Notes under the pieces: model-generated
What the model was told of the DNA's origin: nothing
Database searches by the model: none
The model's input: the letters and a program-made list of their open reading frames with translations, nothing else
In this document: positions 1 to 41,687 of the stretch, piece after piece
Layout: each line of letters starts with the position of its first letter
How positions within the stretch are numbered: position 1 is the first letter of the stretch
IMG/VR virus record: IMGVR_UViG_637000104_000001
From: a virus
Lineage: Duplodnaviria > Heunggongvirae > Uroviricota > Caudoviricetes
Direction: 5' to 3' (one strand)
Length of the DNA stretch: 41,687 bases
Made by a program: the position numbers and the translations under genes

Positions 1-3091
<3,091 letters not shown>

Positions 3092-3102
<11 letters not shown>

Positions 3103-3328
3103 CAGCGATTATCCGTTGGAGTTTTGGGTTTGCGTTTATTGGGAGTTGCGGTTCTGCAAGCGTTCCTACAAAACGGGAATTTCGGTCAATCATCCAGTAG
3201 CGACCAACTTTTATAGCGGGTGGGGCCATCATTTTCCCTTGCGCGTATTTTTTCAGAACTCGCTCACTTGGTGCTAAGTCCCCAAATTCTTCTTTAGCCC
3301 AGTCCTGTAAAGTGATTAGTCGAGACAT
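3092..3328 (-). CDS. xis: Excisionase-like protein (Xis)
   Basis: 78-aa ORF immediately upstream of int and overlapping it by 11 nt, as lambda xis does; small basic protein. Not the lambda Xis sequence itself, so assignment is by position and size. Confidence 0.6.
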
Positions 3329-3467
3329 TTGTCCTCCTCTTAGCTGCTGAGGGAGTTTGTGACCGATATATCTGACATGATATTAAGCTCATGGCAGGTA
3401 CATCTCTTGACTGGTCATAGAGATAAATTTAATGCTGAGAAATGCAGTATTGAATTTATCAATTTTT

Positions 3468-3707
3468 CTATTTCCTGCGTATGGCACGTAACTTCTTAAT
3501 GTGTTCTGCCGTTTCGATCTCTTCTGCTATCCGATCTGCATCAGCTTTATTCACAGGTTCAAAGTCATGATTAAAGCGGAACATGCTGGCGATACATGTT
3601 CTGCCTTTTCGGATGTAGTGAACTTTGTTGTGGGTAGAACGCAGGATTTTGCAGGGAGTGCCGTGGTGGTCGACGTACCAGGTGTTAGGAAAAATGATTC
3701 TGAACAT
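3468..3707 (-). CDS. Hypothetical protein (ea-region)
   Basis: 79-aa ORF in the int-exo accessory region; no recognised motif. Confidence 0.4.
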   Translation of the reverse strand: MFRIIFPNTWYVDHHGTPCKILRSTHNKVHYIRKGRTCIASMFRFNHDFEPVNKADADRIAEEIETAEHIKKLRAIRRK

Positions 3708-3754
3708 TTTTACACCTCAGTTGGACGATGTTGAAATTTGCTGCTTTGAGGCCA

Positions 3755-3973
3755 TCACAGTCCCCATTGTTTGTTCTTAAGTTCGATCTCCTCCTGGCAA
3801 CTTGCACAAGTCCGACAACCCTGAACGGCCAGGCGTCTTCGTTCATCTATCGGATCGCCACACTCACAACAATGAGTGGCAGATATAGCCTGGTGGTTCA
3901 GGCGGCGCATTTTTATTGCTGTGTTGCGCTGTAATTCTTCAATTTCTGATGCTGAATCAATGATGTCTGCCAT
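3755..3973 (-). CDS. TraR/DksA-family C4 zinc-finger protein
   Basis: 72 aa with CxxC...CxxC (HCCECG ... CRTCASCQ) at the C-terminus, typical of phage TraR-like proteins. Confidence 0.65.
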   Translation of the reverse strand: MADIIDSASEIEELQRNTAIKMRRLNHQAISATHCCECGDPIDERRRLAVQGCRTCASCQEEIELKNKQWGL

Positions 3974-4071
3974 CTTTCATTAATCCCTGAATTGTTGGTT
4001 AATACGCTTGAGGGTGAATGCGAATAATAAAAAAGGAGCCTGTAGCTCCATGATGATTTTGTTTTTCATGT

Positions 4072-4353
4072 TCACCGTTCCTTAAAGACGCCGTTTAACA
4101 TGCCGATCGCCAGGCTTAAATGAGTCGGTGTGAATCCCATCAGCGTTACCGTTTCGCGGTGCTTCTTCAGTACGCTACGGCAAATGTCATCGACGTTTTT
4201 ATCCGGAAACTGCTGTCTGGCTTTTTTGATTTCATAATTAGCCTGACGGGCAATACTGCGAAGGGCGTTTTCTTGCTGAGGTGTCATTGAACAAGTCCCA
4301 TGTCGGCAAGCATAAGCACACAGAATATGAAGCCCGCTGCCAGAAAAATGCAT
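4072..4353 (-). CDS. Hypothetical protein (93 aa; possibly shorter from internal Met at 4287)
   Basis: ORF in the lambda ea8.5/orf61 position; no motif recognised. Confidence 0.4.
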   Translation of the reverse strand: MHFSGSGLHILCAYACRHGTCSMTPQQENALRSIARQANYEIKKARQQFPDKNVDDICRSVLKKHRETVTLMGFTPTHLSLAIGMLNGVFKER

Positions 4354-4363
4354 TCAGTGGTTG

Positions 4364-4555
4364 TCATACCTGGTCTCTCTCATCTGCTTCTGCTTTCGCC
4401 ACCATCATTTCCAGCTTTTGTGAAAGGGATGTGGCTAACGTATGAAATTCTTCGTCTGTTTCTACTGGTATTGGCACAAACCTGACTCCAATTTGAGCGA
4501 GGCTATGTGCCATCTCGATACTCGTTCTTAACTCAACGGGAGATGCTTTGTGCAT
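4364..4555 (-). CDS. Hypothetical protein, lambda orf63-like
   Basis: 63 aa, same size and position relative to exo as lambda orf63. Confidence 0.5.
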   Translation of the reverse strand: MHKASPVELRTSIEMAHSLAQIGVRFVPIPVETDEEFHTLATSLSQKLEMMVAKAEADERDQV

Positions 4556-4716
4556 ACAGCCCCTCGTTTATTATTTATCTCCTCAGCCAGCCGCTGGGCT
4601 TTCAGTGGATTTTGGATAACAGAAAGGCCGGGAAATACCCAGCCTCGCTTTGTAACGGAGTAGACGAAAGTGATCGCGCCTACCCGGATATTATCGTGAG
4701 GATGCTTCATCGCCAT
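4528..4716 (-). CDS. Hypothetical protein, lambda orf60a-like
   Basis: 62-aa ORF overlapping the exo stop and the orf63-like start, the same overlapping arrangement as lambda orf60a. Confidence 0.4.
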
Positions 4717-5387
4717 TGCTCCCCAAATACAAAACCAATTTCAGCCAGTGCCACGTCCATTTTTTCGATGAACTCCGGCACCATCTCGTCAAAATTCGCC
4801 ATGTACTTTTCATTCCGCTCAATCACGACATAATGCAGGCCTTCACGCTTCATACGCGGGTCATAGTTGGCAAAGTACCAGGCATCTTTTCGCGTCACCC
4901 ACATGCTGTACTGCACCTGGGCCATGTAAGCCGATTTTATGGCCTCGAAACCACCGAGCCGGAACTTCATGAAATCCCGGGAGGTAAACGGGCATTTCAG
5001 TTCAAGGCCGTTGCCGTCACTGCATAAACCATCGGGAGAGCAGGCGGTGCGCATACTTTCGTCGCGATAGATGATCGGGGATTCAGTAACATTCACGCCG
5101 GAAGTGAATTCAAACAGGGTTCTGGCGTCGTTCTCGTACTGTTTTCCCCAGGCCAGCGCCTTAGCATTAACTTCCGGAGCCACACCGGTGCAAACCTCAG
5201 CCAGCAGGGTGTGGAAGTAGGACATTTTCATGTCAGGCCACTTCTTTCCTGAGCGGGGCTTTGCTATCACGTTGTGAACTTCTGAAGCGGTGATGACGCC
5301 GAGCCGTAATTTGTGCCATGCATCATCCCCCTGTTCGACAGCTCTCACGTCGATCCCGGTACGCTGCAGGATAATGTCCGGTGTCAT
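4707..5387 (-). CDS. exo: Lambda exonuclease (Red alpha)
   Basis: 226-aa translation is near-identical to remembered lambda Exo ([40 protein letters not shown]...). Confidence 0.97.
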
Positions 5388-6169
5388 GCTGCCACCTTCT
5401 GCTCAGTGGCTTTCTGTTTCAGGAATCCAAGAGCTTTCACTGCTTCGGCCTGTGTCAGTTCTGACGATGCGCGAATGTCGCGGCGAAATATCTGGGAACA
5501 GAGCGGCAATAAGTCGTCATCCCATGTTTTATCCAGGGCGATCAGCAGAGTGTTAATCTCCTGCATGGTTTCATCGTTAACCGGAGTGATGTCGCGTTCT
5601 GGCTGACGTTCTGCAGTGTATGCAGTATTTTCGACAATGCGCTCGGCTTCATCCTTGTCATAGATACCAGCAAATCCGAAGGCCAGACGGGCACACTGAA
5701 TCATGGCTTTATGCCGTAACATCCGTTTGGGATGCGACTGCCACGGCCCCGTGATTTCTCTGCCTTCGCGAGTTTTGAATGGTTCGCGGCGGCATTCATC
5801 CATCCATTCGGTAACGCAGATCGGATGATTACGGTCCTTGCGGTAAATCCGGCATGTACAGGATTCATTGTCCTGCTCAAAGTCCATGCCATCAAACTGC
5901 TGGTTTTCATTGATGATGCGGGACCAGCCATCAACGCCCACCACCGGAACGATGCCGTTCTGCTTATCAGGGAAGGCGTAAATTTCTTTCGTCCACGGAT
6001 TAAGGCCGTACTGGTTGGCGACGATCAACAATGCGATGAACTGCGCATCGCTGGCATCACCTTTAAATGCTGTCTGGCGAAGAGTGGTGATCAGTTCCTG
6101 TGGGTCGACAGAATCCATGCCGACACGTTCAGCCAGCTTCCCTGCCAGCGTTGCGTGTGCTGTACTCAT
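5384..6169 (-). CDS. bet: Red beta single-strand annealing protein
   Basis: 261 aa, near-identical to remembered lambda Bet ([43 protein letters not shown]...). Confidence 0.97.
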
Positions 6170-6174
6170 CCGTT

Positions 6175-6471
6175 TTATACCTCTGAATCAATATCAACCT
6201 GATGGTGAGCAATGGTTTCAACCATGTACCGGATGTGTTCTGCCATGCGCTCCTGAAACTCAACATCGTCATCAAACGCACGGGTAATGGCTTTTTTGCT
6301 GGCCCCGTGGCGTTGCAAATGATCGATGCATAGCGATTCAAACAGGTGCTGGGGCAGGCCTTTTTCCATGTCGTCTGCCAGTTCTGCCTCTTTCTCTTCA
6401 CGGGCGATCTGCTGGTAGTGACGCACCCAGCTCTGAGCCTCAAGACGATCCTGAATGTAATAAGCGTTCAT
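6175..6471 (-). CDS. gam: Gam, RecBCD inhibitor (98-aa form)
   Basis: [54 protein letters not shown] matches lambda GamS. Confidence 0.95.
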
Positions 6472-6545
6472 GGCTGAACTCCTGAAATAGCTGTGAAAAT
6501 ATCGCCCGCGAAATGCCAGGCTGATTAGGAAAACAGGAAAGGGGG

Positions 6546-6752
6546 TTAGTGATTCAGGCCGTTGCCGCGTCCGTCGAGAAAAACTTCCACGAGCAAGTCA
6601 CGGGTATAAGTGCGCTCGATGCCGCGATGCAGATAAAGCCGTCCGCGTAAATTAGCTGATGCAGTCCAGGTACCATCTTTGTGTTTGACCAGCATTCCTG
6701 GCATGACCGCACCGCGATTAACGGTCTGTGTTCCGTAATGTTGATGAACCAT
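6546..6752 (-). CDS. Small protein in the kil position (68 aa from the Met with a strong AGGAG RBS)
   Basis: Part of the 136-aa ORF 6546..6956; the internal ATG at 6750-6752 is preceded by AGGAG with a 6-nt spacer. It is the first gene upstream of gam in transcript order, where lambda has kil. Identity with Kil is not verified. Confidence 0.4.
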
Positions 6753-7029
6753 AAAAACTCCTGCCCGTAAGCTGGGCTGCTGAACATATAGAGACTTCTG
6801 CGCGTATTCAGGCGGTGGATGGCCGCCGGTTGTCATAACTAAACCGCCTCGTTGAAGCGACTGAGGTATGAAATGTTGAGTTAATTTCAGCTGGTCACAC
6901 CGACGTTCACGCGTCCGTTTCACCCCTCGCACTCCCCGAAGCCTGCTGAAATTCAAACTGCGGATCTAAGCGGTCATCGCAACGGTGAATCAGGTGGTTG
7001 CCGTATCGTTGTGTTGTTGCGATATGGTG

Positions 7030-7074
7030 ATAATAGCTATTGCTATTGGTGATATCAATACTTATTGCTATTGG
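7030..7074 (-). promoter_or_regulatory. Putative oL/pL: leftward sigma70 promoter (TTGATA-17-TATTAT) overlapping repeated operator motif
   Basis: Minus-strand reading gives TTGATA (7058-7053), a 17-nt spacer, then TATTAT (7035-7030). Motif ATTGCTATTGG occurs at 7039-7049 and 7064-7074, and related copies occur in the cI-cro intergenic region. Confidence 0.5.
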
Positions 7075-7195
7075 TTGATGTGTTTTGATATTAAATGTTT
7101 GATAGCAAAAAGAATTAATTTTGTGACTTGCATCGCATAGCGATAACTGAAGGGAGGATGTGGTGGTTTTTCGAACGGTTTGTGTGATGAGGGGA

Positions 7196-7223
7196 CAAAA
7201 GAAAACCCGGCACGGTGGCCGGG
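7196..7223 (-). terminator. Intrinsic terminator after the cI-operon cargo genes (tImm-like)
   Basis: Hairpin CCCGGC-ACGGTG-GCCGGG (7206-7223), followed on the minus strand by TTTTCTTTTG; lies just 3' of the ASCH ORF stop. Confidence 0.65.
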
Positions 7224-7227
7224 ATTC

Positions 7228-7605
7228 TTACGCAGGTAGGTAAAGATATGATTGTGGTGGCTTAATATTACTACCTAGAGCAGAGATAGGAATTGGTTCT
7301 TTATATCTTTCCACTTCACCAATTTTTATTGCGTAGGCCTTTTCTCTACCTGAATAATATGAGTCATAAAATTGCTTAGAAATACCTGCGTGTTTTTCCG
7401 TCTTTTTCCAAAGAGATTCCGGTTCGTCACTTAGTATTGATTCAATACGGAATTGACCAACAACTTTACCTAATGGCATCGTGGCATAAATAACAACGGT
7501 GCTAATTTGCGGATTTTTGAATATACCTTTACGAAACTCGAACCGCTTTGTTCCGTTCAATATTTTTTCTGCAAACTCAGGCTTAATGGATAATAAAACT
7601 TTCAT
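7228..7605 (-). CDS. ASCH-domain protein (PUA-like fold), 125 aa
   Basis: N-terminal MKVLLSIKPEFAEKILNGTKRFEFRKG resembles the ASCH signature (..SIK..wAe.I..G.K..E.R); overlaps the upstream ORF by 23 nt. Confidence 0.6.
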   Translation of the reverse strand: MKVLLSIKPEFAEKILNGTKRFEFRKGIFKNPQISTVVIYATMPLGKVVGQFRIESILSDEPESLWKKTEKHAGISKQFYDSYYSGREKAYAIKIGEVERYKEPIPISALGSNIKPPQSYLYLPA

Positions 7606-8656
7606 TTATCTTGCCTAACTCGATGATCTTTAAGAACTGCTCATTTGTGAGTTTAAAGTGACTCCATCGGAATGCACGCGAACCATTTAGCCCCACATGA
7701 TCTATTAAAATAGCACGATTGGGTCTCTTTGGCAAAGACAGATTGTATGTGAATCTTATAATGAAAGGGTATCGACGTTCTTTATAGATTTTTCTGAGTT
7801 CATCTTCAGAAAATACGCTAAAACGAATACAATAGTCTACAAAACTATCTTCGCTTAAAAATTCAGAAATATTTTTTACGCTCTCAACTACACATAATGT
7901 ACTGGCTACAGAACGATAGCGAGCTGGCCCTTTTTTGTCTCCGGTTCTATAGATGACAATGATATCTCCTCTTTTCATTCCCATCACAGAACGCATTCCA
8001 CATATGTAAATTTTATGAATGCTGTTAGCATGGGATATATCTTTGACAATATCTGGTGATTCATTTACAAGTTTTGAATCAGGGAATAGTCTAGTGTGAT
8101 ATTCGGGATAAATCGCCAGTAAATATTTGTTGGCCCTTGATGTCATTATTCGAGGGTAATCTAATAAAATATCACCATAAGGCTCATGCAAAGACCTCGC
8201 ATATACAAACTCTTTCCCGTTATGTGTTTCTTTTTCACCATGAATGTAAAATCCGTACGTTTGGAAAAGTTTTATTAGATGGACGTGTTTGTCGAAAACA
8301 GTAACATAAATATCATCAGATTTTGATGAAAATGCATGGTCAAACGCTTTTTTTAGAAATCGTTGTCCGCGAAGGGTGCCTTTAGATTCAAATTTGAATG
8401 TTCCTATCTTTAGATGACGTCCTGGTGGGAGCGCTGGATTAATGTCATTTGCATCATCATTTTCTTTTAGATACATAAAACCTTCGATTTTATGCTTGTC
8501 ATCATAGAGCACATAAGCTGATTCTCCTTCTCTGGCTTTTTTTTCTAACCAAAGAGGAAACTCTTTATAATCTTTTTTTAAAGAGTCAAAAAATGGGTCA
8601 TTGTGATCAAAATCAGAGAATTTCTCATATTTTAAAGTATCCATTAAGTTCTCCAT
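7583..8656 (-). CDS. GNAT-like acetyltransferase-fold protein with unassigned C-terminal domain, 357 aa (alternative start at Met5)
   Basis: N-terminal half has GNAT-like elements (LKIGTFKFESKGTLRGQRFLKKAF; LIKLFQTYGFYIHGE resembling the a..LY.k.GF motif). Sits directly downstream of the repressor gene on the same strand. Fold assignment is from motif reading only. Confidence 0.45.
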   Translation of the reverse strand: MENLMDTLKYEKFSDFDHNDPFFDSLKKDYKEFPLWLEKKAREGESAYVLYDDKHKIEGFMYLKENDDANDINPALPPGRHLKIGTFKFESKGTLRGQRFLKKAFDHAFSSKSDDIYVTVFDKHVHLIKLFQTYGFYIHGEKETHNGKEFVYARSLHEPYGDILLDYPRIMTSRANKYLLAIYPEYHTRLFPDSKLVNESPDIVKDISHANSIHKIYICGMRSVMGMKRGDIIVIYRTGDKKGPARYRSVASTLCVVESVKNISEFLSEDSFVDYCIRFSVFSEDELRKIYKERRYPFIIRFTYNLSLPKRPNRAILIDHVGLNGSRAFRWSHFKLTNEQFLKIIELGKINESFIIH

Positions 8657-8724
8657 TCTAAAATGAATAATTAAGTTGTTTTACTGAATGAGCACAATGC
8701 CCGGTTGATAATTTTTAATTGGTA

Positions 8725-9453
8725 CTATCCATGCTTCCTATACGTCTGCGGCATGCTCCCAATAACTTTCCCGAAGATAAATACCCGGTTCATCTCATCT
8801 TTCTCGATCGGGTCCCACGGTGAGTAGCTTTTGTTATCAGAGATAACCAGCAGCTTATCCTTCATCATTTGCAGGCGCTTTACATGGGCTGTGTCGTCGT
8901 ACAGAAACGCATAGATACCATCACCGTCGAAAGATTTAACCGTGATATCAACGAATAGAAGATCACCAGGTTCAATCGTTCCTGACATGCTGTCACCGCG
9001 TACGTTAATGATGCGGATATTTTCTGCCTTCCTACCATCGAACATGTGACGAGCATCGTCAAACGAGTACTCAACCGAGCGTAGAACTTCTACAAACTCA
9101 CGGTTGATGACTCCCGGCCCGGCACTCACTTCTATATCAAGAACGTCAATTTTAAAGTATTTGGAATAGCTGACAGCAGGCTTCCCTGATTGTTGACCGT
9201 CATTTCTCATCGGGCCTATGCCTGATGAGAGCCATTCTGTTCGAACACCCAATGCATTAGCTATTTCAACAATTTTTGTTGAGCCGCGCGCGTTGCCGCT
9301 TGTCAGTCTCCAGATTGTGGGTTGAGCTACGCCAGACGCCTTTGCAAGAGCGCCTTGAGACATTCCAGATTGTTCCATCGCTAGGTTTAAGCGATCAGCA
9401 AGAGTTTCTTTTTTCATAAGTTTTAATTTATACGCTTGCGTATTGATGGTCAA
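8725..9453 (-). CDS. CI-like prophage repressor (HTH N-terminus + S24 LexA-like autopeptidase C-terminus)
   Basis: HTH region QGALAKASGVAQPTIWRL; S24 catalytic Ser in VRGDSMSG and Lys in HVKRL. Divergent from the cro-like gene. The true start may be the internal Met (MKKETLADRLN). Confidence 0.85.
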   Translation of the reverse strand: MTINTQAYKLKLMKKETLADRLNLAMEQSGMSQGALAKASGVAQPTIWRLTSGNARGSTKIVEIANALGVRTEWLSSGIGPMRNDGQQSGKPAVSYSKYFKIDVLDIEVSAGPGVINREFVEVLRSVEYSFDDARHMFDGRKAENIRIINVRGDSMSGTIEPGDLLFVDITVKSFDGDGIYAFLYDDTAHVKRLQMMKDKLLVISDNKSYSPWDPIEKDEMNRVFIFGKVIGSMPQTYRKHG

Positions 9454-9461
9454 AAAACGTT

Positions 9462-9519
9462 TTGCTATTGCTTGGATTAATACGCATTGCTATTATTTAT
9501 TCATTGCAATACCAATAGG
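9462..9519 (+). promoter_or_regulatory. Putative oR/pR operator-promoter region
   Basis: Operator-like motifs TTGCTATTG (9462-9470), ATTGCTATT (9486-9494) and CATTGCAATACCAATAGG (9502-9519). Candidate pR is TTGCTT (9468-9473), 17-nt spacer, TATTAT (9491-9496); AGGA RBS precedes the cro-like ATG. Confidence 0.5.
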
Positions 9520-9527
9520 AATTGATA

Positions 9528-9755
9528 ATGACAAATCAAACCATTCAACTCGCAATCAGTATTACAGGTAGTCAAAAACGACTGGCAGATCTATGCGGTG
9601 TAGCCCAACCCACAGTTTGGCGTTGGCTACACGGTGGCGGAATTGATGCCCGCTATGTAATGAAAATTGTCTCAGCCACTGGTGGAAAGATTAAACCAGC
9701 AGATATTCGTCCCGACCTCGCACCATTGTTTAACGCGAGTAATTCTGCCGCCTAA
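9528..9755 (+). CDS. Cro-like HTH regulator (YdaS-like)
   Basis: Small HTH protein (LADLCGVAQPTVWRWLHG), first gene of the rightward operon, divergent from the repressor. Confidence 0.7.
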   Translation: MTNQTIQLAISITGSQKRLADLCGVAQPTVWRWLHGGGIDARYVMKIVSATGGKIKPADIRPDLAPLFNASNSAA

Positions 9756-9779
9756 ACTGCGGCGTTAACTGATAAGGCA

Positions 9780-10325
9780 ATGACTATGCAACCACTTACA
9801 TACCAACAGACTAGCGGATTTAGCCCGACTGCGGTGATAAATCGTTCTCAAACAAAACAGGCGCCAGGCCACGAAAAAATCCGTGATGCCGTTCGCGCCT
9901 GGTCGGCTGCAGATAATCAGGATGTTGTTGCCGCACTCATTGTGAATGAGTATCGGGAGCAGGGCGGCGGCACCATCGATTTCCCTGATGATGTCAGCCG
10001 TGCACGCCAGAAGCTGTTCCGCTTTCTCGATAACAAATTCGATTCTGAAAAATACCGAAATAACGTGCGTGAACTGACCCCGGCAATTCTGGCGGTACTA
10101 CCGCTGGAATATCGCGGCCACCTGGTTGAGCAGGATAGCTACATGGCTCGGCTGGCTGAAATGGAAAAGGAACTCAGTGAGGCAAAACAGGCTGTCATTC
10201 TCAACGCACCACGCCACCAGAAACTGAAGGAGATGAGTGAAGGCATTGTGTCGATGTTTCGTGTGGACCCGGATCTGGCTGGTCCATTGATGGCGATGGT
10301 CACCACCATGCTGGGGGCAATATGA
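9780..10325 (+). CDS. CII-like regulatory protein (YdaT/CII-analogue position), 181 aa
   Basis: Position between the cro-like gene and O; the assignment is positional only. Confidence 0.4.
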   Translation: MTMQPLTYQQTSGFSPTAVINRSQTKQAPGHEKIRDAVRAWSAADNQDVVAALIVNEYREQGGGTIDFPDDVSRARQKLFRFLDNKFDSEKYRNNVRELTPAILAVLPLEYRGHLVEQDSYMARLAEMEKELSEAKQAVILNAPRHQKLKEMSEGIVSMFRVDPDLAGPLMAMVTTMLGAI

Positions 10326-11341
10326 CAGGTTCAGAAATGGCGAAAGCCGGTCTGCGCGAACAGAACCGACTTTCAGGTGCAAATCGTAACACACTCATTG
10401 CGGGAGGAATTATGGCAAACACTGCTGAGATATTCAATTTTCCAGTGCCGGATGTGGCACAAAAGGAGCCGCGCGTGGCAGATCTCGATGATGGTTATAC
10501 GCGCATTGCAAATGAGTTGCTGGAAGCTGTGATGCTGGCCGGATTAACACAGCACCAGCTTCTGGTCTTCCTGGCTGTCATGCGCAAAACATATGGCTTT
10601 AATAAAAAACTGGATTGGGTGAGCAACGAGCAACTTTCCGAGTTGACCGGGATATTGCCGCACAAGTGTTCTGCTGCAAAAAGTGTTCTGGTAAAGCGTG
10701 GGATTTTTATTCAGAGCGGGCGGAATATCGGCATTAATAATGTGGTCAGTGAATGGTCAACATTACCCGAATCAGGTAAGAAAAATAAAGTTTACCTGAA
10801 AGAGGTAAATTTACCTGAATCAGGTAAGAAAAGTTTACCCAAATCAGGTAAAGACGTTTACCCGAATCAGGTAAACACAAAAGACAAACTAACAAAAGAC
10901 AATATAAAACCTTTTTCGTCCGAGAATTCTGGCGAATCCTCTGACCAGCCAGAAAACGATCTTCCTGTGGTGAAACCGGATGCTGCAATTCAGAGCGGCA
11001 GCAAGTGGGGGACAGCAGAAGACCTGACCGCCGCAGAGTGGATGTTTGACATGGTGAAGACCATCGCGCCATCAGCCAGAAAACCGAATTTTGCAGGGTG
11101 GGCCAACGACATCCGCCTGATGCGTGAGCGTGACGGGCGTAACCATCGCGACATGTGCGTTCTGTTCCGCTGGGCCTGCCAGGACAACTTCTGGTCCGGT
11201 AACGTGCTGAGTCCAGCAAAACTCCGCGACAAGTGGACTCAGCTCGAAATTAACCGCAACAAGCAACAGGCTGGTGTGACTGCCAGCAAACCAAAACTCG
11301 ACCTGACAAACACTGACTGGATTTACGGGGTGGAGCTATGA
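10322..11341 (+). CDS. O: Replication initiator O (alternative start at 10412 with GGGAGG RBS)
   Basis: ADLDDGYTR..LLEA....LT..Q..V.LA..RKTYG.NK matches the lambda O N-terminal domain; contains the iteron origin internally; ATGA overlap with the upstream stop. Confidence 0.85.
   Translation: MTGSEMAKAGLREQNRLSGANRNTLIAGGIMANTAEIFNFPVPDVAQKEPRVADLDDGYTRIANELLEAVMLAGLTQHQLLVFLAVMRKTYGFNKKLDWVSNEQLSELTGILPHKCSAAKSVLVKRGIFIQSGRNIGINNVVSEWSTLPESGKKNKVYLKEVNLPESGKKSLPKSGKDVYPNQVNTKDKLTKDNIKPFSSENSGESSDQPENDLPVVKPDAAIQSGSKWGTAEDLTAAEWMFDMVKTIAPSARKPNFAGWANDIRLMRERDGRNHRDMCVLFRWACQDNFWSGNVLSPAKLRDKWTQLEINRNKQQAGVTASKPKLDLTNTDWIYGVEL
10763..10915 (+). repeat. Replication origin: 4-5 iterons (approx. 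TTACCCGAATCAGGTAA, each internally palindromic) followed by an AT-rich stretch
   Basis: Direct repeats at about 10763-10780, 10791-10809, 10811-10828, 10834-10853 and 10857-10876, then AT-rich 10877-10915; located inside O as in ori-lambda. Confidence 0.75.
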
Positions 11342-12051
11342 AAAATATTGCCGCGCAGATGATTAACTTTGACCGTGAGCAGATGCGTCGAATCGCCAAC
11401 AACATGCCGGAACAATACGACGAAAAGCCGCAGGTGCAGCAGGTGGCGCAGATCATCAACGGTGTGTTCAGCCAGCTGCTTGCGACATTTCCGGCAAGCC
11501 TCGCGAACCGCGACCAGAACGAGCTGAACGAAATCCGCCGTCAGTGGGTTATGGCTTTCCGTGAAAATGGAATTACCACTATGGAGCAGGTTAACGCCGG
11601 AATGCGCGTGGCCCGCCGACAGGAGCGACCATTCCTGCCGTCGCCCGGCCAGTTCGTAGCGTGGTGTAAGCAGAGTGGCGGGGCGTTAGGTATCACTGTT
11701 GACCAAGTCATAACCGAATACTGGGATTGGCGTAATCGTTCCTTCGAATTCACTTCCAGCGAGCATTTCCCGTGGTCACAGCCTGTCATGTACCACATCT
11801 GCGTCGAACTGCGCCACCGCAGCACAGAGCGCCAGTTAACGCATGGTGAGCTGGCGCGTGAAGCCGGCGATCTGCTGGACATGTGGGAGAGGCGCGTCAC
11901 CGAGGGCAAACCAGTACCGCCTGTGCGCCGGGCGATTGCAGCACCGGCTGCCGAGCATGGCCCGACGCCAATCCAGCTGCTTCAGGCGAAGTACAACCGC
12001 AACAAGTCGAACGGGATGGTGCGAAGTGGTAAAGAAGATAATAAAGAATAA
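11338..12051 (+). CDS. P: Replication protein P (helicase loader); lambda-like N-terminal half, divergent C-terminal half
   Basis: First ~110 aa near-identical to lambda P (MKNIAAQM.NFDREQMRRIANNMPEQYDEKPQVQQVAQIINGVFSQLLATF...); the sequence diverges after ..FVAWC. Confidence 0.85.
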   Translation: MKNIAAQMINFDREQMRRIANNMPEQYDEKPQVQQVAQIINGVFSQLLATFPASLANRDQNELNEIRRQWVMAFRENGITTMEQVNAGMRVARRQERPFLPSPGQFVAWCKQSGGALGITVDQVITEYWDWRNRSFEFTSSEHFPWSQPVMYHICVELRHRSTERQLTHGELAREAGDLLDMWERRVTEGKPVPPVRRAIAAPAAEHGPTPIQLLQAKYNRNKSNGMVRSGKEDNKE

Positions 12052-12129
12052 TATTTAGGGTTATAGGTCTTAGCCCATTTTAAATGGAAGGCAGACATGC
12101 AGCCATGCATACTTCGCATGGCAACATAA

Positions 12130-12558
12130 TTATTTAGACAAACTATCTAATTTCTGCGTCGCTTTTTGTGTTAGGTCGCTGTAACTGATAAACCCTACGT
12201 TAGCACCTACAATTAACACTAAGAACACTAAGCTGCATATGGATAGAGTGGCAGATTTATGCTTATGGAAAACAAAATATGCTACTATTGCACTTAATAT
12301 GAAGGAAATGAATAGAAATATAGATGTTGATGTTTTTAGATATTTTTCAGGAAATAATGGGTGAGCAATAATGTATACAAGATTAAGTAGTATATAAATT
12401 GCTACCGGAATGAAAATCATGCTCCAGTGTGTATCTTTTTTGGGAGGGATTGGCTGCAAATAATCAGACACCGTTTTTCCATCAGTTTCAAGAAGAATTA
12501 CTAGATCTCTTACTTCACCACTGACTTGAGTGCCATCCTTAGTAGTAATGTTAATCAT
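12130..12558 (-). CDS. Small integral membrane protein (about 142 aa, three predicted TM helices)
   Basis: Hydrophobic segments IFIPVAIYILLNLVYIIA, IFLFISFILSAIVAYFVF and LSICSLVFLVLIVGANVGFI. Start chosen at the ATG forming an ATGA overlap with the upstream stop (12555-12558). Antisense to the replication operon. Confidence 0.5.
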   Translation of the reverse strand: MINITTKDGTQVSGEVRDLVILLETDGKTVSDYLQPIPPKKDTHWSMIFIPVAIYILLNLVYIIAHPLFPEKYLKTSTSIFLFISFILSAIVAYFVFHKHKSATLSICSLVFLVLIVGANVGFISYSDLTQKATQKLDSLSK

Positions 12559-12932
12559 TTTTTCCCTCCAAATACGATTCCCTCTACGTCTTTGGAAGCT
12601 TTTTGTGATGACCACTCCTCTGAATCAGGTGATTTAATTAAAAATATTGTATCTCCATCAAAAATCGTATTTGTTCCGTAAAAATTTACATTTGATAGAT
12701 CACCACCAAAAACCCTCTGCCCACTCGAGGTAATTGCCTCACCTAATTTAGTAAAATTACCTGCAATAGATGATTTTCTTTTTCCACTTCTATTCAAAGT
12801 GGCTTTAATTACACCACCACCATCCTTAGAGTTAAATAATTGAATGTCCACTCCAGCAGTTGGTTGTATATATTTTGAAAGCTCTTTCTTGAACTTGTTA
12901 ATATATTTATCTTTGTTTTCTTTGTTGGTCAT
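12555..12932 (-). CDS. Hypothetical soluble protein, 125 aa, Gly-rich
   Basis: ORF translationally coupled to the downstream membrane protein gene; no recognised motif. Confidence 0.45.
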   Translation of the reverse strand: MTNKENKDKYINKFKKELSKYIQPTAGVDIQLFNSKDGGGVIKATLNRSGKRKSSIAGNFTKLGEAITSSGQRVFGGDLSNVNFYGTNTIFDGDTIFLIKSPDSEEWSSQKASKDVEGIVFGGKK

Positions 12933-13199
12933 TGGTTAGATCCATAGTTCTGGCTGTGATTAGGTGAAAGTATACAAGGTTTTTAAAGCGAAGATCACTG
13001 TTTTGGCTTCAAGATAGTTTTGATTTATCGTAATCAATCCGCCATAATCCTCTCATCGGAGCCTGAACAACTCCGGTGACTTCTGCGCATTTAAGGGGAC
13101 TTAAATGCGACCACAATCTGAACTCATCACCTTGTCACAGATGCAGAAATGCACCTGCGATGTCTTGCATCCAGCGTTTGATCTCTGCGGAGGTGAAGC

Positions 13200-13655
13200 G
13201 TGAACCTCCCACAAGATGGCATCAAATTACATCGCGGTAACTTCACCGCTGTCGGTCAGCAGATCCAGACTTATCTGGAAGACGGCAAATGCTTTCGCAT
13301 GGTGCTTAAACCGTGGCGCGAGAGACGCAGTCTTTCCCAGAATGCACTCAGCCACATGTGGTACAGCGAAATCAGTGAATACCTCATCAGCAGGGGTAAA
13401 ACGTTCGCCACTCCAGCTTGGGTAAAAGATGCTCTCAAACACACATATCTCGGTTATGAAACCAAAGACCTGGTTGATGTCGTAACCGGTGATATCACCA
13501 CTATCCAGTCGTTACGCCATACCTCCGATCTTGATACCGGAGAGATGTATGTCTTCCTGTGTAAGGTTGAAGCCTGGGCGGTGAATATTGGCTGCCACCT
13601 GACTATTCCGCAGAGCTGCGAGTTCCAGCTGCTCCGCGACAAGCAGGAGGCGTAA
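13200..13655 (+). CDS. ninB: NinB-family recombination protein
   Basis: [17 protein letters not shown] resembles the NinB motif RSLDQNRKLWA; position after P. Confidence 0.6.
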
Positions 13656-13825
13656 TGGCTACACCGCTTATTCGTGTCATGAACGGACACATCTACAGAG
13701 TATCAAATCGTCGTAAGCGTAAGCCTGAGCTGAAGCCATCCGAAATACCAACACTGCTCGGATATACCGCCAGCCTGGTTGATAAAAAATGGTTGCGACT
13801 GGCAGCAAGGAGGAGTCATGGCTGA
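13655..13825 (+). CDS. ninE: NinE-like small protein (56 aa; below the ORF-track size cut-off)
   Basis: [59 protein letters not shown] read directly from the sequence; TAATG overlap with the ninB stop and overlap with the next start. Confidence 0.5.
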   Translation: MATPLIRVMNGHIYRVSNRRKRKPELKPSEIPTLLGYTASLVDKKWLRLAARRSHG

Positions 13826-14108
13826 TTTGAGAAAAGCAGCGCGTGGTCGGGAATGCCAGGTAAGAATCCCTGGCGTATGTAATGGCAACCCTGAAACGTC
13901 TGTACTGGCACATATCCGGCTGACTGGATTGTGCGGCACCGGTACCAAACCGCCAGACCTGATTGCCACCATTGCATGTTCTGCCTGCCACGACGAAATC
14001 GACCGCCGCACACATTTTGTCGATGCTGCATATGCAAAAGAATGCGCGCTGGAAGGTATGGCGAGAACACAGGTTATGTGGCTGAAAGAGGGGGTTATTA
14101 AGGCGTGA
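13818..14108 (+). CDS. YbcO-like (DUF1364) putative nuclease, 96 aa
   Basis: Start at ATG 13818 preceded by AGGAGG; Cys/His-rich small protein located before rusA as in DLP12. Confidence 0.55.
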
Positions 14109-14467
14109 ATACCTACAGCATCACATTACCCTGGCCTCCGAGCAATAATCGCTATTACCGCCATAATCGCGGGCGCACGCACGTCAGCGCAGAGGGGCAG
14201 GCATACCGCGATAACGTCGCCCGAATCATTAAAAACGCAATGCTGGATATCGGCCTGGCTATGCCTGTGAAAATCCGCATTGAGTGCCACATGCCGGATC
14301 GCCGTCGCCGTGACCTGGATAATCTGCAAAAAGCCGCTTTTGACGCACTCACTAAAGCAGGTTTCTGGCTGGATGATGCTCAGGTCGTTGATTACCGCGT
14401 TGTGAAGATGCCTGTTACCAAAGGTGGGAGGCTGGAACTGACCATCACCGAAATGGGGAATGAATGA
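14105..14467 (+). CDS. rusA: Holliday junction resolvase RusA
   Basis: 120 aa; [36 protein letters not shown] matches remembered E. coli RusA. Confidence 0.92.
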
Positions 14468-14604
14468 TGTTTGAGTTTAATATGGCAGAACTTCTTCGCC
14501 ACCGCTGGGGGCGTCTGCGCTTATATCGTTTCCCCGGTTCTGTTTTGACCGATTACCGAATACTGAAGAATTACGCCAAAACCCTGACAGGAACAGGAGT
14601 ATGA
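14464..14604 (+). CDS. ylcG: Small protein YlcG-like (46 aa; below the ORF-track size cut-off)
   Basis: [49 protein letters not shown] read from the sequence; ATGA overlap with the rusA stop; DLP12-like position between rusA and Q. Confidence 0.5.
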
Positions 14605-14689
14605 AGTCAGAGATAACAATCAACTAATACTGTTTTGTTGATTTTTGCTTGTAATTGGCGTTCTGGTCTGATTTTTGTGGAGTAAGTTG

Positions 14690-15073
14690 ATGCGTGATAT
14701 TCAGATGGTTCTTGAGCGTTGGGGTGCGTGGGCGGCTAATAATCATGAAGATGTGACCTGGTCGTCCATTGCCGCCGGTTTTAAGGGATTAATTCCTTCA
14801 AAAGTAAAATCTCGCCCGCAATGTTGTGACGATGACGCGATGATCATTTGCGGGTGCATGGCCCGTCTGAAAAAGAACAACAGCGATTTACACGATTTAT
14901 TAGTAGATTATTATGTATGTGGTATGACATTCATGTCACTGGCAAGTAAGCATTGCTGCTCGGATGGTTATATCGGGAAAAGGTTACAGAAGGCTGAGGG
15001 CATAATTGAAGGGATGTTAATGGCATTAGATATCCGGTTAGATATGGATATCGTTGCTAATAATTCTAATTGA
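14690..15073 (+). CDS. quuD: Late-gene antiterminator Q (phage 82 / DLP12 QuuD type)
   Basis: [31 protein letters not shown]... with a Cys-rich zinc-binding region; start taken at ATG 14690 rather than the TTG at 14675. Confidence 0.88.
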
Positions 15074-15096
15074 TATGCAATTGTTTACTAAAAGTT

Positions 15097-15124
15097 ATTA
15101 AAAATGGGGCGTGGAAACGCCCCC
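15097..15124 (-). terminator. Intrinsic terminator (minus-strand orientation) downstream of the porin gene
   Basis: Hairpin GGGGCG-TGGAAA-CGCCCC (15107-15124), followed on the minus strand by ATTTTTAATAA. Confidence 0.55.
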
Positions 15125-15210
15125 AAAATAAAGGGTAATATATAACAGAAGGTTTATATAGTAAGAAGCAAGGTAGTGCTTCTAAAGGAAGTGGCTTGAG
15201 GGCTCCACTT

Positions 15211-15250
15211 ATATGTTGCGGAGGCAAAGCCTCCCGCAACATATCTTTTT
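15211..15250 (+). terminator. Strong hairpin, candidate bidirectional terminator between Q and the porin gene
   Basis: Perfect 15-bp stem ATATGTTGCGGAGGC / GCCTCCCGCAACATAT with a 3-nt loop, followed by CTTTTT on the plus strand; lies 11 nt past the porin stop on the minus strand. Confidence 0.6.
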
Positions 15251-15261
15251 CGTAAGTCAGA

Positions 15262-16344
15262 TTAGAACTGATAAACCAGACCTACAGCGACGATGTCGTC
15301 GGTATCAATACCAGCTGTTTTGGTAAACTTACTATCGTCAATTAAGTTGATTTTGTAATCAACAAAAGTGGACATGTTTTTATTAAAGTAGTAAGTAGCA
15401 CCGACATCGACATACTTGACTAAGTCTCGGTCACCATGAACACCAAGGTCTTTACCTTTTGACTGAAGGTAAGCAACAGATGGACGCAGACCGAAGTCAA
15501 ACTGATATTGTGCTACTGCTTCAAAGTTTTGTGCTTTGTTTGCAATATGGTTATTACCAAAAACGGTCATATTCTGAGTTTCAGAATATGTGGTAGCCAG
15601 ATAGATATTGTTCGCATCATATTTCAGGCCTGCAGCCCATACTTCCGCATTTTTGCCGGAGGCATTGAATTTGCTCTTACCATAGGCGACCTGACCGTCA
15701 GTGCGATCTGATTTAGCATAGGTTGCACCCACGCCGAATCCTTCATACTCATAAGTAGTGGAGAAACCGAAACCATCACCATTGGCTTCAGTTACGTCAG
15801 TGCGGTCATTTTTACCCTGATACTGAGCAGCAAAGTTCAGGCCATCGACCAGACCAAAGAAGTCGTTGTTACGATAAGTTGCAACACCAGTAGTGCGACC
15901 AGTCATGAACACATCTGTTTGGGTCCAGGTATCACCACCGAATTCTGGCAGAACGTCAGTCCACGCACCGATGTCGTATGCTACACCGTAGTTACGGCCG
16001 TAATCGATTGAGCCGTAATCACCAAATTTCAGGCCTGCAAATGCAAGACGGGTTTTGTCTTTGGAAGAACCTTGAGATTCAGCACGGTTGCCTTTGAATT
16101 CATATTCCCACTGACCGAAACCAGTCAGTTGATCGTTGATTTGGGTTTCACCTTTGAAGCCAAGACGGGCATAAGTAGTATCACCATCATCTGCATCATT
16201 AGAGGAGAAGTAGTGCTTGGCATTAACTTTCCCGTATAGATCCAGCTTGTTACTGTCTTTATTATAAATTTCAGCTGCCTGAGCAGACATCGCCATCAGT
16301 ACTGATGCAGCTACAGCAGAAATTGCCACTGTTAATTTTTTCAT
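15262..16344 (-). CDS. nmpC: OmpC-family general porin (NmpC/OmpD-like), 360 aa
   Basis: Signal peptide [30 protein letters not shown] start of the mature protein, C-terminal VGLVYQF beta-barrel signature. Start taken at internal ATG 16344 (the ORF-track start 16404 is upstream of the signal peptide). Confidence 0.9.
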
Positions 16345-16770
16345 TGTACGCCCTTTTTTTGAACTATTATTAAAAAATGATGTCACTGCGCGATAAATAT
16401 TCATCTAATCAATGTGATTATTTCAAGATGTAAGTTTTAGTTTCTCATTTAATTTGTGAAGTAGATCTCTATTTTTATCGGAACCTTTTCTATCTAATCC
16501 TATTCATGGCTCTTGTCTGAACAAAAATAAATCTATTAGCTAATTTATATTAATGGCACTTATTTATAAGTGCTCTATAATTCTTTAGCTTAATTTAAAC
16601 AAACTAAAAATAACATCGGAAATTATTAACTGGTTATTTGTTGAAGTTTTCTTATGCATTTGTGGTGGTGTTTTGAACACTCGGTGGCATTCTCACAAAT
16701 ATCATTTAGTAGTTTACGTACGTAAAAAATTGGTTATGCTGTTAAGAGTGGTTACTTCGTCACACAGCTT

Positions 16771-16803
16771 AAACCCGCCGTCGAGCGGGTTTTTCCATTT
16801 TTT
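16771..16803 (+). terminator. Intrinsic terminator upstream of the lysis genes (candidate tR', target of Q antitermination)
   Basis: Hairpin ACCCGC-CGTCGA-GCGGGT followed by TTTTCCATTTTTT; a perfect TATAAT at 16576-16581 lies about 200 nt upstream (candidate pR' -10). Confidence 0.5.
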
Positions 16804-16932
16804 GAGTCTCGATATTAGCTGATAACCCAATACCTGAGTTATTCACTGACTCCGAATCTGTTACGTTTCTGCCTTTATTGCGATACGTAGTATCCCCTTA
16901 ATTTACACCCGCTTTGTCTGCGAGGTGGGGTT

Positions 16933-17148
16933 ATGAAATCCATGGATAAGTTAACAACGGGTGTCGCCTATGGTACCTCAGCAGGTAGTGCCGGGTACTG
17001 GTTTTTACAGTTGCTCGATAAAGTCACGCCCTCACAGTGGGCGGCAATAGGTGTGCTGGGTAGCCTGGTATTTGGCCTGCTGACGTACCTGACAAACCTT
17101 TATTTCAAGATTAAAGAAGATAAGCGCAAGGCTGCGAGAGGTGAATAA
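16933..17148 (+). CDS. S: Pinholin (phage 21 S21-type), dual-start motif
   Basis: 71 aa; [26 protein letters not shown]..., two TM domains; Met1/Met4 dual start as in S21-71/S21-68. Confidence 0.9.
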
Positions 17149-17645
17149 TGCCTCCATCATTACGAAAAGCCGTTGCTGCTGCTATTGGTGGCGGAGCAAT
17201 TGCTATAGCATCAGTGTTAATCACTGGCCCAAGTGGTAACGATGGTCTGGAAGGTGTCAGCTACATACCATACAAAGATATTGTTGGTGTATGGACTGTA
17301 TGTCACGGGCATACAGGAAAAGACATCATGCTCGGTAAAACGTATACCAAAGCAGAATGCAAAGCACTCCTGAATAAAGACCTTGCCACTGTCGCCAGAC
17401 AAATTAACCCGTACATCACAGTCGATATACCGGAAACAACGCGCGGCGCTCTTTACTCATTCGTTTACAACGTGGGTGCTGGTAATTTCAGAACATCGAC
17501 GCTTCTTCGCAAAATAAACCAGGGCGATATCAAAGGCTCATGTGATCAGCTACGTCGCTGGACATATGCTGGCGGTAAGCAATGGAAAGGTCTCATGACT
17601 CGTCGTGAGATTGAGCGTGAAATCTGTTTGTGGGGTCAGCAATGA
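17148..17645 (+). CDS. R: SAR endolysin (lysozyme with N-terminal signal-arrest-release domain)
   Basis: Gly/Ala-rich weakly hydrophobic N-terminus [20 protein letters not shown] followed by a lysozyme domain; ATGA-type overlaps with S and Rz. Confidence 0.9.
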
Positions 17646-18103
17646 ACAGAGTAACCGCGATTATCTCCGCTCTGGTTATCTGCATCATCGTCTGCCTGTC
17701 ATGGGCTGTTAATCATTACCGTAATAACGCCATTACCTACAAAGCCCAGCGCGACAAAAATGCCAGAGAACTGAAGCTGGCGAACGCGGCAATTACTGAC
17801 ATGCAGATGCGTCAGCGTGATGTTGCTGCGCTCGATGCAAAATACACGAAGGAGTTAGCTGATGCGAAAGCTGAAAATGATGCTCTGCGTGATGATGTTG
17901 CCGCTGGTCGTCGTCGGTTGCACATCAAAGCAGTCTGTCAGTCAGTGCGTGAAGCCACCACCGCCTCCGGCGTGGATAATGCAGCCTCCCCCCGACTGGC
18001 AGACACCGCTGAACGGGATTATTTCACCCTCAGAGAGAGGCTGATCACTATGCAAAAACAACTGGAAGGAACCCAGAAGTATATTAATGAGCAGTGCAGA
18101 TAG
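17642..18103 (+). CDS. Rz: i-spanin Rz
   Basis: N-terminal TM segment, coiled-coil periplasmic domain; start ATG 17642 overlapping the R stop. Confidence 0.85.
17862..18044 (+). CDS. Rz1: o-spanin Rz1 (lipoprotein embedded in the +1 frame of Rz)
   Basis: Lipobox LVVVGC, proline-rich mature peptide ([15 protein letters not shown]); entirely inside Rz. Confidence 0.85.
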
Positions 18104-18134
18104 AGCTGCCCATATCGATGGGCAACTCATGCAA

Positions 18135-18428
18135 TTATTGTGAGCAATACACACGCGCTTCCAGCGGAGTATAAATGCCTAAAGTAATAAAACCGAGCAA
18201 TCCATTTACGAATGTTTGCTGGGTTTCTGTTTTAACAACATTTTCTGCACCACCACAAATTTTTGCTGCATCGACAGTTTTCTTCTGCCCAATTCCCGAA
18301 ACGAAGAAATGATGGGTGATGGTTTCCTTTGGTGTTACTGCTGTAGGTTTGTTTCCAACAGTAAACGTCTGTTGAGCACATCCTGTAATAAGCATTGCCA
18401 GAGCGGCAGAAAACAACATTTTTTTCAT
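18135..18428 (-). CDS. bor: Bor outer-membrane lipoprotein (serum-resistance-associated), 97 aa
   Basis: MKKMLFSAALAMLITGCAQQTFTV... lipobox; matches remembered lambda Bor; start taken at internal ATG 18428. Confidence 0.88.
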   Translation of the reverse strand: MKKMLFSAALAMLITGCAQQTFTVGNKPTAVTPKETITHHFFVSGIGQKKTVDAAKICGGAENVVKTETQQTFVNGLLGFITLGIYTPLEARVYCSQ

Positions 18429-18908
18429 CTTATTATCCTGCATTGTTAAAAACGGCAGAATCCTATGTGACAACAATTAAACGATAGTTAAATGGATTGA
18501 TGAAAATTAAAACTACACAGGTGGGCTCAGACTATTGGAGGAAGTTGGGGACACTCAGAATCCTGTGGAATGAAATAAACCGGTCTATCCGTCCATTACC
18601 CTTTTAGCTGCGCTGTATCGTCGCCGTATTCCCGCATTAACCATGACCGTAGCCCGACGGGGAATTCCTTCTGCGTGAGTGTGCGGGAATAATTAAAAAC
18701 GATGCACACCGGGTTTTTACCGCGTTAATGATTCGCGGGTTTATCCCGGTGCGATGGTGGAAGAAACAGGAAGCTGTATTACAGAAAGTGCTACTACTGT
18801 ATCCCGATGCGATGTATGTAATGTGAGTCAGATAATGGCACAGGATGTGGTGATGTGGCAGTCTGGAACACAGGATATATTGTCAGAATAAGACCCGTAG
18901 GAATAAAA

Positions 18909-19235
18909 ATGAAAAGACGCCTTTTACTACTTTTTCTGTTATCTGTCCTGGCAGTGGGATGCTCGCAGCAAAAAGCTGATGAGCCCCGGCAATTAGTGAC
19001 GGTGTATCCACGATATCCGGAATATGCTGCAGCAAATTATATCAAGGGGCTGGTTGAGGTTAAGTTCGATATTGGTGCTGATGGGACTGTGACACGGATC
19101 GTTTTTCTCCGCTCAGAGCCTCATAATTTGTTTCGTGATGAAGTGGTGAAGGCCATGGCGAAATGGCGATTTGAAAAGAATCGCCCCTGTCAGGGAGTGA
19201 AGAGACAATTTATCTTTACGCCGTCACGTCCTTGA
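18909..19235 (+). CDS. Lipoprotein with TonB C-terminal-like domain, 108 aa
   Basis: Signal peptide plus lipobox (LLSVLAVGCS); the mature region resembles a TonB-C fold (VKFDIGADGTVTRIVFLRS...). Start at ATG 18909. Confidence 0.55.
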   Translation: MKRRLLLLFLLSVLAVGCSQQKADEPRQLVTVYPRYPEYAAANYIKGLVEVKFDIGADGTVTRIVFLRSEPHNLFRDEVVKAMAKWRFEKNRPCQGVKRQFIFTPSRP

Positions 19236-19357
19236 TGCTTCCAGATAGAGAGGGGCTGGAAGCAGGAGAAAAATGAAAGAGCCAGCGGTTATATTTTTGT
19301 CATGGCTGACGAGGAATGATGGAAGAAGGCGTTGTATGCCACACAACGCCTCACTGT

Positions 19358-19537
19358 TCATTTCTTCTTTTTCTCTGGTGGAACCCGATGAATAAGAGTT
19401 GCACTGGTTTCCGATGAGATGGCGATATACTCGGGCAAAGTATGCTGGCAGTTTTCCAACTGGTCAAAAATACCTGCTCTCGTCTGTTGCAATGCCTGCA
19501 GCATGCGGCGGCAATGTGCCTTGCTTTTACTAACCAT
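19358..19537 (-). CDS. Hypothetical small protein (59 aa from the Met with AGGAAGG RBS)
   Basis: Internal start of ORF 19358..19711 preceded by a good RBS; basic C-terminal tail. Confidence 0.35.
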   Translation of the reverse strand: MVSKSKAHCRRMLQALQQTRAGIFDQLENCQHTLPEYIAISSETSATLIHRVPPEKKKK

Positions 19538-19598
19538 CTTTCCTTCCTCTATCAGTCGCTGCGTGAACTCATCATGGAATACCAGGTAAATGCGGATG

Positions 19599-19850
19599 TT
19601 ATCGGTTTTGGCTACGCAGCATAGTACAAAACGGGCAGGTGCATCCCGGGACGGGGGAGGCGTCACATGTCCCTGTGATGGTTGTTCCGGGTAATGTACT
19701 GTGTGGGGCATAAAAATGTCCGATAATTTTACTTTCTACCGCAGTTAGTTGATTCGTTGGTCCTGGTAGCACATTGGGCGAGGATTTAAATGCCAGGCAA
19801 CTGAAGGATGATGTCGCAAGGGAGATAGCGAGAATATTTCTGATTTTCAT
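19599..19850 (-). CDS. Small secreted Cys-containing protein (83-aa precursor with signal peptide)
   Basis: MKIRNILAISLATSSFSCLA signal peptide; C-terminal TGTCDASPVPGCTCPFC cysteine cluster. Start at internal ATG 19850. Confidence 0.4.
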   Translation of the reverse strand: MKIRNILAISLATSSFSCLAFKSSPNVLPGPTNQLTAVESKIIGHFYAPHSTLPGTTITGTCDASPVPGCTCPFCTMLRSQNR

Positions 19851-19998
19851 TTGATGATGCCTCTGTGTGAAATGACGGTAAACGACGCACTTGTGCCGGC
19901 ACATAATAGCAAGCACCATAATAGATCAGATTCGATTCTTGCTGTAAGTGATAATTATTCTCGTTTTCGGGTCCTTTCCGTCGATCCAACAGGTTACG

Positions 19999-20010
19999 GG
20001 GCGGCGACCT
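19999..20010. other. cos: cosN cohesive-end site (GGGCGGCGACCT) with flanking cosQ/cosB
   Basis: Sequence ..CAGGTTACG|GGGCGGCGACCTCGCGGGTTTTCGCTATTTATGAAA matches the lambda genome termini; Nu1 starts 177 nt downstream. Confidence 0.9.
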
Positions 20011-20186
20011 CGCGGGTTTTCGCTATTTATGAAATTTTTCCGGGGAAAATCATGTCGGTACTTCTCGAACATAACTATTTGTTTTTTCTAATATCGAATC
20101 CGTAAAAGGTCCGACATGAAAACGCCTAAAAAAGTCATTTTCGGGCACTTTCATGTCGGACCCTGTATTTATTGTGAGACTGTTTC

Positions 20187-20706
20187 ATGAAGGTTAATAA
20201 AAAGAAACTTGCCGAAATTTTCAACGTGGATCCGCGAACGATTGAACGCTGGCAGTCTCAGGGACTCCCTTGCGTCTCCGGAGGTAGTAAGGGCGTTGAA
20301 TCTGTATTTGATACCGCCATGGCAATTCAGTGGTATGCGCAGAGGGAAGCTGATATCGAAAATGAAAAACTCCGTAAAGAGGTTGAGGATTACAGGGCTG
20401 CCAGCGAGGCAGATCTCCAGCCTGGGACTATTGAGTACGAACGCCATCGACTTACGCGTGCGCAGGCCGACGCACAGGAGCTGAAAAATGCCAGAGACTC
20501 CGCTGAAGTAGTGGAAACCGCATTCTGTACTTTCGTGCTGTCGCGGATCGCAGGTGAAATTGCCAGTATTCTCGACGGGATCCCCCTGTCGGTGCAGCGG
20601 CGTTTTCCGGAACTGGAAAACCGACATGTTGATTTCCTGAAACGGGATATCATCAAAGCCATGAACAAAGCAGCCGCGCTGGATGAACTGATACCGGGGT
20701 TGCTGA

Positions 20707-20732
<26 letters not shown>
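20187..20732 (+). CDS. nu1: Terminase small subunit Nu1
   Basis: C-terminal two-thirds identical to remembered lambda Nu1 (..[40 protein letters not shown]...). Confidence 0.95.
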
Positions 20733-24413
<3,681 letters not shown>

Positions 24414-24433
<20 letters not shown>

Positions 24434-25733
24434 TCTCCCGCATATTGCCAGCATGGCTTTTAATGAGCCGCTGATGCTTGAACCCGCCTATGCGCGGGTT
24501 TTCTTTTGTGCGCTTGCAGGCCAGCTTGGGATCAGCCGCCTGACGGATGCAGTATCCGGCGACAGCCTGACTGCCGGAGAGGCACCCGCGGCGCTGGCGT
24601 TATCCGTTAATGATGACGGACCACGACAGGCCCGCAGTTATCAGGTCATGAACGGCATCGCCGTGCTGCCGGTGTCCGGCACGCTGGTCAGCCGGACGCG
24701 GGCGCTGCAGCCGTATTCGGGAATGACCGGTTACAACGGCATTATCGCCCGTCTGCAACAGGCTGCCAGCGATCCGATGGTGGACGGCATTCTGCTCGAT
24801 ATGGACACGCCCGGCGGGATGGTGGCGGGGGCATTTGACTGCGCTGACATCATCGCCCGTGTGCGTGACATAAAACCGGTATGGGCGCTGGCCAACGACA
24901 TGAACTGCAGTGCAGGTCAGCTGCTTGCCAGCGCCGCTTCCCGGCGTCTGGTCACGCAGACCGCCCGGACAGGCTCCATCGGCGTCATGATGGCTCACAG
25001 TAATTACGGTGCTGCGCTGGAGAAACAGGGCGTGGAAATCACGCTGATTTACAGCGGCAGCCATAAGGTGGATGGCAACCCCTACAGCCATCTTCCGGAT
25101 GACGTCCGGGAGACACTGCAGTCCCGGATGGATGCAACCCGTCGGATATTTGCGCAGAAGGTGTCGGCATATACCGGCCTGTCCGTGCAGGCTGTGCTGG
25201 ATACCGAGGCTGCAGTGTACAGCGGTCAGGAGGCCATTGATGCCGGACTGGCTGATGAACTTGTTAACAGCACCGATGCGATCACCGTCATGCGTGATGC
25301 ACTGGATGCACGTAAATCCCGTCTCTCAGGAGGGCGAATGACCAAAGAGACTCAATCAACAACTGTTTCAGCCACTGCTTCGCAGGCTGACGTTACTGAC
25401 GTGGTGCCAGCGACGGAGGGCGAAAACGCCAGCGCGGCGCAGCCGGACGTGAACGCGCAGATCACCGCAGCGGTTGCGGCAGAAAACAGCCGCATTATGG
25501 GGATCCTCAACTGTGAGGAGGCTCACGGACGCGAAGAACAGGCACGCGTGCTGGCTGAAACCCCCGGTATGACCGTGGAAACGGCCCGCCGCATTCTGGC
25601 CGCAGCACCACAGAGTGCACAGGCGCGCAGTGACACTGCGCTGGATCGTCTGATGCAGGGTGCCCCGGCACCGCTGGCTGCAGGTAACCCGGCATCTGAT
25701 GCCGTTAACGATTTGCTGAACACACCAGTGTAA
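24414..25733 (+). CDS. C: Head maturation protease / minor capsid protein C (GTG start)
   Basis: Lambda gpC N-terminus VTAELRNLPHIASMAFNEPLMLEP; ClpP/S49-like region; start taken at GTG 24414 inside ORF 24279..25733. Confidence 0.9.
25128..25733 (+). CDS. nu3: Scaffolding protein Nu3 (in-frame internal start within C)
   Basis: Internal ATG (MDATRRIFAQKVSAYTG...) in the C frame, as lambda Nu3 is nested in C. Confidence 0.7.
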   Translation: MDATRRIFAQKVSAYTGLSVQAVLDTEAAVYSGQEAIDAGLADELVNSTDAITVMRDALDARKSRLSGGRMTKETQSTTVSATASQADVTDVVPATEGENASAAQPDVNAQITAAVAAENSRIMGILNCEEAHGREEQARVLAETPGMTVETARRILAAAPQSAQARSDTALDRLMQGAPAPLAAGNPASDAVNDLLNTPV

Positions 25734-25742
25734 GGGATGTTT

Positions 25743-26075
25743 ATGACGAGCAAAGAAACCTTTACCCATTACCAGCCGCTGGGCAACAGTGACCCGGCTC
25801 ATACCGCAACCGCGCCCGGCGGATTGAGTGCGAAAGCGCCTGCAATGACCCCGCTGATGCTGGACACCGCCACCCGTAAGCTGGTTGCGTGGGATGGCAC
25901 CACCGACGGTGCTGCCGTTGGCATTCTGGCGGTTGCAGCTGACCAGACCAGCACCACGCTGACGTTCTACAAGTCCGGCACGTTCCGTTATGAGGATGTG
26001 CTCTGGCCGAAGGCTGCCAGCGACGAGACGAAAAAACGGACCGCGTTTGCCGGAACGGCAATCAGCATCGTTTAA
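25743..26075 (+). CDS. D: Head decoration protein D
   Basis: [41 protein letters not shown] matches lambda gpD. Confidence 0.95.
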
Positions 26076-26130
26076 CCTTACCCTTCATCACTAAAGGCCG
26101 CCTGTGCGGCTTTTTTTACGGGATTTTTTT

Positions 26131-27156
26131 ATGTCGATGTACACAACCGCCCAGCTGCTGGCGGCAAATGAGAAGAAATTTAAGTTTGATCCGCTGTTTC
26201 TGCGTCTCTTTTTCCGTGAGAGCTATCCCTTCACCACGGAGAAAGTCTATCTCTCACAAATTCCGGGACTGGTAAACATGGCGCTGTACGTTTCGCCGAT
26301 TGTTTCCGGTGAGGTTATCCGCTCCCGTGGCGGCTCCACCTCTGAATTTACACCGGGATATGTCAAGCCGAAGCATGAGGTGAATCCGCAGATGACCCTG
26401 CGTCGCCTGCCGGATGAAGATCCACAGAATGTGGCGGACCCGGCTTACCGCCGCCGTCGCATTATCCTGCAGAACATGCGAGACGAAGAGCTGGCCATTG
26501 CTCAGGTCGAAGAGATGCAGGCCGTTTCTGCCGTGCTCAAGGGCAAATACACCATGACCGGTGAAGCCTTCGATCCGGTTGAGGTGGATATGGGCCGCAG
26601 TGCGGCGAATAACATCACACAGTCCGGCGGCACGGAGTGGAGCAAGCGTGACAAGTCCACGTATGACCCGACCGACGATATCGAAGCCTACGCGCTGAAC
26701 GCCAGCGGTGTGGTGAACATCATCGTGTTTGATCCGAAAGGCTGGGCGCTGTTCCGTTCCTTCAAAGCCGTCAGGGAGAAGCTGGATACCCGTCGCGGCT
26801 CTAATTCCGAACTGGAGACAGCGGTAAAAGACCTGGGCGAAGCGGTGTCCTATAAGGGGATGTATGGTGATACGGCGATCGTCGTGTATTCCGGACAGTA
26901 CGTGGAAAACGACGTCAAAAAGAACTTCCTTCCGGACAACACGATGGTGCTGGGGAACACTCAGGCACGCGGTCTGCGCACCTATGGCTGCATTCAGGAT
27001 GCGGACGCACAGCGCGAAGGTATTAACGCCTCTGCCCGCTACCCGAAAAACTGGGTGACCACCGGCGATCCGGCGCGTGAGTTCACCATGATTCAGTCAG
27101 CACCGCTGATGCTGCTGGCTGACCCTGATGCGTTCGTGTCCGTACAACTGGCGTAA
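26131..27156 (+). CDS. E: Major capsid protein E
   Basis: MSMYTTAQLLAANE.KFKFDPLFLRLFFRESYPFTTEKVYLSQIPGL matches lambda gpE; start at ATG 26131. Confidence 0.97.
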   Translation: MSMYTTAQLLAANEKKFKFDPLFLRLFFRESYPFTTEKVYLSQIPGLVNMALYVSPIVSGEVIRSRGGSTSEFTPGYVKPKHEVNPQMTLRRLPDEDPQNVADPAYRRRRIILQNMRDEELAIAQVEEMQAVSAVLKGKYTMTGEAFDPVEVDMGRSAANNITQSGGTEWSKRDKSTYDPTDDIEAYALNASGVVNIIVFDPKGWALFRSFKAVREKLDTRRGSNSELETAVKDLGEAVSYKGMYGDTAIVVYSGQYVENDVKKNFLPDNTMVLGNTQARGLRTYGCIQDADAQREGINASARYPKNWVTTGDPAREFTMIQSAPLMLLADPDAFVSVQLA

Positions 27157-27197
27157 TCATGGCCCTTCGGGGCCATTTTCTCTCTGTGGAGGAGTCC

Positions 27198-27593
27198 ATG
27201 ACGAAAGATGAACTGATTGCCCGTCTTCAGGTGCTGGGTGAGCAACTGAACCGTGATGTCAGCCTGACGGGGACGAAAGAAGAACTGGCACTCCGTGTGG
27301 CAGAGCTGGAAGAGGAGCTTGATGACACGGATGACGCTGCCGGTCAGGACACATCTGTCAGCCCGGAAAATGCGCTGACCGGACATGAAAATGAGGTTGT
27401 ATCAGCGCAGCCGGATACCGTGACTGATACGGCTGAACTGGTCACGGTTGTGGCACTGGTGACGCTGCATACTGATGCACTTCACGCCACGCGGGATGAG
27501 GCTGTGGCATTTGTGCTGCCGGGAACGGCGTTCCGTGTCTCTGTCGGTGTGGCAGCTGAAATGACAGAGCGCGGCCTGGCCAGAATGCAATAA
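27198..27593 (+). CDS. FI: DNA packaging protein FI
   Basis: MTKDELIARL..LGEQLNRDVSLTGTKEELALRVAEL.EELDDTD matches lambda FI. Confidence 0.9.
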   Translation: MTKDELIARLQVLGEQLNRDVSLTGTKEELALRVAELEEELDDTDDAAGQDTSVSPENALTGHENEVVSAQPDTVTDTAELVTVVALVTLHTDALHATRDEAVAFVLPGTAFRVSVGVAAEMTERGLARMQ

Positions 27594-27604
27594 CGGGAGG
27601 CGCT

Positions 27605-27958
27605 GTGGCTGATTTCGATAACCTGTTCGATGCTGCCATTGCCTGCGCCGATGAAACGATACGCGGGTACATGGGAACGTCAGCCACCATGACATCTGGT
27701 GAGCAGTCCGGTGCTGTGATACGTGGTGTTTTTGATGACCCTGAAAATATCAGCTATGCCGGACAGGGCGTGCGCGTTGAAGGCTCCAGCCCGTCCCTGT
27801 TTGTCCGGACTGATGATGTGCGGCAGCTGCGGCGCGGCGACACGCTGACCATCGGTGAGGAAAACTTCTGGATAGACCGGATTTCGCCGGATGATGGCGG
27901 AAGCTGTCATCTCTGGCTTGGGCGGGGCGTACCGCCTGCCGTTAACCGTCGCCGCTGA
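27605..27958 (+). CDS. FII: Head completion protein FII (GTG start)
   Basis: ADFDNLFDAAIA.ADETIRGYMGTSAT matches lambda FII. Confidence 0.9.
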   Translation: MADFDNLFDAAIACADETIRGYMGTSATMTSGEQSGAVIRGVFDDPENISYAGQGVRVEGSSPSLFVRTDDVRQLRRGDTLTIGEENFWIDRISPDDGGSCHLWLGRGVPPAVNRRR

Positions 27959-27969
27959 AAGGGGGATGT

Positions 27970-28548
27970 ATGGCCATAAAAGGTCTTGAGCAGGCCGTTG
28001 AAAACCTCAGCCGTATCAGCAGAACGGCGGTGCCCGGTGCCGCCGCAATGGCCATTAACCGCGTTGCTTCATCCGCGATATCGCAGTCGGCGTCACAGGT
28101 TGCCCGTGAGACAAAGGTACGCCGGAAACTGGTAAAGGAAAGGGCCAGGCTGAAAAGGGCCACGGTCAAAAATCCGCAGGCCAGAATCAAGGTTAACCGG
28201 GGGGATTTGCCCGTAATAAAGCTGGGTAACGCGCGGATTGTCCTGTCCCGACGCAGGCGTCGTAAAAAGGGGCAGCGTTCAGCCCTGAAAGGTGGCGGCA
28301 GCGTGCTTGTGGTGGGAAACCGTCGTATTCCCGGCGCGTTTATTCAGCAACTGAAAAATGGCCGGTGGCATGTCATGCAGCGTGTGGCCGGGAAAAACCG
28401 TTACCCCATTGATGTGGTGAAAATCCCGATGGCAGTGCCGCTGACCACGGCGTTTAAACAGAATATTGAGCGGATACGGCGTGAACGTCTTCCGAAAGAG
28501 CTGGGCTATGCGCTGCAGCATCAACTGAGGATGGTAATAAAGCGATGA
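27970..28548 (+). CDS. Z: Tail completion protein Z
   Basis: 192 aa, lambda gpZ-like, in the correct position. Confidence 0.9.
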   Translation: MAIKGLEQAVENLSRISRTAVPGAAAMAINRVASSAISQSASQVARETKVRRKLVKERARLKRATVKNPQARIKVNRGDLPVIKLGNARIVLSRRRRRKKGQRSALKGGGSVLVVGNRRIPGAFIQQLKNGRWHVMQRVAGKNRYPIDVVKIPMAVPLTTAFKQNIERIRRERLPKELGYALQHQLRMVIKR

Positions 28549-28940
28549 AACATACAGAACTCCGTGCAGCCGTACTGGATGCACTGGAAAAACATGACAC
28601 CGGGGCGACGCTTTTTGATGGTCGCCCCGCTGTTTTTGATGAGGCGGATTTTCCGGCAGTTGCCGTTTATCTCACCGGCGCTGAATACACGGGCGAAGAG
28701 CTGGACAGCGATACCTGGCAGGCTGAGCTGCATATCGAAGTTTTCCTGCCTGCTCAGGTGCCGGATTCAGAGCTGGATTCGTGGATGGAGTTCCGGATTT
28801 ATCCGGTGATGAGCGATATCCCGGCACTGTCAGATTTGATCACCAGTATGGTGGCCAGTGGCTATGACTACCGGCGCGACGATGATGCGGGCCTGTGGAG
28901 TTCAGCCGATCTGACGTATGTCATTACCTATGAAATGTGA
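28545..28940 (+). CDS. U: Tail terminator protein U
   Basis: 131 aa, lambda gpU-like. Confidence 0.9.
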
Positions 28941-28947
28941 GGACGAT

Positions 28948-29688
28948 ATGCCTGTACCAAATCCTGTAATGCCGGTGAAAGGTGCCGGGACCACCCTGTG
29001 GGTTTATAACGGGAGCGGCGACCCTTATGCGAACCCGCTTTCAGATGTTGACTGGTCGCGTCTGGCTAAAGTTAAAGACCTGACGCCCGGCGAACTGACC
29101 GCTGAGTCCTATGACGACAGTTATCTCGATGATGAAGATGCGGACTGGACCGCGACCGGGCAGGGGCAGAAATCCGCCGGAGATACCAGCTTCACGCTGG
29201 CGTGGATGCCCGGAGAGCAGGGGCAGCAGGCGCTGCTGGCGTGGTTTAATGAAGGGGATACCCGTGCCTATAAAATCCGCTTCCCGAACGGCACGGTCGA
29301 TGTGTTCCGTGGCTGGGTCAGCAGTATCGGTAAGGCGGTGACGGCGAAGGAAGTGATCACCCGTACGGTGAAGGTCACCAATGTGGGCCGTCCGTCAATG
29401 GCAGAAGATCGCAGTACGGTGACGGCGGCAACCGGTATGACTGTGACGCCTGCCAGCTCCTCGGTGGTGAAAGGGCAGAGCACCACGCTGACCGTGGCAT
29501 TCCAGCCGGAGGGCGCAACTGACAAGAGCTTCCGTGCGGTGTCAGCGGATAAAACAAAAGCCATCGTGTCGGTCAGTGGTATGACCATCACCGTGAAAGG
29601 CGTTGCTGCAGGTAAGGTCAACATTCCGGTTGTATCCGGTAATGGTGAACTTGCTGCGGTTGCAGAAATCACTGTCACCGACAGTTAA
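28948..29688 (+). CDS. V: Major tail tube protein V (with C-terminal Ig-like domain)
   Basis: [34 protein letters not shown] matches lambda gpV; start at ATG 28948. Confidence 0.95.
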
Positions 29689-29703
29689 TCCGGAGAGTCA
29701 GCG

Positions 29704-30126
29704 ATGTTCCTGAAAACCGAATCATTTGAACATAACGGCGTGACCGTCACGCTTTCTGAACTGTCAGCCCTGCAGCGTATTGAGCATCTCGCCCTGATGA
29801 AACGGCAGGCAGAACAGGCGGAGTCAGACAGCAACCGGAAGTTTACTGTGGAAGACGCCATCAGAACCGGTGCTTTTGTGGTGGCTATGTCCCTGTGGCA
29901 TAACCATCCGCAGAAGACAAAGCAGCCTTCCATGAATGAAGCCGTTAAACAGATTGAGCAGGAAGTGCTTACCACCTGGCCCACAGAGGCAATTTCTCAT
30001 GCTGAAAACGTGGTGTACCGGCTGTCCGGTATGTATGAGTTTGTGATGAATGATGCCCCTGAACAGGCAGAGGACGTCGGGCCTGCAGAGCCTGTTTCTG
30101 CGGGAAAGTGTTCGACGGTGAGCTGA
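29704..30126 (+). CDS. G: Tail assembly chaperone G
   Basis: 140 aa, lambda gpG-like; ends just after the slippery site. Confidence 0.9.
   Translation: MFLKTESFEHNGVTVTLSELSALQRIEHLALMKRQAEQAESDSNRKFTVEDAIRTGAFVVAMSLWHNHPQKTKQPSMNEAVKQIEQEVLTTWPTEAISHAENVVYRLSGMYEFVMNDAPEQAEDVGPAEPVSAGKCSTVS
30102..30108 (+). other. Programmed -1 ribosomal frameshift slippery heptamer GGGAAAG (G to G-T fusion)
   Basis: G GGA AAG at the 3' end of G with the T frame opening in -1; the same site as in lambda. Confidence 0.85.
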
Positions 30127-30542
30127 GTTTTGCCCTGAAACTGGCGCGTGAGATGGGGCGACCCGACTGGCGCGCCATGCTTGCCGGGATGTCATCCACG
30201 GAGTATGCCGACTGGCACCGCTTTTACAGTACCCATTATTTTCATGATGTTCTGCTGGATATGCACTTTTCCGGGCTGACGTACACCGTGCTCAGCCTGT
30301 TTTTCAGCGATCCGGAGATGCATCCGCTGGATTTCAGTTTGCTGAACCGGCGTGAGGCTGACGAAGAGCCTGAAGATGATGTGCTGATGCAGAAAGCGGC
30401 AGGGCTTGCCGGAGGCGTCCGCTTTGGCCCGGATGTGAATGAAGTTATCCCCGTTTCCCCGGATGTGGCGGACATGACGGAGGATGACGTAATGCTGATG
30501 ACAGTATCAGAAGGGATCGCAGGAGGAGTCCGGTATGGCTGA
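30108..30542 (+). CDS. T: T frame, expressed as the gpG-T fusion by -1 frameshifting
   Basis: ORF in the -1 frame overlapping the G 3' end; lambda gpT-like. Confidence 0.85.
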   Translation: MFDGELSFALKLAREMGRPDWRAMLAGMSSTEYADWHRFYSTHYFHDVLLDMHFSGLTYTVLSLFFSDPEMHPLDFSLLNRREADEEPEDDVLMQKAAGLAGGVRFGPDVNEVIPVSPDVADMTEDDVMLMTVSEGIAGGVRYG

Positions 30543-33102
30543 ACCGGTAGGCGATCTGGTCGTTGATTTAAGTCTGGATGCGGCCAGATTTGACGAGCAG
30601 ATGGCCAGAGTCAGGCGTCATTTTTCCGGTACGGAAAGTGATGCGAAAAAAACAGCGGCAGTCGTTGAACAGTCGCTGAGCCGACAGGCACTGGCTGCAC
30701 AGAAAGCGGGGATTTCCGTCGGGCAGTATAAAGCTGCCATGCGTATGCTGCCTGCGCAGTTCACCGACGTGGCCACGCAGCTTGCAGGCGGGCAAAGTCC
30801 GTGGCTGATCCTGCTGCAACAGGGTGGTCAGGTGAAGGACTCCTTCGGCGGGATGATCCCCATGTTCAGGGGGCTTGCCGGTGCGATCACCCTGCCGATG
30901 GTCGGGGCCACCTCGCTGGCGGTGGCGACCGGTGCGCTGGCGTATGCCTGGTATCAGGGGGACTCAACCCTGTCCAGTTTCAATAAAACGCTGGTCCTTT
31001 CCGGTAATCAGGCAGGACTGACGGCAGATCGTATGCTGGTCCTGTCCAGAGCCGGGCAGGCGGCAGGGCTGACGTTTAACCAGACCAGCGAGTCACTGAC
31101 GGCGCTGGTGAATGCAGGTGTGCGTGGTGGTGAGCAGTTTGAGGCGATCAGCCAGAGTGTGGCGCGTTTCTCCTCTGCATCCGGCGTGGAGGTGGACAAG
31201 GTCGCTGAAGCCTTCGGGAAGCTGACCACAGACCCGACGTCGGGACTGACAGCGATGGCACGTCAGTTCCATAACGTGACGGCGGAGCAGATTGCGTATG
31301 TTGCTCAGTTGCAGCGTTCCGGAGATGAAGCCGGGGCATTGCAGGCGGCGAACGAGGCCGCAACGAAAGGGTTTGATGACCAGACCCGCCGACTGAAAGA
31401 GAACATGGGCACGCTGGAGACCTGGGCAGACAGGACAGCGCGGGCATTCAAATCCATGTGGGATTCGGTGCTGGATATTGGTCGCCCGGACACTGCCCGG
31501 GAAATGCTGGAGAAAGCAGAAAAGGCTTTTGATGAGGCGGACAAAAAATGGCAGTGGTATCAGAGCCGGAGCCACCGGCGCGGTAAAACATCCGCATTTC
31601 TTGCTAATCTCCGGGGAGCATGGGAGGACAGAGCGAATGCGCAACTTGGGCTTTCAGCCGCCACGTTGCAGGCCGATCTTGAAAAGGCCAGAGAGATGGC
31701 AGCAAAGGACTGGGCCGAGTCTGAGGCATCACGGCTGAAATATACCGAAGAGGCGCAGAAGGCTTATGAACGCCTGCAGACGCCGCTGGAGAAATATACC
31801 GCCCGTCAGGAAGAACTGAATAAGGCCCTGAAAGACGGAAAAATCCTGCAGACAGATTACAACACGCTGATGGCGGCGGCGAAAAAGGACTATGAAGCGA
31901 CACTGAAAAAGCCGAAGCAGTCCGGCGTGAAGGTGTCTGCAGGAGAGCGTCAGGAAGACAGTGCTCATGCCGCCCTGCTGACGCTTCAGGCAGAACTCCG
32001 GACGCTGGAGAAGCATGCCGGAGCGAATGAGAAAATCAGCCAGCAGCGCCGGGATTTGTGGAAGGCGGAGAGTCAGTTCGCGGTACTGAAGGAAGCGGCG
32101 CAACGTCGCCAGCTGTCTGCACAGGAGAAATCCCTGCTGGCGCATAAAGATGAGACGCTGGAGTACAAACGCCAGCTGGCTGCACTTGGCGACAAGGTCA
32201 CCTATCAGGAGCACCTGAACGCGCTGGCACAGCAGGCGGATAAATTCGCACAGCAGCAACGGGCAAAACGGGCCGCCATTGATGCAAAAAACCGGGGGCT
32301 GACTGACCGGCAGGCAGCGCGGGAAGCCACGGAACAGCGCCTGAAGGAACAGTATGGCGATAATTCTCTGGCGCTGAATAACGTCATGTCAGAGCAGAAA
32401 AAGACCTGGGCGGCTGAAGACCAGCTTCGCGGGAGCTGGATGGCAGGCCTGAAGTCCGGCTGGAGTGAGTGGGAAGAGAGCACCACGGACAGTATGTCGC
32501 AGGTAAAAAGTGCTGCCACGCAGACCTTTGATGGCATTGCACAGAATATGGCGGCGATGCTGACCGGCAGTGAGCAGAACTGGCGCAGCTTCACCCGTTC
32601 CGTGCTGTCCATGATGACAGAAATTCTGCTTAAGCAGGCAATGGTGGGGATTGTCGGAAGTATCGGCAGCGCCATTGGCGGCGGCGCATCAGCGTCAGGC
32701 GTTACAGCCATTCAGGCAGCTGCGGCGAAATTCCATTTTGCGACCGGAGGATTTACGGGAACCGGCGGCAAATATGAGCCAGCGGGGATTGTTCACCGTG
32801 GTGAATTTGTCTTCACGAAGGAGGCAACCAGCCGGATTGGCGTAGGAAATCTTTACCGGCTGATGCGCGGCTATGCCACCGGTGGTTATGTCGGTGGCAC
32901 CGGAAGTCCGGCGCAAATGCGGCGTTCAGAGGGTATCAGATTTGAGCAGAACAACAACGTGGTGATTCAGAACGACGGTACGAATGGTCTGCCAGGTCCA
33001 CAGATGCTGAAGGCAGTGTATGACATGGCCCGCAAGGGTGCCCGTGATGAAATTCAGGCACAGATGCGCGATGGTGGTCTGTTCTCCGGAGGTGGACGAT
33101 GA
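30535..33102 (+). CDS. H: Tail tape measure protein H
   Basis: 855 aa, lambda gpH-like, coiled-coil rich. Confidence 0.95.
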   Translation: MAEPVGDLVVDLSLDAARFDEQMARVRRHFSGTESDAKKTAAVVEQSLSRQALAAQKAGISVGQYKAAMRMLPAQFTDVATQLAGGQSPWLILLQQGGQVKDSFGGMIPMFRGLAGAITLPMVGATSLAVATGALAYAWYQGDSTLSSFNKTLVLSGNQAGLTADRMLVLSRAGQAAGLTFNQTSESLTALVNAGVRGGEQFEAISQSVARFSSASGVEVDKVAEAFGKLTTDPTSGLTAMARQFHNVTAEQIAYVAQLQRSGDEAGALQAANEAATKGFDDQTRRLKENMGTLETWADRTARAFKSMWDSVLDIGRPDTAREMLEKAEKAFDEADKKWQWYQSRSHRRGKTSAFLANLRGAWEDRANAQLGLSAATLQADLEKAREMAAKDWAESEASRLKYTEEAQKAYERLQTPLEKYTARQEELNKALKDGKILQTDYNTLMAAAKKDYEATLKKPKQSGVKVSAGERQEDSAHAALLTLQAELRTLEKHAGANEKISQQRRDLWKAESQFAVLKEAAQRRQLSAQEKSLLAHKDETLEYKRQLAALGDKVTYQEHLNALAQQADKFAQQQRAKRAAIDAKNRGLTDRQAAREATEQRLKEQYGDNSLALNNVMSEQKKTWAAEDQLRGSWMAGLKSGWSEWEESTTDSMSQVKSAATQTFDGIAQNMAAMLTGSEQNWRSFTRSVLSMMTEILLKQAMVGIVGSIGSAIGGGASASGVTAIQAAAAKFHFATGGFTGTGGKYEPAGIVHRGEFVFTKEATSRIGVGNLYRLMRGYATGGYVGGTGSPAQMRRSEGIRFEQNNNVVIQNDGTNGLPGPQMLKAVYDMARKGARDEIQAQMRDGGLFSGGGR

Positions 33103-33428
33103 AGACCTTCCGCTGGAAAGTGAAACCCGGTATGGATGTGGCTTCGGCCCCTTCCGTCAGGAAAGTGCGCTTTGGTGATGGCTATTCCCAGCGAGCGCCT
33201 GCCGGGCTGAATGCCGACCTGAAAACGTACAGCGTGACGCTTTCTGTTCCCCGTTGGGAGGCCACGGCGCTGGAGTCGTTTCTGGCTGAGCACGGGGGCT
33301 GGAAAGCCTTTCTGTGGACGCCGCCTTATGAGTGGCGGCAGATAAAGGTGACCTGCGCAAAATGGTCGTCGCGGGTCAGTATGCTGCGTGTTGAGTTCAG
33401 CGCAGAGTTTGAACAGGTGGTGATCTGA
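33099..33428 (+). CDS. M: Tail tip protein M
   Basis: 109 aa, lambda gpM-like. Confidence 0.9.
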   Translation: MKTFRWKVKPGMDVASAPSVRKVRFGDGYSQRAPAGLNADLKTYSVTLSVPRWEATALESFLAEHGGWKAFLWTPPYEWRQIKVTCAKWSSRVSMLRVEFSAEFEQVVI

Positions 33429-34126
33429 TGCAGGATATCCGGCAGGAAACACTGAATGAATGCACCCGTGCGGAGCAGTCGGCCAGCGTGGTGCTCTGGG
33501 AAATCGATCTGACAGAGGTCGGTGGAGAACGTTATTTTTTCTGTAATGAGCAGAACGAAAAAGGTGAGCCGGTCACCTGGCAGGGGCGACAGTATCAGCC
33601 GTATCCCATTCAGGGGAGTGGTTTTGAACTGAATGGCAAAGGCACCAGTACGCGCCCCACGCTGACGGTTTCTAACCTGTACGGTATGGTCACCGGGATG
33701 GCGGAAGATCTGCAGAGTCTGGTCGGCGGAACGGTGGTCAGGCGTAAGGTTTACGCCCGTTTTCTGGATGCGGTGAACTTCGTCAACGGAAACAGTGACG
33801 CCGATCCGGAGCAGGAGGTGATCAGCCGCTGGCGCATTGAGCAGTGCAGCGAACTGAGCGCGGTGAGTGCCTCTTTTGTACTGTCCACGCCGACGGAAAC
33901 GGATGGTGCTGTTTTTCCGGGGCGCATCATGCTGGCCAACACCTGCACCTGGACCTATCGCGGTGATGAGTGCGGTTATAGCGGTCCGGCGGTCGCGGAT
34001 GAATATGACCAGCCGACGTCCGATATCACGAAGGATAAATGCAGCAAATGCCTGAGTGGCTGTAAGTTTCGCAATAACGTCGGCAACTTTGGCGGCTTCC
34101 TTTCCATTAACAAACTTTCGCAGTAA
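33428..34126 (+). CDS. L: Tail tip protein L
   Basis: 232 aa, lambda gpL-like. Confidence 0.9.
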   Translation: MQDIRQETLNECTRAEQSASVVLWEIDLTEVGGERYFFCNEQNEKGEPVTWQGRQYQPYPIQGSGFELNGKGTSTRPTLTVSNLYGMVTGMAEDLQSLVGGTVVRRKVYARFLDAVNFVNGNSDADPEQEVISRWRIEQCSELSAVSASFVLSTPTETDGAVFPGRIMLANTCTWTYRGDECGYSGPAVADEYDQPTSDITKDKCSKCLSGCKFRNNVGNFGGFLSINKLSQ

Positions 34127-34131
34127 ATCCC

Positions 34132-34875
34132 ATGACACAGACAGAATCAGCGATTCTGGCGCACGCCCGGCGATGTGCGCCAGCGGAGTCGTGCGGCTTC
34201 GTGGTAAGCACGCCGGAGGGGGAAAGATATTTCCCCTGCGTGAATATCTCCGGTGAGCCGGAGGCGTATTTCCGTATGTCGCCGGAAGACTGGCTGCAGG
34301 CAGAAATGCAGGGTGAGATTGTGGCGCTGGTCCACAGTCACCCCGGTGGTCTGCCCTGGCTGAGTGAGGCCGACCGGCGGCTGCAGGTGCAGAGTGATTT
34401 GCCGTGGTGGCTGGTCTGCCGGGGGGCGATTCATAAGTTCCGCTGTGTGCCGCATCTCACCGGGCGGCGCTTTGAGCACGGGGTGACGGACTGTTACACG
34501 CTGTTCCGGGATGCTTATCATCTGGCGGGGATTGAGATGCCGGATTTTCATCGCGAGGATGACTGGTGGCGTCACGGTCAGAATCTCTATCTGGATAATC
34601 TGGAGGCCACAGGGCTGTATCAGGTGCCGTTGTCATCAGCACAACCGGGCGATGTGCTGCTGTGCTGTTTTGGTTCATCGGTGCCGAATCATGCCGCCAT
34701 TTACTGTGGTGATGGCGAGCTGCTGCACCATATTCCTGAACAACTGAGCAAACGAGAGAGGTATACCGACAAATGGCAGCGACGCACACACTCCCTCTGG
34801 CGTCACCGGGCATGGCGCGCATCTGCCTTTACGGGGATTTGCAACGATTTGGCCGCCGCATCGACCTTCGTGTGA
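34132..34875 (+). CDS. K: Tail tip assembly protein K (JAB/MPN + NlpC/P60-like)
   Basis: HSHPGG..LSEAD JAMM-like motif; lambda gpK-like. The classical lambda annotation starts at the internal Met (34276). Confidence 0.9.
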   Translation: MTQTESAILAHARRCAPAESCGFVVSTPEGERYFPCVNISGEPEAYFRMSPEDWLQAEMQGEIVALVHSHPGGLPWLSEADRRLQVQSDLPWWLVCRGAIHKFRCVPHLTGRRFEHGVTDCYTLFRDAYHLAGIEMPDFHREDDWWRHGQNLYLDNLEATGLYQVPLSSAQPGDVLLCCFGSSVPNHAAIYCGDGELLHHIPEQLSKRERYTDKWQRRTHSLWRHRAWRASAFTGICNDLAAASTFV

Positions 34876-35444
34876 AAACGGGGGCTGAAGCCATCCGCGC
34901 ACTGGCCACACAGCTCCCGGTGTTTCGTCAGAAACTGAGCGACGGCTGGTATCAGGTACGGATTGCCGGGCGGGACGTCAGCACGTCCGGGTTAACGGCG
35001 CAGTTACATGAGACTCTGCCTGATGGCGCTGTGATTCATATTGTTCCCAGAGTCGCCGGGGCCAAGTCAGGTGGCGTATTCCAGATTGTCCTGGGGGCTG
35101 CCGCCATTGCCGGATCATTCTTTACCGCCGGAGCCACCCTTGCAGCATGGGGGGCAGCCATTGGGGCCGGTGGTATGACCGGCATCCTGTTTTCTCTCGG
35201 TGCCAGTATGGTGCTCGGTGGTGTGGCGCAGATGCTGGCACCGAAAGCCAGAACTCCCCGTACACAGACAACGGATAACGGCAAACAGAACACCTATTTC
35301 TCCTCACTGGATAACATGGTTGCCCAGGGCAATGTTCTGCCCGTTCTGTACGGTGAAATGCGCGTGGGGTCACGCGTGGTTTCTCAGGAGATCAGCACGG
35401 CAGACGAAGGGGACGGTGGTCAGGTTGTGGTGATTGGTCGCTGA
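34773..35444 (+). CDS. I: Tail tip assembly protein I
   Basis: 223 aa, overlaps K as in lambda; Gly/Ala-rich C-terminus. Confidence 0.9.
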   Translation: MAATHTLPLASPGMARICLYGDLQRFGRRIDLRVKTGAEAIRALATQLPVFRQKLSDGWYQVRIAGRDVSTSGLTAQLHETLPDGAVIHIVPRVAGAKSGGVFQIVLGAAAIAGSFFTAGATLAAWGAAIGAGGMTGILFSLGASMVLGGVAQMLAPKARTPRTQTTDNGKQNTYFSSLDNMVAQGNVLPVLYGEMRVGSRVVSQEISTADEGDGGQVVVIGR

Positions 35445-35504
35445 TGCAAAATGTTTTATGTGAAACCGCCTGCGGGCGGTTTTGTCGTTTACGGAGCGTG
35501 AGGA

Positions 35505-38500
35505 ATGGGTAAAGGCAGCAGTAAGGGGCATACCCCGCGCGAAGCGAAGGACAACCTGAAGTCCACGCAGTTGCTGAGTGTGATCGATGCCATCAGCGAA
35601 GGGCCGGTTGAAGGTCCGGTGGATGGATTAAAAAGCGTGCTGCTGAACAGTACGCCGGTGCTGGACACTGAGGGGAATACCAACATATCCGGTGTCACGG
35701 TGGTGTTCCGGGCAGGTGAGCAGGAGCAGACTCCGCCGGAGGGGTTTGAATCCTCCGGTTCCGAGACGGTGCTCGGTACAGAAGTGAAATATGACACGCC
35801 GATCACCCGGACCATCACGTCGGCAAACATTGACCGTCTGCGTTTTACTTTCGGCGTGCAGACACTGGTGGAAACCACCTCAAAGGGGGACAGGAATCCG
35901 TCGGAAGTCCGCCTGCTGGTTCAGATACAGCGTAACGGTGGCTGGGTGACGGAAAAAGACATCACCATTAAGGGCAAAACCACCTCGCAGTATCTGGCCT
36001 CGGTGGTGGTGGGTAACCTGCCGCCGCGCCCGTTTAATATCCGGATGCGCAGGATGACGCCGGACAGCACCACAGACCAGCTGCAGAACAAAACGCTCTG
36101 GTCGTCATACACCGAAATCATCGATGTGAAACAGTGCTACCCGAACACGGCACTGGTCGGCGTGCAGGTGGACTCGGAACAGTTCGGCAGTCAGCAGGTG
36201 AGCCGTAATTATCATCTTCGCGGGCGCATTCTGCAGGTGCCGTCGAACTATAACCCGCAGACGCGGCAATACAGCGGTATCTGGGACGGAACGTTTAAGC
36301 CAGCATACAGCAACAACATGGCCTGGTGTCTGTGGGATATGCTGACCCATCCGCGCTACGGCATGGGGAAACGTCTCGGTGCGGCGGATGTGGACAAATG
36401 GGCGCTGTATGTCATCGGCCAGAATTGCGACCAGTCGGTGCCGGATGGCTTTGGTGGCACGGAGCCGCGCATCACCTGTAATGCCTGGCTGACCACACAG
36501 CGTAAGGCGTGGGATGTGCTCAGTGATTTCTGCTCGGCGATGCGCTGTATGCCGGTATGGAACGGACAGACGCTGACATTCGTGCAGGACCGACCATCGG
36601 ATAAGGTGTGGACCTATAACTGCAGTAATGTGGTGATGCCGGATGATGGTGCGCCGTTCCGCTACAGCTTCAGCGCCCTGAAAGACCGGCATAATGCCGT
36701 TGAGGTGAACTGGATTGACCCGGATAACGGCTGGGAGACGGCGACAGAGCTTGTGGAGGACACGCAGGCCATTGCCCGTTACGGTCGTAACGTCACGAAG
36801 ATGGATGCCTTTGGCTGTACCAGTCGGGGGCAGGCACACCGCGCCGGGCTGTGGCTGATTAAAACGGAGCTGCTGGAAACGCAGACCGTGGACTTCAGCG
36901 TGGGCGCAGAAGGGCTTCGCCATGTACCGGGCGATGTCATTGAAATCTGCGATGATGACTATGCGGGTATCAGCATCGGCGGGCGCGTGCTGGCGGTGAA
37001 CAGCCAGGCGCGGACACTGACGCTCGACCGTGAAATCATGCTGCCATCCTCCGGCACCACGCTGATAAGCCTGGTTGACGGAAATGGCAATCCGGTCAGC
37101 GTGGAGGTCCAGTCCGTCACCGACGGCGTGAAGGTGAAAGTTAGCCGTGTTCCTGACGGCGTTGCCGGATACAGCGTGTGGGGGCTGAAGCTGCCGACGC
37201 TGCGCCAGCGCCTGTTCCGCTGCGTGAGTATCCGTGAGAACGACGACGGCACGTATGCCATCACCGCCGTGCAGCATGTACCGGAAAAAGAAGCCATCGT
37301 GGATAACGGGGCGCACTTTGACGGCGACCAGAGCGGCACGGTGAATGGTGTCACGCCGCCAGCAGTGCAGCACCTGACTGCCGAAGTCACCGCAGACAGC
37401 GGGGAGTATCAGGTACTGGCCCGCTGGGACACGCCGAAGGTGGTGAAGGGCGTGAGTTTCATGCTTCGCCTGACCGTGGCAGCGGATGACGGCAGTGAGC
37501 GGCTGGTCAGCACAGCCCGGACGGCGGAAACCACATACCGCTTCACACAACTGGCGCTGGGGAACTACAGGCTGACAGTCCGGGCAGTAAATGCGTGGGG
37601 GCAGCAGGGCGATCCGGCATCGGTATCGTTCCGGATTGCCGCACCGGCAGCGCCGTCGCAGATTGAGCTGACACCGGGGTATTTTCAGATAACCGCCACG
37701 CCGCATCTTGCGGTTTATGATCCGACGGTACAGTTTGAGTTCTGGTTCTCGGAAAAGCGGATTGCGGATATCAGGCAGGTTGAAACCACAGCACGCTATC
37801 TTGGCACGGCGCTGTACTGGATAGCCGCCAGTATCAATATCAAACCGGGCCATGATTATTATTTTTACATCCGCAGTGTGAACACCGTTGGCAAATCGGC
37901 ATTTGTGGAGGCTGTTGGCCAGCCGAGTGATGATGCATCCGGCTATCTGAATTTTTTCAAAGGAGAGATAGGGAAAACCCATCTGGCTCAGGAGTTGTGG
38001 ACGCAGATTGATAACGGTCAGCTTGCGCCTGACCTGGCTGAAATCAGGACGTCCATTACGGGTGTCAGCAATGAAATCACGCAGACCGTCAATAAGAAAC
38101 TGGAAGACCAGAGTGCAGCGATCCAGCAGATACAGAAGGTTCAGGTTGATACAAATAATAACCTGAACAGCATGTGGGCTGTGAAGCTGCAGCAGATGCA
38201 GGACGGACGCCTTTATATCGCGGGTATTGGTGCCGGTATTGAGAATACTCCTGACGGTATGCAGAGTCAGGTGCTGCTGGCGGCGGACAGGATTGCGATG
38301 ATTAATCCTGCGAATGGCAACACAAAGCCGATGTTTGTTGGGCAGGGCGATCAGATATTCATGAACGAAGTGTTCCTGAAATATCTGACGGCTCCCACCA
38401 TTACCAGCGGTGGCAATCCCCCAACGTTTTCACTGACACCTGATGGTCGACTTTCTGCGAAAAATGCGGATATCAGCGGTAACGTGAACGCGAACTCCGG

Positions 38501-38987
38501 GACGCTCAACAACGTCACGATTAATCAGAACTGTCGGATTCTGGGAAAACTGTCAGCTAACCAGATTGAAGGTGATATTGTCAAAACGGTGGGAAAAGCC
38601 TTTCCGAGAAATGGCAGTTATGCCAGCGGTACAATAACGGTCACTGTGTGCGATGACCAGGCTTTTGACCGTCAGATAGTAGTCCCCCCCGTTCTGTTTC
38701 GTGGGGGTAAGCATGAAAACTTCAACAGCAACAACCAACAGTCATACTGGTATTCAACCTGTAAGCTGCAGGTACTGAAGAACGGACAGGAAATCTTTCA
38801 GCAACCCGCGACGGATGTCAGCAGGGTATTTTCATCAGTCATTGATATGCCTGCCGGACACGGCCATGTCACCCTGACTTTCAATGTTTCTTCATATGGT
38901 GCTAATAACTGGACGCCAACGACCAGTATCAGCGACCTTCTTGTTGTTGTGATGAAGAAATCTACAGCCGGTATCAGTATCAGTTGA
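35505..38987 (+). CDS. J: Central tail fibre / host specificity protein J (1160 aa)
   Basis: Lambda gpJ-like over most of its length; 28 aa longer than lambda J and the C-terminal end is not recognised as the lambda sequence. Confidence 0.9.
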
Positions 38988-39005
38988 ATTTTATAACCCA
39001 GATAC

Positions 39006-39030
39006 GGGCGCCAGAAATGGCGCCTTTTTT
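39006..39030 (+). terminator. Intrinsic terminator after J
   Basis: GGCGCC-AGAAAT-GGCGCC hairpin followed by TTTTTT. Confidence 0.7.
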
Positions 39031-39045
39031 ATTTGTGGAGTGAAT

Positions 39046-41106
39046 ATGGCAGTACAGATTTCAGGCGTGCTGAAAGACGGTGCAGGAAAACCGATACAGA
39101 ACTGCACCATTCAGCTCAAAGCAAAACGTAACAGCACCACGGTTGTGGTGAACACGGTGGCCTCAGAAAATCCGGATGAAGCCGGACGTTACAGCATGGA
39201 TGTCGAGTATGGCCAGTACAGCGTTATCCTGCTGGTTGAAGGTTTTCCGCCTTCACATGCCGGGGCTATCACCGTGTATGAGGATTCTAAGCCGGGGACA
39301 TTGAATGATTTTCTGGGCGCTGCAACAGAAGATGATGTTCGTCCGGAGGCACTGTATCGTTTTGAAAAGATGGTGGAAGAGGTGGCACGCAACGCTGAAG
39401 CCGCCTCTCAGAGCGCAGCGGCAGCAAAGAAATCAGAAACAGCAGCGGCATCGTCCAGGAATGCGGCGAAAACATCAGAGACGAATGCAGGTAACAGCGC
39501 GAAAGCGGCAGCTTCTTCAAAAACAGCCGCACAAAACGCAGCAACAGCGGCAGAACGTTCAGAGACAAATGCCCGTGCGTCAGAAGAAGCCTCCGCAGAC
39601 AGTGAAGAGGCTTCCCGCCGTAATGCAGAGTCAGCCGCTGAAAATGCCGGAGTCGCCACCACAAAAGCGCGGGAGGCCGCAGCAGACGCAACAAAGGCCG
39701 GGCAGAAAAAGGATGAGGCTCTGTCGGCAGCGACACGGGCTGAAAAGGCGGCAGACCGCGCAGAAGTCGCAGCGGAAGTGACTGCAGAGCCCTATGCGAA
39801 TATAGTGCCGCCGCTGCCTGATGTGTGGATACCGTTTAACGATTCACTGGATATGATTGCGGGTTTTTCTCCGGGCTATAAAAAAATAGCTATTGGTGAC
39901 GATGTGGTTCAGGTCGCCAGTGATAAACAGGTTAATTTCAGTCGCGCATCAACGGCAACATATATCAACAAATCTGGCGAACTGAAAACGGCGGAAATTA
40001 ATGAGCCGCGATTTGAGTGTGATGGCCTGCTTATTGAGGGACAAAGAACGAACTACATGCTCAATTCGGAAAGTCCAGCCAGCTGGGGGAAGTCATCAAA
40101 CATGGATGTGCCCGAAACCGGGACGGATAGTTTTGGTTTTACTTATGGAAAGTTTGTCTGCAACGATTCTCTGGTTGGGCAAACTTCGGCTATTAATATG
40201 GCATCAATTGCTGCAACAAAGTCAGTTGATGTCTCAGGCGATAACAAGTACGTGACAACCTCATGCCGTTTTAAAACAGAACGACAGGTAAGGTTACGTA
40301 TACGGTTTGATAAGTATGATGGTAGTGCAACAACTTTTCTTGGCGATGCGTACATTGATACGCAAACGCTTGAAATTAATATGACAGGTGGTGCTGCCGG
40401 CAGAATTACGGCACGAGTCAGGAAGGATAAGACCACAGGCTGGATTTTTGCAGAGGCAACGATTCAGGCAATTGATGGTGAGTTAAAAATAGGCTCTCAG
40501 ATACAGTATTCTCCTGAGCAGGGTGGGGCAACAGTATCTGGTGACTATATTTATCTTGCCACCCCACAAGTAGAGAATGGGCCGTGTGTATCATCATTTA
40601 TTATTTCAGGAGGCAGCGCAACGACAAGAGCCAGTGATTTGGTTAGTATCCCCACCAGAAATAATCTTTATAAGTTACCATTTACTTTTTTACTTGAGAT
40701 TCATAAAAACTGGGATATTGCACCAAACGCCGCACCCCGCGTGTGGGATATAGCAGCAGCCAATACCGGGCAATCAGCAATTGCAGCAATCAACAGAGGT
40801 AGTGGTAAGTTATATATGAGTCTGTCAAACCCTTCAGGCTCGTATGTTAATAGCGCAGCGACAGATGTATTTGCAGAGAAAACCACATTTGGATGTATTG
40901 CAAAAGCTGATGGTCACTTTCATGTGGTGACAAATGGTAAAGCGGTTAATGAAGTTTATTGTGAATATAATGGCGTGACCGCTGATAAAAATATCCGATT
41001 TGGAGGGCAGACGAATACTGGAGAACGACATCTGTTTGGCCATATTCGCAATTTCCGCATATGGCATAAAGAATTAAATGACAGGCAATTAAAAGAGGTC
41101 GTATGA
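39046..41106 (+). CDS. stf: Side tail fibre protein (lambda Stf-like N-terminus, Ala-rich repeat shaft, unfamiliar C-terminal globular domain)
   Basis: N-terminus MAV.ISGVLKDG.GKP.QNCTIQLKA.RNSTTVVVNTV.SENPDEAGRYSMDVEYGQYSVIL matches lambda Stf; GGAG RBS; start at ATG 39046. Confidence 0.85.
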   Translation: MAVQISGVLKDGAGKPIQNCTIQLKAKRNSTTVVVNTVASENPDEAGRYSMDVEYGQYSVILLVEGFPPSHAGAITVYEDSKPGTLNDFLGAATEDDVRPEALYRFEKMVEEVARNAEAASQSAAAAKKSETAAASSRNAAKTSETNAGNSAKAAASSKTAAQNAATAAERSETNARASEEASADSEEASRRNAESAAENAGVATTKAREAAADATKAGQKKDEALSAATRAEKAADRAEVAAEVTAEPYANIVPPLPDVWIPFNDSLDMIAGFSPGYKKIAIGDDVVQVASDKQVNFSRASTATYINKSGELKTAEINEPRFECDGLLIEGQRTNYMLNSESPASWGKSSNMDVPETGTDSFGFTYGKFVCNDSLVGQTSAINMASIAATKSVDVSGDNKYVTTSCRFKTERQVRLRIRFDKYDGSATTFLGDAYIDTQTLEINMTGGAAGRITARVRKDKTTGWIFAEATIQAIDGELKIGSQIQYSPEQGGATVSGDYIYLATPQVENGPCVSSFIISGGSATTRASDLVSIPTRNNLYKLPFTFLLEIHKNWDIAPNAAPRVWDIAAANTGQSAIAAINRGSGKLYMSLSNPSGSYVNSAATDVFAEKTTFGCIAKADGHFHVVTNGKAVNEVYCEYNGVTADKNIRFGGQTNTGERHLFGHIRNFRIWHKELNDRQLKEVV

Positions 41107-41381
41107 AAGATTTAACTTTGAAGTTTTATGACAAACTGCAGTTTAAGGCCTTCCTGTCATCTCTTGGCTGGGCGGAAGATGAAGACCTCCAGAATAAACT
41201 GTTAGTTGATGAAATTGGTTTCACCTACACAGAAACAGGGGTAACAGAAGAGGGAGAACCTGTCTGTATCCGGAATGATGGTTATTTTGTCAACATTCGC
41301 ATTCTTGATGACTTGTTTGATGTTTCTGTATTCTCTGATTATGTCGTGGAGCTGGAAACACCGCTTCGGGAATGGAGCTGA
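41103..41381 (+). CDS. Hypothetical acidic protein, 92 aa, translationally coupled to stf
   Basis: ATGA overlap with the stf stop; no similarity to canonical Tfa recognised. Confidence 0.4.
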   Translation: MKDLTLKFYDKLQFKAFLSSLGWAEDEDLQNKLLVDEIGFTYTETGVTEEGEPVCIRNDGYFVNIRILDDLFDVSVFSDYVVELETPLREWS

Positions 41382-41393
41382 AAGGAGGAAATA

Positions 41394-41687
41394 ATGGATA
41401 TAAGCCCCTTACTTCATGCACTTTGTGCTGTGGCTGCGCAGATACTGGTTGGTCTTTTTACCGGAAACTGGGCTTACGGAGCGATAGCCGGTTGTACGTT
41501 CTTCATTGCGCGTGAACATACCCAGGCAGAATATCGCTGGATTGAAATGTTCGGGCATGGCAAGCGAATGAATATGCCGTGGTGGGGCGGTTTTGATCCG
41601 CGTGCTTGGGATGTGGCAAGCCTGATGGATTTTGCTGTGCCGGTGGTGGCGTGTCTGCTGGTCTGGCTGTTGGTTAATCGTGGGTGA
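41394..41687 (+). CDS. Small membrane protein, 97 aa (two predicted TM helices)
   Basis: Hydrophobic segments LLHALCAVAAQILVGLFTG and FAVPVVACLLVWLLV; RBS AGGAGG upstream; stop at the window end. Confidence 0.4.
   Translation: MDISPLLHALCAVAAQILVGLFTGNWAYGAIAGCTFFIAREHTQAEYRWIEMFGHGKRMNMPWWGGFDPRAWDVASLMDFAVPVVACLLVWLLVNRG

What the first reader, a model, noticed from the sequence alone, without database searches (positions are those of the whole stretch)
7228..8656. GNAT-like + ASCH two-gene cargo module in the rexAB-equivalent slot downstream of the repressor
Seen in sequence: two overlapping minus-strand ORFs (357 aa and 125 aa, 23-nt overlap) lie between the cI-like repressor gene and a minus-strand intrinsic terminator (7196-7223) that precedes oL/pL. 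This is the position where lambda carries rexA-rexB, so they are probably co-transcribed with the repressor in the lysogen. The segment looks more AT-rich than the flanking phage backbone (judged by eye). The 125-aa protein has an ASCH-type N-terminus (LSIKPEFAEKILNGTKRFEFRKG). The 357-aa protein has GNAT-like motifs in its N-terminal half and an unassigned C-terminal domain. Established: ASCH is a PUA-like RNA-binding fold, and E. coli YqfB (an ASCH protein) is an N4-acetylcytidine amidohydrolase; GNAT toxins acetylate aminoacyl-tRNA; repressor-linked prophage cargo is frequently anti-phage defence. Inference: an acyl writer/eraser pair acting as prophage defence or as a toxin-antitoxin with an enzymatic antitoxin (same logic as DarT/DarG). 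I do not recognise it as a named system.
Basis: partly seen in the sequence, partly recalled or inferred. Interest (0 to 1): 0.85.

Follow-up and report, generated by a model that had tools for sequence, protein, structure and literature searches.

The report
GevTA (GNAT-EVE/ASCH) prophage cargo module
The two genes behind the prophage repressor are real and form a widespread acetyltransferase-plus-ASCH pair that is already catalogued (PADLOC PDC-M11) and already deposited under the name GevT toxin/GevA antitoxin, so it is a known candidate system whose chemistry is still unknown.

Summary
Two overlapping minus-strand genes (7583-8644/8656 and 7228-7605, 23-nt overlap) lie between a cI-type repressor and an intrinsic terminator upstream of pL. 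They form an AT-rich island (35% GC against about 52% in the flanks).

The system is not new:
- Both proteins match PADLOC PDC-M11A/B (E 2e-133 and 7e-52).
- They fit the "GNAT-EVE + ASCH" predicted toxin-antitoxin operons of Iyer 2013 and Bell 2020.
- They are 100% identical in amino-acid sequence to the "GevT toxin" and "GevA antitoxin" annotated in phage PhiR47_2 (GenBank PV340567.1).
- The module sits in 275 of 5,426 complete E. coli genomes.

New here:
- The ASCH partner is present in 81 of 81 loci across many phyla, with the same 23-nt overlap in 71.
- GevA is at least as conserved as GevT and keeps the ASCH Lys/Glu dyad.
- Single-polypeptide fusions exist, with PIN, TIR or ASCH domains.
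- The GNAT is nearest to PaiA, not to the tRNA-acetylating toxins.

Target, neutralisation mechanism and phage phenotype remain untested in anything I could read.

The parts
7583..8644 (-). gevT (PDC-M11A): GNAT-EVE fusion protein, 353 aa from the SD-preceded ATG at 8644. The longest ORF starts at 8656 and gives 357 aa.
   Evidence: ORF. PADLOC PDLC04419 at E 2.1e-133 over the full length. phrog_6345 at E 1e-186. 100% aa identity to XSB42874.1 'GevT toxin'. SD and start codon.
8180..8644 (-). GNAT acetyltransferase domain of GevT (residues about 5-159 in 357-aa numbering)
7586..8179 (-). EVE/ASCH-type PUA-like reader domain of GevT (residues 160-357), basic (pI 9.45)
7228..7605 (-). gevA (PDC-M11B): 125-aa ASCH protein with the GxKxxExR motif (G18 K20 E23 R25), pI 9.55
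   Evidence: Pfam ASCH at E 2.5e-8. PADLOC PDLC04425 at E 6.8e-52. ZmASCH 5GUQ at E 8e-16 over the full length. Invariant residues. 100% identity to XSB42873.1 'GevA antitoxin'.
7583..7605 (-). 23-nt gevT/gevA overlap (ATGAAAGTTTTATTATCCATTAA), read in two frames; likely translational coupling
   Evidence: The same 23-nt overlap occurs in 71 of 81 loci across phyla. Sequence.
7196..7223 (-). intrinsic terminator ending the cI-gevT-gevA unit
   Evidence: Stem at 7223-7206 with 6 G-C pairs, followed by a T-run.
8725..9414 (-). cI-type repressor directly upstream on the same strand, separated by a 68-80 nt gap with no predicted terminator
   Evidence: HTH_3 plus Peptidase_S24. Annotated cI in PhiR47_2, with 82% identity. 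No terminator between the genes.
7030..7058 (-). pL-like promoter with operator-like TATCACC repeats, downstream of the module's terminator
   Evidence: TTGATA, 17-nt spacer, TATTAT: 10 of 12 consensus positions. Sequence.

Best explanation
This is the GevT-GevA module (PADLOC candidate PDC-M11; the 'GNAT-EVE + ASCH' operon of Iyer 2013 and Bell 2020). It is carried as AT-rich cargo in the cI-to-pL slot of a lambdoid E. coli prophage. Shown: GevT is a GNAT acetyltransferase fused to a basic EVE/ASCH-type reader domain. GevA is a basic ASCH protein. The two genes are an obligate pair with a 23-nt overlap conserved across phyla. The pair behaves as a self-contained mobile cassette. Inferred: in the lysogen the pair is read through from the cI transcript and stops at the terminator at 7223-7206. 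Inferred: GevT uses acetyl-CoA to acetylate a nucleic-acid-associated target, selected by its EVE domain, which arrests growth. The target could be a modified RNA or tRNA, or a modified DNA base. Inferred: GevA, made in fixed ratio by translational coupling, keeps GevT harmless through its conserved ASCH cleft. It could do this by removing the acetyl mark or by occupying the same ligand. Inferred: a superinfecting phage upsets this balance, giving abortive-infection-type exclusion, which is the role RexAB plays in the same slot of lambda.
For: Identity: PADLOC PDC-M11A/B at E 2e-133 and 7e-52, and 100% aa identity to the deposited GevT toxin and GevA antitoxin. Architecture: GNAT fold, EVE/ASCH fold, ASCH. 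This matches Bell 2020's description of GNAT-EVE plus ASCH as predicted TA systems common in beta- and gamma-proteobacterial prophages. Obligate pairing: an ASCH gene in 81 of 81 loci, with a 23-nt overlap in 71. Functional link: single-chain PIN-GNAT-EVE-ASCH and ASCH-x-GNAT-EVE fusions. Defence flavour: a TIR-GNAT-EVE fusion; PDC-M11 was derived from genes embedded in BREX, DISARM or type I RM systems; and the same phage slot holds unrelated two-gene cargo in sister phages. A ligand-binding or enzymatic role for GevA: it is at least as conserved as GevT (55.1% against 51.2% identity, higher in 60 of 79 loci). Its G18, K20, E23, R25, Y40 and S119 are invariant; these correspond to the ASCH catalytic dyad and to ZmASCH cleft residues. 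Nucleic-acid binding: pI 9.5 for both GevA and the EVE domain.
Against: I saw no experimental data. 'Toxin' and 'antitoxin' are depositor labels, and no paper naming GevT or GevA is in the searchable library. PADLOC PDCs were explicitly untested. Co-transcription with cI is inferred only from geometry and the absence of a predicted terminator. The GNAT domain is nearest to polyamine and N-terminal acetyltransferases, not to known toxins. The canonical Q/RxxGxG/A motif is only partly kept. The closest characterised ASCH, ZmASCH, is a solo gene, so its RNase and deacetylase data transfer only through about 35% sequence similarity.
Confidence: 0.6

Rival explanations
1. Writer/eraser version. GevT puts an acetyl group on a base such as cytosine N4 in RNA or DNA. 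GevA is an amidohydrolase that takes it off, as DarG reverses DarT.
For: GevA keeps the ASCH GxKxxExR motif with invariant K20 and E23. A 2026 preprint reports that Glu-type ASCH proteins remove ac4C from tRNA and need this Lys/Glu dyad. GevA is more conserved than a typical protein-binding antitoxin would be. Per Bell 2020, Iyer 2013 proposed base acetylation for this architecture.
Against: ZmASCH, the closest studied homologue, was inactive on free ac4C and did not lower ac4C in vivo. It was instead described as a ssRNA ribonuclease. Fusions that put GNAT-EVE and ASCH in one polypeptide would create a futile cycle unless regulated. No acetylated product has been shown.
Confidence: 0.3
2. Reader-competition or direct-inhibition version. 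GevA shares the fold of GevT's own EVE domain. It neutralises GevT without catalysis, either by occupying the same nucleic-acid ligand or by binding GevT directly. The phage trigger releases this block.
Against: Invariance of the catalytic-type dyad K20/E23 in GevA is not needed for simple competition. I have no interaction data, and no complex model could be run.
Confidence: 0.3
3. Not a toxin system. Instead it is a nucleic-acid modification module that benefits the phage, for example anti-restriction through acetylation of phage or host DNA or RNA, as Bell 2020 suggested for phage-borne GNAT-EVE.
For: Bell 2020 raises protection of phages against host RM systems. The EVE neighbours are readers of modified DNA bases: THYN1, VcaM4I and McrB-N.
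Against: The module sits in the lysogenically expressed slot behind cI, not in an early lytic operon. The depositors annotate a toxin and an antitoxin. Relatives are fused to PIN and TIR effector domains.
Confidence: 0.07
4. An ordinary metabolic moron: a PaiA-like polyamine or small-molecule acetyltransferase with an accessory protein.
For: The best sequence match among solved structures is PaiA (E 3.4e-5), and there is a weak NCBIfam PaiA hit.
Against: This does not explain the obligate fusion to a nucleic-acid reader fold and the obligate ASCH partner across 81 loci. Nor does it explain the PIN and TIR fusions or the embedding in RM and BREX loci.
Confidence: 0.03

Closest known systems
GevT/GevA of Escherichia phage PhiR47_2 (GenBank PV340567.1; XSB42874.1, XSB42873.1)
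   Same: Both proteins are 100% identical in amino-acid sequence. The gene order is the same (cI, gevT, gevA, terminator, pL region), and the DNA is 99.2% identical.
   Different: Nothing at the protein level. The cI allele differs (82% identity). I could not find the study behind the names.
PADLOC phage defence candidate PDC-M11 (Payne et al., guilt-by-embedding)
   Same: Both genes match the A and B models over their full length.
   Different: PDC-M11 was seeded from copies embedded in BREX, DISARM or type I RM loci and includes longer PIN-bearing forms (profile lengths 444-501). This copy is the short form in a prophage. The candidate was untested.
(PIN)-GNAT-EVE + ASCH predicted toxin-antitoxin operons (Iyer et al. 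2013; Bell et al. 2020, PMC7641849)
   Same: A GNAT fused to a C-terminal EVE domain, an adjacent ASCH gene, no PIN domain, and location in a gamma-proteobacterial prophage, exactly as described.
   Different: None in architecture. Those papers are computational and left the role of ASCH open.
Zymomonas mobilis ASCH (PDB 5GUQ)
   Same: Full-length sequence homologue of GevA (E 8e-16). It shares the GxKxxExR motif, the Tyr47 equivalent (Y40) and the PPQS Ser128 equivalent (S119).
   Different: It is a solo gene with no GNAT-EVE neighbour. Lys53 aligns with G46 in GevA, with K47 adjacent.
GNAT toxins of type II TA systems (AtaT, TacT, KacT, ItaT)
   Same: GNAT fold, and a two-gene toxin-plus-neutraliser logic.
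Lambda rexA-rexB
   Same: The same genomic slot and the same expression logic: downstream of cI and upstream of the terminator before pL.
   Different: The proteins are unrelated. GevA is a soluble ASCH fold, not a membrane protein.
DarT-DarG
   Same: A possible analogy only: a nucleic-acid-modifying toxin with an enzymatic antitoxin.
   Different: The folds and chemistry differ, and there were no PADLOC DarTG hits.

Membership tests
GNAT-EVE + ASCH operon / PDC-M11 / GevTA | N-terminal GNAT acetyltransferase fold | tested here: met
GNAT-EVE + ASCH operon / PDC-M11 / GevTA | EVE (PUA-like) domain fused C-terminally to the GNAT | tested here: met
GNAT-EVE + ASCH operon / PDC-M11 / GevTA | Adjacent ASCH-domain gene | tested here: met
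   Pfam ASCH at E 2.5e-8. A partner is present in 81 of 81 loci.
GNAT-EVE + ASCH operon / PDC-M11 / GevTA | Both proteins match the PADLOC PDC-M11A and PDC-M11B profiles | tested here: met
   E 2.1e-133 and 6.8e-52, over the full length.
GNAT-EVE + ASCH operon / PDC-M11 / GevTA | Sequence identity to the deposited GevT and GevA | tested here: met
   0 differences in 357 and in 125 residues.
GNAT-EVE + ASCH operon / PDC-M11 / GevTA | GevT toxic alone and neutralised by GevA | not testable with these tools
   Only the depositors' labels are available. No paper was found.
GNAT-EVE + ASCH operon / PDC-M11 / GevTA | Anti-phage phenotype | not testable with these tools
   The PDCs were untested.
GNAT toxins of type II TA (AtaT/TacT/KacT/ItaT) | Specific similarity to the toxin clade | tested here: not met
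GNAT toxins of type II TA (AtaT/TacT/KacT/ItaT) | Cognate DNA-binding (RHH/HTH) antitoxin, encoded upstream | tested here: not met
   The partner is an ASCH protein encoded downstream.
GNAT toxins of type II TA (AtaT/TacT/KacT/ItaT) | Acetylation of aminoacyl-tRNA | not testable with these tools
   This needs biochemistry.
YqfB-type ac4C amidohydrolase | ASCH octapeptide with Thr/Ser (GK[T/S]R subgroup) | tested here: not met
   GevA has G18-x-K20-x-x-E23-x-R25, the Glu subgroup (subgroups as defined). YqfB gave no PDB sequence hit.
ZmASCH-like ASCH proteins | Full-length homology and conserved cleft residues Tyr47, Lys53, Ser128 | tested here: inconclusive
   E 8e-16 over the full length. Y40 and S119 are invariant. 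Lys53 aligns with G46, with K47 next to it.
Lambda RexAB | RexA/RexB homology (RexB is a membrane protein) | tested here: not met
   The PADLOC scan returns only PDC-M11. GevA is homologous to a soluble crystallised protein. Only the genomic position is shared.

The most novel reading that the evidence does not exclude
GevT writes an acetyl mark on a nucleobase of RNA or DNA that its EVE domain selects, and GevA is a dedicated ASCH deacetylase that erases it. That would make this the first toxin-antitoxin or defence system run by reversible nucleic-acid acetylation, and it would give the large ASCH family a physiological partner enzyme.
Probability: 0.25. Interest if true: 0.7.

Novelty: already known. 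Interest (0 to 1): 0.3.

Why it matters
The module is common. It occurs in about 5% of complete E. coli genomes and in more than 1,400 clusters at 50% identity across many phyla, yet no mechanism for it appears in any paper I could read. It sits in a genetically tractable lambdoid prophage. This copy is therefore a convenient handle for asking three questions: what a GNAT fused to a modified-base reader acetylates, what bacterial ASCH proteins are for, and whether acetylation of nucleic acids can serve immunity. As a discovery claim it adds little, because the architecture, the candidate-defence status and even a gene name already exist.

Tried and rejected
1. I searched the literature for GevT, GevA, GevTA, GNAT-EVE and the PhiR phage names. 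I found only Bell 2020 and a Laub-lab SNIPE preprint that uses the PhiR phage panel. That preprint's reference list is not held, so the source of the names was not found.
2. Iyer 2013 (PMC3763556) is not held, so I cite it only through Bell 2020.
3. I had recalled that 'PDC-M' meant Millman et al. candidates. That was wrong: M stands for multi-gene in Payne et al.'s guilt-by-embedding set.
4. I tested whether ZmASCH belongs to a GNAT-EVE operon, which would have let its biochemistry transfer directly. I rejected this: its upstream neighbour is an unrelated secreted protein.
5. I tested whether the 341-aa plus 149-aa overlapping pair in the same slot of PhiR68_2, or the PhiR30_1 pair, are divergent GevTA. 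I rejected this: there is no profile match.
6. Pfam and NCBIfam do not call a GNAT or an EVE domain on the 357-aa protein itself. Relatives P0244 and P0262 do pass Pfam Acetyltransf_1.
7. The afdb50 fold library was unavailable.
8. Rfam finds nothing in the window.
9. Promoter-like sites inside gevT (7735-7707 and 7617-7590) are no more frequent than in shuffled sequence, 9 found against 11.3 expected. I therefore make no claim of an internal promoter.

Full report
**1. Observation**

The window has two minus-strand ORFs, 7583-8656 (357 aa) and 7228-7605 (125 aa), overlapping by 23 nt. Directly upstream on the same strand lies a repressor gene with HTH_3 and Peptidase_S24 domains (8725-9453). 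Directly downstream lies a G+C-rich hairpin with a T-run (7223-7206). A promoter-like site follows at 7058-7030, matching 10 of 12 consensus positions and set among TATCACC-type repeats.

Exo, bet and gam homologues follow further downstream. Cro, cII, O and P lie on the other side of cI. This is therefore the lambda immunity region, and the pair occupies the rexAB position.

GC content is 0.352 for the pair, against 0.52 for both flanks.

One refinement concerns the start codon. The ATG at 8644 has GGAG 6 nt upstream, whereas the ATG at 8656 has no SD, and most homologues are 353 aa. The protein is therefore probably 353 aa.

**2. What the proteins are**

The 125-aa protein matches Pfam ASCH at E 2.5e-8. 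Its closest solved relative is the Zymomonas mobilis ASCH protein 5GUQ, at E 8e-16 over the full length.

The 357-aa protein has no Pfam hit. An AlphaFold2 model built on 32 homologues is confident, with pLDDT 86.8.

- A family profile finds B. subtilis PaiA at E 3.4e-5 among PDB sequences.
- Invariant R96-G97-x-R99 and Y134-G135-F136 sit where GNATs bind acetyl-CoA.

A profile-profile comparison also aligns its first strand and helix (KYLLAIYPEY) with the start of the ASCH partner (KVLLSIKPEF), at E 4e-4. Both it and the small protein are basic, with pI about 9.5.

**3. It is already catalogued and named**

Both proteins match PADLOC's candidate system PDC-M11 over their full length: PDC-M11A at E 2.1e-133 and PDC-M11B at E 6.8e-52. 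PDCs are the untested "phage defence candidates" of Payne et al. They were derived from genes embedded in BREX, DISARM and type I RM loci, and M stands for multi-gene.

Bell et al. 2020 describe exactly this architecture:

- a GNAT fused to a C-terminal EVE domain, sometimes with an N-terminal PIN domain;
- nearly always next to an ASCH gene;
- predicted to be a toxin-antitoxin system.

They credit Iyer et al. 2013 with the first description and with the idea of base acetylation.

In GenBank, phage PhiR47_2 (PV340567.1) annotates the same two genes as "GevT toxin" and "GevA antitoxin". The window's proteins are identical to these at every residue.

The DNA is 99.9% identical in phages 4A7, Lambda_4C10, D2, 1W and 3W. 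It is at least 99% identical in 275 of 5,426 complete E. coli genomes, including strain 536. Each exact protein sequence is seen on at least 1,000 contigs.

I found no paper using the Gev names. The experimental basis of "toxin" and "antitoxin" is therefore unknown to me.

**4. What comparative data add**

A scan of one genome per species returned 80 loci spanning Proteobacteria, Bacteroidota, Firmicutes, Verrucomicrobiota, Acidobacteriota and Campylobacterota.

- **Pairing.** All 80 loci, plus PhiR47_2, carry an ASCH gene beside the GNAT-EVE gene.
- **Overlap.** In 71 loci the overlap is exactly 23 nt, and in 6 it is 29 nt. In four Vibrionaceae or Shewanella loci the ASCH gene is nearby on the opposite strand. 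The overlap sequence ATGAAAGTnTTATTATCnATTAA encodes the conserved end of one protein and the conserved start of the other. This argues for translational coupling and a fixed ratio of the two products.
- **Conservation.** GevA is at least as conserved as GevT: 55.1% against 51.2% mean identity to the window proteins, and higher in 60 of 79 loci. Its invariant residues are G18, K20, E23 and R25 (the ASCH GxKxxExR motif), plus Y40 and P117-Q118-S119.
- **Meaning of those residues.** Y40 and S119 correspond to Tyr47 and Ser128, which ZmASCH needs for RNA binding and cleavage. K20 and E23 correspond to the Lys/Glu dyad. A 2026 preprint finds that dyad essential for tRNA ac4C deacetylation by Glu-type ASCH proteins. 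This pattern suits a ligand-binding or catalytic partner better than a fast-evolving, protein-binding antitoxin.
- **Family size.** An exhaustive search finds 1,425 clusters at 50% identity with E <= 1e-3, in size classes of about 350, 500 and 615 aa.
- **Fusions.** Of 150 representatives, 94 are plain GNAT-EVE and 41 carry an N-terminal extension. Sampled long forms are TIR-GNAT-EVE, PIN-GNAT-EVE-ASCH in one chain, and ASCH-x-GNAT-EVE. The fusions tie ASCH functionally to GNAT-EVE. The PIN and TIR domains are typical of conflict systems.
- **Neighbourhoods.** Flanking genes are heterogeneous. The commonest upstream family is an S24 repressor (6 of 70 loci). Integrases, a relaxase, Fic, N6-methylases and AAA_17 ATPases also occur, and housekeeping genes sit at the edges. 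The pair is a self-contained mobile cassette, and the position behind a repressor recurs in Pseudomonas, Halomonas and Glaesserella.
- **The slot itself.** In sister phages PhiR30_1 and PhiR68_2 the same slot holds unrelated two-gene cargo. It is therefore a variable cargo hotspot.

**5. Mechanism**

*Shown:* the folds, the pairing, the coupling geometry and the location.

*Inferred:*

- The pair is expressed with cI in the lysogen. The genes are on the same strand, no terminator is predicted between them, and a terminator follows immediately after.
- GevT is an acetyl-CoA-dependent acetyltransferase directed by its EVE domain to a nucleic-acid-linked target.
- GevA holds GevT in check through its ASCH cleft.
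- Phage infection releases the toxin, giving abortive-infection-type exclusion.

I put about 0.6 on this overall picture. The identity of the system is near certain.

How GevA neutralises GevT is open. An eraser role and a competition or binding role each get about 0.3. The eraser role rests on the conserved dyad. The competition role rests on the shared fold with GevT's own reader domain, the coupling and the fused forms.

- GevA is not of the YqfB (Thr) type.
- ZmASCH was inactive on free ac4C and had no significant effect in vivo. It is also a solo gene, not part of such an operon.
- The GNAT shows no special affinity to the aminoacyl-tRNA-acetylating toxins.

**6. Verdict**

Its architecture was published in 2013 and 2020. 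It is listed as PDC-M11, and an identical copy is deposited as GevT/GevA. What remains unknown, at least in the literature I could search, is the substrate, the mode of neutralisation and the phage phenotype. Interest is modest: this is a good experimental handle on a widespread uncharacterised system, not a discovery.

Noticed in passing
window 685-3102: An IS21-family element (istA 1464-2486 with rve and HTH domains; istB 685-1467 with IstB_IS21 at E 8e-112) lies next to a 200-aa fragment of a lambda-type integrase, of which only the Arm-DNA-binding domain is clearly present (2500-3102). The prophage int gene appears to be interrupted, so the prophage may be unable to excise. PADLOC calls IstB 'DrmD' at E 5e-96, which looks like a cross-hit of an IstB-like ATPase model rather than a DISARM system.
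   Followed up: partly
window 15262-16404 (-): An AT-rich gene encodes a 380-aa Gram-negative porin (Porin_1 at E 2e-151). It is a prophage-borne outer-membrane porin moron.
   Followed up: partly
window 12130-12932 (-): A second AT-rich island (GC 0.35) lies between the P-like replication gene and the nin region. It has two overlapping minus-strand ORFs of 161 and 125 aa, with no Pfam family above threshold and no PADLOC hit. The 161-aa ORF has a weak 7TM-type hit. This is another unexplained two-gene cargo.
   Followed up: partly
L082 3637-4991 (PhiR30_1); L083 3626-5081 (PhiR68_2): The cI-to-terminator slot of sister lambdoid phages carries unrelated two-gene cargo: 310 + 141 aa in PhiR30_1, and 341 + 149 aa in PhiR68_2. 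The PhiR68_2 pair has a 20-nt overlap and a hydrophobic small protein. Only about 125 nt on the pL side of the slot is shared with the window.
   Followed up: partly
proteins P0244, P0306, P0324 (relatives): The family includes TIR-GNAT-EVE, PIN-GNAT-EVE-ASCH (toxin and 'antitoxin' domains in one chain) and ASCH-x-GNAT-EVE fusions.
   Followed up: partly
L013, L017, L022, L037: In Vibrio, Photobacterium and Shewanella loci the ASCH gene is not overlapping. It lies 30-2,200 nt downstream on the opposite strand, a different arrangement of the same pair.
   Followed up: no
window 6546-6956 (-): The first ORF downstream of the pL-like promoter, where lambda has N, has no Pfam hit. The corresponding gene in PhiR47_2 is annotated 'Kil'. 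No N-like antiterminator was identified.
   Followed up: no
L084 5001-5447: The crystallised ZmASCH ribonuclease is a stand-alone gene lying between a secreted 375-aa protein and argJ/secA. It is not part of a GNAT-EVE operon.
   Followed up: yes

Follow-up and report, generated by a model that had tools for sequence, protein, structure and literature searches.

A lambda P-family helicase loader with a lambda-type amino-terminal half and a phi80-type carboxy-terminal half

The window analysed here, a 41,687-nt stretch of DNA from a tailed virus (Caudoviricetes; IMG/VR record IMGVR_UViG_637000104_000001), carries a replication gene whose product follows lambda P closely for its first ~110 residues and then departs from it. 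Where does the second half of this protein come from: is it unrelated to lambda P, as the original prediction held, is it a lambda P half that diverged in place, or is it a module inherited separately and joined by recombination?

The gene lies at 11338..12051 (+ strand), an intact open reading frame of 237 aa in the early-right operon (gene order cI, cro, cII-like, O, P). It sits immediately 3′ of the gene for the origin-binding initiator, the ATG of P overlapping the stop codon of O as ATGA at 11338–11341. Its product scores 166.2 bits against the Pfam profile Phage_lambda_P (PF06992; cutoff 26), covering positions 1–161 of 162, and this whole-length match makes it a member of the family; the two halves searched singly score 89.1 and 60.3 bits, each above the cutoff. 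The match to a lambda P chain in the PDB is equally clear (8v9t, E = 4e-77), and the protein, found across thousands of E. coli assemblies, already has a RefSeq entry, WP_000788796.1 (‘replication protein P’). Homology to lambda P, whose residues 103–233 alone keep robust DnaB binding (PMC6391071), suggests a replicative helicase loader that would bind the DnaB hexamer of the host, open it and bring it to the O–origin complex. Within the family, full-length identity assigns it to neither known type: over aa 111–196 it shares only 23% identity with lambda P sensu stricto (the allele of lambda, 434, 21 and Stx phages), and over aa 1–95 only 64% with the phi80 gp14 allele.

Two halves with different relatives

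Lambda P is divided into domain I (residues 1–29, or 1–40 in the refinement bodies), domain II (~30–119), domain III (~120–192) and domain IV (193–233; PMC12661323). The main DnaB contacts of each protomer come from domain III and from the lasso of domain IV; of the five domain IIs, four do not touch DnaB, and F99 of the five protomers forms a single-stranded DNA (ssDNA) site (PMC12661323). The amino-terminal part of P binds O, through the carboxy-terminal region of O (PMC6022878, PMC4926192). The original prediction had likewise assigned the first part of P to O and the second to DnaB, in agreement with this literature (PMC4926192, PMC6022878, PMC6391071, PMC12661323).

Mapping these limits onto the window protein, together with identity to lambda P, assigns codons 1–95 (11338..11622, +) to a lambda-type domain I, the amino-terminal lasso, and most of domain II. 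Over residues 1–110, 106 of 110 positions are identical to lambda P, which bears out the near-identity first noticed there, and the DNA of nt 11338–11620 is 88% identical to lambda. The match is then lost where it had been predicted to be, after about residue 110: identity to lambda P is 23% over residues 111–196 and 13% over 197–228. The peptide originally quoted, KQSGGALGITVDQVITEYWDWRNRSFEF, is indeed present.

Codons 111–228 (11668..12021, +) are instead of the phi80/HK639 gp14 type, as judged from identity, Pfam and Foldseek, and correspond to domain III, which grips DnaB, and domain IV, the carboxy-terminal lasso. Over these residues the window protein is identical to phi80 gp14 at 110 of 118 positions (93%) and to HK639 gp14 at 114 of 118 (97%); the amino-terminal halves of the same two proteins are just 64–65% identical to that of the window protein. 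In a translated search of the phage collection the best matches were ‘replication protein 14’ of HK639 and gp14 of phi80, which is annotated ‘similar to lambda P’. The idea that this half is unrelated to lambda P fails, as the half alone matches Phage_lambda_P (E = 2.5e-16, profile positions 70–161) and the lambda P domain III chain of crystal structure 8v9s (E = 1.6e-7). This half is thus the phi80-class form of these domains, distantly homologous to domains III–IV of lambda P. An exhaustive search with the carboxy-terminal half found only 78 cluster representatives, in which the module begins at position ~105, at ~50 or near the amino terminus; some of the short representatives may be fragments.

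Structure prediction is supportive only. The AlphaFold2 model, made from a 20-sequence alignment, is all-helical with helices where expected, at a mean pLDDT of only 61; Foldseek with this model ranks lambda P chains first (9oa1_Z, E = 3e-16; 9oa2 also matched), and the low-confidence modelled domain III superimposes on 8v9s with a TM score of 0.81 (2.1 Å RMSD, 70 columns, 23% identity).

Beyond residue 228 the protein carries a nine-residue tail, RSGKEDNKE, which with its stop codon occupies 12022..12051 (+). DNA alignment shows that the phi80-type stop codon TGA reads CGA at 12022–12024, adding the tail; phi80 similarity ends at the stop codon, and the codons of the tail lie where an AT-rich insert has its left edge. 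In P0063, a sibling allele of 228 aa, the normal stop is retained. The tail is predicted to be disordered (pLDDT <50) and is probably tolerated, by analogy with lambda P, whose lethality survives a 66-aa carboxy-terminal tag (PMC3640518). Two minus-strand open reading frames downstream of P gave no PADLOC match and only a sub-threshold Pfam match.

The junction and the block inherited with O

BLASTN similarity to lambda-type P genes ends at nt 329 of the query (nt 11666 of the window), in keeping with the junction first proposed near nt 11670. A maximum chi-square test on 272 informative DNA sites (window equal to lambda versus window equal to phi80) places the best split slightly earlier, between nt 11608 and 11616, with 57 lambda-like and 12 phi80-like sites to its left and 18 lambda-like and 185 phi80-like sites to its right. 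The chi-square of 140 was reached in 0 of 10,000 permutations, so the step in identity is far beyond chance. In protein identity it is a single change, from 96% to 23% for lambda and from 64% to 93% for phi80. Lambda-like and phi80-like signals are mixed over nt 11598–11667, and we take this switch of informative sites as the crossover interval (11598..11667, +).

The interval holds the sequence ERPFLPSPGQFVAWC (codons 96–110, nt 11623–11667), including the equivalent of lambda P F99. This stretch aligns in all nine full-length P-family loaders that we compared, some of them only 29–50% identical elsewhere; its pattern at the end of domain II, PF(L/W)PSPGQF(V/I)xWC with the F99 equivalent, is present in the window protein. 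Written as a block of 14–15 codons, (E/N)RPFLPSPGQFVAWC, it is conserved among the P-family loaders compared and lies at the domain II/III boundary. The conserved block and the published domain limits together therefore place the joint at this boundary, the one stretch in which the DNA of the diverged alleles is identical enough to recombine, and the coincidence with the structurally placed boundary is exact. The locus thus shows what characterizes a lambdoid mosaic junction: an abrupt switch of nearest relative, a conserved stretch at the switch and a boundary that is reused elsewhere.

The lambda-type part of P extends upstream into O. The initiator gene (10412..11341, +; Pfam Phage_rep_O, E = 7e-34) starts earlier, from 10322, in RefSeq and phage records, and its product is 97–99% identical to the O proteins of phages 4A7, PhiR34_1 and Perceval. 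As had been predicted, it is mosaic relative to lambda O and has different iterons: the amino-terminal ~165 aa are about 45–50% identical to lambda O and the carboxy-terminal part is nearly identical. A repeat search located the origin inside O (10763..10879, +), where five copies of the palindromic TTACCCGAATCAGGTAA are followed by an AT-rich stretch and GC content falls to 0.37. These iterons differ from those of lambda (ATCCCTCAAAACGAGGGA), as do those of phi80 from the window's, and the amino-terminal domain with its five iterons represents another specificity type than that of lambda, common to phages such as 4A7 and PhiR34_1.

The carboxy-terminal, P-binding domain of O and domains I–II of P lie together on a continuous block of lambda-type DNA (10875..11666, +; BLASTN), 89.9% identical to lambda over 792 nt, with lambda similarity absent on both flanks. 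Sliding identity to phage 4A7 is 99–100% from 8500 to ~11070 and 83–95% from ~11070 to 11620, after which the sequence is of phi80 type; these steps imply at least two breakpoints. Given that the carboxy-terminal region of O and the amino-terminal part of P bind each other, the block holds an interacting pair, and so the two partners have been inherited together. O and P are not among the genes discussed in PMC9836094, which treats co-transfer in lambdoid phages. The block includes the lambda-type carboxy-terminal tail of O, KPKLDLTNTDWIYGVEL (11288..11338, +), which its conserved motif marks as a candidate docking peptide for the amino-terminal half of P. The motif is conserved in initiators that adjoin P-family loaders, the type of the tail matches the type of the P amino-terminal half, and the tail is the sole part that the HK639 initiator and phi80 gp15 have in common. 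In lambda itself, the last five residues of O were inferred to be essential from a sequenced amber allele that encodes 294 of the 299 aa (PMC6022878).

Taken together, these observations favour, with a probability of about 0.85, a functional lambda P-family loader made of two separately inherited modules joined by homologous recombination inside the conserved block at the domain II/III boundary, with binding partners and function assigned by homology. The first module, domains I–II (aa 1 to ~110), is of lambda type and lies on the same ~790-bp lambda-type block as the carboxy-terminal domain and tail of O; it is expected to dock on O bound at the prophage's own iterons, to form the P–P spiral and to carry the F99-equivalent ssDNA site. 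The second, domains III–IV (aa ~111–228), is of phi80/HK639 gp14 type and is predicted to have the same fold as these domains in lambda P; it would grip the carboxy-terminal domains and DH–LH site of DnaB in order to open the ring and bring the helicase to the origin. Such a history is ordinary lambdoid mosaicism, intragenic mosaicism at domain boundaries being the expected mode of lambdoid evolution. The locus nonetheless offers a clean natural experiment, in which domains I–II travel with the carboxy-terminal domain and tail of O and domains III–IV move independently.

Age, distribution and alternative explanations

Both halves are under purifying selection, with dN/dS of 0.02–0.04. The amino-terminal half (codons 1–110) differs from lambda with a dS of ~1.0 and a dN/dS of 0.02; the carboxy-terminal half differs from phi80 and HK639 with a dS of 0.72–0.75 and a dN/dS of 0.02–0.04. 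Among 5,426 complete E. coli genomes, no ‘pure’ parent outside the chimeric lineage was closer than ~88–89% DNA identity for the amino-terminal half or ~87% for the carboxy-terminal half. These two results show that neither lambda nor phi80 is a recent parent and that the event is old; either the window's lineage or lambda's may be the recombinant one. The chimera was absent from isolated phages in the phage collection searched.

Selection may have favoured the exchange for its effect, and of the alternatives this one keeps most, though we give it only a minor share of the probability. Domains III–IV and the nine-residue tail might alter DnaB engagement or chaperone-driven release, or allow escape from a host or prophage factor directed against lambda-type P, so that the host range or exclusion profile of the replication module would differ. 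Most DnaB contacts of lambda P fall in domains III–IV, precisely the region that is here only 23% identical; two deep classes of carboxy-terminal half coexist in E. coli prophages (lambda-type amino-terminal halves occur in 2,863 of the 5,426 genomes and phi80-class carboxy-terminal halves in 185, among them the phi80 remnants carried by DH5alpha and DH10B); and the chimeric allele is widespread. Yet both classes of carboxy-terminal half, as lambda and phi80 attest, work with the same E. coli DnaB, neutral exchange explains the data equally well, and the tolerance of lambda P to the 66-aa tag means that a short tail need not matter. A literature search for the biochemistry of phi80 gp14, its DnaB contacts or phi80 growth on groP/grp hosts found nothing usable. 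An extension of the same idea, and a similarly speculative one, is that P-family loaders in general could act as two-piece adaptors, with an amino-terminal half that reads the carboxy-terminal docking peptide of the initiator (KPxLDxxNTDWxYGV) and an autonomous DnaB-gripping half of which there are at least two classes, deeply diverged, the lambda–phi80 combination then having distinct helicase-loading or exclusion-escape properties rather than being a neutral shuffle. Were this so, the combination might, for example, be more or less sensitive than others to dnaB (groP) alleles, chaperone release or anti-loader defences.

Decay is improbable as an account of the gene, which would then be a chimera without current function, left over in a prophage that is itself defective. 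Positions 1–32048 of the window are 99.86% identical to the lambdoid prophage beside icd in uropathogenic E. coli (UPEC) 536, in which P is the gene annotated as WP_000788796.1 and the integrase is interrupted by IS100; P may thus no longer be used in that particular host, and the lost stop codon with its nine added residues points the same way. Decay in general is opposed by the intact reading frame, by the presence of the exact 237-aa protein on at least 1,000 contigs and by the allele family of WP_000788795.1, which shares the junction and in which all 14 differences from the window over codons 1–110 are synonymous, with 0 non-synonymous. An isolated phage, 4A7, is moreover 99–100% identical to the window over the replication region, from 8500 to ~11070.

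Very unlikely, in our judgement, is a history with no recombination at all, in which the carboxy-terminal half would be a lambda P sequence that diverged fast in place under relaxed or positive selection on the DnaB-binding part. Detectable homology to lambda P domains III–IV fits that account, as does an identity matrix in which this half is generally less conserved than the amino-terminal half across the P family. It fails on the 93–97% identity to phi80 and HK639 gp14, whose amino-terminal halves reach only 64–65%, on dN/dS values that indicate no relaxation in either half, and on the one-step identity profile that no permutation matched. The thought that the half might prove to be simply diverged lambda P thus holds as to distant homology and fails as to uniform divergence, which the comparison with phi80 and HK639 rules out together with the permutations.

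An assembly or sequencing chimera, for which nothing but the abruptness of the change speaks, is ruled out for practical purposes: a 100% identical gene is carried by at least 30 complete genomes of E. coli that are independent of one another (at ≥99% identity, by 37 such records, UPEC 536 included), and the same junction is present in the second allele family, that of L73/65COLEC.

Comparison with known loaders

Lambda P (PDB 9OA1, 8V9T, 6BBM; PF06992) and the window protein, which we read as a mosaic of two family types, are alike in family, in the ATGA overlap with O, in the F99 block and in domain order. The window protein differs from lambda P in lacking two residues after the block, in the size of its lasso linker, in its nine-residue carboxy-terminal tail and in domains III–IV (aa 111–228), which are only ~23% identical. 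Relative to gp14 of phi80 and HK639 (‘replication protein 14’, a P-like loader) it has the same length up to the phi80 stop position, but lacks the phi80-type one-residue insertion in the amino-terminal half and has lost the stop codon. The partner initiators differ correspondingly in their tails, lambda-type ..NTDWIYGVEL in the window against ..NTDWAYGVIR in phi80. The window protein and phi80 gp14 thereby offer what appears from homology to be a second DnaB-binding module, ~23% identical to that of lambda, acting on the same helicase.

The E. coli prophage allele WP_000788795.1 (strains L73 and 65COLEC; 228 aa; listed in 1,935 blocks of the contig collection index), has the same lambda/phi80 junction, adjoins the same O type and is identical to the window protein through aa 163. 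Over its last ~65 residues it has yet another phi80-class variant, the third and a more diverged one, which implies a further junction near nt 11826, between codons 163 and 164. The normal stop is present in this allele, and a gene for an MT-A70 methyltransferase lies downstream, not the AT-rich cassette of the window.

The domain II/III boundary recurs in other loaders. PPompW_EH2246 encodes a stand-alone 140-aa phi80-class domain III–IV protein, annotated ‘phage replication protein’ (BCI50177.1), which starts at the same boundary, matches PF06992 positions 61–161 and is 49–50% identical to window aa 101–228; it has no domains I–II, and its partner initiator is a DnaT-domain/HTH_36 protein, not O. 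The P proteins of TL-2011b and EC.W1-9 are identical to each other from aa ~87 to the end and 35% identical before, a mosaic at the same place as in the window; their carboxy-terminal half belongs to another subclass (36% identical to that of the window), and each of the two has a DnaT-domain protein as its partner initiator. In laboratory hybrids that crossed over within O, domains and not genes are the units of exchange, the O amino-terminal domain moving with the iterons and the O carboxy-terminal domain with P. The window O follows the same pattern, but here in a natural allele that has a second crossover, inside P.

An initiator tail that may pair with the amino-terminal half of P

Initiator proteins encoded upstream of P-family helicase loaders carry a conserved carboxy-terminal tail, KPxLDxxNTDWxYGV, which is found in lambda, 4A7, phi80, Edno5, Yersinia phage 29.18, PHB10 and TL-2011b; in the window this motif lies in the tail of O (11288-11338). 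The HK639 initiator bears no relation to O apart from a stretch of 19 residues at its carboxy terminus, 18 of them identical to the tail of phi80 gp15, and the amino-terminal half of HK639 P is likewise of phi80 type. EC.W1-9 has an initiator that lacks the tail, and the amino-terminal half of its P differs. The pattern across HK639, EC.W1-9 and the tail-bearing phages suggests that the tail is the docking peptide for the amino-terminal half of P. Phage PPompW_EH2246 encodes P domains III-IV only, as a stand-alone protein of 140 aa (locus 2468-2890). Its gene adjoins that of a 346-aa initiator with HTH_36 and DnaT domains, whose carboxy terminus (..ALDCTDWRDD) has a faint likeness to the NTDW tail.

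A further breakpoint lies within O itself, at window ~11070. Identity to the isolated phage 4A7 is 99-100% over 8500 to ~11070, then falls to 83-95% over ~11070 to 11620, a drop that points to a third, unsampled lambda-type lineage as the source of both the carboxy-terminal third of O and the amino-terminal half of P.

Integrase and the cII position

In the E. coli 536 prophage, near-identical to the window, the integrase is listed in RefSeq as a pair of pseudogene fragments, split by an IS100 insertion (istA/istB; locus 8664-11765, window ~1-3100), so this prophage is probably unable to excise. The gene in the cII position (9780-10325, 181 aa) encodes a YdaT toxin-domain protein according to RefSeq and Pfam; it resembles the 'cII' of phi80 and 4A7 (68.9% DNA identity to that of phi80) and not lambda cII.

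Cargo downstream of P

An AT-rich island (~12030-13050; GC 0.29-0.40 against ~0.55 in the flanks) separates P from a ybcN/ninB-like gene. It holds two ORFs on the minus strand that overlap each other: 12130..12558, with a membrane-like product of 142 aa, and 12555..12932, with a product of 125 aa. Both are 'hypothetical' in RefSeq; a PADLOC search of the pair returned no match, and a Pfam search only a sub-threshold one. The island probably represents a moron or an accessory cassette.

Directly 3' of P lies a variable cargo site. In the sibling prophages of E. coli L73 and 65COLEC, whose P allele has the same lambda/phi80 junction, P is followed (3690-6118) by an MT-A70 methyltransferase pseudogene, a phosphoribosyltransferase-like PRTase-CE gene and a NADAR gene, where the window has the AT-rich cassette.

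Follow-up and report, generated by a model that had tools for sequence, protein, structure and literature searches.

What do two small genes that run against the early operon of a lambdoid prophage, in the place where phage lambda carries ren, do for the phage or its host? The question arose from a preliminary description of a viral stretch of 41,687 nucleotides (IMG/VR record IMGVR_UViG_637000104_000001; hereafter the window), which proposed that an antisense pair between P and ninB, here called the cassette with its genes A and B, encodes an exclusion, abortive-infection or toxin-antitoxin system. The window is identical to positions 1187383-1229069 of Escherichia coli 536 (NC_008253.1) and represents a lambdoid prophage. 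Its integrase gene is split by an IS100 insertion (istA/istB; window 1-3102), which probably prevents excision of the prophage. The early-right operon on the plus strand comprises a cro-like gene, a YdaT-like gene, the gene of an O-type replication protein, and P (11338-12051). Downstream of the cassette follow a 32-codon ORF (13105-13203), ninB/ybcN (13200-13655), ninE, ybcO, rusA, ylcG, and the antiterminator gene quuD. The features on which the analysis is built are listed by their positions in the window:

12115-13018, minus strand: AT-rich inserted block, made up of the cassette and its own 5' and 3' non-coding ends (composition and limits of nucleotide homology)
12555-12932, minus strand: gene A, 125-aa soluble basic protein, WP_000182282.1, phrog_18061 (ORF, RefSeq annotation, dN/dS)
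12130-12558, minus strand: gene B, 142-aa inner-membrane protein, WP_000608370.1, phrog_16940 (ORF, annotation, hydropathy, AF2, dN/dS)
12555-12558, minus strand: ATGA stop/start overlap of A and B, a site of translational coupling (sequence)
12565-12569, minus strand: GGAGG Shine-Dalgarno of B, 6 nt before its ATG (read from the sequence)
12969-12974, minus strand: TATACT, candidate -10 of a promoter belonging to the cassette, 36 nt 5' of the ATG of A (conservation)
12097-12127, minus strand: hairpin whose core is GCCATGC/GCATGGC, a few bases 3' of the stop of B (-16.6 kcal/mol, z -2.8)
13019-13210, plus strand: nin leader, context outside the cassette, common to lambdoid phages and present in about 2,700 complete E. 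coli genomes

The cassette stands out from its surroundings by composition. Across 12000-13050 the G+C content was 0.33-0.37 (about 34% in the block) versus 0.50-0.60 on both flanks, in agreement with the AT-rich block described earlier, and homology with other lambdoid phages resumes at about 13019. The slot was confirmed as that of lambda ren by the lambda gene order P-ren-NinB. Further accessory genes on the minus strand were observed elsewhere in the prophage. An ASCH-domain gene overlaps a gene for a 353-aa hypothetical protein between the kil-like gene and the repressor gene (7228-8644); this second accessory pair, also uncharacterised, occupies a position classic for morons. An OmpC-like porin gene lies between Q and the lysis genes (15262-16344) and an iss/bor lipoprotein gene after the lysis genes (18135-18428), both as antisense morons.

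Both reading frames were found on the minus strand where they had been placed, and RefSeq annotates two hypothetical proteins at the same two coordinates. When the region was shuffled 2000 times, a stop-free run of at least 125 codons arose in 0.55% of the shuffles. The product of A is soluble and glycine-rich, as had been described, with 15 glycines among 125 residues, no hydrophobic segment (maximum KD19 of 0.43), and a pI of 9.5. The product of B is laid out as an N-terminal soluble domain of about 40 residues, three transmembrane helices, and a charged C-terminal helix; its hydrophobic segments, with centres near residues 56, 87, and 115, correspond to the three helices noted at the outset. 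Weak AF2 models were obtained for both proteins, with a pLDDT of 58.5 for A and 67.7 for B (helices at residues 44-68, 71-100, and 103-141), and fold searches with either model returned generic matches only. An extension of B to 161 aa from a GTG at 12615, present in the ORF list, was rejected for the 142-aa form, which is preferred because GGAGG precedes the ATG at 12558 and all homologues start there. A role of B as a class I holin was likewise rejected: B maps to the early region, on the other strand, and gave no match to a holin family of Pfam, while holin, lysozyme, and Rz genes are present as the prophage's own lysis genes at 16933-18103.

Escherichia, Shigella, Enterobacter, and Klebsiella yielded close relatives of both proteins, at 67-92% identity for A and 60-99% for B. 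When the window copy was compared with three diverged copies, dN/dS was 0.07-0.12 for A and 0.09-0.14 for B, at dS values above 1 that are near saturation. Both genes are under strong purifying selection, as ratios of 0.07-0.14 at near-saturated synonymous sites indicate.

The ATGA overlap proposed earlier is present at 12555-12558. The same 4-nt overlap of A and B was found in loci L002-L011 and L025-L028, and an overlap of 1 nt in L012. The GGAGG of B falls within the conserved GGKK C-terminal codons of A (12559-12569, minus strand), of which residues G122, G123, and K124 are invariant among close homologues. This conservation may reflect the RNA signal of B rather than the protein encoded by A.

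The region upstream of A had been taken as a non-coding gap of 267 bp (12933-13199) that could hold a promoter of the cassette. About 190 bp of it turned out to be the conserved nin leader, including an annotated ORF, and about 85 bp (12933-13018) belong to the cassette. The leader contains a promoter-like site upstream of ninB (TTGATT-17-CATAAT, 13020-13048, plus strand), a perfect 10-bp palindrome at 13086-13109, and the 32-codon ORF that RefSeq annotates at 13105-13203 ahead of ninB/ybcN. Its promoter-like site corresponds to the “putative -35/-10” in the record of phage 82 (X92588), and the leader also matches the “possible regulator-binding site” given there. Since ninB may thus have a promoter of its own, transcripts from pR may or may not have to cross the cassette to reach Q, whereas such read-through had been described at first as a necessity. 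For the cassette itself, the suggested promoter stands in part. The hexamer TATACT lies inside an unbroken AAAAACCTTGTATACTTTC that is identical in E. coli and Enterobacter copies, while the adjoining bases vary. In the diverged cassette type, an extended -10, TGATATAGT, stands 39 nt before the ATG of its A, and TGATATAGT is kept between L002-type copies and L012 despite differing flanks. Against this, the -35 is poor and a consensus promoter scan did not call the TATACT site. By its conservation, the hexamer is thus a candidate -10-like element of a cassette promoter.

At the other end of the cassette, the hairpin after B was found with the same core and longer stems in L002 (-27.5 kcal/mol, z -7.0) and L012 (-22.7 kcal/mol, z -5.3), where the flanks differ, and the core was found in all cassette types. 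It has no U-tract and is therefore not a canonical intrinsic terminator; a possible role is that of a transcript end, an RNA stabiliser, or a recombination joint. A terminator-like hairpin followed by ATTTTAAATG was observed separately on the plus strand at 12058-12076, just after the stop of P and facing the cassette, and is conserved in Enterobacter copies. It could limit read-through from pR into the cassette.

The arrangement was constant among carriers. In every prophage examined, A is followed by B, and the pair runs against the early operon, with the replication module on one side and the nin genes on the other. These lambdoid carriers span three genera (Escherichia, Enterobacter, and Klebsiella), and they differ in their replication modules, which are of the O/P, DnaB-type helicase, or IstB/DnaC-type, as well as in the first nin gene, which encodes NinB or a DUF1367 protein. 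Nucleotide homology among diverged copies is confined to 12115-12941, which takes in both genes and some 15 bp beyond B. Comparison of these copies supports the view that A and B move as a unit between prophages with different replication modules. In locus L012 (3665-5348 and 7118-8971), the replication/nin slot was observed to hold colicin-like and colicin-immunity-like genes, a DndB-family gene, and HNH genes as well. With these further genes next to A and B, the slot fits a variable cargo site.

Among 5426 complete E. coli genomes, 48 carry the pair, 46 of them in the form of this copy (at least 99% identity) and two in the diverged type. It occurs in uropathogenic and other host-associated Enterobacteriaceae, and tblastn searches with A and B gave no match among INPHARED phages or PLSDB plasmids. 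The genes are not degenerate remnants, a possibility that had been raised at first: both are intact in 14 of 17 IMG/VR loci and in all inspected genome copies. In two of the exceptions, L035 (at about 4400) and L042 (at about 4535), deletion of one base puts B out of frame and leaves A intact; these frameshifts could be assembly errors. In the third, L047 (4146-4393), A is interrupted at about codon 48 by an IS-like end, which we take to be that of IS1.

Beyond these close copies, a wider family emerged when a profile built from nine A sequences was run against 1.84 billion cluster representatives (E of at most 1e-3). It comprised 111 representatives, most of them 120-135 aa long and matched over their full length at 20-42% identity. 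Conserved positions of A are Y10, G39, F84, G86, T87, N88, I99, K100, W107, and D115, and the motifs Y.NNFR, F.GTN, LIK, and EW...A..DV recur through the family. All 61 aligned members matched phrog_18061, a group annotated as of unknown function. A scan of IMG/VR with the distant member P0140 found nothing.

Every distant A with readable downstream sequence is directly followed by a B-like gene, although three of these partners, that of L013 among them, are cut by the contig end. Loci with A and a B-like gene are L013, L014, L017, L019, L021, L022, and L024. The complete B-like partners (123-138 aa) have three transmembrane helices with a basic loop between helices 2 and 3, and a short N-terminal domain with the consensus M-K-I-G-x-x-E-G-T-P-x-E-I-K-D-F ... 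D-Y-L. The B of the window matched those of L017 and L014 in phmmer with E-values of 3e-26 and 2e-8, respectively. In an alignment with L014 and L017 over their full length and with the partial L013, residues G14, G27, Y33, W45, P51, K99, and K101 are invariant. The features that mark membership, a K-x-K loop between the second and third helices and a DYL-like motif, are present in the B of the window, and the same architecture was found in L021, L022, and L024.

The genomic settings of these loci were diverse. L022 is a phage contig in which the pair lies antisense between the portal gene and sigma-factor/terminase genes. At L017/L018, the pair adjoins what reads in translation as a replication-initiator-like gene, a reading made with no family match. 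L014 is an isolated two-gene island beside genes with a weak PIN match and with DUF4160/DUF2442 matches, which can be read as toxin-antitoxin-type genes. In L021 and L024, the pair stands among housekeeping genes and not in defence islands. Two fusions were identified, each from only one or two short metagenomic contigs. P0104 (447 aa; L015, 246-1589) joins an A domain to a following HNH nuclease domain (PF01844), and P0149 (273 aa) is an in-frame fusion of A and its B. By the latter, A is assigned to the membrane face on which the N-terminus of B lies. Taken together, phages, plasmid-like elements, and isolated chromosomal sites all harbour members of the unnamed family to which A and B belong.

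Searches of family databases did not link A or B to any characterised system. Neither protein matched a family of Pfam, NCBIfam, or PADLOC-DB v2.0.0, whose screen covers systems described up to 2023, and the one PHROG of each is annotated as of unknown function. The wider set of A with 60 distant homologues added nothing meaningful: the 61 members gave no credible Pfam match, and in PADLOC only three single-member matches at chance level (E of 0.002 or weaker). Sequence-profile searches of the PDB with the A and B profiles returned chance matches only. The pair was not mentioned in the literature searched by accession, locus tag, and PHROG identifier, or in the DefensePredictor supplements; the work on prophage defences by Brenes and Laub 2025 lay outside the scope of that search.

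The layout of the pair had been likened to RexA/RexB, and RexA, RexB, Ren, GhoS, and GhoT were therefore taken from annotated records and compared by hhalign, with all probabilities below 2%. Membership in RexAB was rejected, with 1.4% over 20 columns for the B alignment against lambda RexB and 0.03% for the A profile against RexA. By depolarising the membrane, RexAB excludes phages of the T4 rII type and others. Like A and B, it is a two-gene prophage unit of a soluble protein and a polytopic inner-membrane protein of about 140 aa, and it is expressed in the lysogen from a strand or promoter apart from the lytic operons, as is presumed for the cassette. The differences are substantial: RexA has 279 aa and A 125, RexB has four transmembrane helices whereas B has three and an N-terminal soluble domain, and RexAB resides in the lambda immunity region in contrast to the P/ninB junction. 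Homology to Ren was rejected at 0.14% for A, with only the genomic slot in common. Ren protects lambda from Rex and is part of a phage-exclusion interplay. Its gene is, like the cassette, a non-essential accessory between P and ninB, but it is a single gene for 96 aa on the strand of the early operon, whereas the cassette has two genes on the opposite strand.

GhoS/GhoT was rejected at 0.6 and 0.7%, respectively. It shares with A and B a compact operon in which the soluble protein comes first and the membrane protein second. However, GhoT is a peptide of 57 aa, compared with 142 aa and a conserved soluble domain in B. GhoS is an RNase acting on the ghoT mRNA, and nothing in A suggests such an action on the mRNA of its partner. 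The logic of a cytoplasmic partner with a small multi-pass membrane protein is further shared with Kiwa (KwaA/KwaB), Rst_Hydrolase-3Tm, and the CBASS and retron types with transmembrane effectors, as are carriage in phage or satellite hotspots and a patchy distribution. The sensor or enzyme partners in all these systems are much larger than A, which has no recognisable catalytic domain. The likeness of the cassette to RexAB and to membrane-effector defence pairs is thus one of layout only. Of the initial proposal, the self-contained accessory cassette held up, being AT-rich, antisense, moving as a unit, and having a candidate promoter of its own, while kinship with RexAB did not: remote homology searches gave no relative among RexAB, Ren, GhoST, the PDB, Pfam, or PADLOC.

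A and B are translationally coupled, strongly selected, and always inherited together as A then B. From their layout and context, we tentatively favour the reading that they form an autonomous accessory operon, a moron, which is expressed in the lysogen and serves in exclusion or abortive infection through a membrane effector. The operon would be transcribed in the lysogen from its own weak sigma-70 promoter. A would be a sensor or regulator in the cytoplasm, bound to the N-terminal domain that B exposes there, and B would be the inner-membrane effector. Upon infection, the incoming phage would trigger A, and B would then either compromise the membrane (abortive infection) or block DNA entry (exclusion). 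During prophage induction, pR transcription converging on the cassette would cross it in antisense and dampen its expression, which would amount to a built-in avoidance of self-harm.

Several observations are in line with such a module. The inactivating point mutations of L035 and L042 were seen only in B, with A intact, the fusion of A to an HNH domain in P0104 resembles a swap of effectors, and the L022 pair again lies antisense inside a phage. Its accessory nature is indicated by the 34% G+C, the occurrence in 48 of 5426 E. coli genomes, and a slot with varied occupants. Against it stand the lack of homology to defence, exclusion, or toxin families in the searches above and the position of the distant members L021 and L024 among housekeeping genes. 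The functional reading appears reasonable in view of layout and context. A combination of a soluble partner and a small membrane effector is of a known kind, drawn here from protein families without known relatives; small accessory pairs of this sort are numerous, and no new principle is indicated. A bolder version is doubtful: that A and B represent a new, widespread but thin family of anti-phage immunity, in which the sensor A is combined with interchangeable effectors (the three-helix B, occasionally HNH) and antisense placement serves as a self-silencing switch, on in the lysogen and off in the lytic carrier.

The main rival to the exclusion or abortive-infection module is a toxin-antitoxin or addiction pair, with B as a membrane-damaging toxin and A as its coupled protein antitoxin, which would stabilise the carrier and affect phages only secondarily. 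The two readings overlap in mechanism, and we rank the addiction pair second and consider it rather unlikely. Many toxin-antitoxin operons share the order of a soluble gene followed by a small membrane protein with an ATGA overlap, and the occurrence on diverse mobile elements and isolated islands, including L014 beside genes read as toxin-antitoxin-type, would fit as well. The same is true of the loss of B by point mutation with A intact, and of a prophage that is retained although its integrase is split by IS100. However, no similarity was found to GhoS/GhoT or to the toxin-antitoxin families of Pfam, NCBIfam, and PADLOC, and a Pfam scan of A detected no DNA-binding motif of the kind usual in type II antitoxins. 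With 142 aa and a conserved soluble N-terminal domain, B is also larger and more elaborate than typical membrane-peptide toxins, and the interruption of A by an IS in L047 would be tolerable only if expression of B were lost too.

Lysogenic conversion is less probable still. According to this explanation, the two proteins make up a small membrane complex, which alters the physiology of the host envelope, such as stress tolerance, transport, or virulence fitness. The OmpC-like porin and Iss show that the same prophage carries morons for host fitness, the pair occurs in uropathogenic and other host-associated Enterobacteriaceae, and some distant homologues lie among housekeeping genes. The family, however, spans very different bacteria and environments (metagenomes), which is a poor fit to a niche-specific virulence trait, the HNH nuclease fusion fits conflict systems better, and B is unlike any transporter family. 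Least probable of all, and in our view very improbable, is a role in the carrier phage's own cycle, be it in the control of replication, in nin/Q expression through antisense transcription, or in the timing of lysis. Such a role could be read from the position of the cassette, which in all lambdoid copies separates replication from nin/Q and is antisense, from its promoter region back to back with the putative nin promoter, and from the size and helix count of B, which approach those of a class I holin. Yet the cassette is found in about 1% of E. coli genomes compared with about half for the nin leader and is consequently dispensable for this type of phage, homologous pairs occur outside phages, and strong selection at the protein level implies that the products matter and not the act of transcription alone.

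If A and B are only a toxin-antitoxin pair or an envelope moron, the cassette would be an ordinary accessory module, albeit from a family as yet without a name. Should it instead exclude phages or abort infection, as in the preferred reading, it would be a compact system of about 0.8 kb built from two protein families without known relatives, and the replication/nin junction of lambdoid prophages would be a place to look for similar cargo. Its antisense placement would offer a simple and testable route by which a harmful effector is kept off during the lytic cycle of its carrier.

Follow-up and report, generated by a model that had tools for sequence, protein, structure and literature searches.

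The arrangement described here is already known and ordinary, a phage-borne lc/nmpC porin gene at the exact same site having been sequenced in the 1980s (GenBank J02580). In phage PA-2 the gene, lc, encodes porin Lc ("protein 2"), a protein of 365 aa. The nmpC gene of E. coli K-12 belongs to DLP12 (qsr'), a heavily decayed prophage at argU, and is cut by IS5 after codon 346, thereby losing its C-terminal end. The nmpC/lc 3' untranslated region (3'UTR) is known as IpeX, an RNA of 167 nt running from the porin stop codon to a rho-independent terminator. According to published accounts (PMC12197685, PMC5069750, PMC3333887), IpeX derives from the porin transcript and acts as a post-transcriptional repressor of OmpC and OmpF synthesis, which is described for the DLP12/PA-2 version only. 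A relative outside phages, Salmonella ompD, is a chromosomal gene located between EamA-type and GFA/MFS genes.

The window, by which we mean the whole stretch of 41,687 nucleotides analysed, is a lambdoid prophage; over 32.2 kb it shares 99.994% identity with the prophage located beside icd in uropathogenic E. coli (UPEC) 536. The head and tail genes of the window prophage are fully kept, and int is interrupted by IS100. The Q gene lies to the left of a porin gene on the opposite strand, and a P21-type holin, a lysozyme and a spanin lie to the right, a gene order (ybcN-ninE-ybcO-rusA-ylcG-quuD-porin-essD-rrrD-rzpD-bor) shared with DLP12. The features of the locus are as follows.

14690..15073, plus strand: Q, quuD type, 127 aa (Pfam PF06530, E 7.7e-54; annotated quuD in strain 536 and in K-12 DLP12)
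15097..15261, minus strand: porin 3'UTR, IpeX homologue, about 165 nt, from the stop codon to the terminator U-run
15098..15123, minus strand: predicted intrinsic terminator of the porin/IpeX transcript (stem 15106-15123, then AUUUUU)
15211..15250, plus strand: long hairpin of 15 bp with a 1-nt bulge, then CUUUUU; candidate terminator
15262..16344, minus strand: porin gene, NmpC/Lc type (360-aa precursor comprising a 23-aa signal peptide and a 337-aa mature chain)
16345..16712, minus strand: AT-rich porin 5' region (28% GC), presumed to bear the promoter; 95% identical to the region upstream of lc
16713..16747, plus strand: late promoter pR', placed by Sakai homology (-35 TTTACG at 16713-16718, 16-nt spacer, -10 TATGCT at 16735-16740)
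16771..16804, plus strand: candidate tR', hairpin 16771-16792 followed by UUUUUCCAUUUUUU (terminator scan, 8 pairs; dG -12.0 kcal/mol)
16933..18103, plus strand: lysis cassette essD/rrrD/rzpD, the first late genes under pR'
16933-17148, plus strand: holin essD, P21-type (Pfam PF04971, E 2e-35; RefSeq annotation of strain 536)
17148-17645, plus strand: lysozyme rrrD (Pfam PF00959, E 7.6e-45; RefSeq annotation of strain 536)
17642-18103, plus strand: spanin rzpD (RefSeq annotation of strain 536)

The mechanical open reading frame (ORF) of Q begins at a TTG at 14675.

The porin gene, its alleles and its plausible expression

A complete porin gene on the minus strand had been proposed in a first-pass annotation of this DNA, which proved correct in coordinates, strand and integrity. 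The ORF is intact from its MKKLTV start, with 360 codons and a single stop at the end, and matches the Pfam family Porin_1 (PF00267) over the full length of the profile (residues 29-360 against positions 1-337 of 337, E 1.9e-151). Lesions, which the same annotation had left as a possibility, were not found: the frame is uninterrupted, IS5 is absent, and both the signal peptide and the C-terminal Phe are present. The closest solved structures are those of OmpC, OmpK37, OmpK36 and PhoE (E about 1e-133 to 1e-137), aligned over residues 24-360, the whole mature chain. The first 23 residues, predicted to form a cleavable Sec signal peptide ending in A-x-A, coincide exactly with the annotated sig_peptide of PA-2 lc. 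The mature N-terminus, AEIYNKD, agrees with the class pattern AE(I/V)YNKD; the PEFGGD motif of the constriction loop (L3) is found at residues 133-138; and the C-terminus, ...GLVYQF, ends in the Phe that constitutes the outer-membrane assembly signal. An AlphaFold2 model of moderate confidence (pLDDT 65, with L3 poorly modelled) shows 16 strands plus a short N-terminal strand. Profile, signal peptide, barrel, L3 motif and terminal Phe thus identify the product as a general bacterial porin of the OmpC/OmpF/PhoE class. A 380-aa ORF starting at an ATG at 16404 was discarded as a mechanical upstream extension, the signal peptide matching that of Lc from the 360-aa start.

Sequence comparison identifies the gene as the nmpC/lc gene of lambdoid phages, at its usual site between Q and the late promoter. 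The suggestion that it is equivalent to DLP12 nmpC is borne out by position and orientation as well as by protein identity (93% to the K-12 fragment, 92% to PA-2 Lc), and the comparison with nmpC and ompD alleles gives 92-93% protein identity to NmpC/Lc and about 79% to Salmonella OmpD. Among 5.8 billion proteins searched, the named entries closest to it came from E. coli ("NmpC precursor", "porin protein LC" and "porin OmpC"; about 90-94%) and were followed by OmpD of Salmonella and Citrobacter (about 78-80%). Bit scores agree with this order, reaching 623 for OmpD versus 450 for E. coli OmpC, 447 for PhoE and 403 for OmpF. With PA-2 lc the window copy shares the position and orientation relative to the lysis genes and the signal peptide, and is 92% identical in protein, 95% in the upstream region and 93.8% in the 3'UTR; the proteins differ in length (365 aa in Lc, 360 aa here) and in five patches located in predicted loops L4-L8. 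In contrast, the Salmonella enterica OmpD protein is about 79% identical in its mature part, whereas the signal peptide, 5' region and 3'UTR of ompD are unrelated and no IpeX-like sequence accompanies the gene. Since only the mature coding part is common to both, the window gene belongs to the NmpC/Lc/OmpD clade as its phage form. "Porin OmpC", the name it bears in RefSeq, is generic, and the gene is an intact NmpC/Lc-type prophage porin.

The porin allele is a mosaic: its 5' half is conserved, and the divergence of its 3' half is located in predicted surface loops L4-L8. Every phage copy compared shows at least 96% identity over the first ~450 nt, while from about nt 500 the identity is 60-82% to the Lc/NmpC type and 75-93% to the ev099 type. 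Relative to Lc, the differences fall into five patches (residues 182-187, 217-228, 263-267, 303-306 and 335-350), which lie on the outward loops of the AlphaFold2 model (L4 177-190, L5 214-231, L6 258-269, L7 299-305 and L8 334-350). Recombination or diversifying selection acting on exposed loops could account for such a pattern, and the concentration of the differences in these loops implies an expressed surface protein.

The module is common in E. coli, being found in about half of the complete genomes. Of 5426 complete E. coli genomes, 3139 gave a porin match; the identity was 99% or higher in 1224 records, and an IpeX-like 3'UTR is present in 2500 of the 5426. The Q-porin-holin segment was recovered at a coverage of at least 80% from 2391 complete E. 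coli genomes and 36 phage records, the latter including inducible phages whose porin is annotated "OmpD" or "NmpC". The layout with an opposite-strand porin between the Q side and the holin side is also annotated in four phage records and in the listed matches among the 36. One 434 isolate carries the IS5-disrupted DLP12 version.

In the porin 5' region, positions ~16452-16472 are the equivalent of the CRP site annotated in the PA-2 record J02580, as mapped by hand from the alignment. A weak candidate promoter, TTGAAA-18-GAATAT (16426..16397, minus strand), agrees with the sigma-70 consensus at 8 of 12 positions; several others reach 8/12 in the minus-strand scan upstream of the porin, and none reaches 9/12. 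Published data come from homologues in wild strains. In CFT073, a temperature of 37 C strongly favours two nmpC genes, as seen in both mRNA and protein, and NmpC is present in vesicles of Nissle and in outer-membrane gels of AIEC; these protein detections concern the homologues of CFT073, Nissle and AIEC, and none the window copy. Together with the 95% identity between the upstream region and that of the functional lc gene, they render the cargo proposal of the first-pass annotation, and expression of the window porin, plausible.

In an alternative scenario, the porin would be a quiescent passenger like nmpC in K-12 and B, intact and barely expressed, and kept by a conserved phage segment. Silence of nmpC in laboratory strains has been described (PMC3333887), no strong promoter match precedes the gene, and upstream DNA of 28% GC is of a kind often silenced by H-NS, which may also apply here. 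Nevertheless, the silence in K-12 is explained by IS5, which is absent from the window copy; this copy retains an intact ORF, signal peptide and C-terminal Phe, and its allele recurs at ≥99% identity in the 1224 records. The detection of NmpC homologues as protein in CFT073, Nissle and AIEC, and a divergence concentrated in surface loops, which implies a protein exposed to selection, likewise speak against a silent gene, and we consider this scenario unlikely.

The 3' untranslated region and its hairpins

Two strong hairpins were previously thought to bracket the porin gene. Both exist and are more stable than shuffled sequences, but they do not bracket it: both are located 3' of the gene, between its stop codon (15262) and Q. 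Here they are reinterpreted as parts of the IpeX 3'UTR and as two convergent terminators, the terminator roles being predicted from the position and form of the stems.

By sequence, the 3'UTR is a homologue of IpeX that has so far lacked annotation. It is 93.8% identical (over 191 nt) to the DNA downstream of nmpC/lc in DLP12/PA-2 and similarly extends from the porin stop codon to a rho-independent terminator (~165 nt here versus 167 nt in IpeX). On the porin strand it folds into four stems plus the terminator (-53.6 kcal/mol, z -5.93), and none of 200 shuffled sequences folds as well. About 12 substitutions or indels separate it from the tested version, the second stem included: one change makes the first stem bulged in place of its C-C mismatch, and the second stem is weakened by two more. 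Seven divergent copies of IpeX are 92-100% identical and have conserved stems; apart from an A-U pair replaced by G-U, most changes affect loops and are too few for an analysis of covariation. Searches against Rfam, with the whole window at the gathering threshold and with positions 14900-17000 at E up to 5, yielded no credible family; all hits were far below gathering scores, and IpeX has no Rfam model. Repression of OmpC and OmpF by the window variant would follow by homology. The 58-aa ORF at 15066-15242 (minus strand) and the old "ORF1" of PA-2, located inside the 3'UTR, were rejected as genes, the region being an RNA element.

The first of the hairpins would terminate the porin/IpeX transcript. 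The minus-strand terminator scan reports 7 pairs, 6 of them G-C, and the tail ATTTTTAATA (15098..15123). The stem at 15106-15123 has a dG of -13.8 to -14.6 kcal/mol (z -2.96; 2 of 200 shuffles as good) and is invariant across the seven divergent copies, variation being confined to the loop. The second hairpin, with its stem at 15211-15244, is more stable (dG -21.9 kcal/mol on the plus strand and -22.5 on the minus strand, z -5.35; 0 of 200 shuffles as good) and was missed by the simple terminator scan because of its bulge. Its U-run is present on the plus strand only, while on the minus strand the same stem doubles as the 5' stem of IpeX. The hairpin would thus be placed to terminate rightward transcripts leaving Q, 12 nt short of the porin stop codon.

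With a Q transcript ending at ~15250 and a porin/IpeX transcript ending at ~15098, the two RNAs would overlap in antisense by ~150 nt, the whole of IpeX. One speculative and rather improbable consequence is that, on induction, early RNA traversing Q may neutralise or destabilise IpeX and the 3' end of the porin mRNA through complementarity. If true, this would connect the lytic switch with an undoing of the porin swap, or else link porin transcription to the expression of Q. To our knowledge, no conversion module has been described as linked by antisense RNA to the developmental switch of its phage.

The strong conservation of the 3'UTR raises the question of which part of the module is selected. 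IpeX was described in 2006, and in that year Castillo-Keller et al. reportedly attributed the inhibition of OmpC to the lc 3'UTR and not to the Lc protein. It could thus be argued that IpeX alone is selected, for down-regulation of OmpC/OmpF, and that the porin ORF serves mainly as promoter and carrier transcript, offsetting the lost permeability. The 3'UTR is indeed far better conserved than the 3' coding half of the porin (92-100% among copies versus 60-82%). On the other hand, the frame is open and all porin hallmarks are kept in the seven copies compared (that of DLP12 being truncated by IS5), and divergence affects the loops and not the barrel strands, which indicates a working, exposed protein. 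An IpeX-only explanation overlaps with the joint action of porin and IpeX and does not replace it; as a complete account we find it improbable, if somewhat less so than a silent porin gene.

The late promoter and its distance from Q

The porin had also been said to separate Q from its target promoter by about 1.5 kb. The measured distance from the Q stop codon to the -35 hexamer is 1,639 bp, with pR' assigned by homology to Sakai and a cognate Q that is 81% identical. Positions 16710-16794 are 78% identical to hundreds of Stx-phage records, in which the matching sequence lies at the 3' end of the Q gene. In VT2-Sakai, the annotation there consists of a putative late promoter (TTTACG-16-TATCAT), a Q-utilisation site and a terminator, abutting the Q stop codon. 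The PR' start was mapped in Sakai by dRNA-seq, with a 3' end 258 nt downstream (Sy et al.). A single offset of 142 nt between genome versions puts this start 7 nt past the Sakai -10 hexamer, and with the same offset the mapped 3' end, exactly 258 nt from the start, falls where the second annotated terminator ends. By analogy, transcription from the window pR' probably starts at ~16747. The Q protein is 81% identical to Q of the VT2-Sakai/933W type over residues 5-125, differing in its C-terminal tail, and is distantly related to the Q21 structures 6P18 and 6JNX (E 4e-8). Window and DLP12 agree at 100% in the pR' block and at ~90% in the adjacent AT-rich DNA.

The scan for promoter-like sites between Q and the porin (15074-15261) returned none. 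This, in combination with the pR' homologue at 16713, places the porin cassette (~15050-16710) between Q and the promoter. A plus-strand match, ATGGCA-17-TATAAT (16553-16581), was rejected as pR': it lies in DNA of 28% GC, where 3 promoter-like matches were found versus 7.0 expected, and is without homology to the Stx-phage PR'. Between pR' and the start of the holin gene at 16933, the candidate tR' at 16771-16804 is the sole terminator-like site; its homologue in Sakai is not the mapped 3' end, and the Sakai tR' at +258 has no counterpart in the window.

Were the late promoter instead located directly downstream of Q, as in lambda and the Stx phages, late RNA would run antisense through the porin gene. 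In 933W/Sakai-type phages pR' does abut Q, and a GTTTAC resembling the pR' -35 region is found in the window 12 nt past the Q stop codon. Yet no -10 element follows this GTTTAC, nor was any promoter-like site detected at 15074-15261; at 16713-16794 the Sakai promoter and its initial transcribed region have a full homologue, which is 100% conserved with DLP12; and the hairpin at 15211-15250 would end plus-strand RNA ahead of the porin. We therefore regard a promoter next to Q as very improbable and retain pR' at 16713. As Q is a diffusible DNA-binding antiterminator acting in trans, the 1.64-kb gap should not impair late control. Furthermore, pR' lies beyond the porin gene and points away from it, so that late transcription does not collide with the latter.

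Proposed porin replacement and comparison with related phages

Taken together, we put forward that the locus is a classical porin-swap conversion module of lambdoid phages, consisting of porin and IpeX, to which we assign a probability of roughly 0.8. In the lysogen, the porin would be read leftward from its own promoter within 16345-16712, which would be independent of the repressed early operons and divergent from the rightward late promoter. The precursor, exported by its Sec signal, would yield a mature 337-aa protein, predicted to form a 16-stranded trimeric general diffusion pore. The transcript would run on through the 165-nt IpeX 3'UTR and stop at the hairpin and U-run at 15123-15098. 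IpeX would then lower OmpC/OmpF synthesis, as in DLP12/PA-2, such that the major porins of the host are partly swapped for the phage porin, and porin replacement may in turn alter permeability, surface antigens and the display of receptors. The only antisense threat to the porin would come from early rightward transcription that runs past Q, and the plus-strand hairpin at 15211-15250 seems placed to stop it.

What the phage itself would gain is a separate matter. The C-terminal 260 aa of J are 99.6% identical to those of mEp460, versus 57% for lambda and 56% for h434; with this domain near mEp460 and far from lambda/h434, no receptor can be inferred for the prophage. Self-exclusion by porin swapping is thus not supported for the phage of this prophage, and since int is split by IS100, a present-day benefit to a mobile phage is moot. 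For annotation, the gains are the NmpC/Lc identity of a gene called "porin OmpC" in RefSeq, an IpeX homologue, and a pR' placed by means of the mapped Stx-phage PR'. The loop-divergent alleles and their wide spread are relevant to phage receptors, porin-mediated antibiotic entry and outer-membrane vaccine antigens of ExPEC.

DLP12 shares the gene order of the locus but is a decayed element at argU with an IS5-interrupted nmpC, whereas the window prophage lies beside icd, has complete head and tail genes and carries a porin copy without IS5. The Stx phages 933W and VT2-Sakai are similar in Q (81%) and in the pR' hexamers, their spacing and the initial transcribed region (78% identical). In these phages, however, pR' abuts Q and the stx cargo is located downstream of tR' and expressed on induction, while in the window prophage the cargo is found upstream of pR' on the opposite strand. 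The porin would thus be expressible in the lysogen, outside the late transcript.

Mosaicism and spread of the porin cassette

The porin cassette between Q and the late promoter pR' combines an NmpC/Lc-type porin gene with an IpeX-homologous 3'UTR, and the two parts are not equally common in E. coli. At an identity of at least 99%, the porin allele is found in 1224 records among 5426 complete genomes, versus only 677 for the 3'UTR variant of the window, so one porin allele is paired with differing IpeX variants. This mixing adds to the evidence for mosaic exchange inside the cassette. Additionally, the sequenced stock of phage 434 isolate 434B (OL657227.1) contains, at 1-3400, a Q-nmpC::IS5-holin segment of the type found in DLP12 (qsr'), the cryptic prophage of K-12, with IS5 placed after codon 346 of nmpC, identical to the K-12 site. 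The presence of such a segment with the K-12 insertion position suggests that 434B gained the qsr' region by recombination with its K-12 host.

Integrase, candidate defence genes and further cargo

The prophage int (window 1-3102) is interrupted by an IS100 element of the IS21 family:

1-669 and 2500-3102: int fragments flanking IS100
685-1467, minus: istB, part of IS100
1464-2486, minus: istA, part of IS100

Given this split, the icd-adjacent prophage is probably excision-deficient. Its lysis, head and tail genes appear complete.

Directly to the left of the cI-like repressor, PADLOC reports a candidate anti-phage system of two genes, PDC-M11 (7228-8656, minus strand), at the site filled in lambda by rexAB. 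The slot following the cro-like gene, which in lambda is that of cII, is here taken by a YdaT_toxin-domain protein:

7228-7605, minus: PDC-M11B, ASCH domain (PADLOC E 7e-52)
7583-8656, minus: PDC-M11A, with no Pfam domain (PADLOC E 2e-133)
8725-9453: cI-like repressor
9780-10325, plus: YdaT_toxin-domain protein (domain E 2.4e-29)

Two further regions hold additional genes. One, between the replication gene P and ybcN, has a pair of antisense ORFs, neither with an above-threshold match in Pfam or PADLOC; the first appears membrane-bound and has a weak, sub-threshold 7TM-like match. The pair may represent a further moron of unassigned function. The other (18135-19235), with the lysis cassette on one side and the terminase on the other, contains two cargo genes. 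The ORFs of both regions are:

12130-12932, minus: two overlapping ORFs of 161 and 125 aa
18135-18428, minus: iss/bor serum-resistance lipoprotein (Lambda_Bor E 1.7e-30)
18855-19235, plus: 126-aa small protein with a TonB C-terminal domain (E 1.1e-12)

The Q/pR' junction and the predicted short pR' RNA

The motif GTTTAC is found at two places, 15086-15091 (12 nt past the Q stop) and 16712-16717, in the -35 region of pR'. In the Stx phage VT2-Sakai, GTTTACG holds the -35 hexamer and takes in the final nucleotide of TAG, the stop codon of Q. The repeat may be a scar left by insertion of the cassette at the Q/pR' junction, or may have arisen by chance. The PA-2 record, dating from 1986, annotates two CRP sites, one of which (TGTGA-N6-AACCA, minus strand) maps to 16747-16767. 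Here this is the initial transcribed region of pR', and the equivalent segment in Sakai is labelled Q-utilisation; the CRP assignment at this position may be a misread late-promoter element.

The short RNA predicted from pR' to the first hairpin (16747-16804, plus) shows homology to the 5' portion of the Stx-phage PR' transcript, from which the small RNA StxS arises. The window lacks equivalents of both the Sakai tR' (at +258) and the StxS portion of 74 nt, and thus any constitutive pR' RNA here would be a different species from that of the Stx phages, of approximately 50 nt.

Follow-up and report, generated by a model that had tools for sequence, protein, structure and literature searches.

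The stretch between positions 18135 and 19850 of the window (the whole 41,687-nt sequence analysed here, IMG/VR record IMGVR_UViG_637000104_000001) is a cargo, or "moron", region. It lies at the right end of an E. coli prophage, a lambdoid of the phage 21 type. The observations are best explained jointly, with what we judge to be a little better than an even chance, by right-end cargo set in two slots, with Iss acting as a Bor-family lipoprotein in the first, and a TonB decoy lipoprotein and an exported zinc-handling protein, cys83, in the second. The interval between Rz and cos is an already known kind of variable cargo region and Iss is an already known Bor-family lipoprotein; the TonB-like lipoprotein and cys83 are uncharacterised.

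Position and layout of the cargo region

Positions 16932-19998 were 97.8% identical to phage 21, and the prophage would be integrated adjoining icd. A sequence-only reading of this DNA had called four ORFs between the lysis cassette and cos, three of them with export signals. All four were present (Table 1) and the placement was borne out: Rz ends at 18103 on one side, and cosQ and the cohesive end close the region on the other. The three with export signals (iss, the TonB-like gene and cys83) were all validated as genes; since every one of them encodes a protein with such a signal, chance does not account for the cluster. The end of the phage 21 genome is the base equivalent to window position 19998, and the cosB R-site repeats come next, at 20050-20167. 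The region had also been described as visibly AT-rich; the direction was right but the bias is only mild, with a GC content of 45.2% for 18135-19850 against 48.8% in the lysis genes, 55.9% in the structural genes and 50.9% in the whole window.

The cargo appears to be held in two slots with a conserved backbone block of ~165 nt between them. Slot A, from Rz to the block, would hold iss/bor, which is read against late transcription. Slot B would run from the block to cosQ and consist of two convergent units, the first being the TonB C-terminal-domain lipoprotein on the late-transcript strand and the second cys83, possibly with the 59-aa ORF, read from beside cosQ. The right-end morons of lambda (bor and the p78/ybcV-like and p79/ybcW-like genes) occupy the same site in the Rz-cos interval, with the same conserved block upstream of bor, but slot B holds the TonB-like lipoprotein and cys83 here and what we take to be the ybcV-like p78 and the ybcW-like p79 in lambda. 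Host-fitness genes are known to come from the moron regions of temperate phages, Bor/Iss being the textbook case at this site. That the morons of phage 21 differ from those of lambda was reported with the phage 21 genome (PMC9119081).

Table 1. Features of the cargo region and its right boundary, in window positions.
Feature	Positions	Strand	Description
Hairpin GAGCTGCCCAT-atcg-ATGGGCAACTC	18103-18128		inverted repeat between convergent Rz and iss
iss/bor	18135-18428	-	Bor-family outer-membrane lipoprotein, 97 aa, lipobox ITG-C17
Conserved non-coding backbone block	18610-18772	+	~165 nt; candidate structured RNA, late-transcript strand
TonB C-terminal-domain lipoprotein	18909-19235	+	108 aa; lipobox AVG-C18, Ser at +2; short linker; TonB_C
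Hairpin AGGCGTTGTATG/CACACAACGCCT	19327-19351		inverted repeat between TonB-like gene and convergent cys83-orf59 unit
59-aa basic ORF	19358-19537	-	downstream of cys83; strong Shine-Dalgarno GGAAGGAAAG
60-aa ORF	19442-19624	+	RefSeq WP_000881607, phage 21 CPT_21_75; overlaps cys83 3' end
cys83	19599-19850	-	83-aa precursor, unannotated; signal peptide 1-20, mature protein 63 aa
Candidate extended -10 TGCTATTAT for cys83	19903-19911	-	consensus match only
Fur-box-like AT-rich element GATAATTATTCTCGTTTTC	19950-19968		15/19 consensus positions; abuts cosQ
cosQ (GGGTCCT)	19969-19975	+	annotated in phage 21 at 42902-42908
cosN cohesive end GGGCGGCGACCT	19999-20010	+	right boundary of cargo region; matches phage left ends

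Iss in slot A

Iss matched Pfam Lambda_Bor (PF06291) over profile positions 1-75 of 75 (E 1e-30, 106 bits, cut-off 25) and PHROG family phrog_260 (4e-59), and its RefSeq name is 'increased serum survival lipoprotein Iss' (WP_001298464). It was 100% identical to CPT_21_71 of phage 21 and 92.8% identical to lambda Bor; the profile match and the latter identity uphold the earlier identification as Bor. The lipoprotein signal peptide, as read from the translation, is MKKMLFSAALAMLITG-C17. Compared with lambda Bor and the ColV-plasmid Iss, the protein is a full-length member with the same lipobox, length and post-Rz position, and nothing structural sets it apart; the functional caveat is an allele difference in one study (PMC4313913). 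In that study, on an avian pathogenic strain, plasmid iss was required for serum survival and the chromosomal prophage iss was no substitute, failing complementation, so the link of Bor to serum resistance drawn in the sequence-only reading needs qualifying (PMC4313913). Iss would act like other Bor-family lipoproteins. The hairpin between the stop codons of Rz (18103) and iss (18135) is likely a two-way terminator for both genes. The sole match to Cor in PHROG was that of the Iss signal peptide (E 0.13).

The conserved non-coding block

The block matched 432 phage records, lambda included, and 104 IMG/VR contigs. Bor, where present, always ends 190 nt upstream of it, and the start of the TonB-like gene, where there is one, is always 290-318 nt downstream. 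In the consensus structure of 35 pairs, 98.9% of cells are paired, compared with 28-60% in slid controls. Folding of single sequences was unexceptional (z -0.6 and +0.28), and the region gave no match to a known RNA family in Rfam at E up to 1. Judged on its alignment, the block is a candidate RNA, and may be an undescribed structured RNA of lambdoid late transcripts.

cys83, an unannotated gene of Enterobacterales

cys83 is a genuine gene. The sequence-only reading was right to call it and did better here than two annotations in which the gene is absent, RefSeq PGAP and the curated phage 21 record; the copy in phage 21 is 100% identical and unannotated. A ribosome-binding site, GAGG, lies 9 nt before the ATG. 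Full-length homologs were found down to 27-55% identity, and relatives of ~80 aa with a shared signal-peptidase I site occur in at least eight genera of Enterobacterales, including non-pathogenic Serratia, Pantoea, Enterobacter and Buttiauxella; the family is unannotated. The gene is under purifying selection (pN about 0.2 vs pS 0.67-0.84). Of the complete E. coli genomes, 1222 of 5426 carried it, as did 72 plasmids; E. coli Nissle 1917, ST131 and many large Klebsiella plasmids are among the carriers.

The signal-peptidase I cleavage site of the precursor is C-L-A|F. Cys18 was considered as a lipobox Cys, and this was rejected: distant members read A-L-A|F-Q, without Cys, so that Cys18 is the -3 residue of the signal-peptidase I site. 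Invariant in the mature protein are C62-x7-C70-x-C72-x2-C75 and G69, with the local motif P-V-x-G-C-x-C-x-F-C. No match was obtained in Pfam, NCBIfam, PHROG, PADLOC or PDB. AlphaFold2 gave no confident fold (pLDDT 58, pTM 0.21), and no structure-based function was obtained.

The stretch between the convergent units

Annotations of positions 19236-19598 disagree on the strand. The 60-aa ORF on the plus strand is probably spurious; its Shine-Dalgarno is weak, it is frameshifted in strain LR-31, and all three of its substitutions are non-synonymous. The 59-aa basic ORF on the minus strand exists where the sequence-only reading had placed it, but its status as a gene is unproven. We consider the chances evenly divided that the whole stretch is noncoding, serving only as 3' untranslated tail and terminator for the two convergent transcripts, that of the TonB-like gene and that of cys83. 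A search for diverged homologs of the 59-aa ORF found none, and phrog_4843 holds near-identical members only; homologs of cys83 elsewhere do without the segment. Substitutions are mostly non-synonymous in both frames (four of six in the 59-aa ORF), and the natural 1-bp insertion in strain LR-31 breaks the readings of both strands, the 59-aa ORF losing its first 11 codons. On the other hand, the Shine-Dalgarno of this ORF is not only strong but well spaced, a hairpin follows it, and a core of 48 aa survives in the frameshifted variant. The hairpin is terminator-like in sequence, with TTCTTCC after it on the minus strand. Polymorphism was also tried as a guide to the coding strand at 19358-19624 and set aside as undecidable, the 1222 copies all being at least 95% identical and the few changes uninformative. 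Neither the 59-aa ORF nor the TonB-like gene was seen to travel with cys83 outside E. coli.

Elements between cys83 and cos

The Fur-box-like element was the best Fur-like match in the whole window, some 40-60 nt upstream of the candidate -10 of cys83. The stretch that contains it, 19943-19998, also matched records of the lambda family, phi80 and N15, and cys83 is missing from at least some of these. Fur-like sites at other cys83 loci reached only 10-13 of 19 positions. Fur regulation of cys83 was judged weak, as the site abuts cosQ and lies upstream of the likely promoter core; a function of the element is doubtful.

Neighbours of cys83 and a proposed role in zinc handling

On Klebsiella plasmids, cys83 lies beside CobW and a Fur-family gene, and on the K. 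pneumoniae chromosome near a ZnuA-type ABC transporter, ALAD and an amidohydrolase. Its neighbours in Pantoea are a ThrRS paralog, a hexapeptide protein, FolE2, a DksA paralog, CobW, a Fur-family gene and a CysRS paralog. CobW stands immediately upstream of the relative in a metagenomic locus, and Band_7 genes and a P-type ATPase are near the relative in Enterobacter and a Klebsiella species. Salmonella cys83 travels with bor, omptin and effector genes, not metal genes. A scan for loci related to cys83 returned only three genome loci.

Zur-box-like sites, scored against the consensus TGWNAYRWTATAWYRTNWCA (PMC4219657) with a threshold of at least 15 of its 18 specified positions, were found upstream in seven of 15 cys83 loci, all chromosomal members, at 15-17 of 18 positions. 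Each was the best or second-best site in its own locus, and 0-18 of 400 dinucleotide shuffles reached its score. No such site was found upstream of the window copy (12/18), the Salmonella copies or the Klebsiella plasmid copy.

These sequence contexts point to zinc handling by the cys83 family, not to a toxin or signal peptide, the part of the evidence that comes from neighbourhoods being associative only. Exported by Sec and cut after Ala20, it would be a small four-Cys protein that handles zinc in the periplasm, and the prophage copy, with no Zur-box-like site, would give the lysogen an extra copy unrepressed by zinc. Cys ligands are unusual in the oxidising periplasm, and the four Cys may simply form two disulfides. 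The nearest known systems are ZinT and PliG of the Zur regulon and the zinc-starvation islands with COG0523/CobW. The chromosomal relatives resemble them in their Zur-box-like sites and zinc-gene neighbours, and cys83 proteins, like ZinT and PliG, are small and exported; there is, however, no similarity in sequence or structure to these two, four Cys take the place of His as candidate ligands, and the phage copy, unlike the Zur regulon, has no Zur-box-like site.

A different account makes cys83 a factor of host interaction or envelope defence that does not itself bind or traffic zinc; it could, for example, inhibit a host enzyme as a small disulfide-bonded protein. Its only reason for being in the Zur regulon would then be that zinc starvation is a sign of the host environment, as with the lysozyme inhibitor PliG, which is periplasmic and Zur-regulated (PMC4219657). 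The periplasm favours disulfides, and an islet of Salmonella subspecies combines cys83 with a PPC-domain protein, Bor, omptin, a NEL effector and a serine-protease autotransporter, cys83 being followed by bor in the same order and orientation as cys83 and iss here. Against this, cys83 has no similarity to any inhibitor family or solved structure, and its neighbours in at least five genera are zinc-homeostasis genes (CobW, Fur-family, ZnuA-type, FolE2, DksA paralog) and not defence genes. We find this account unlikely and favour zinc handling.

The TonB-like lipoprotein

The TonB-C-like domain reported in the sequence-only reading was recovered by several searches. The lipoprotein scored 49.2 bits with Pfam TonB_C (PF03544; cut-off 24.6) and 47.4 bits with TIGR01352 (cut-off 27.1), NCBIfam TonB models aligned its residues 23-103 with profile positions 150-230, and phmmer against PDB returned solved E. 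coli TonB structures (E 1e-14) in a gapless alignment, 32 of 80 residues (40%) being identical to E. coli TonB at about 150-230. [quoted passage not shown] PRK10819-type TonB equivalogs of NCBIfam scored only 45-69 bits against cut-offs of 265-448, with only profile positions ~150 to 240 matched. The N-terminus is a lipoprotein signal peptide, with neither the inner-membrane anchor nor the proline-rich rod, and the chain stops at the position corresponding to TonB residue 235, the last four residues of TonB being missing. It is therefore not a TonB, in view of the sub-threshold equivalog scores and the lipoprotein N-terminus, and with only the equivalent of residues 150-235 and no anchor or rod it is therefore incapable of energy transduction. 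By sequence it looks to be a copied end-piece of the TonB energy transducer. The protein is 100% identical to CPT_21_73 of phage 21. The same gene, at 70% identity, occupies the same slot of a second lambdoid backbone, and comparison with this allele (dN/dS 0.14) shows purifying selection.

Interference with TonB-dependent uptake, as the earlier reading proposed, is a reasonable idea, and a decoy that damps such uptake is plausible and has experimental precedent. According to work cited in bioRxiv 10.1101/2020.01.05.895219, the periplasmic TonB fragments 33-239, 103-239 and 122-239 inhibit the TonB system; these exported fragments, as cited there, lack the anchor, as does the lipoprotein, but are longer than the domain found here. 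Ser at +2 would place the TonB-like lipoprotein on the outer membrane, at its inner face. There its beta3 strand would occupy the TonB boxes of TonB-dependent transporters, or the protein would bind ExbD; in both cases phages, colicins and microcins that rely on TonB would enter less readily, and siderophore uptake would suffer somewhat.

Likeness to the TonB C-terminal domain extends to the predicted topology, the YP motif (Y163-P164), the aromatic core (F180, F202, W213, Y215 as Phe, and F230) and the beta3 strand, which is hydrophobic in both proteins (QFIF vs NILF). The differences are that the gene is phage-borne, that a lipoprotein signal replaces the anchor and rod, that the chain ends early, and that Q160 and R166 of TonB are both replaced by Tyr in the gapless alignment. 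Q160 and R166 are implicated in TonB-box and FhuA contacts. Their replacement, with the loss of the last four residues, means that binding of the TonB box is possibly altered or lost. A constitutive TonB blocker would also be costly for siderophore-dependent strains, which counts against a decoy; the gene also runs in the direction of late transcription, so that its action may belong to lytic growth and not to the lysogen.

The nearest analogues of the proposed mode, in which the host is protected by disabling a TonB-dependent receptor pathway, are Cor of phi80, N15 and HK022 and Llp of T5, small phage-encoded outer-membrane lipoproteins that block FhuA (PMC11436027, PMC9586334). They share no homology with the TonB-like lipoprotein, which had no PHROG Cor match and no PADLOC match, and they target one receptor, FhuA, whereas a decoy aimed at ExbD or at the shared TonB box would affect every TonB-dependent transporter. 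A literature search on the TonB-like lipoprotein, the Cys motif of cys83 and the RefSeq accessions found nothing, and no experiments on these proteins.

The lipoprotein might instead be a structural envelope protein, for example one in contact with peptidoglycan or with the outer membrane, or a lysis accessory on the late transcript, and block no transport. The loss of Q160 and R166, a position just past the lysis cassette on the late-transcript strand, and the 'Rz-like spanin' label of phrog_1267, to which the protein belongs, all agree with such a role. That label most likely derives from position and the lipoprotein signal, however; the prophage already has a complete Rz/Rz1 spanin pair (17630-18103 and 17862-18044), the protein is TonB_C and not spanin by both sequence and predicted fold, and in strain LR-31 its gene lies away from the lysis genes, behind an unrelated gene. 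Spanin membership was rejected on account of the separate Rz/Rz1 pair and the TonB_C domain, and the structural or lysis role as a whole seems to us improbable.

Implications for phage 21-type prophages and their hosts

Most of the sequence-only reading stood, namely its gene calls, export signals, Bor, TonB-C domain and position at cos, and its guess that cys83 is toxin-like or a signalling peptide was not supported. On that guess the Cys-rich C-terminal segment would be released as a disulfide-bonded peptide, like the heat-stable enterotoxin STa. With a signal peptide, a variable middle and a conserved Cys-rich C-terminus, cys83 resembles pre-pro-STa in architecture, but C-x7-C-x-C-x2-C does not fit the known Cys frameworks of the STa or guanylin cores (NPAC / ACTGC), Pfam, NCBIfam and PDB offer no similar family, the relatives are widespread in the non-pathogenic genera named above, and their housekeeping metal-homeostasis neighbourhoods and Zur-box-like sites favour zinc limitation, which leaves very little room for a toxin.

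A bolder proposal, possible but on the doubtful side, is that cys83 founds an undescribed family of small exported four-Cys proteins in the Zur response of Enterobacterales to zinc starvation, and that phage 21-type prophages captured a member, freed it from Zur and paired it with a TonB decoy. About 22% of complete E. coli genomes, those of Nissle 1917 and ST131 included, have such prophages. cys83 itself is in roughly a fifth of complete E. coli genomes and yet is missing from the curated genome of the classic phage, annotation pipelines having called a doubtful plus-strand ORF and overlooked the conserved minus-strand gene. Zinc starvation, to which its relatives link it, matters for growth against host calprotectin. 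If the decoy is real, the TonB-like lipoprotein would give a prophage a new means of closing not one entry route but a class of them, that of the TonB-dependent receptors for phages T1 and phi80, colicins and microcins, where known exclusion lipoproteins block a single receptor. Were the proposal true as a whole, a temperate phage would reshape both the metal uptake of its host and its sensitivity to TonB-dependent phages, colicins and microcins.

Setting of the cargo region

The window is an E. coli lambdoid prophage, and 9785-41687 was 99.9% identical to the strain M-17 prophage adjoining icd. The 2.1 kb around 18135-19850 has 100% identical copies in many RefSeq chromosomes, and 16932-19998 matched the right end of phage 21 (OL657228) at 97.8% identity. 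The genes are ordered antiterminator, ompC-like porin, holin, lysozyme, Rz/Rz1, cargo (18135-19850), cosQ, cohesive end, cosB repeats and terminase genes. A sequence-only reading had described four cargo ORFs between the lysis cassette and cos. All four are present and the placement is exact, with Rz/Rz1 on the left and cosQ on the right. The same reading called the stretch AT-rich, which is true in a mild sense only: GC is 45.2% in the cargo, 48.8% in the lysis genes, 55.9% in the structural genes and 50.9% in the window overall. The region is of a known kind, a lambdoid right-end cargo region; the morons of phage 21 have been reported as unlike those of lambda and as lacking an assigned function (PMC9119081).

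Three further features of the prophage were recorded. Phage 21 has two tRNA genes where the window has the ompC-like porin gene, after which comes the region's most AT-rich stretch (GC 0.28-0.34). Just right of the cohesive end are inverted and repeated CATGTCGGAC-type elements, at the place expected for the cosB sites that bind the small terminase subunit. An IS100 copy interrupts the integrase gene, so the prophage may be unable to excise; this copy and the IS100 interrupting the lysozyme gene of strain ECONIH2 are 100% identical over 1957 bp.

Features of the cargo region and its surroundings (window coordinates)
Feature	Position	Strand	Remark
IS100 copy	~617-2573		in integrase gene
ompC-like porin gene	15262-16404	-	between antiterminator and holin
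AT-rich stretch	16250-16850
Rz/Rz1 spanin pair	17630-18103; 17862-18044
iss	18135-18428	-	Bor-family lipoprotein
Conserved non-coding block	18610-18772	+
Annotated ORF	18754-18891	+	RefSeq, phage 21 record
TonB-like lipoprotein gene	18909-19235	+	108 aa
Annotated ORF	19273-19395	+	RefSeq, phage 21 record
Hairpin	19327-19351		after 59-aa ORF
59-aa ORF	19358-19537	-
Annotated ORF	19442-19624	+	RefSeq, phage 21 record
cys83	19599-19850	-	Cys-rich, 83-aa precursor
Stretch shared with other phages	19943-19998
Fur-box-like match	19950-19968		15/19 positions
cosQ	19969-19975
Cohesive end GGGCGGCGACCT	19999-20010
CATGTCGGAC-type repeats	20050-20167		expected cosB sites

iss and the conserved non-coding block

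The iss product is a Bor-family member (Pfam 1e-30; RefSeq name Iss) with a canonical lipobox, 100% identical to its phage 21 counterpart and 92.8% to lambda Bor. Iss/Bor is already known. Its earlier identification as Bor holds, while the accompanying link to serum resistance has to be qualified: work on an avian pathogenic strain found that plasmid iss was required and that its loss was not complemented by the allele of a chromosomal prophage (PMC4313913).

Right of iss lies a non-coding block of ~165-180 nt that is better conserved than the flanking cargo and has a sharp left edge, starting at GCGCTGTATCGTCGCCGTATTCCCG. Matches came from 432 phage records, that of lambda among them, and from at least 104 viral contigs. 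Where Bor is present it always ends 190 nt left of the block, and the TonB-like gene, where present, always begins 290-318 nt right of it; two cargo slots are thus divided by the block. Some phages have cosQ and cosN within the next 100-150 nt or so. An alignment of 23 closely related variants supports a plus-strand RNA structure. Of the cells in its 35 pairs 98.9% are paired, as against 28-60% when the partners were slid. One-sided changes were G-U-compatible, and one hairpin showed a G-C to U-A exchange. Single-sequence folding energy was unremarkable and there was no Rfam match. We class this putative structured RNA as no more than a candidate element. The phage record HK629 labels the stretch matching the block as 'promoter'.

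A lipoprotein carrying a TonB domain

The TonB-like lipoprotein exceeds the curated cut-offs of Pfam TonB_C and TIGR01352. It aligned without gaps to solved E. coli TonB structures (E 1e-14), with 32 of 80 aligned residues identical and residue n corresponding to TonB residue n+127. The protein begins with a lipoprotein signal, MKRRLLLLFLLSVLAVG-C18, followed by Ser at +2, for which the usual +2 rule predicts sorting to the outer membrane. The protein has neither the TonB membrane anchor nor the proline-rich rod, and misses the full-length TonB equivalog cut-offs by a wide margin. The protein has a TonB domain but is not itself a TonB. Six homologs went into an AlphaFold2 model, whose confidence was modest (pLDDT 61 overall and 63-79 for the core). 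The best 13 Foldseek matches in the PDB were all TonB-family C-terminal domains, which bears out the TonB-C-like fold proposed from the sequence; the matches include TonB complexed with BtuB and with FhuA. PHROG labels the protein 'Rz-like spanin', which is contradicted by the separate Rz/Rz1 pair.

A second allele (67-72% protein identity, lipobox kept) holds the corresponding position in another lambdoid backbone, which reads lysozyme, Rz1, TonB-like gene, DUF3950 gene, HNH and Terminase_2, and is also found in Stx1a phages. Comparison of the two alleles gave pN 0.16, pS 0.63 and dN/dS 0.14; selection maintains the gene. Lying on the late-transcript strand, it may be expressed mainly in lytic growth.

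No tested function for this lipoprotein was found in the literature, PADLOC models or PHROG annotation. Exported TonB fragments 33-239, 103-239 and 122-239 are cited as inhibiting the TonB system in bioRxiv 10.1101/2020.01.05.895219, which gives two possible causes, competition at the transporters and disturbance of the ExbD-TonB contact. Because such fragments inhibit, a TonB domain that has no anchor but is tethered beneath the outer membrane could credibly act as a decoy, a putative role with this precedent behind it and in line with the suggestion of the sequence-only reading. Two points count against it: the residues aligned with TonB Q160 and R166 are Tyr in each case, and no fragment reported as inhibitory is as short as this domain.

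cys83 is a conserved gene missed by annotation

The most informative part of the region is cys83. It is missing from RefSeq and from the curated phage 21 record, although phage 21 carries the identical sequence at 42535-42783. A word-indexed search returned 22 relatives down to 55% identity, nearly all of 82-84 aa, from Escherichia, Citrobacter, Klebsiella and Salmonella. About 20 further small relatives came from a profile search of 1.84 billion representatives, where the source names of ten added Enterobacter, Serratia and Pantoea; a genome scan added Buttiauxella. All named relatives are labelled 'hypothetical protein'. Of 5426 complete E. coli genomes, 1222 carry the gene, among them Nissle 1917 and ST131; so do 72 plasmids, most of them large conjugative plasmids of Klebsiella. 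Comparison with the Klebsiella and Salmonella copies gave pN about 0.2 and pS 0.67-0.84. The relatives and this comparison show cys83 to be a real gene.

In an alignment of 28 sequences C62, G69, C70, C72 and C75 are invariant and A20, F21, G60, P66, L78 and R79 nearly so. The signal peptide terminates in a signal-peptidase I site, C/A-L-A|F; the mature protein is therefore predicted to have ~63 aa and exactly four Cys, C-x7-C-x-C-x2-C. AlphaFold2 gave no confident fold (pLDDT 58), and no relative was found in Pfam, NCBIfam, PHROG or the PDB. The profile search also returned two long, low-complexity, eukaryote-like proteins (P0041 and P0043) with 4-5 repeats of P-[IL]-P-G-C-N-C-P-K-C-T-x-L-R, a short motif of the conserved cys83 C-terminus; neither has a Pfam family above its cut-off.

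The 59-aa ORF has a strong Shine-Dalgarno sequence and a hairpin after it, and so could form a unit with cys83. Its relatives are near-identical only. RefSeq and the phage 21 record annotate three plus-strand ORFs here, the rightmost of which overlaps cys83. In strain LR-31 a 1-bp insertion disrupts both the 59-aa and the plus-strand readings, and RefSeq switches to a 48-aa minus-strand ORF. Substitutions in the frames of both strands are few and mostly non-synonymous. On both strands these ORFs are candidate coding regions.

Neighbourhoods of the cys83 family

The gene is a stand-alone unit across many differing contexts, most of which concern metal homeostasis, zinc particularly. In Pantoea it lies with genes for a ThrRS paralog, a hexapeptide protein, FolE2 (GCHY-1), a DksA paralog, CobW, a Fur-family regulator and a CysRS paralog, a set that we take to be the usual make-up of a zinc-starvation island. 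A homolog is found 143 nt downstream of CobW in metagenomic locus L152, beside CobW and a Fur-family gene on Klebsiella plasmids, and beside a ZnuA/ABC-3/ABC transporter operon, ALAD and an amidohydrolase on the K. pneumoniae chromosome. The neighbours are Band_7 genes and a P-type ATPase in Enterobacter and Klebsiella sp., FecI/FecR/TonB-dependent receptor genes in Citrobacter, and an SBP_bac_5 ABC transporter in Serratia. In Salmonella subspecies they are a PPC-domain protein, then bor, omptin and effector genes, and the order and orientation of cys83 and bor are those of cys83 and iss in the window.

The Salmonella islets also carry an NEL effector and a serine-protease autotransporter. Fur-box-like sites (15-16 of 19 positions) lie between their cys83 and bor homologs, at 5340-5358, 6342-6360 and 6605-6623 of loci L005, L011 and L012. 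Band_7 genes recur beside cys83 homologs with a P-type ATPase in two loci, L147 and L153, and with CobW in a third, L152, and the clusters of L152 and L153 carry Zur-box-like sites. The Band_7/cys83 cluster may be an undescribed zinc-regulated transport module.

Zur-box-like sites and the role of cys83

The 260 nt upstream of cys83 at 15 loci were scanned with the published 23-bp Zur-box consensus and the structure-based pattern TGWNAYRWTATAWYRTNWCA (PMC4219657). Sites matching 15-17 of 18 specified positions were found at seven loci (Citrobacter, Buttiauxella, Serratia, K. pneumoniae, Pantoea, L152 and Klebsiella sp.). Each ranks best or second-best in its 8-10 kb locus, and dinucleotide shuffles of each upstream region reached its score in 0-18 of 400 trials. 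No such site was found upstream of the copies in the window, Salmonella, the Klebsiella plasmid or Enterobacter; the Enterobacter homolog seems to share an operon with the ATPase gene.

The best Fur-box-like match in the 41.7-kb window is directly beside cosQ. Records of the lambda family, phi80 and N15 match the stretch around it, and at least some of them lack cys83, so this element may serve packaging or be a coincidence.

The Cys-rich ORF had been suggested to encode a toxin or signalling peptide. That idea is without support, and neighbourhoods and Zur-box-like sites point to zinc limitation. In our reading the cys83 family would belong to the Zur-controlled zinc-limitation response, and the mobile copies, that of the prophage included, would have escaped Zur control. 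Zinc binding by the four Cys would be the simplest mechanism. The formation of two disulfides is equally possible, because the periplasm is oxidising, and PliG, a Zur-regulated periplasmic protein, shows that such proteins need not handle zinc. The TonB-like gene and cys83 are real, under selection and uncharacterised, and the comparative evidence ties the cys83 family to zinc starvation.
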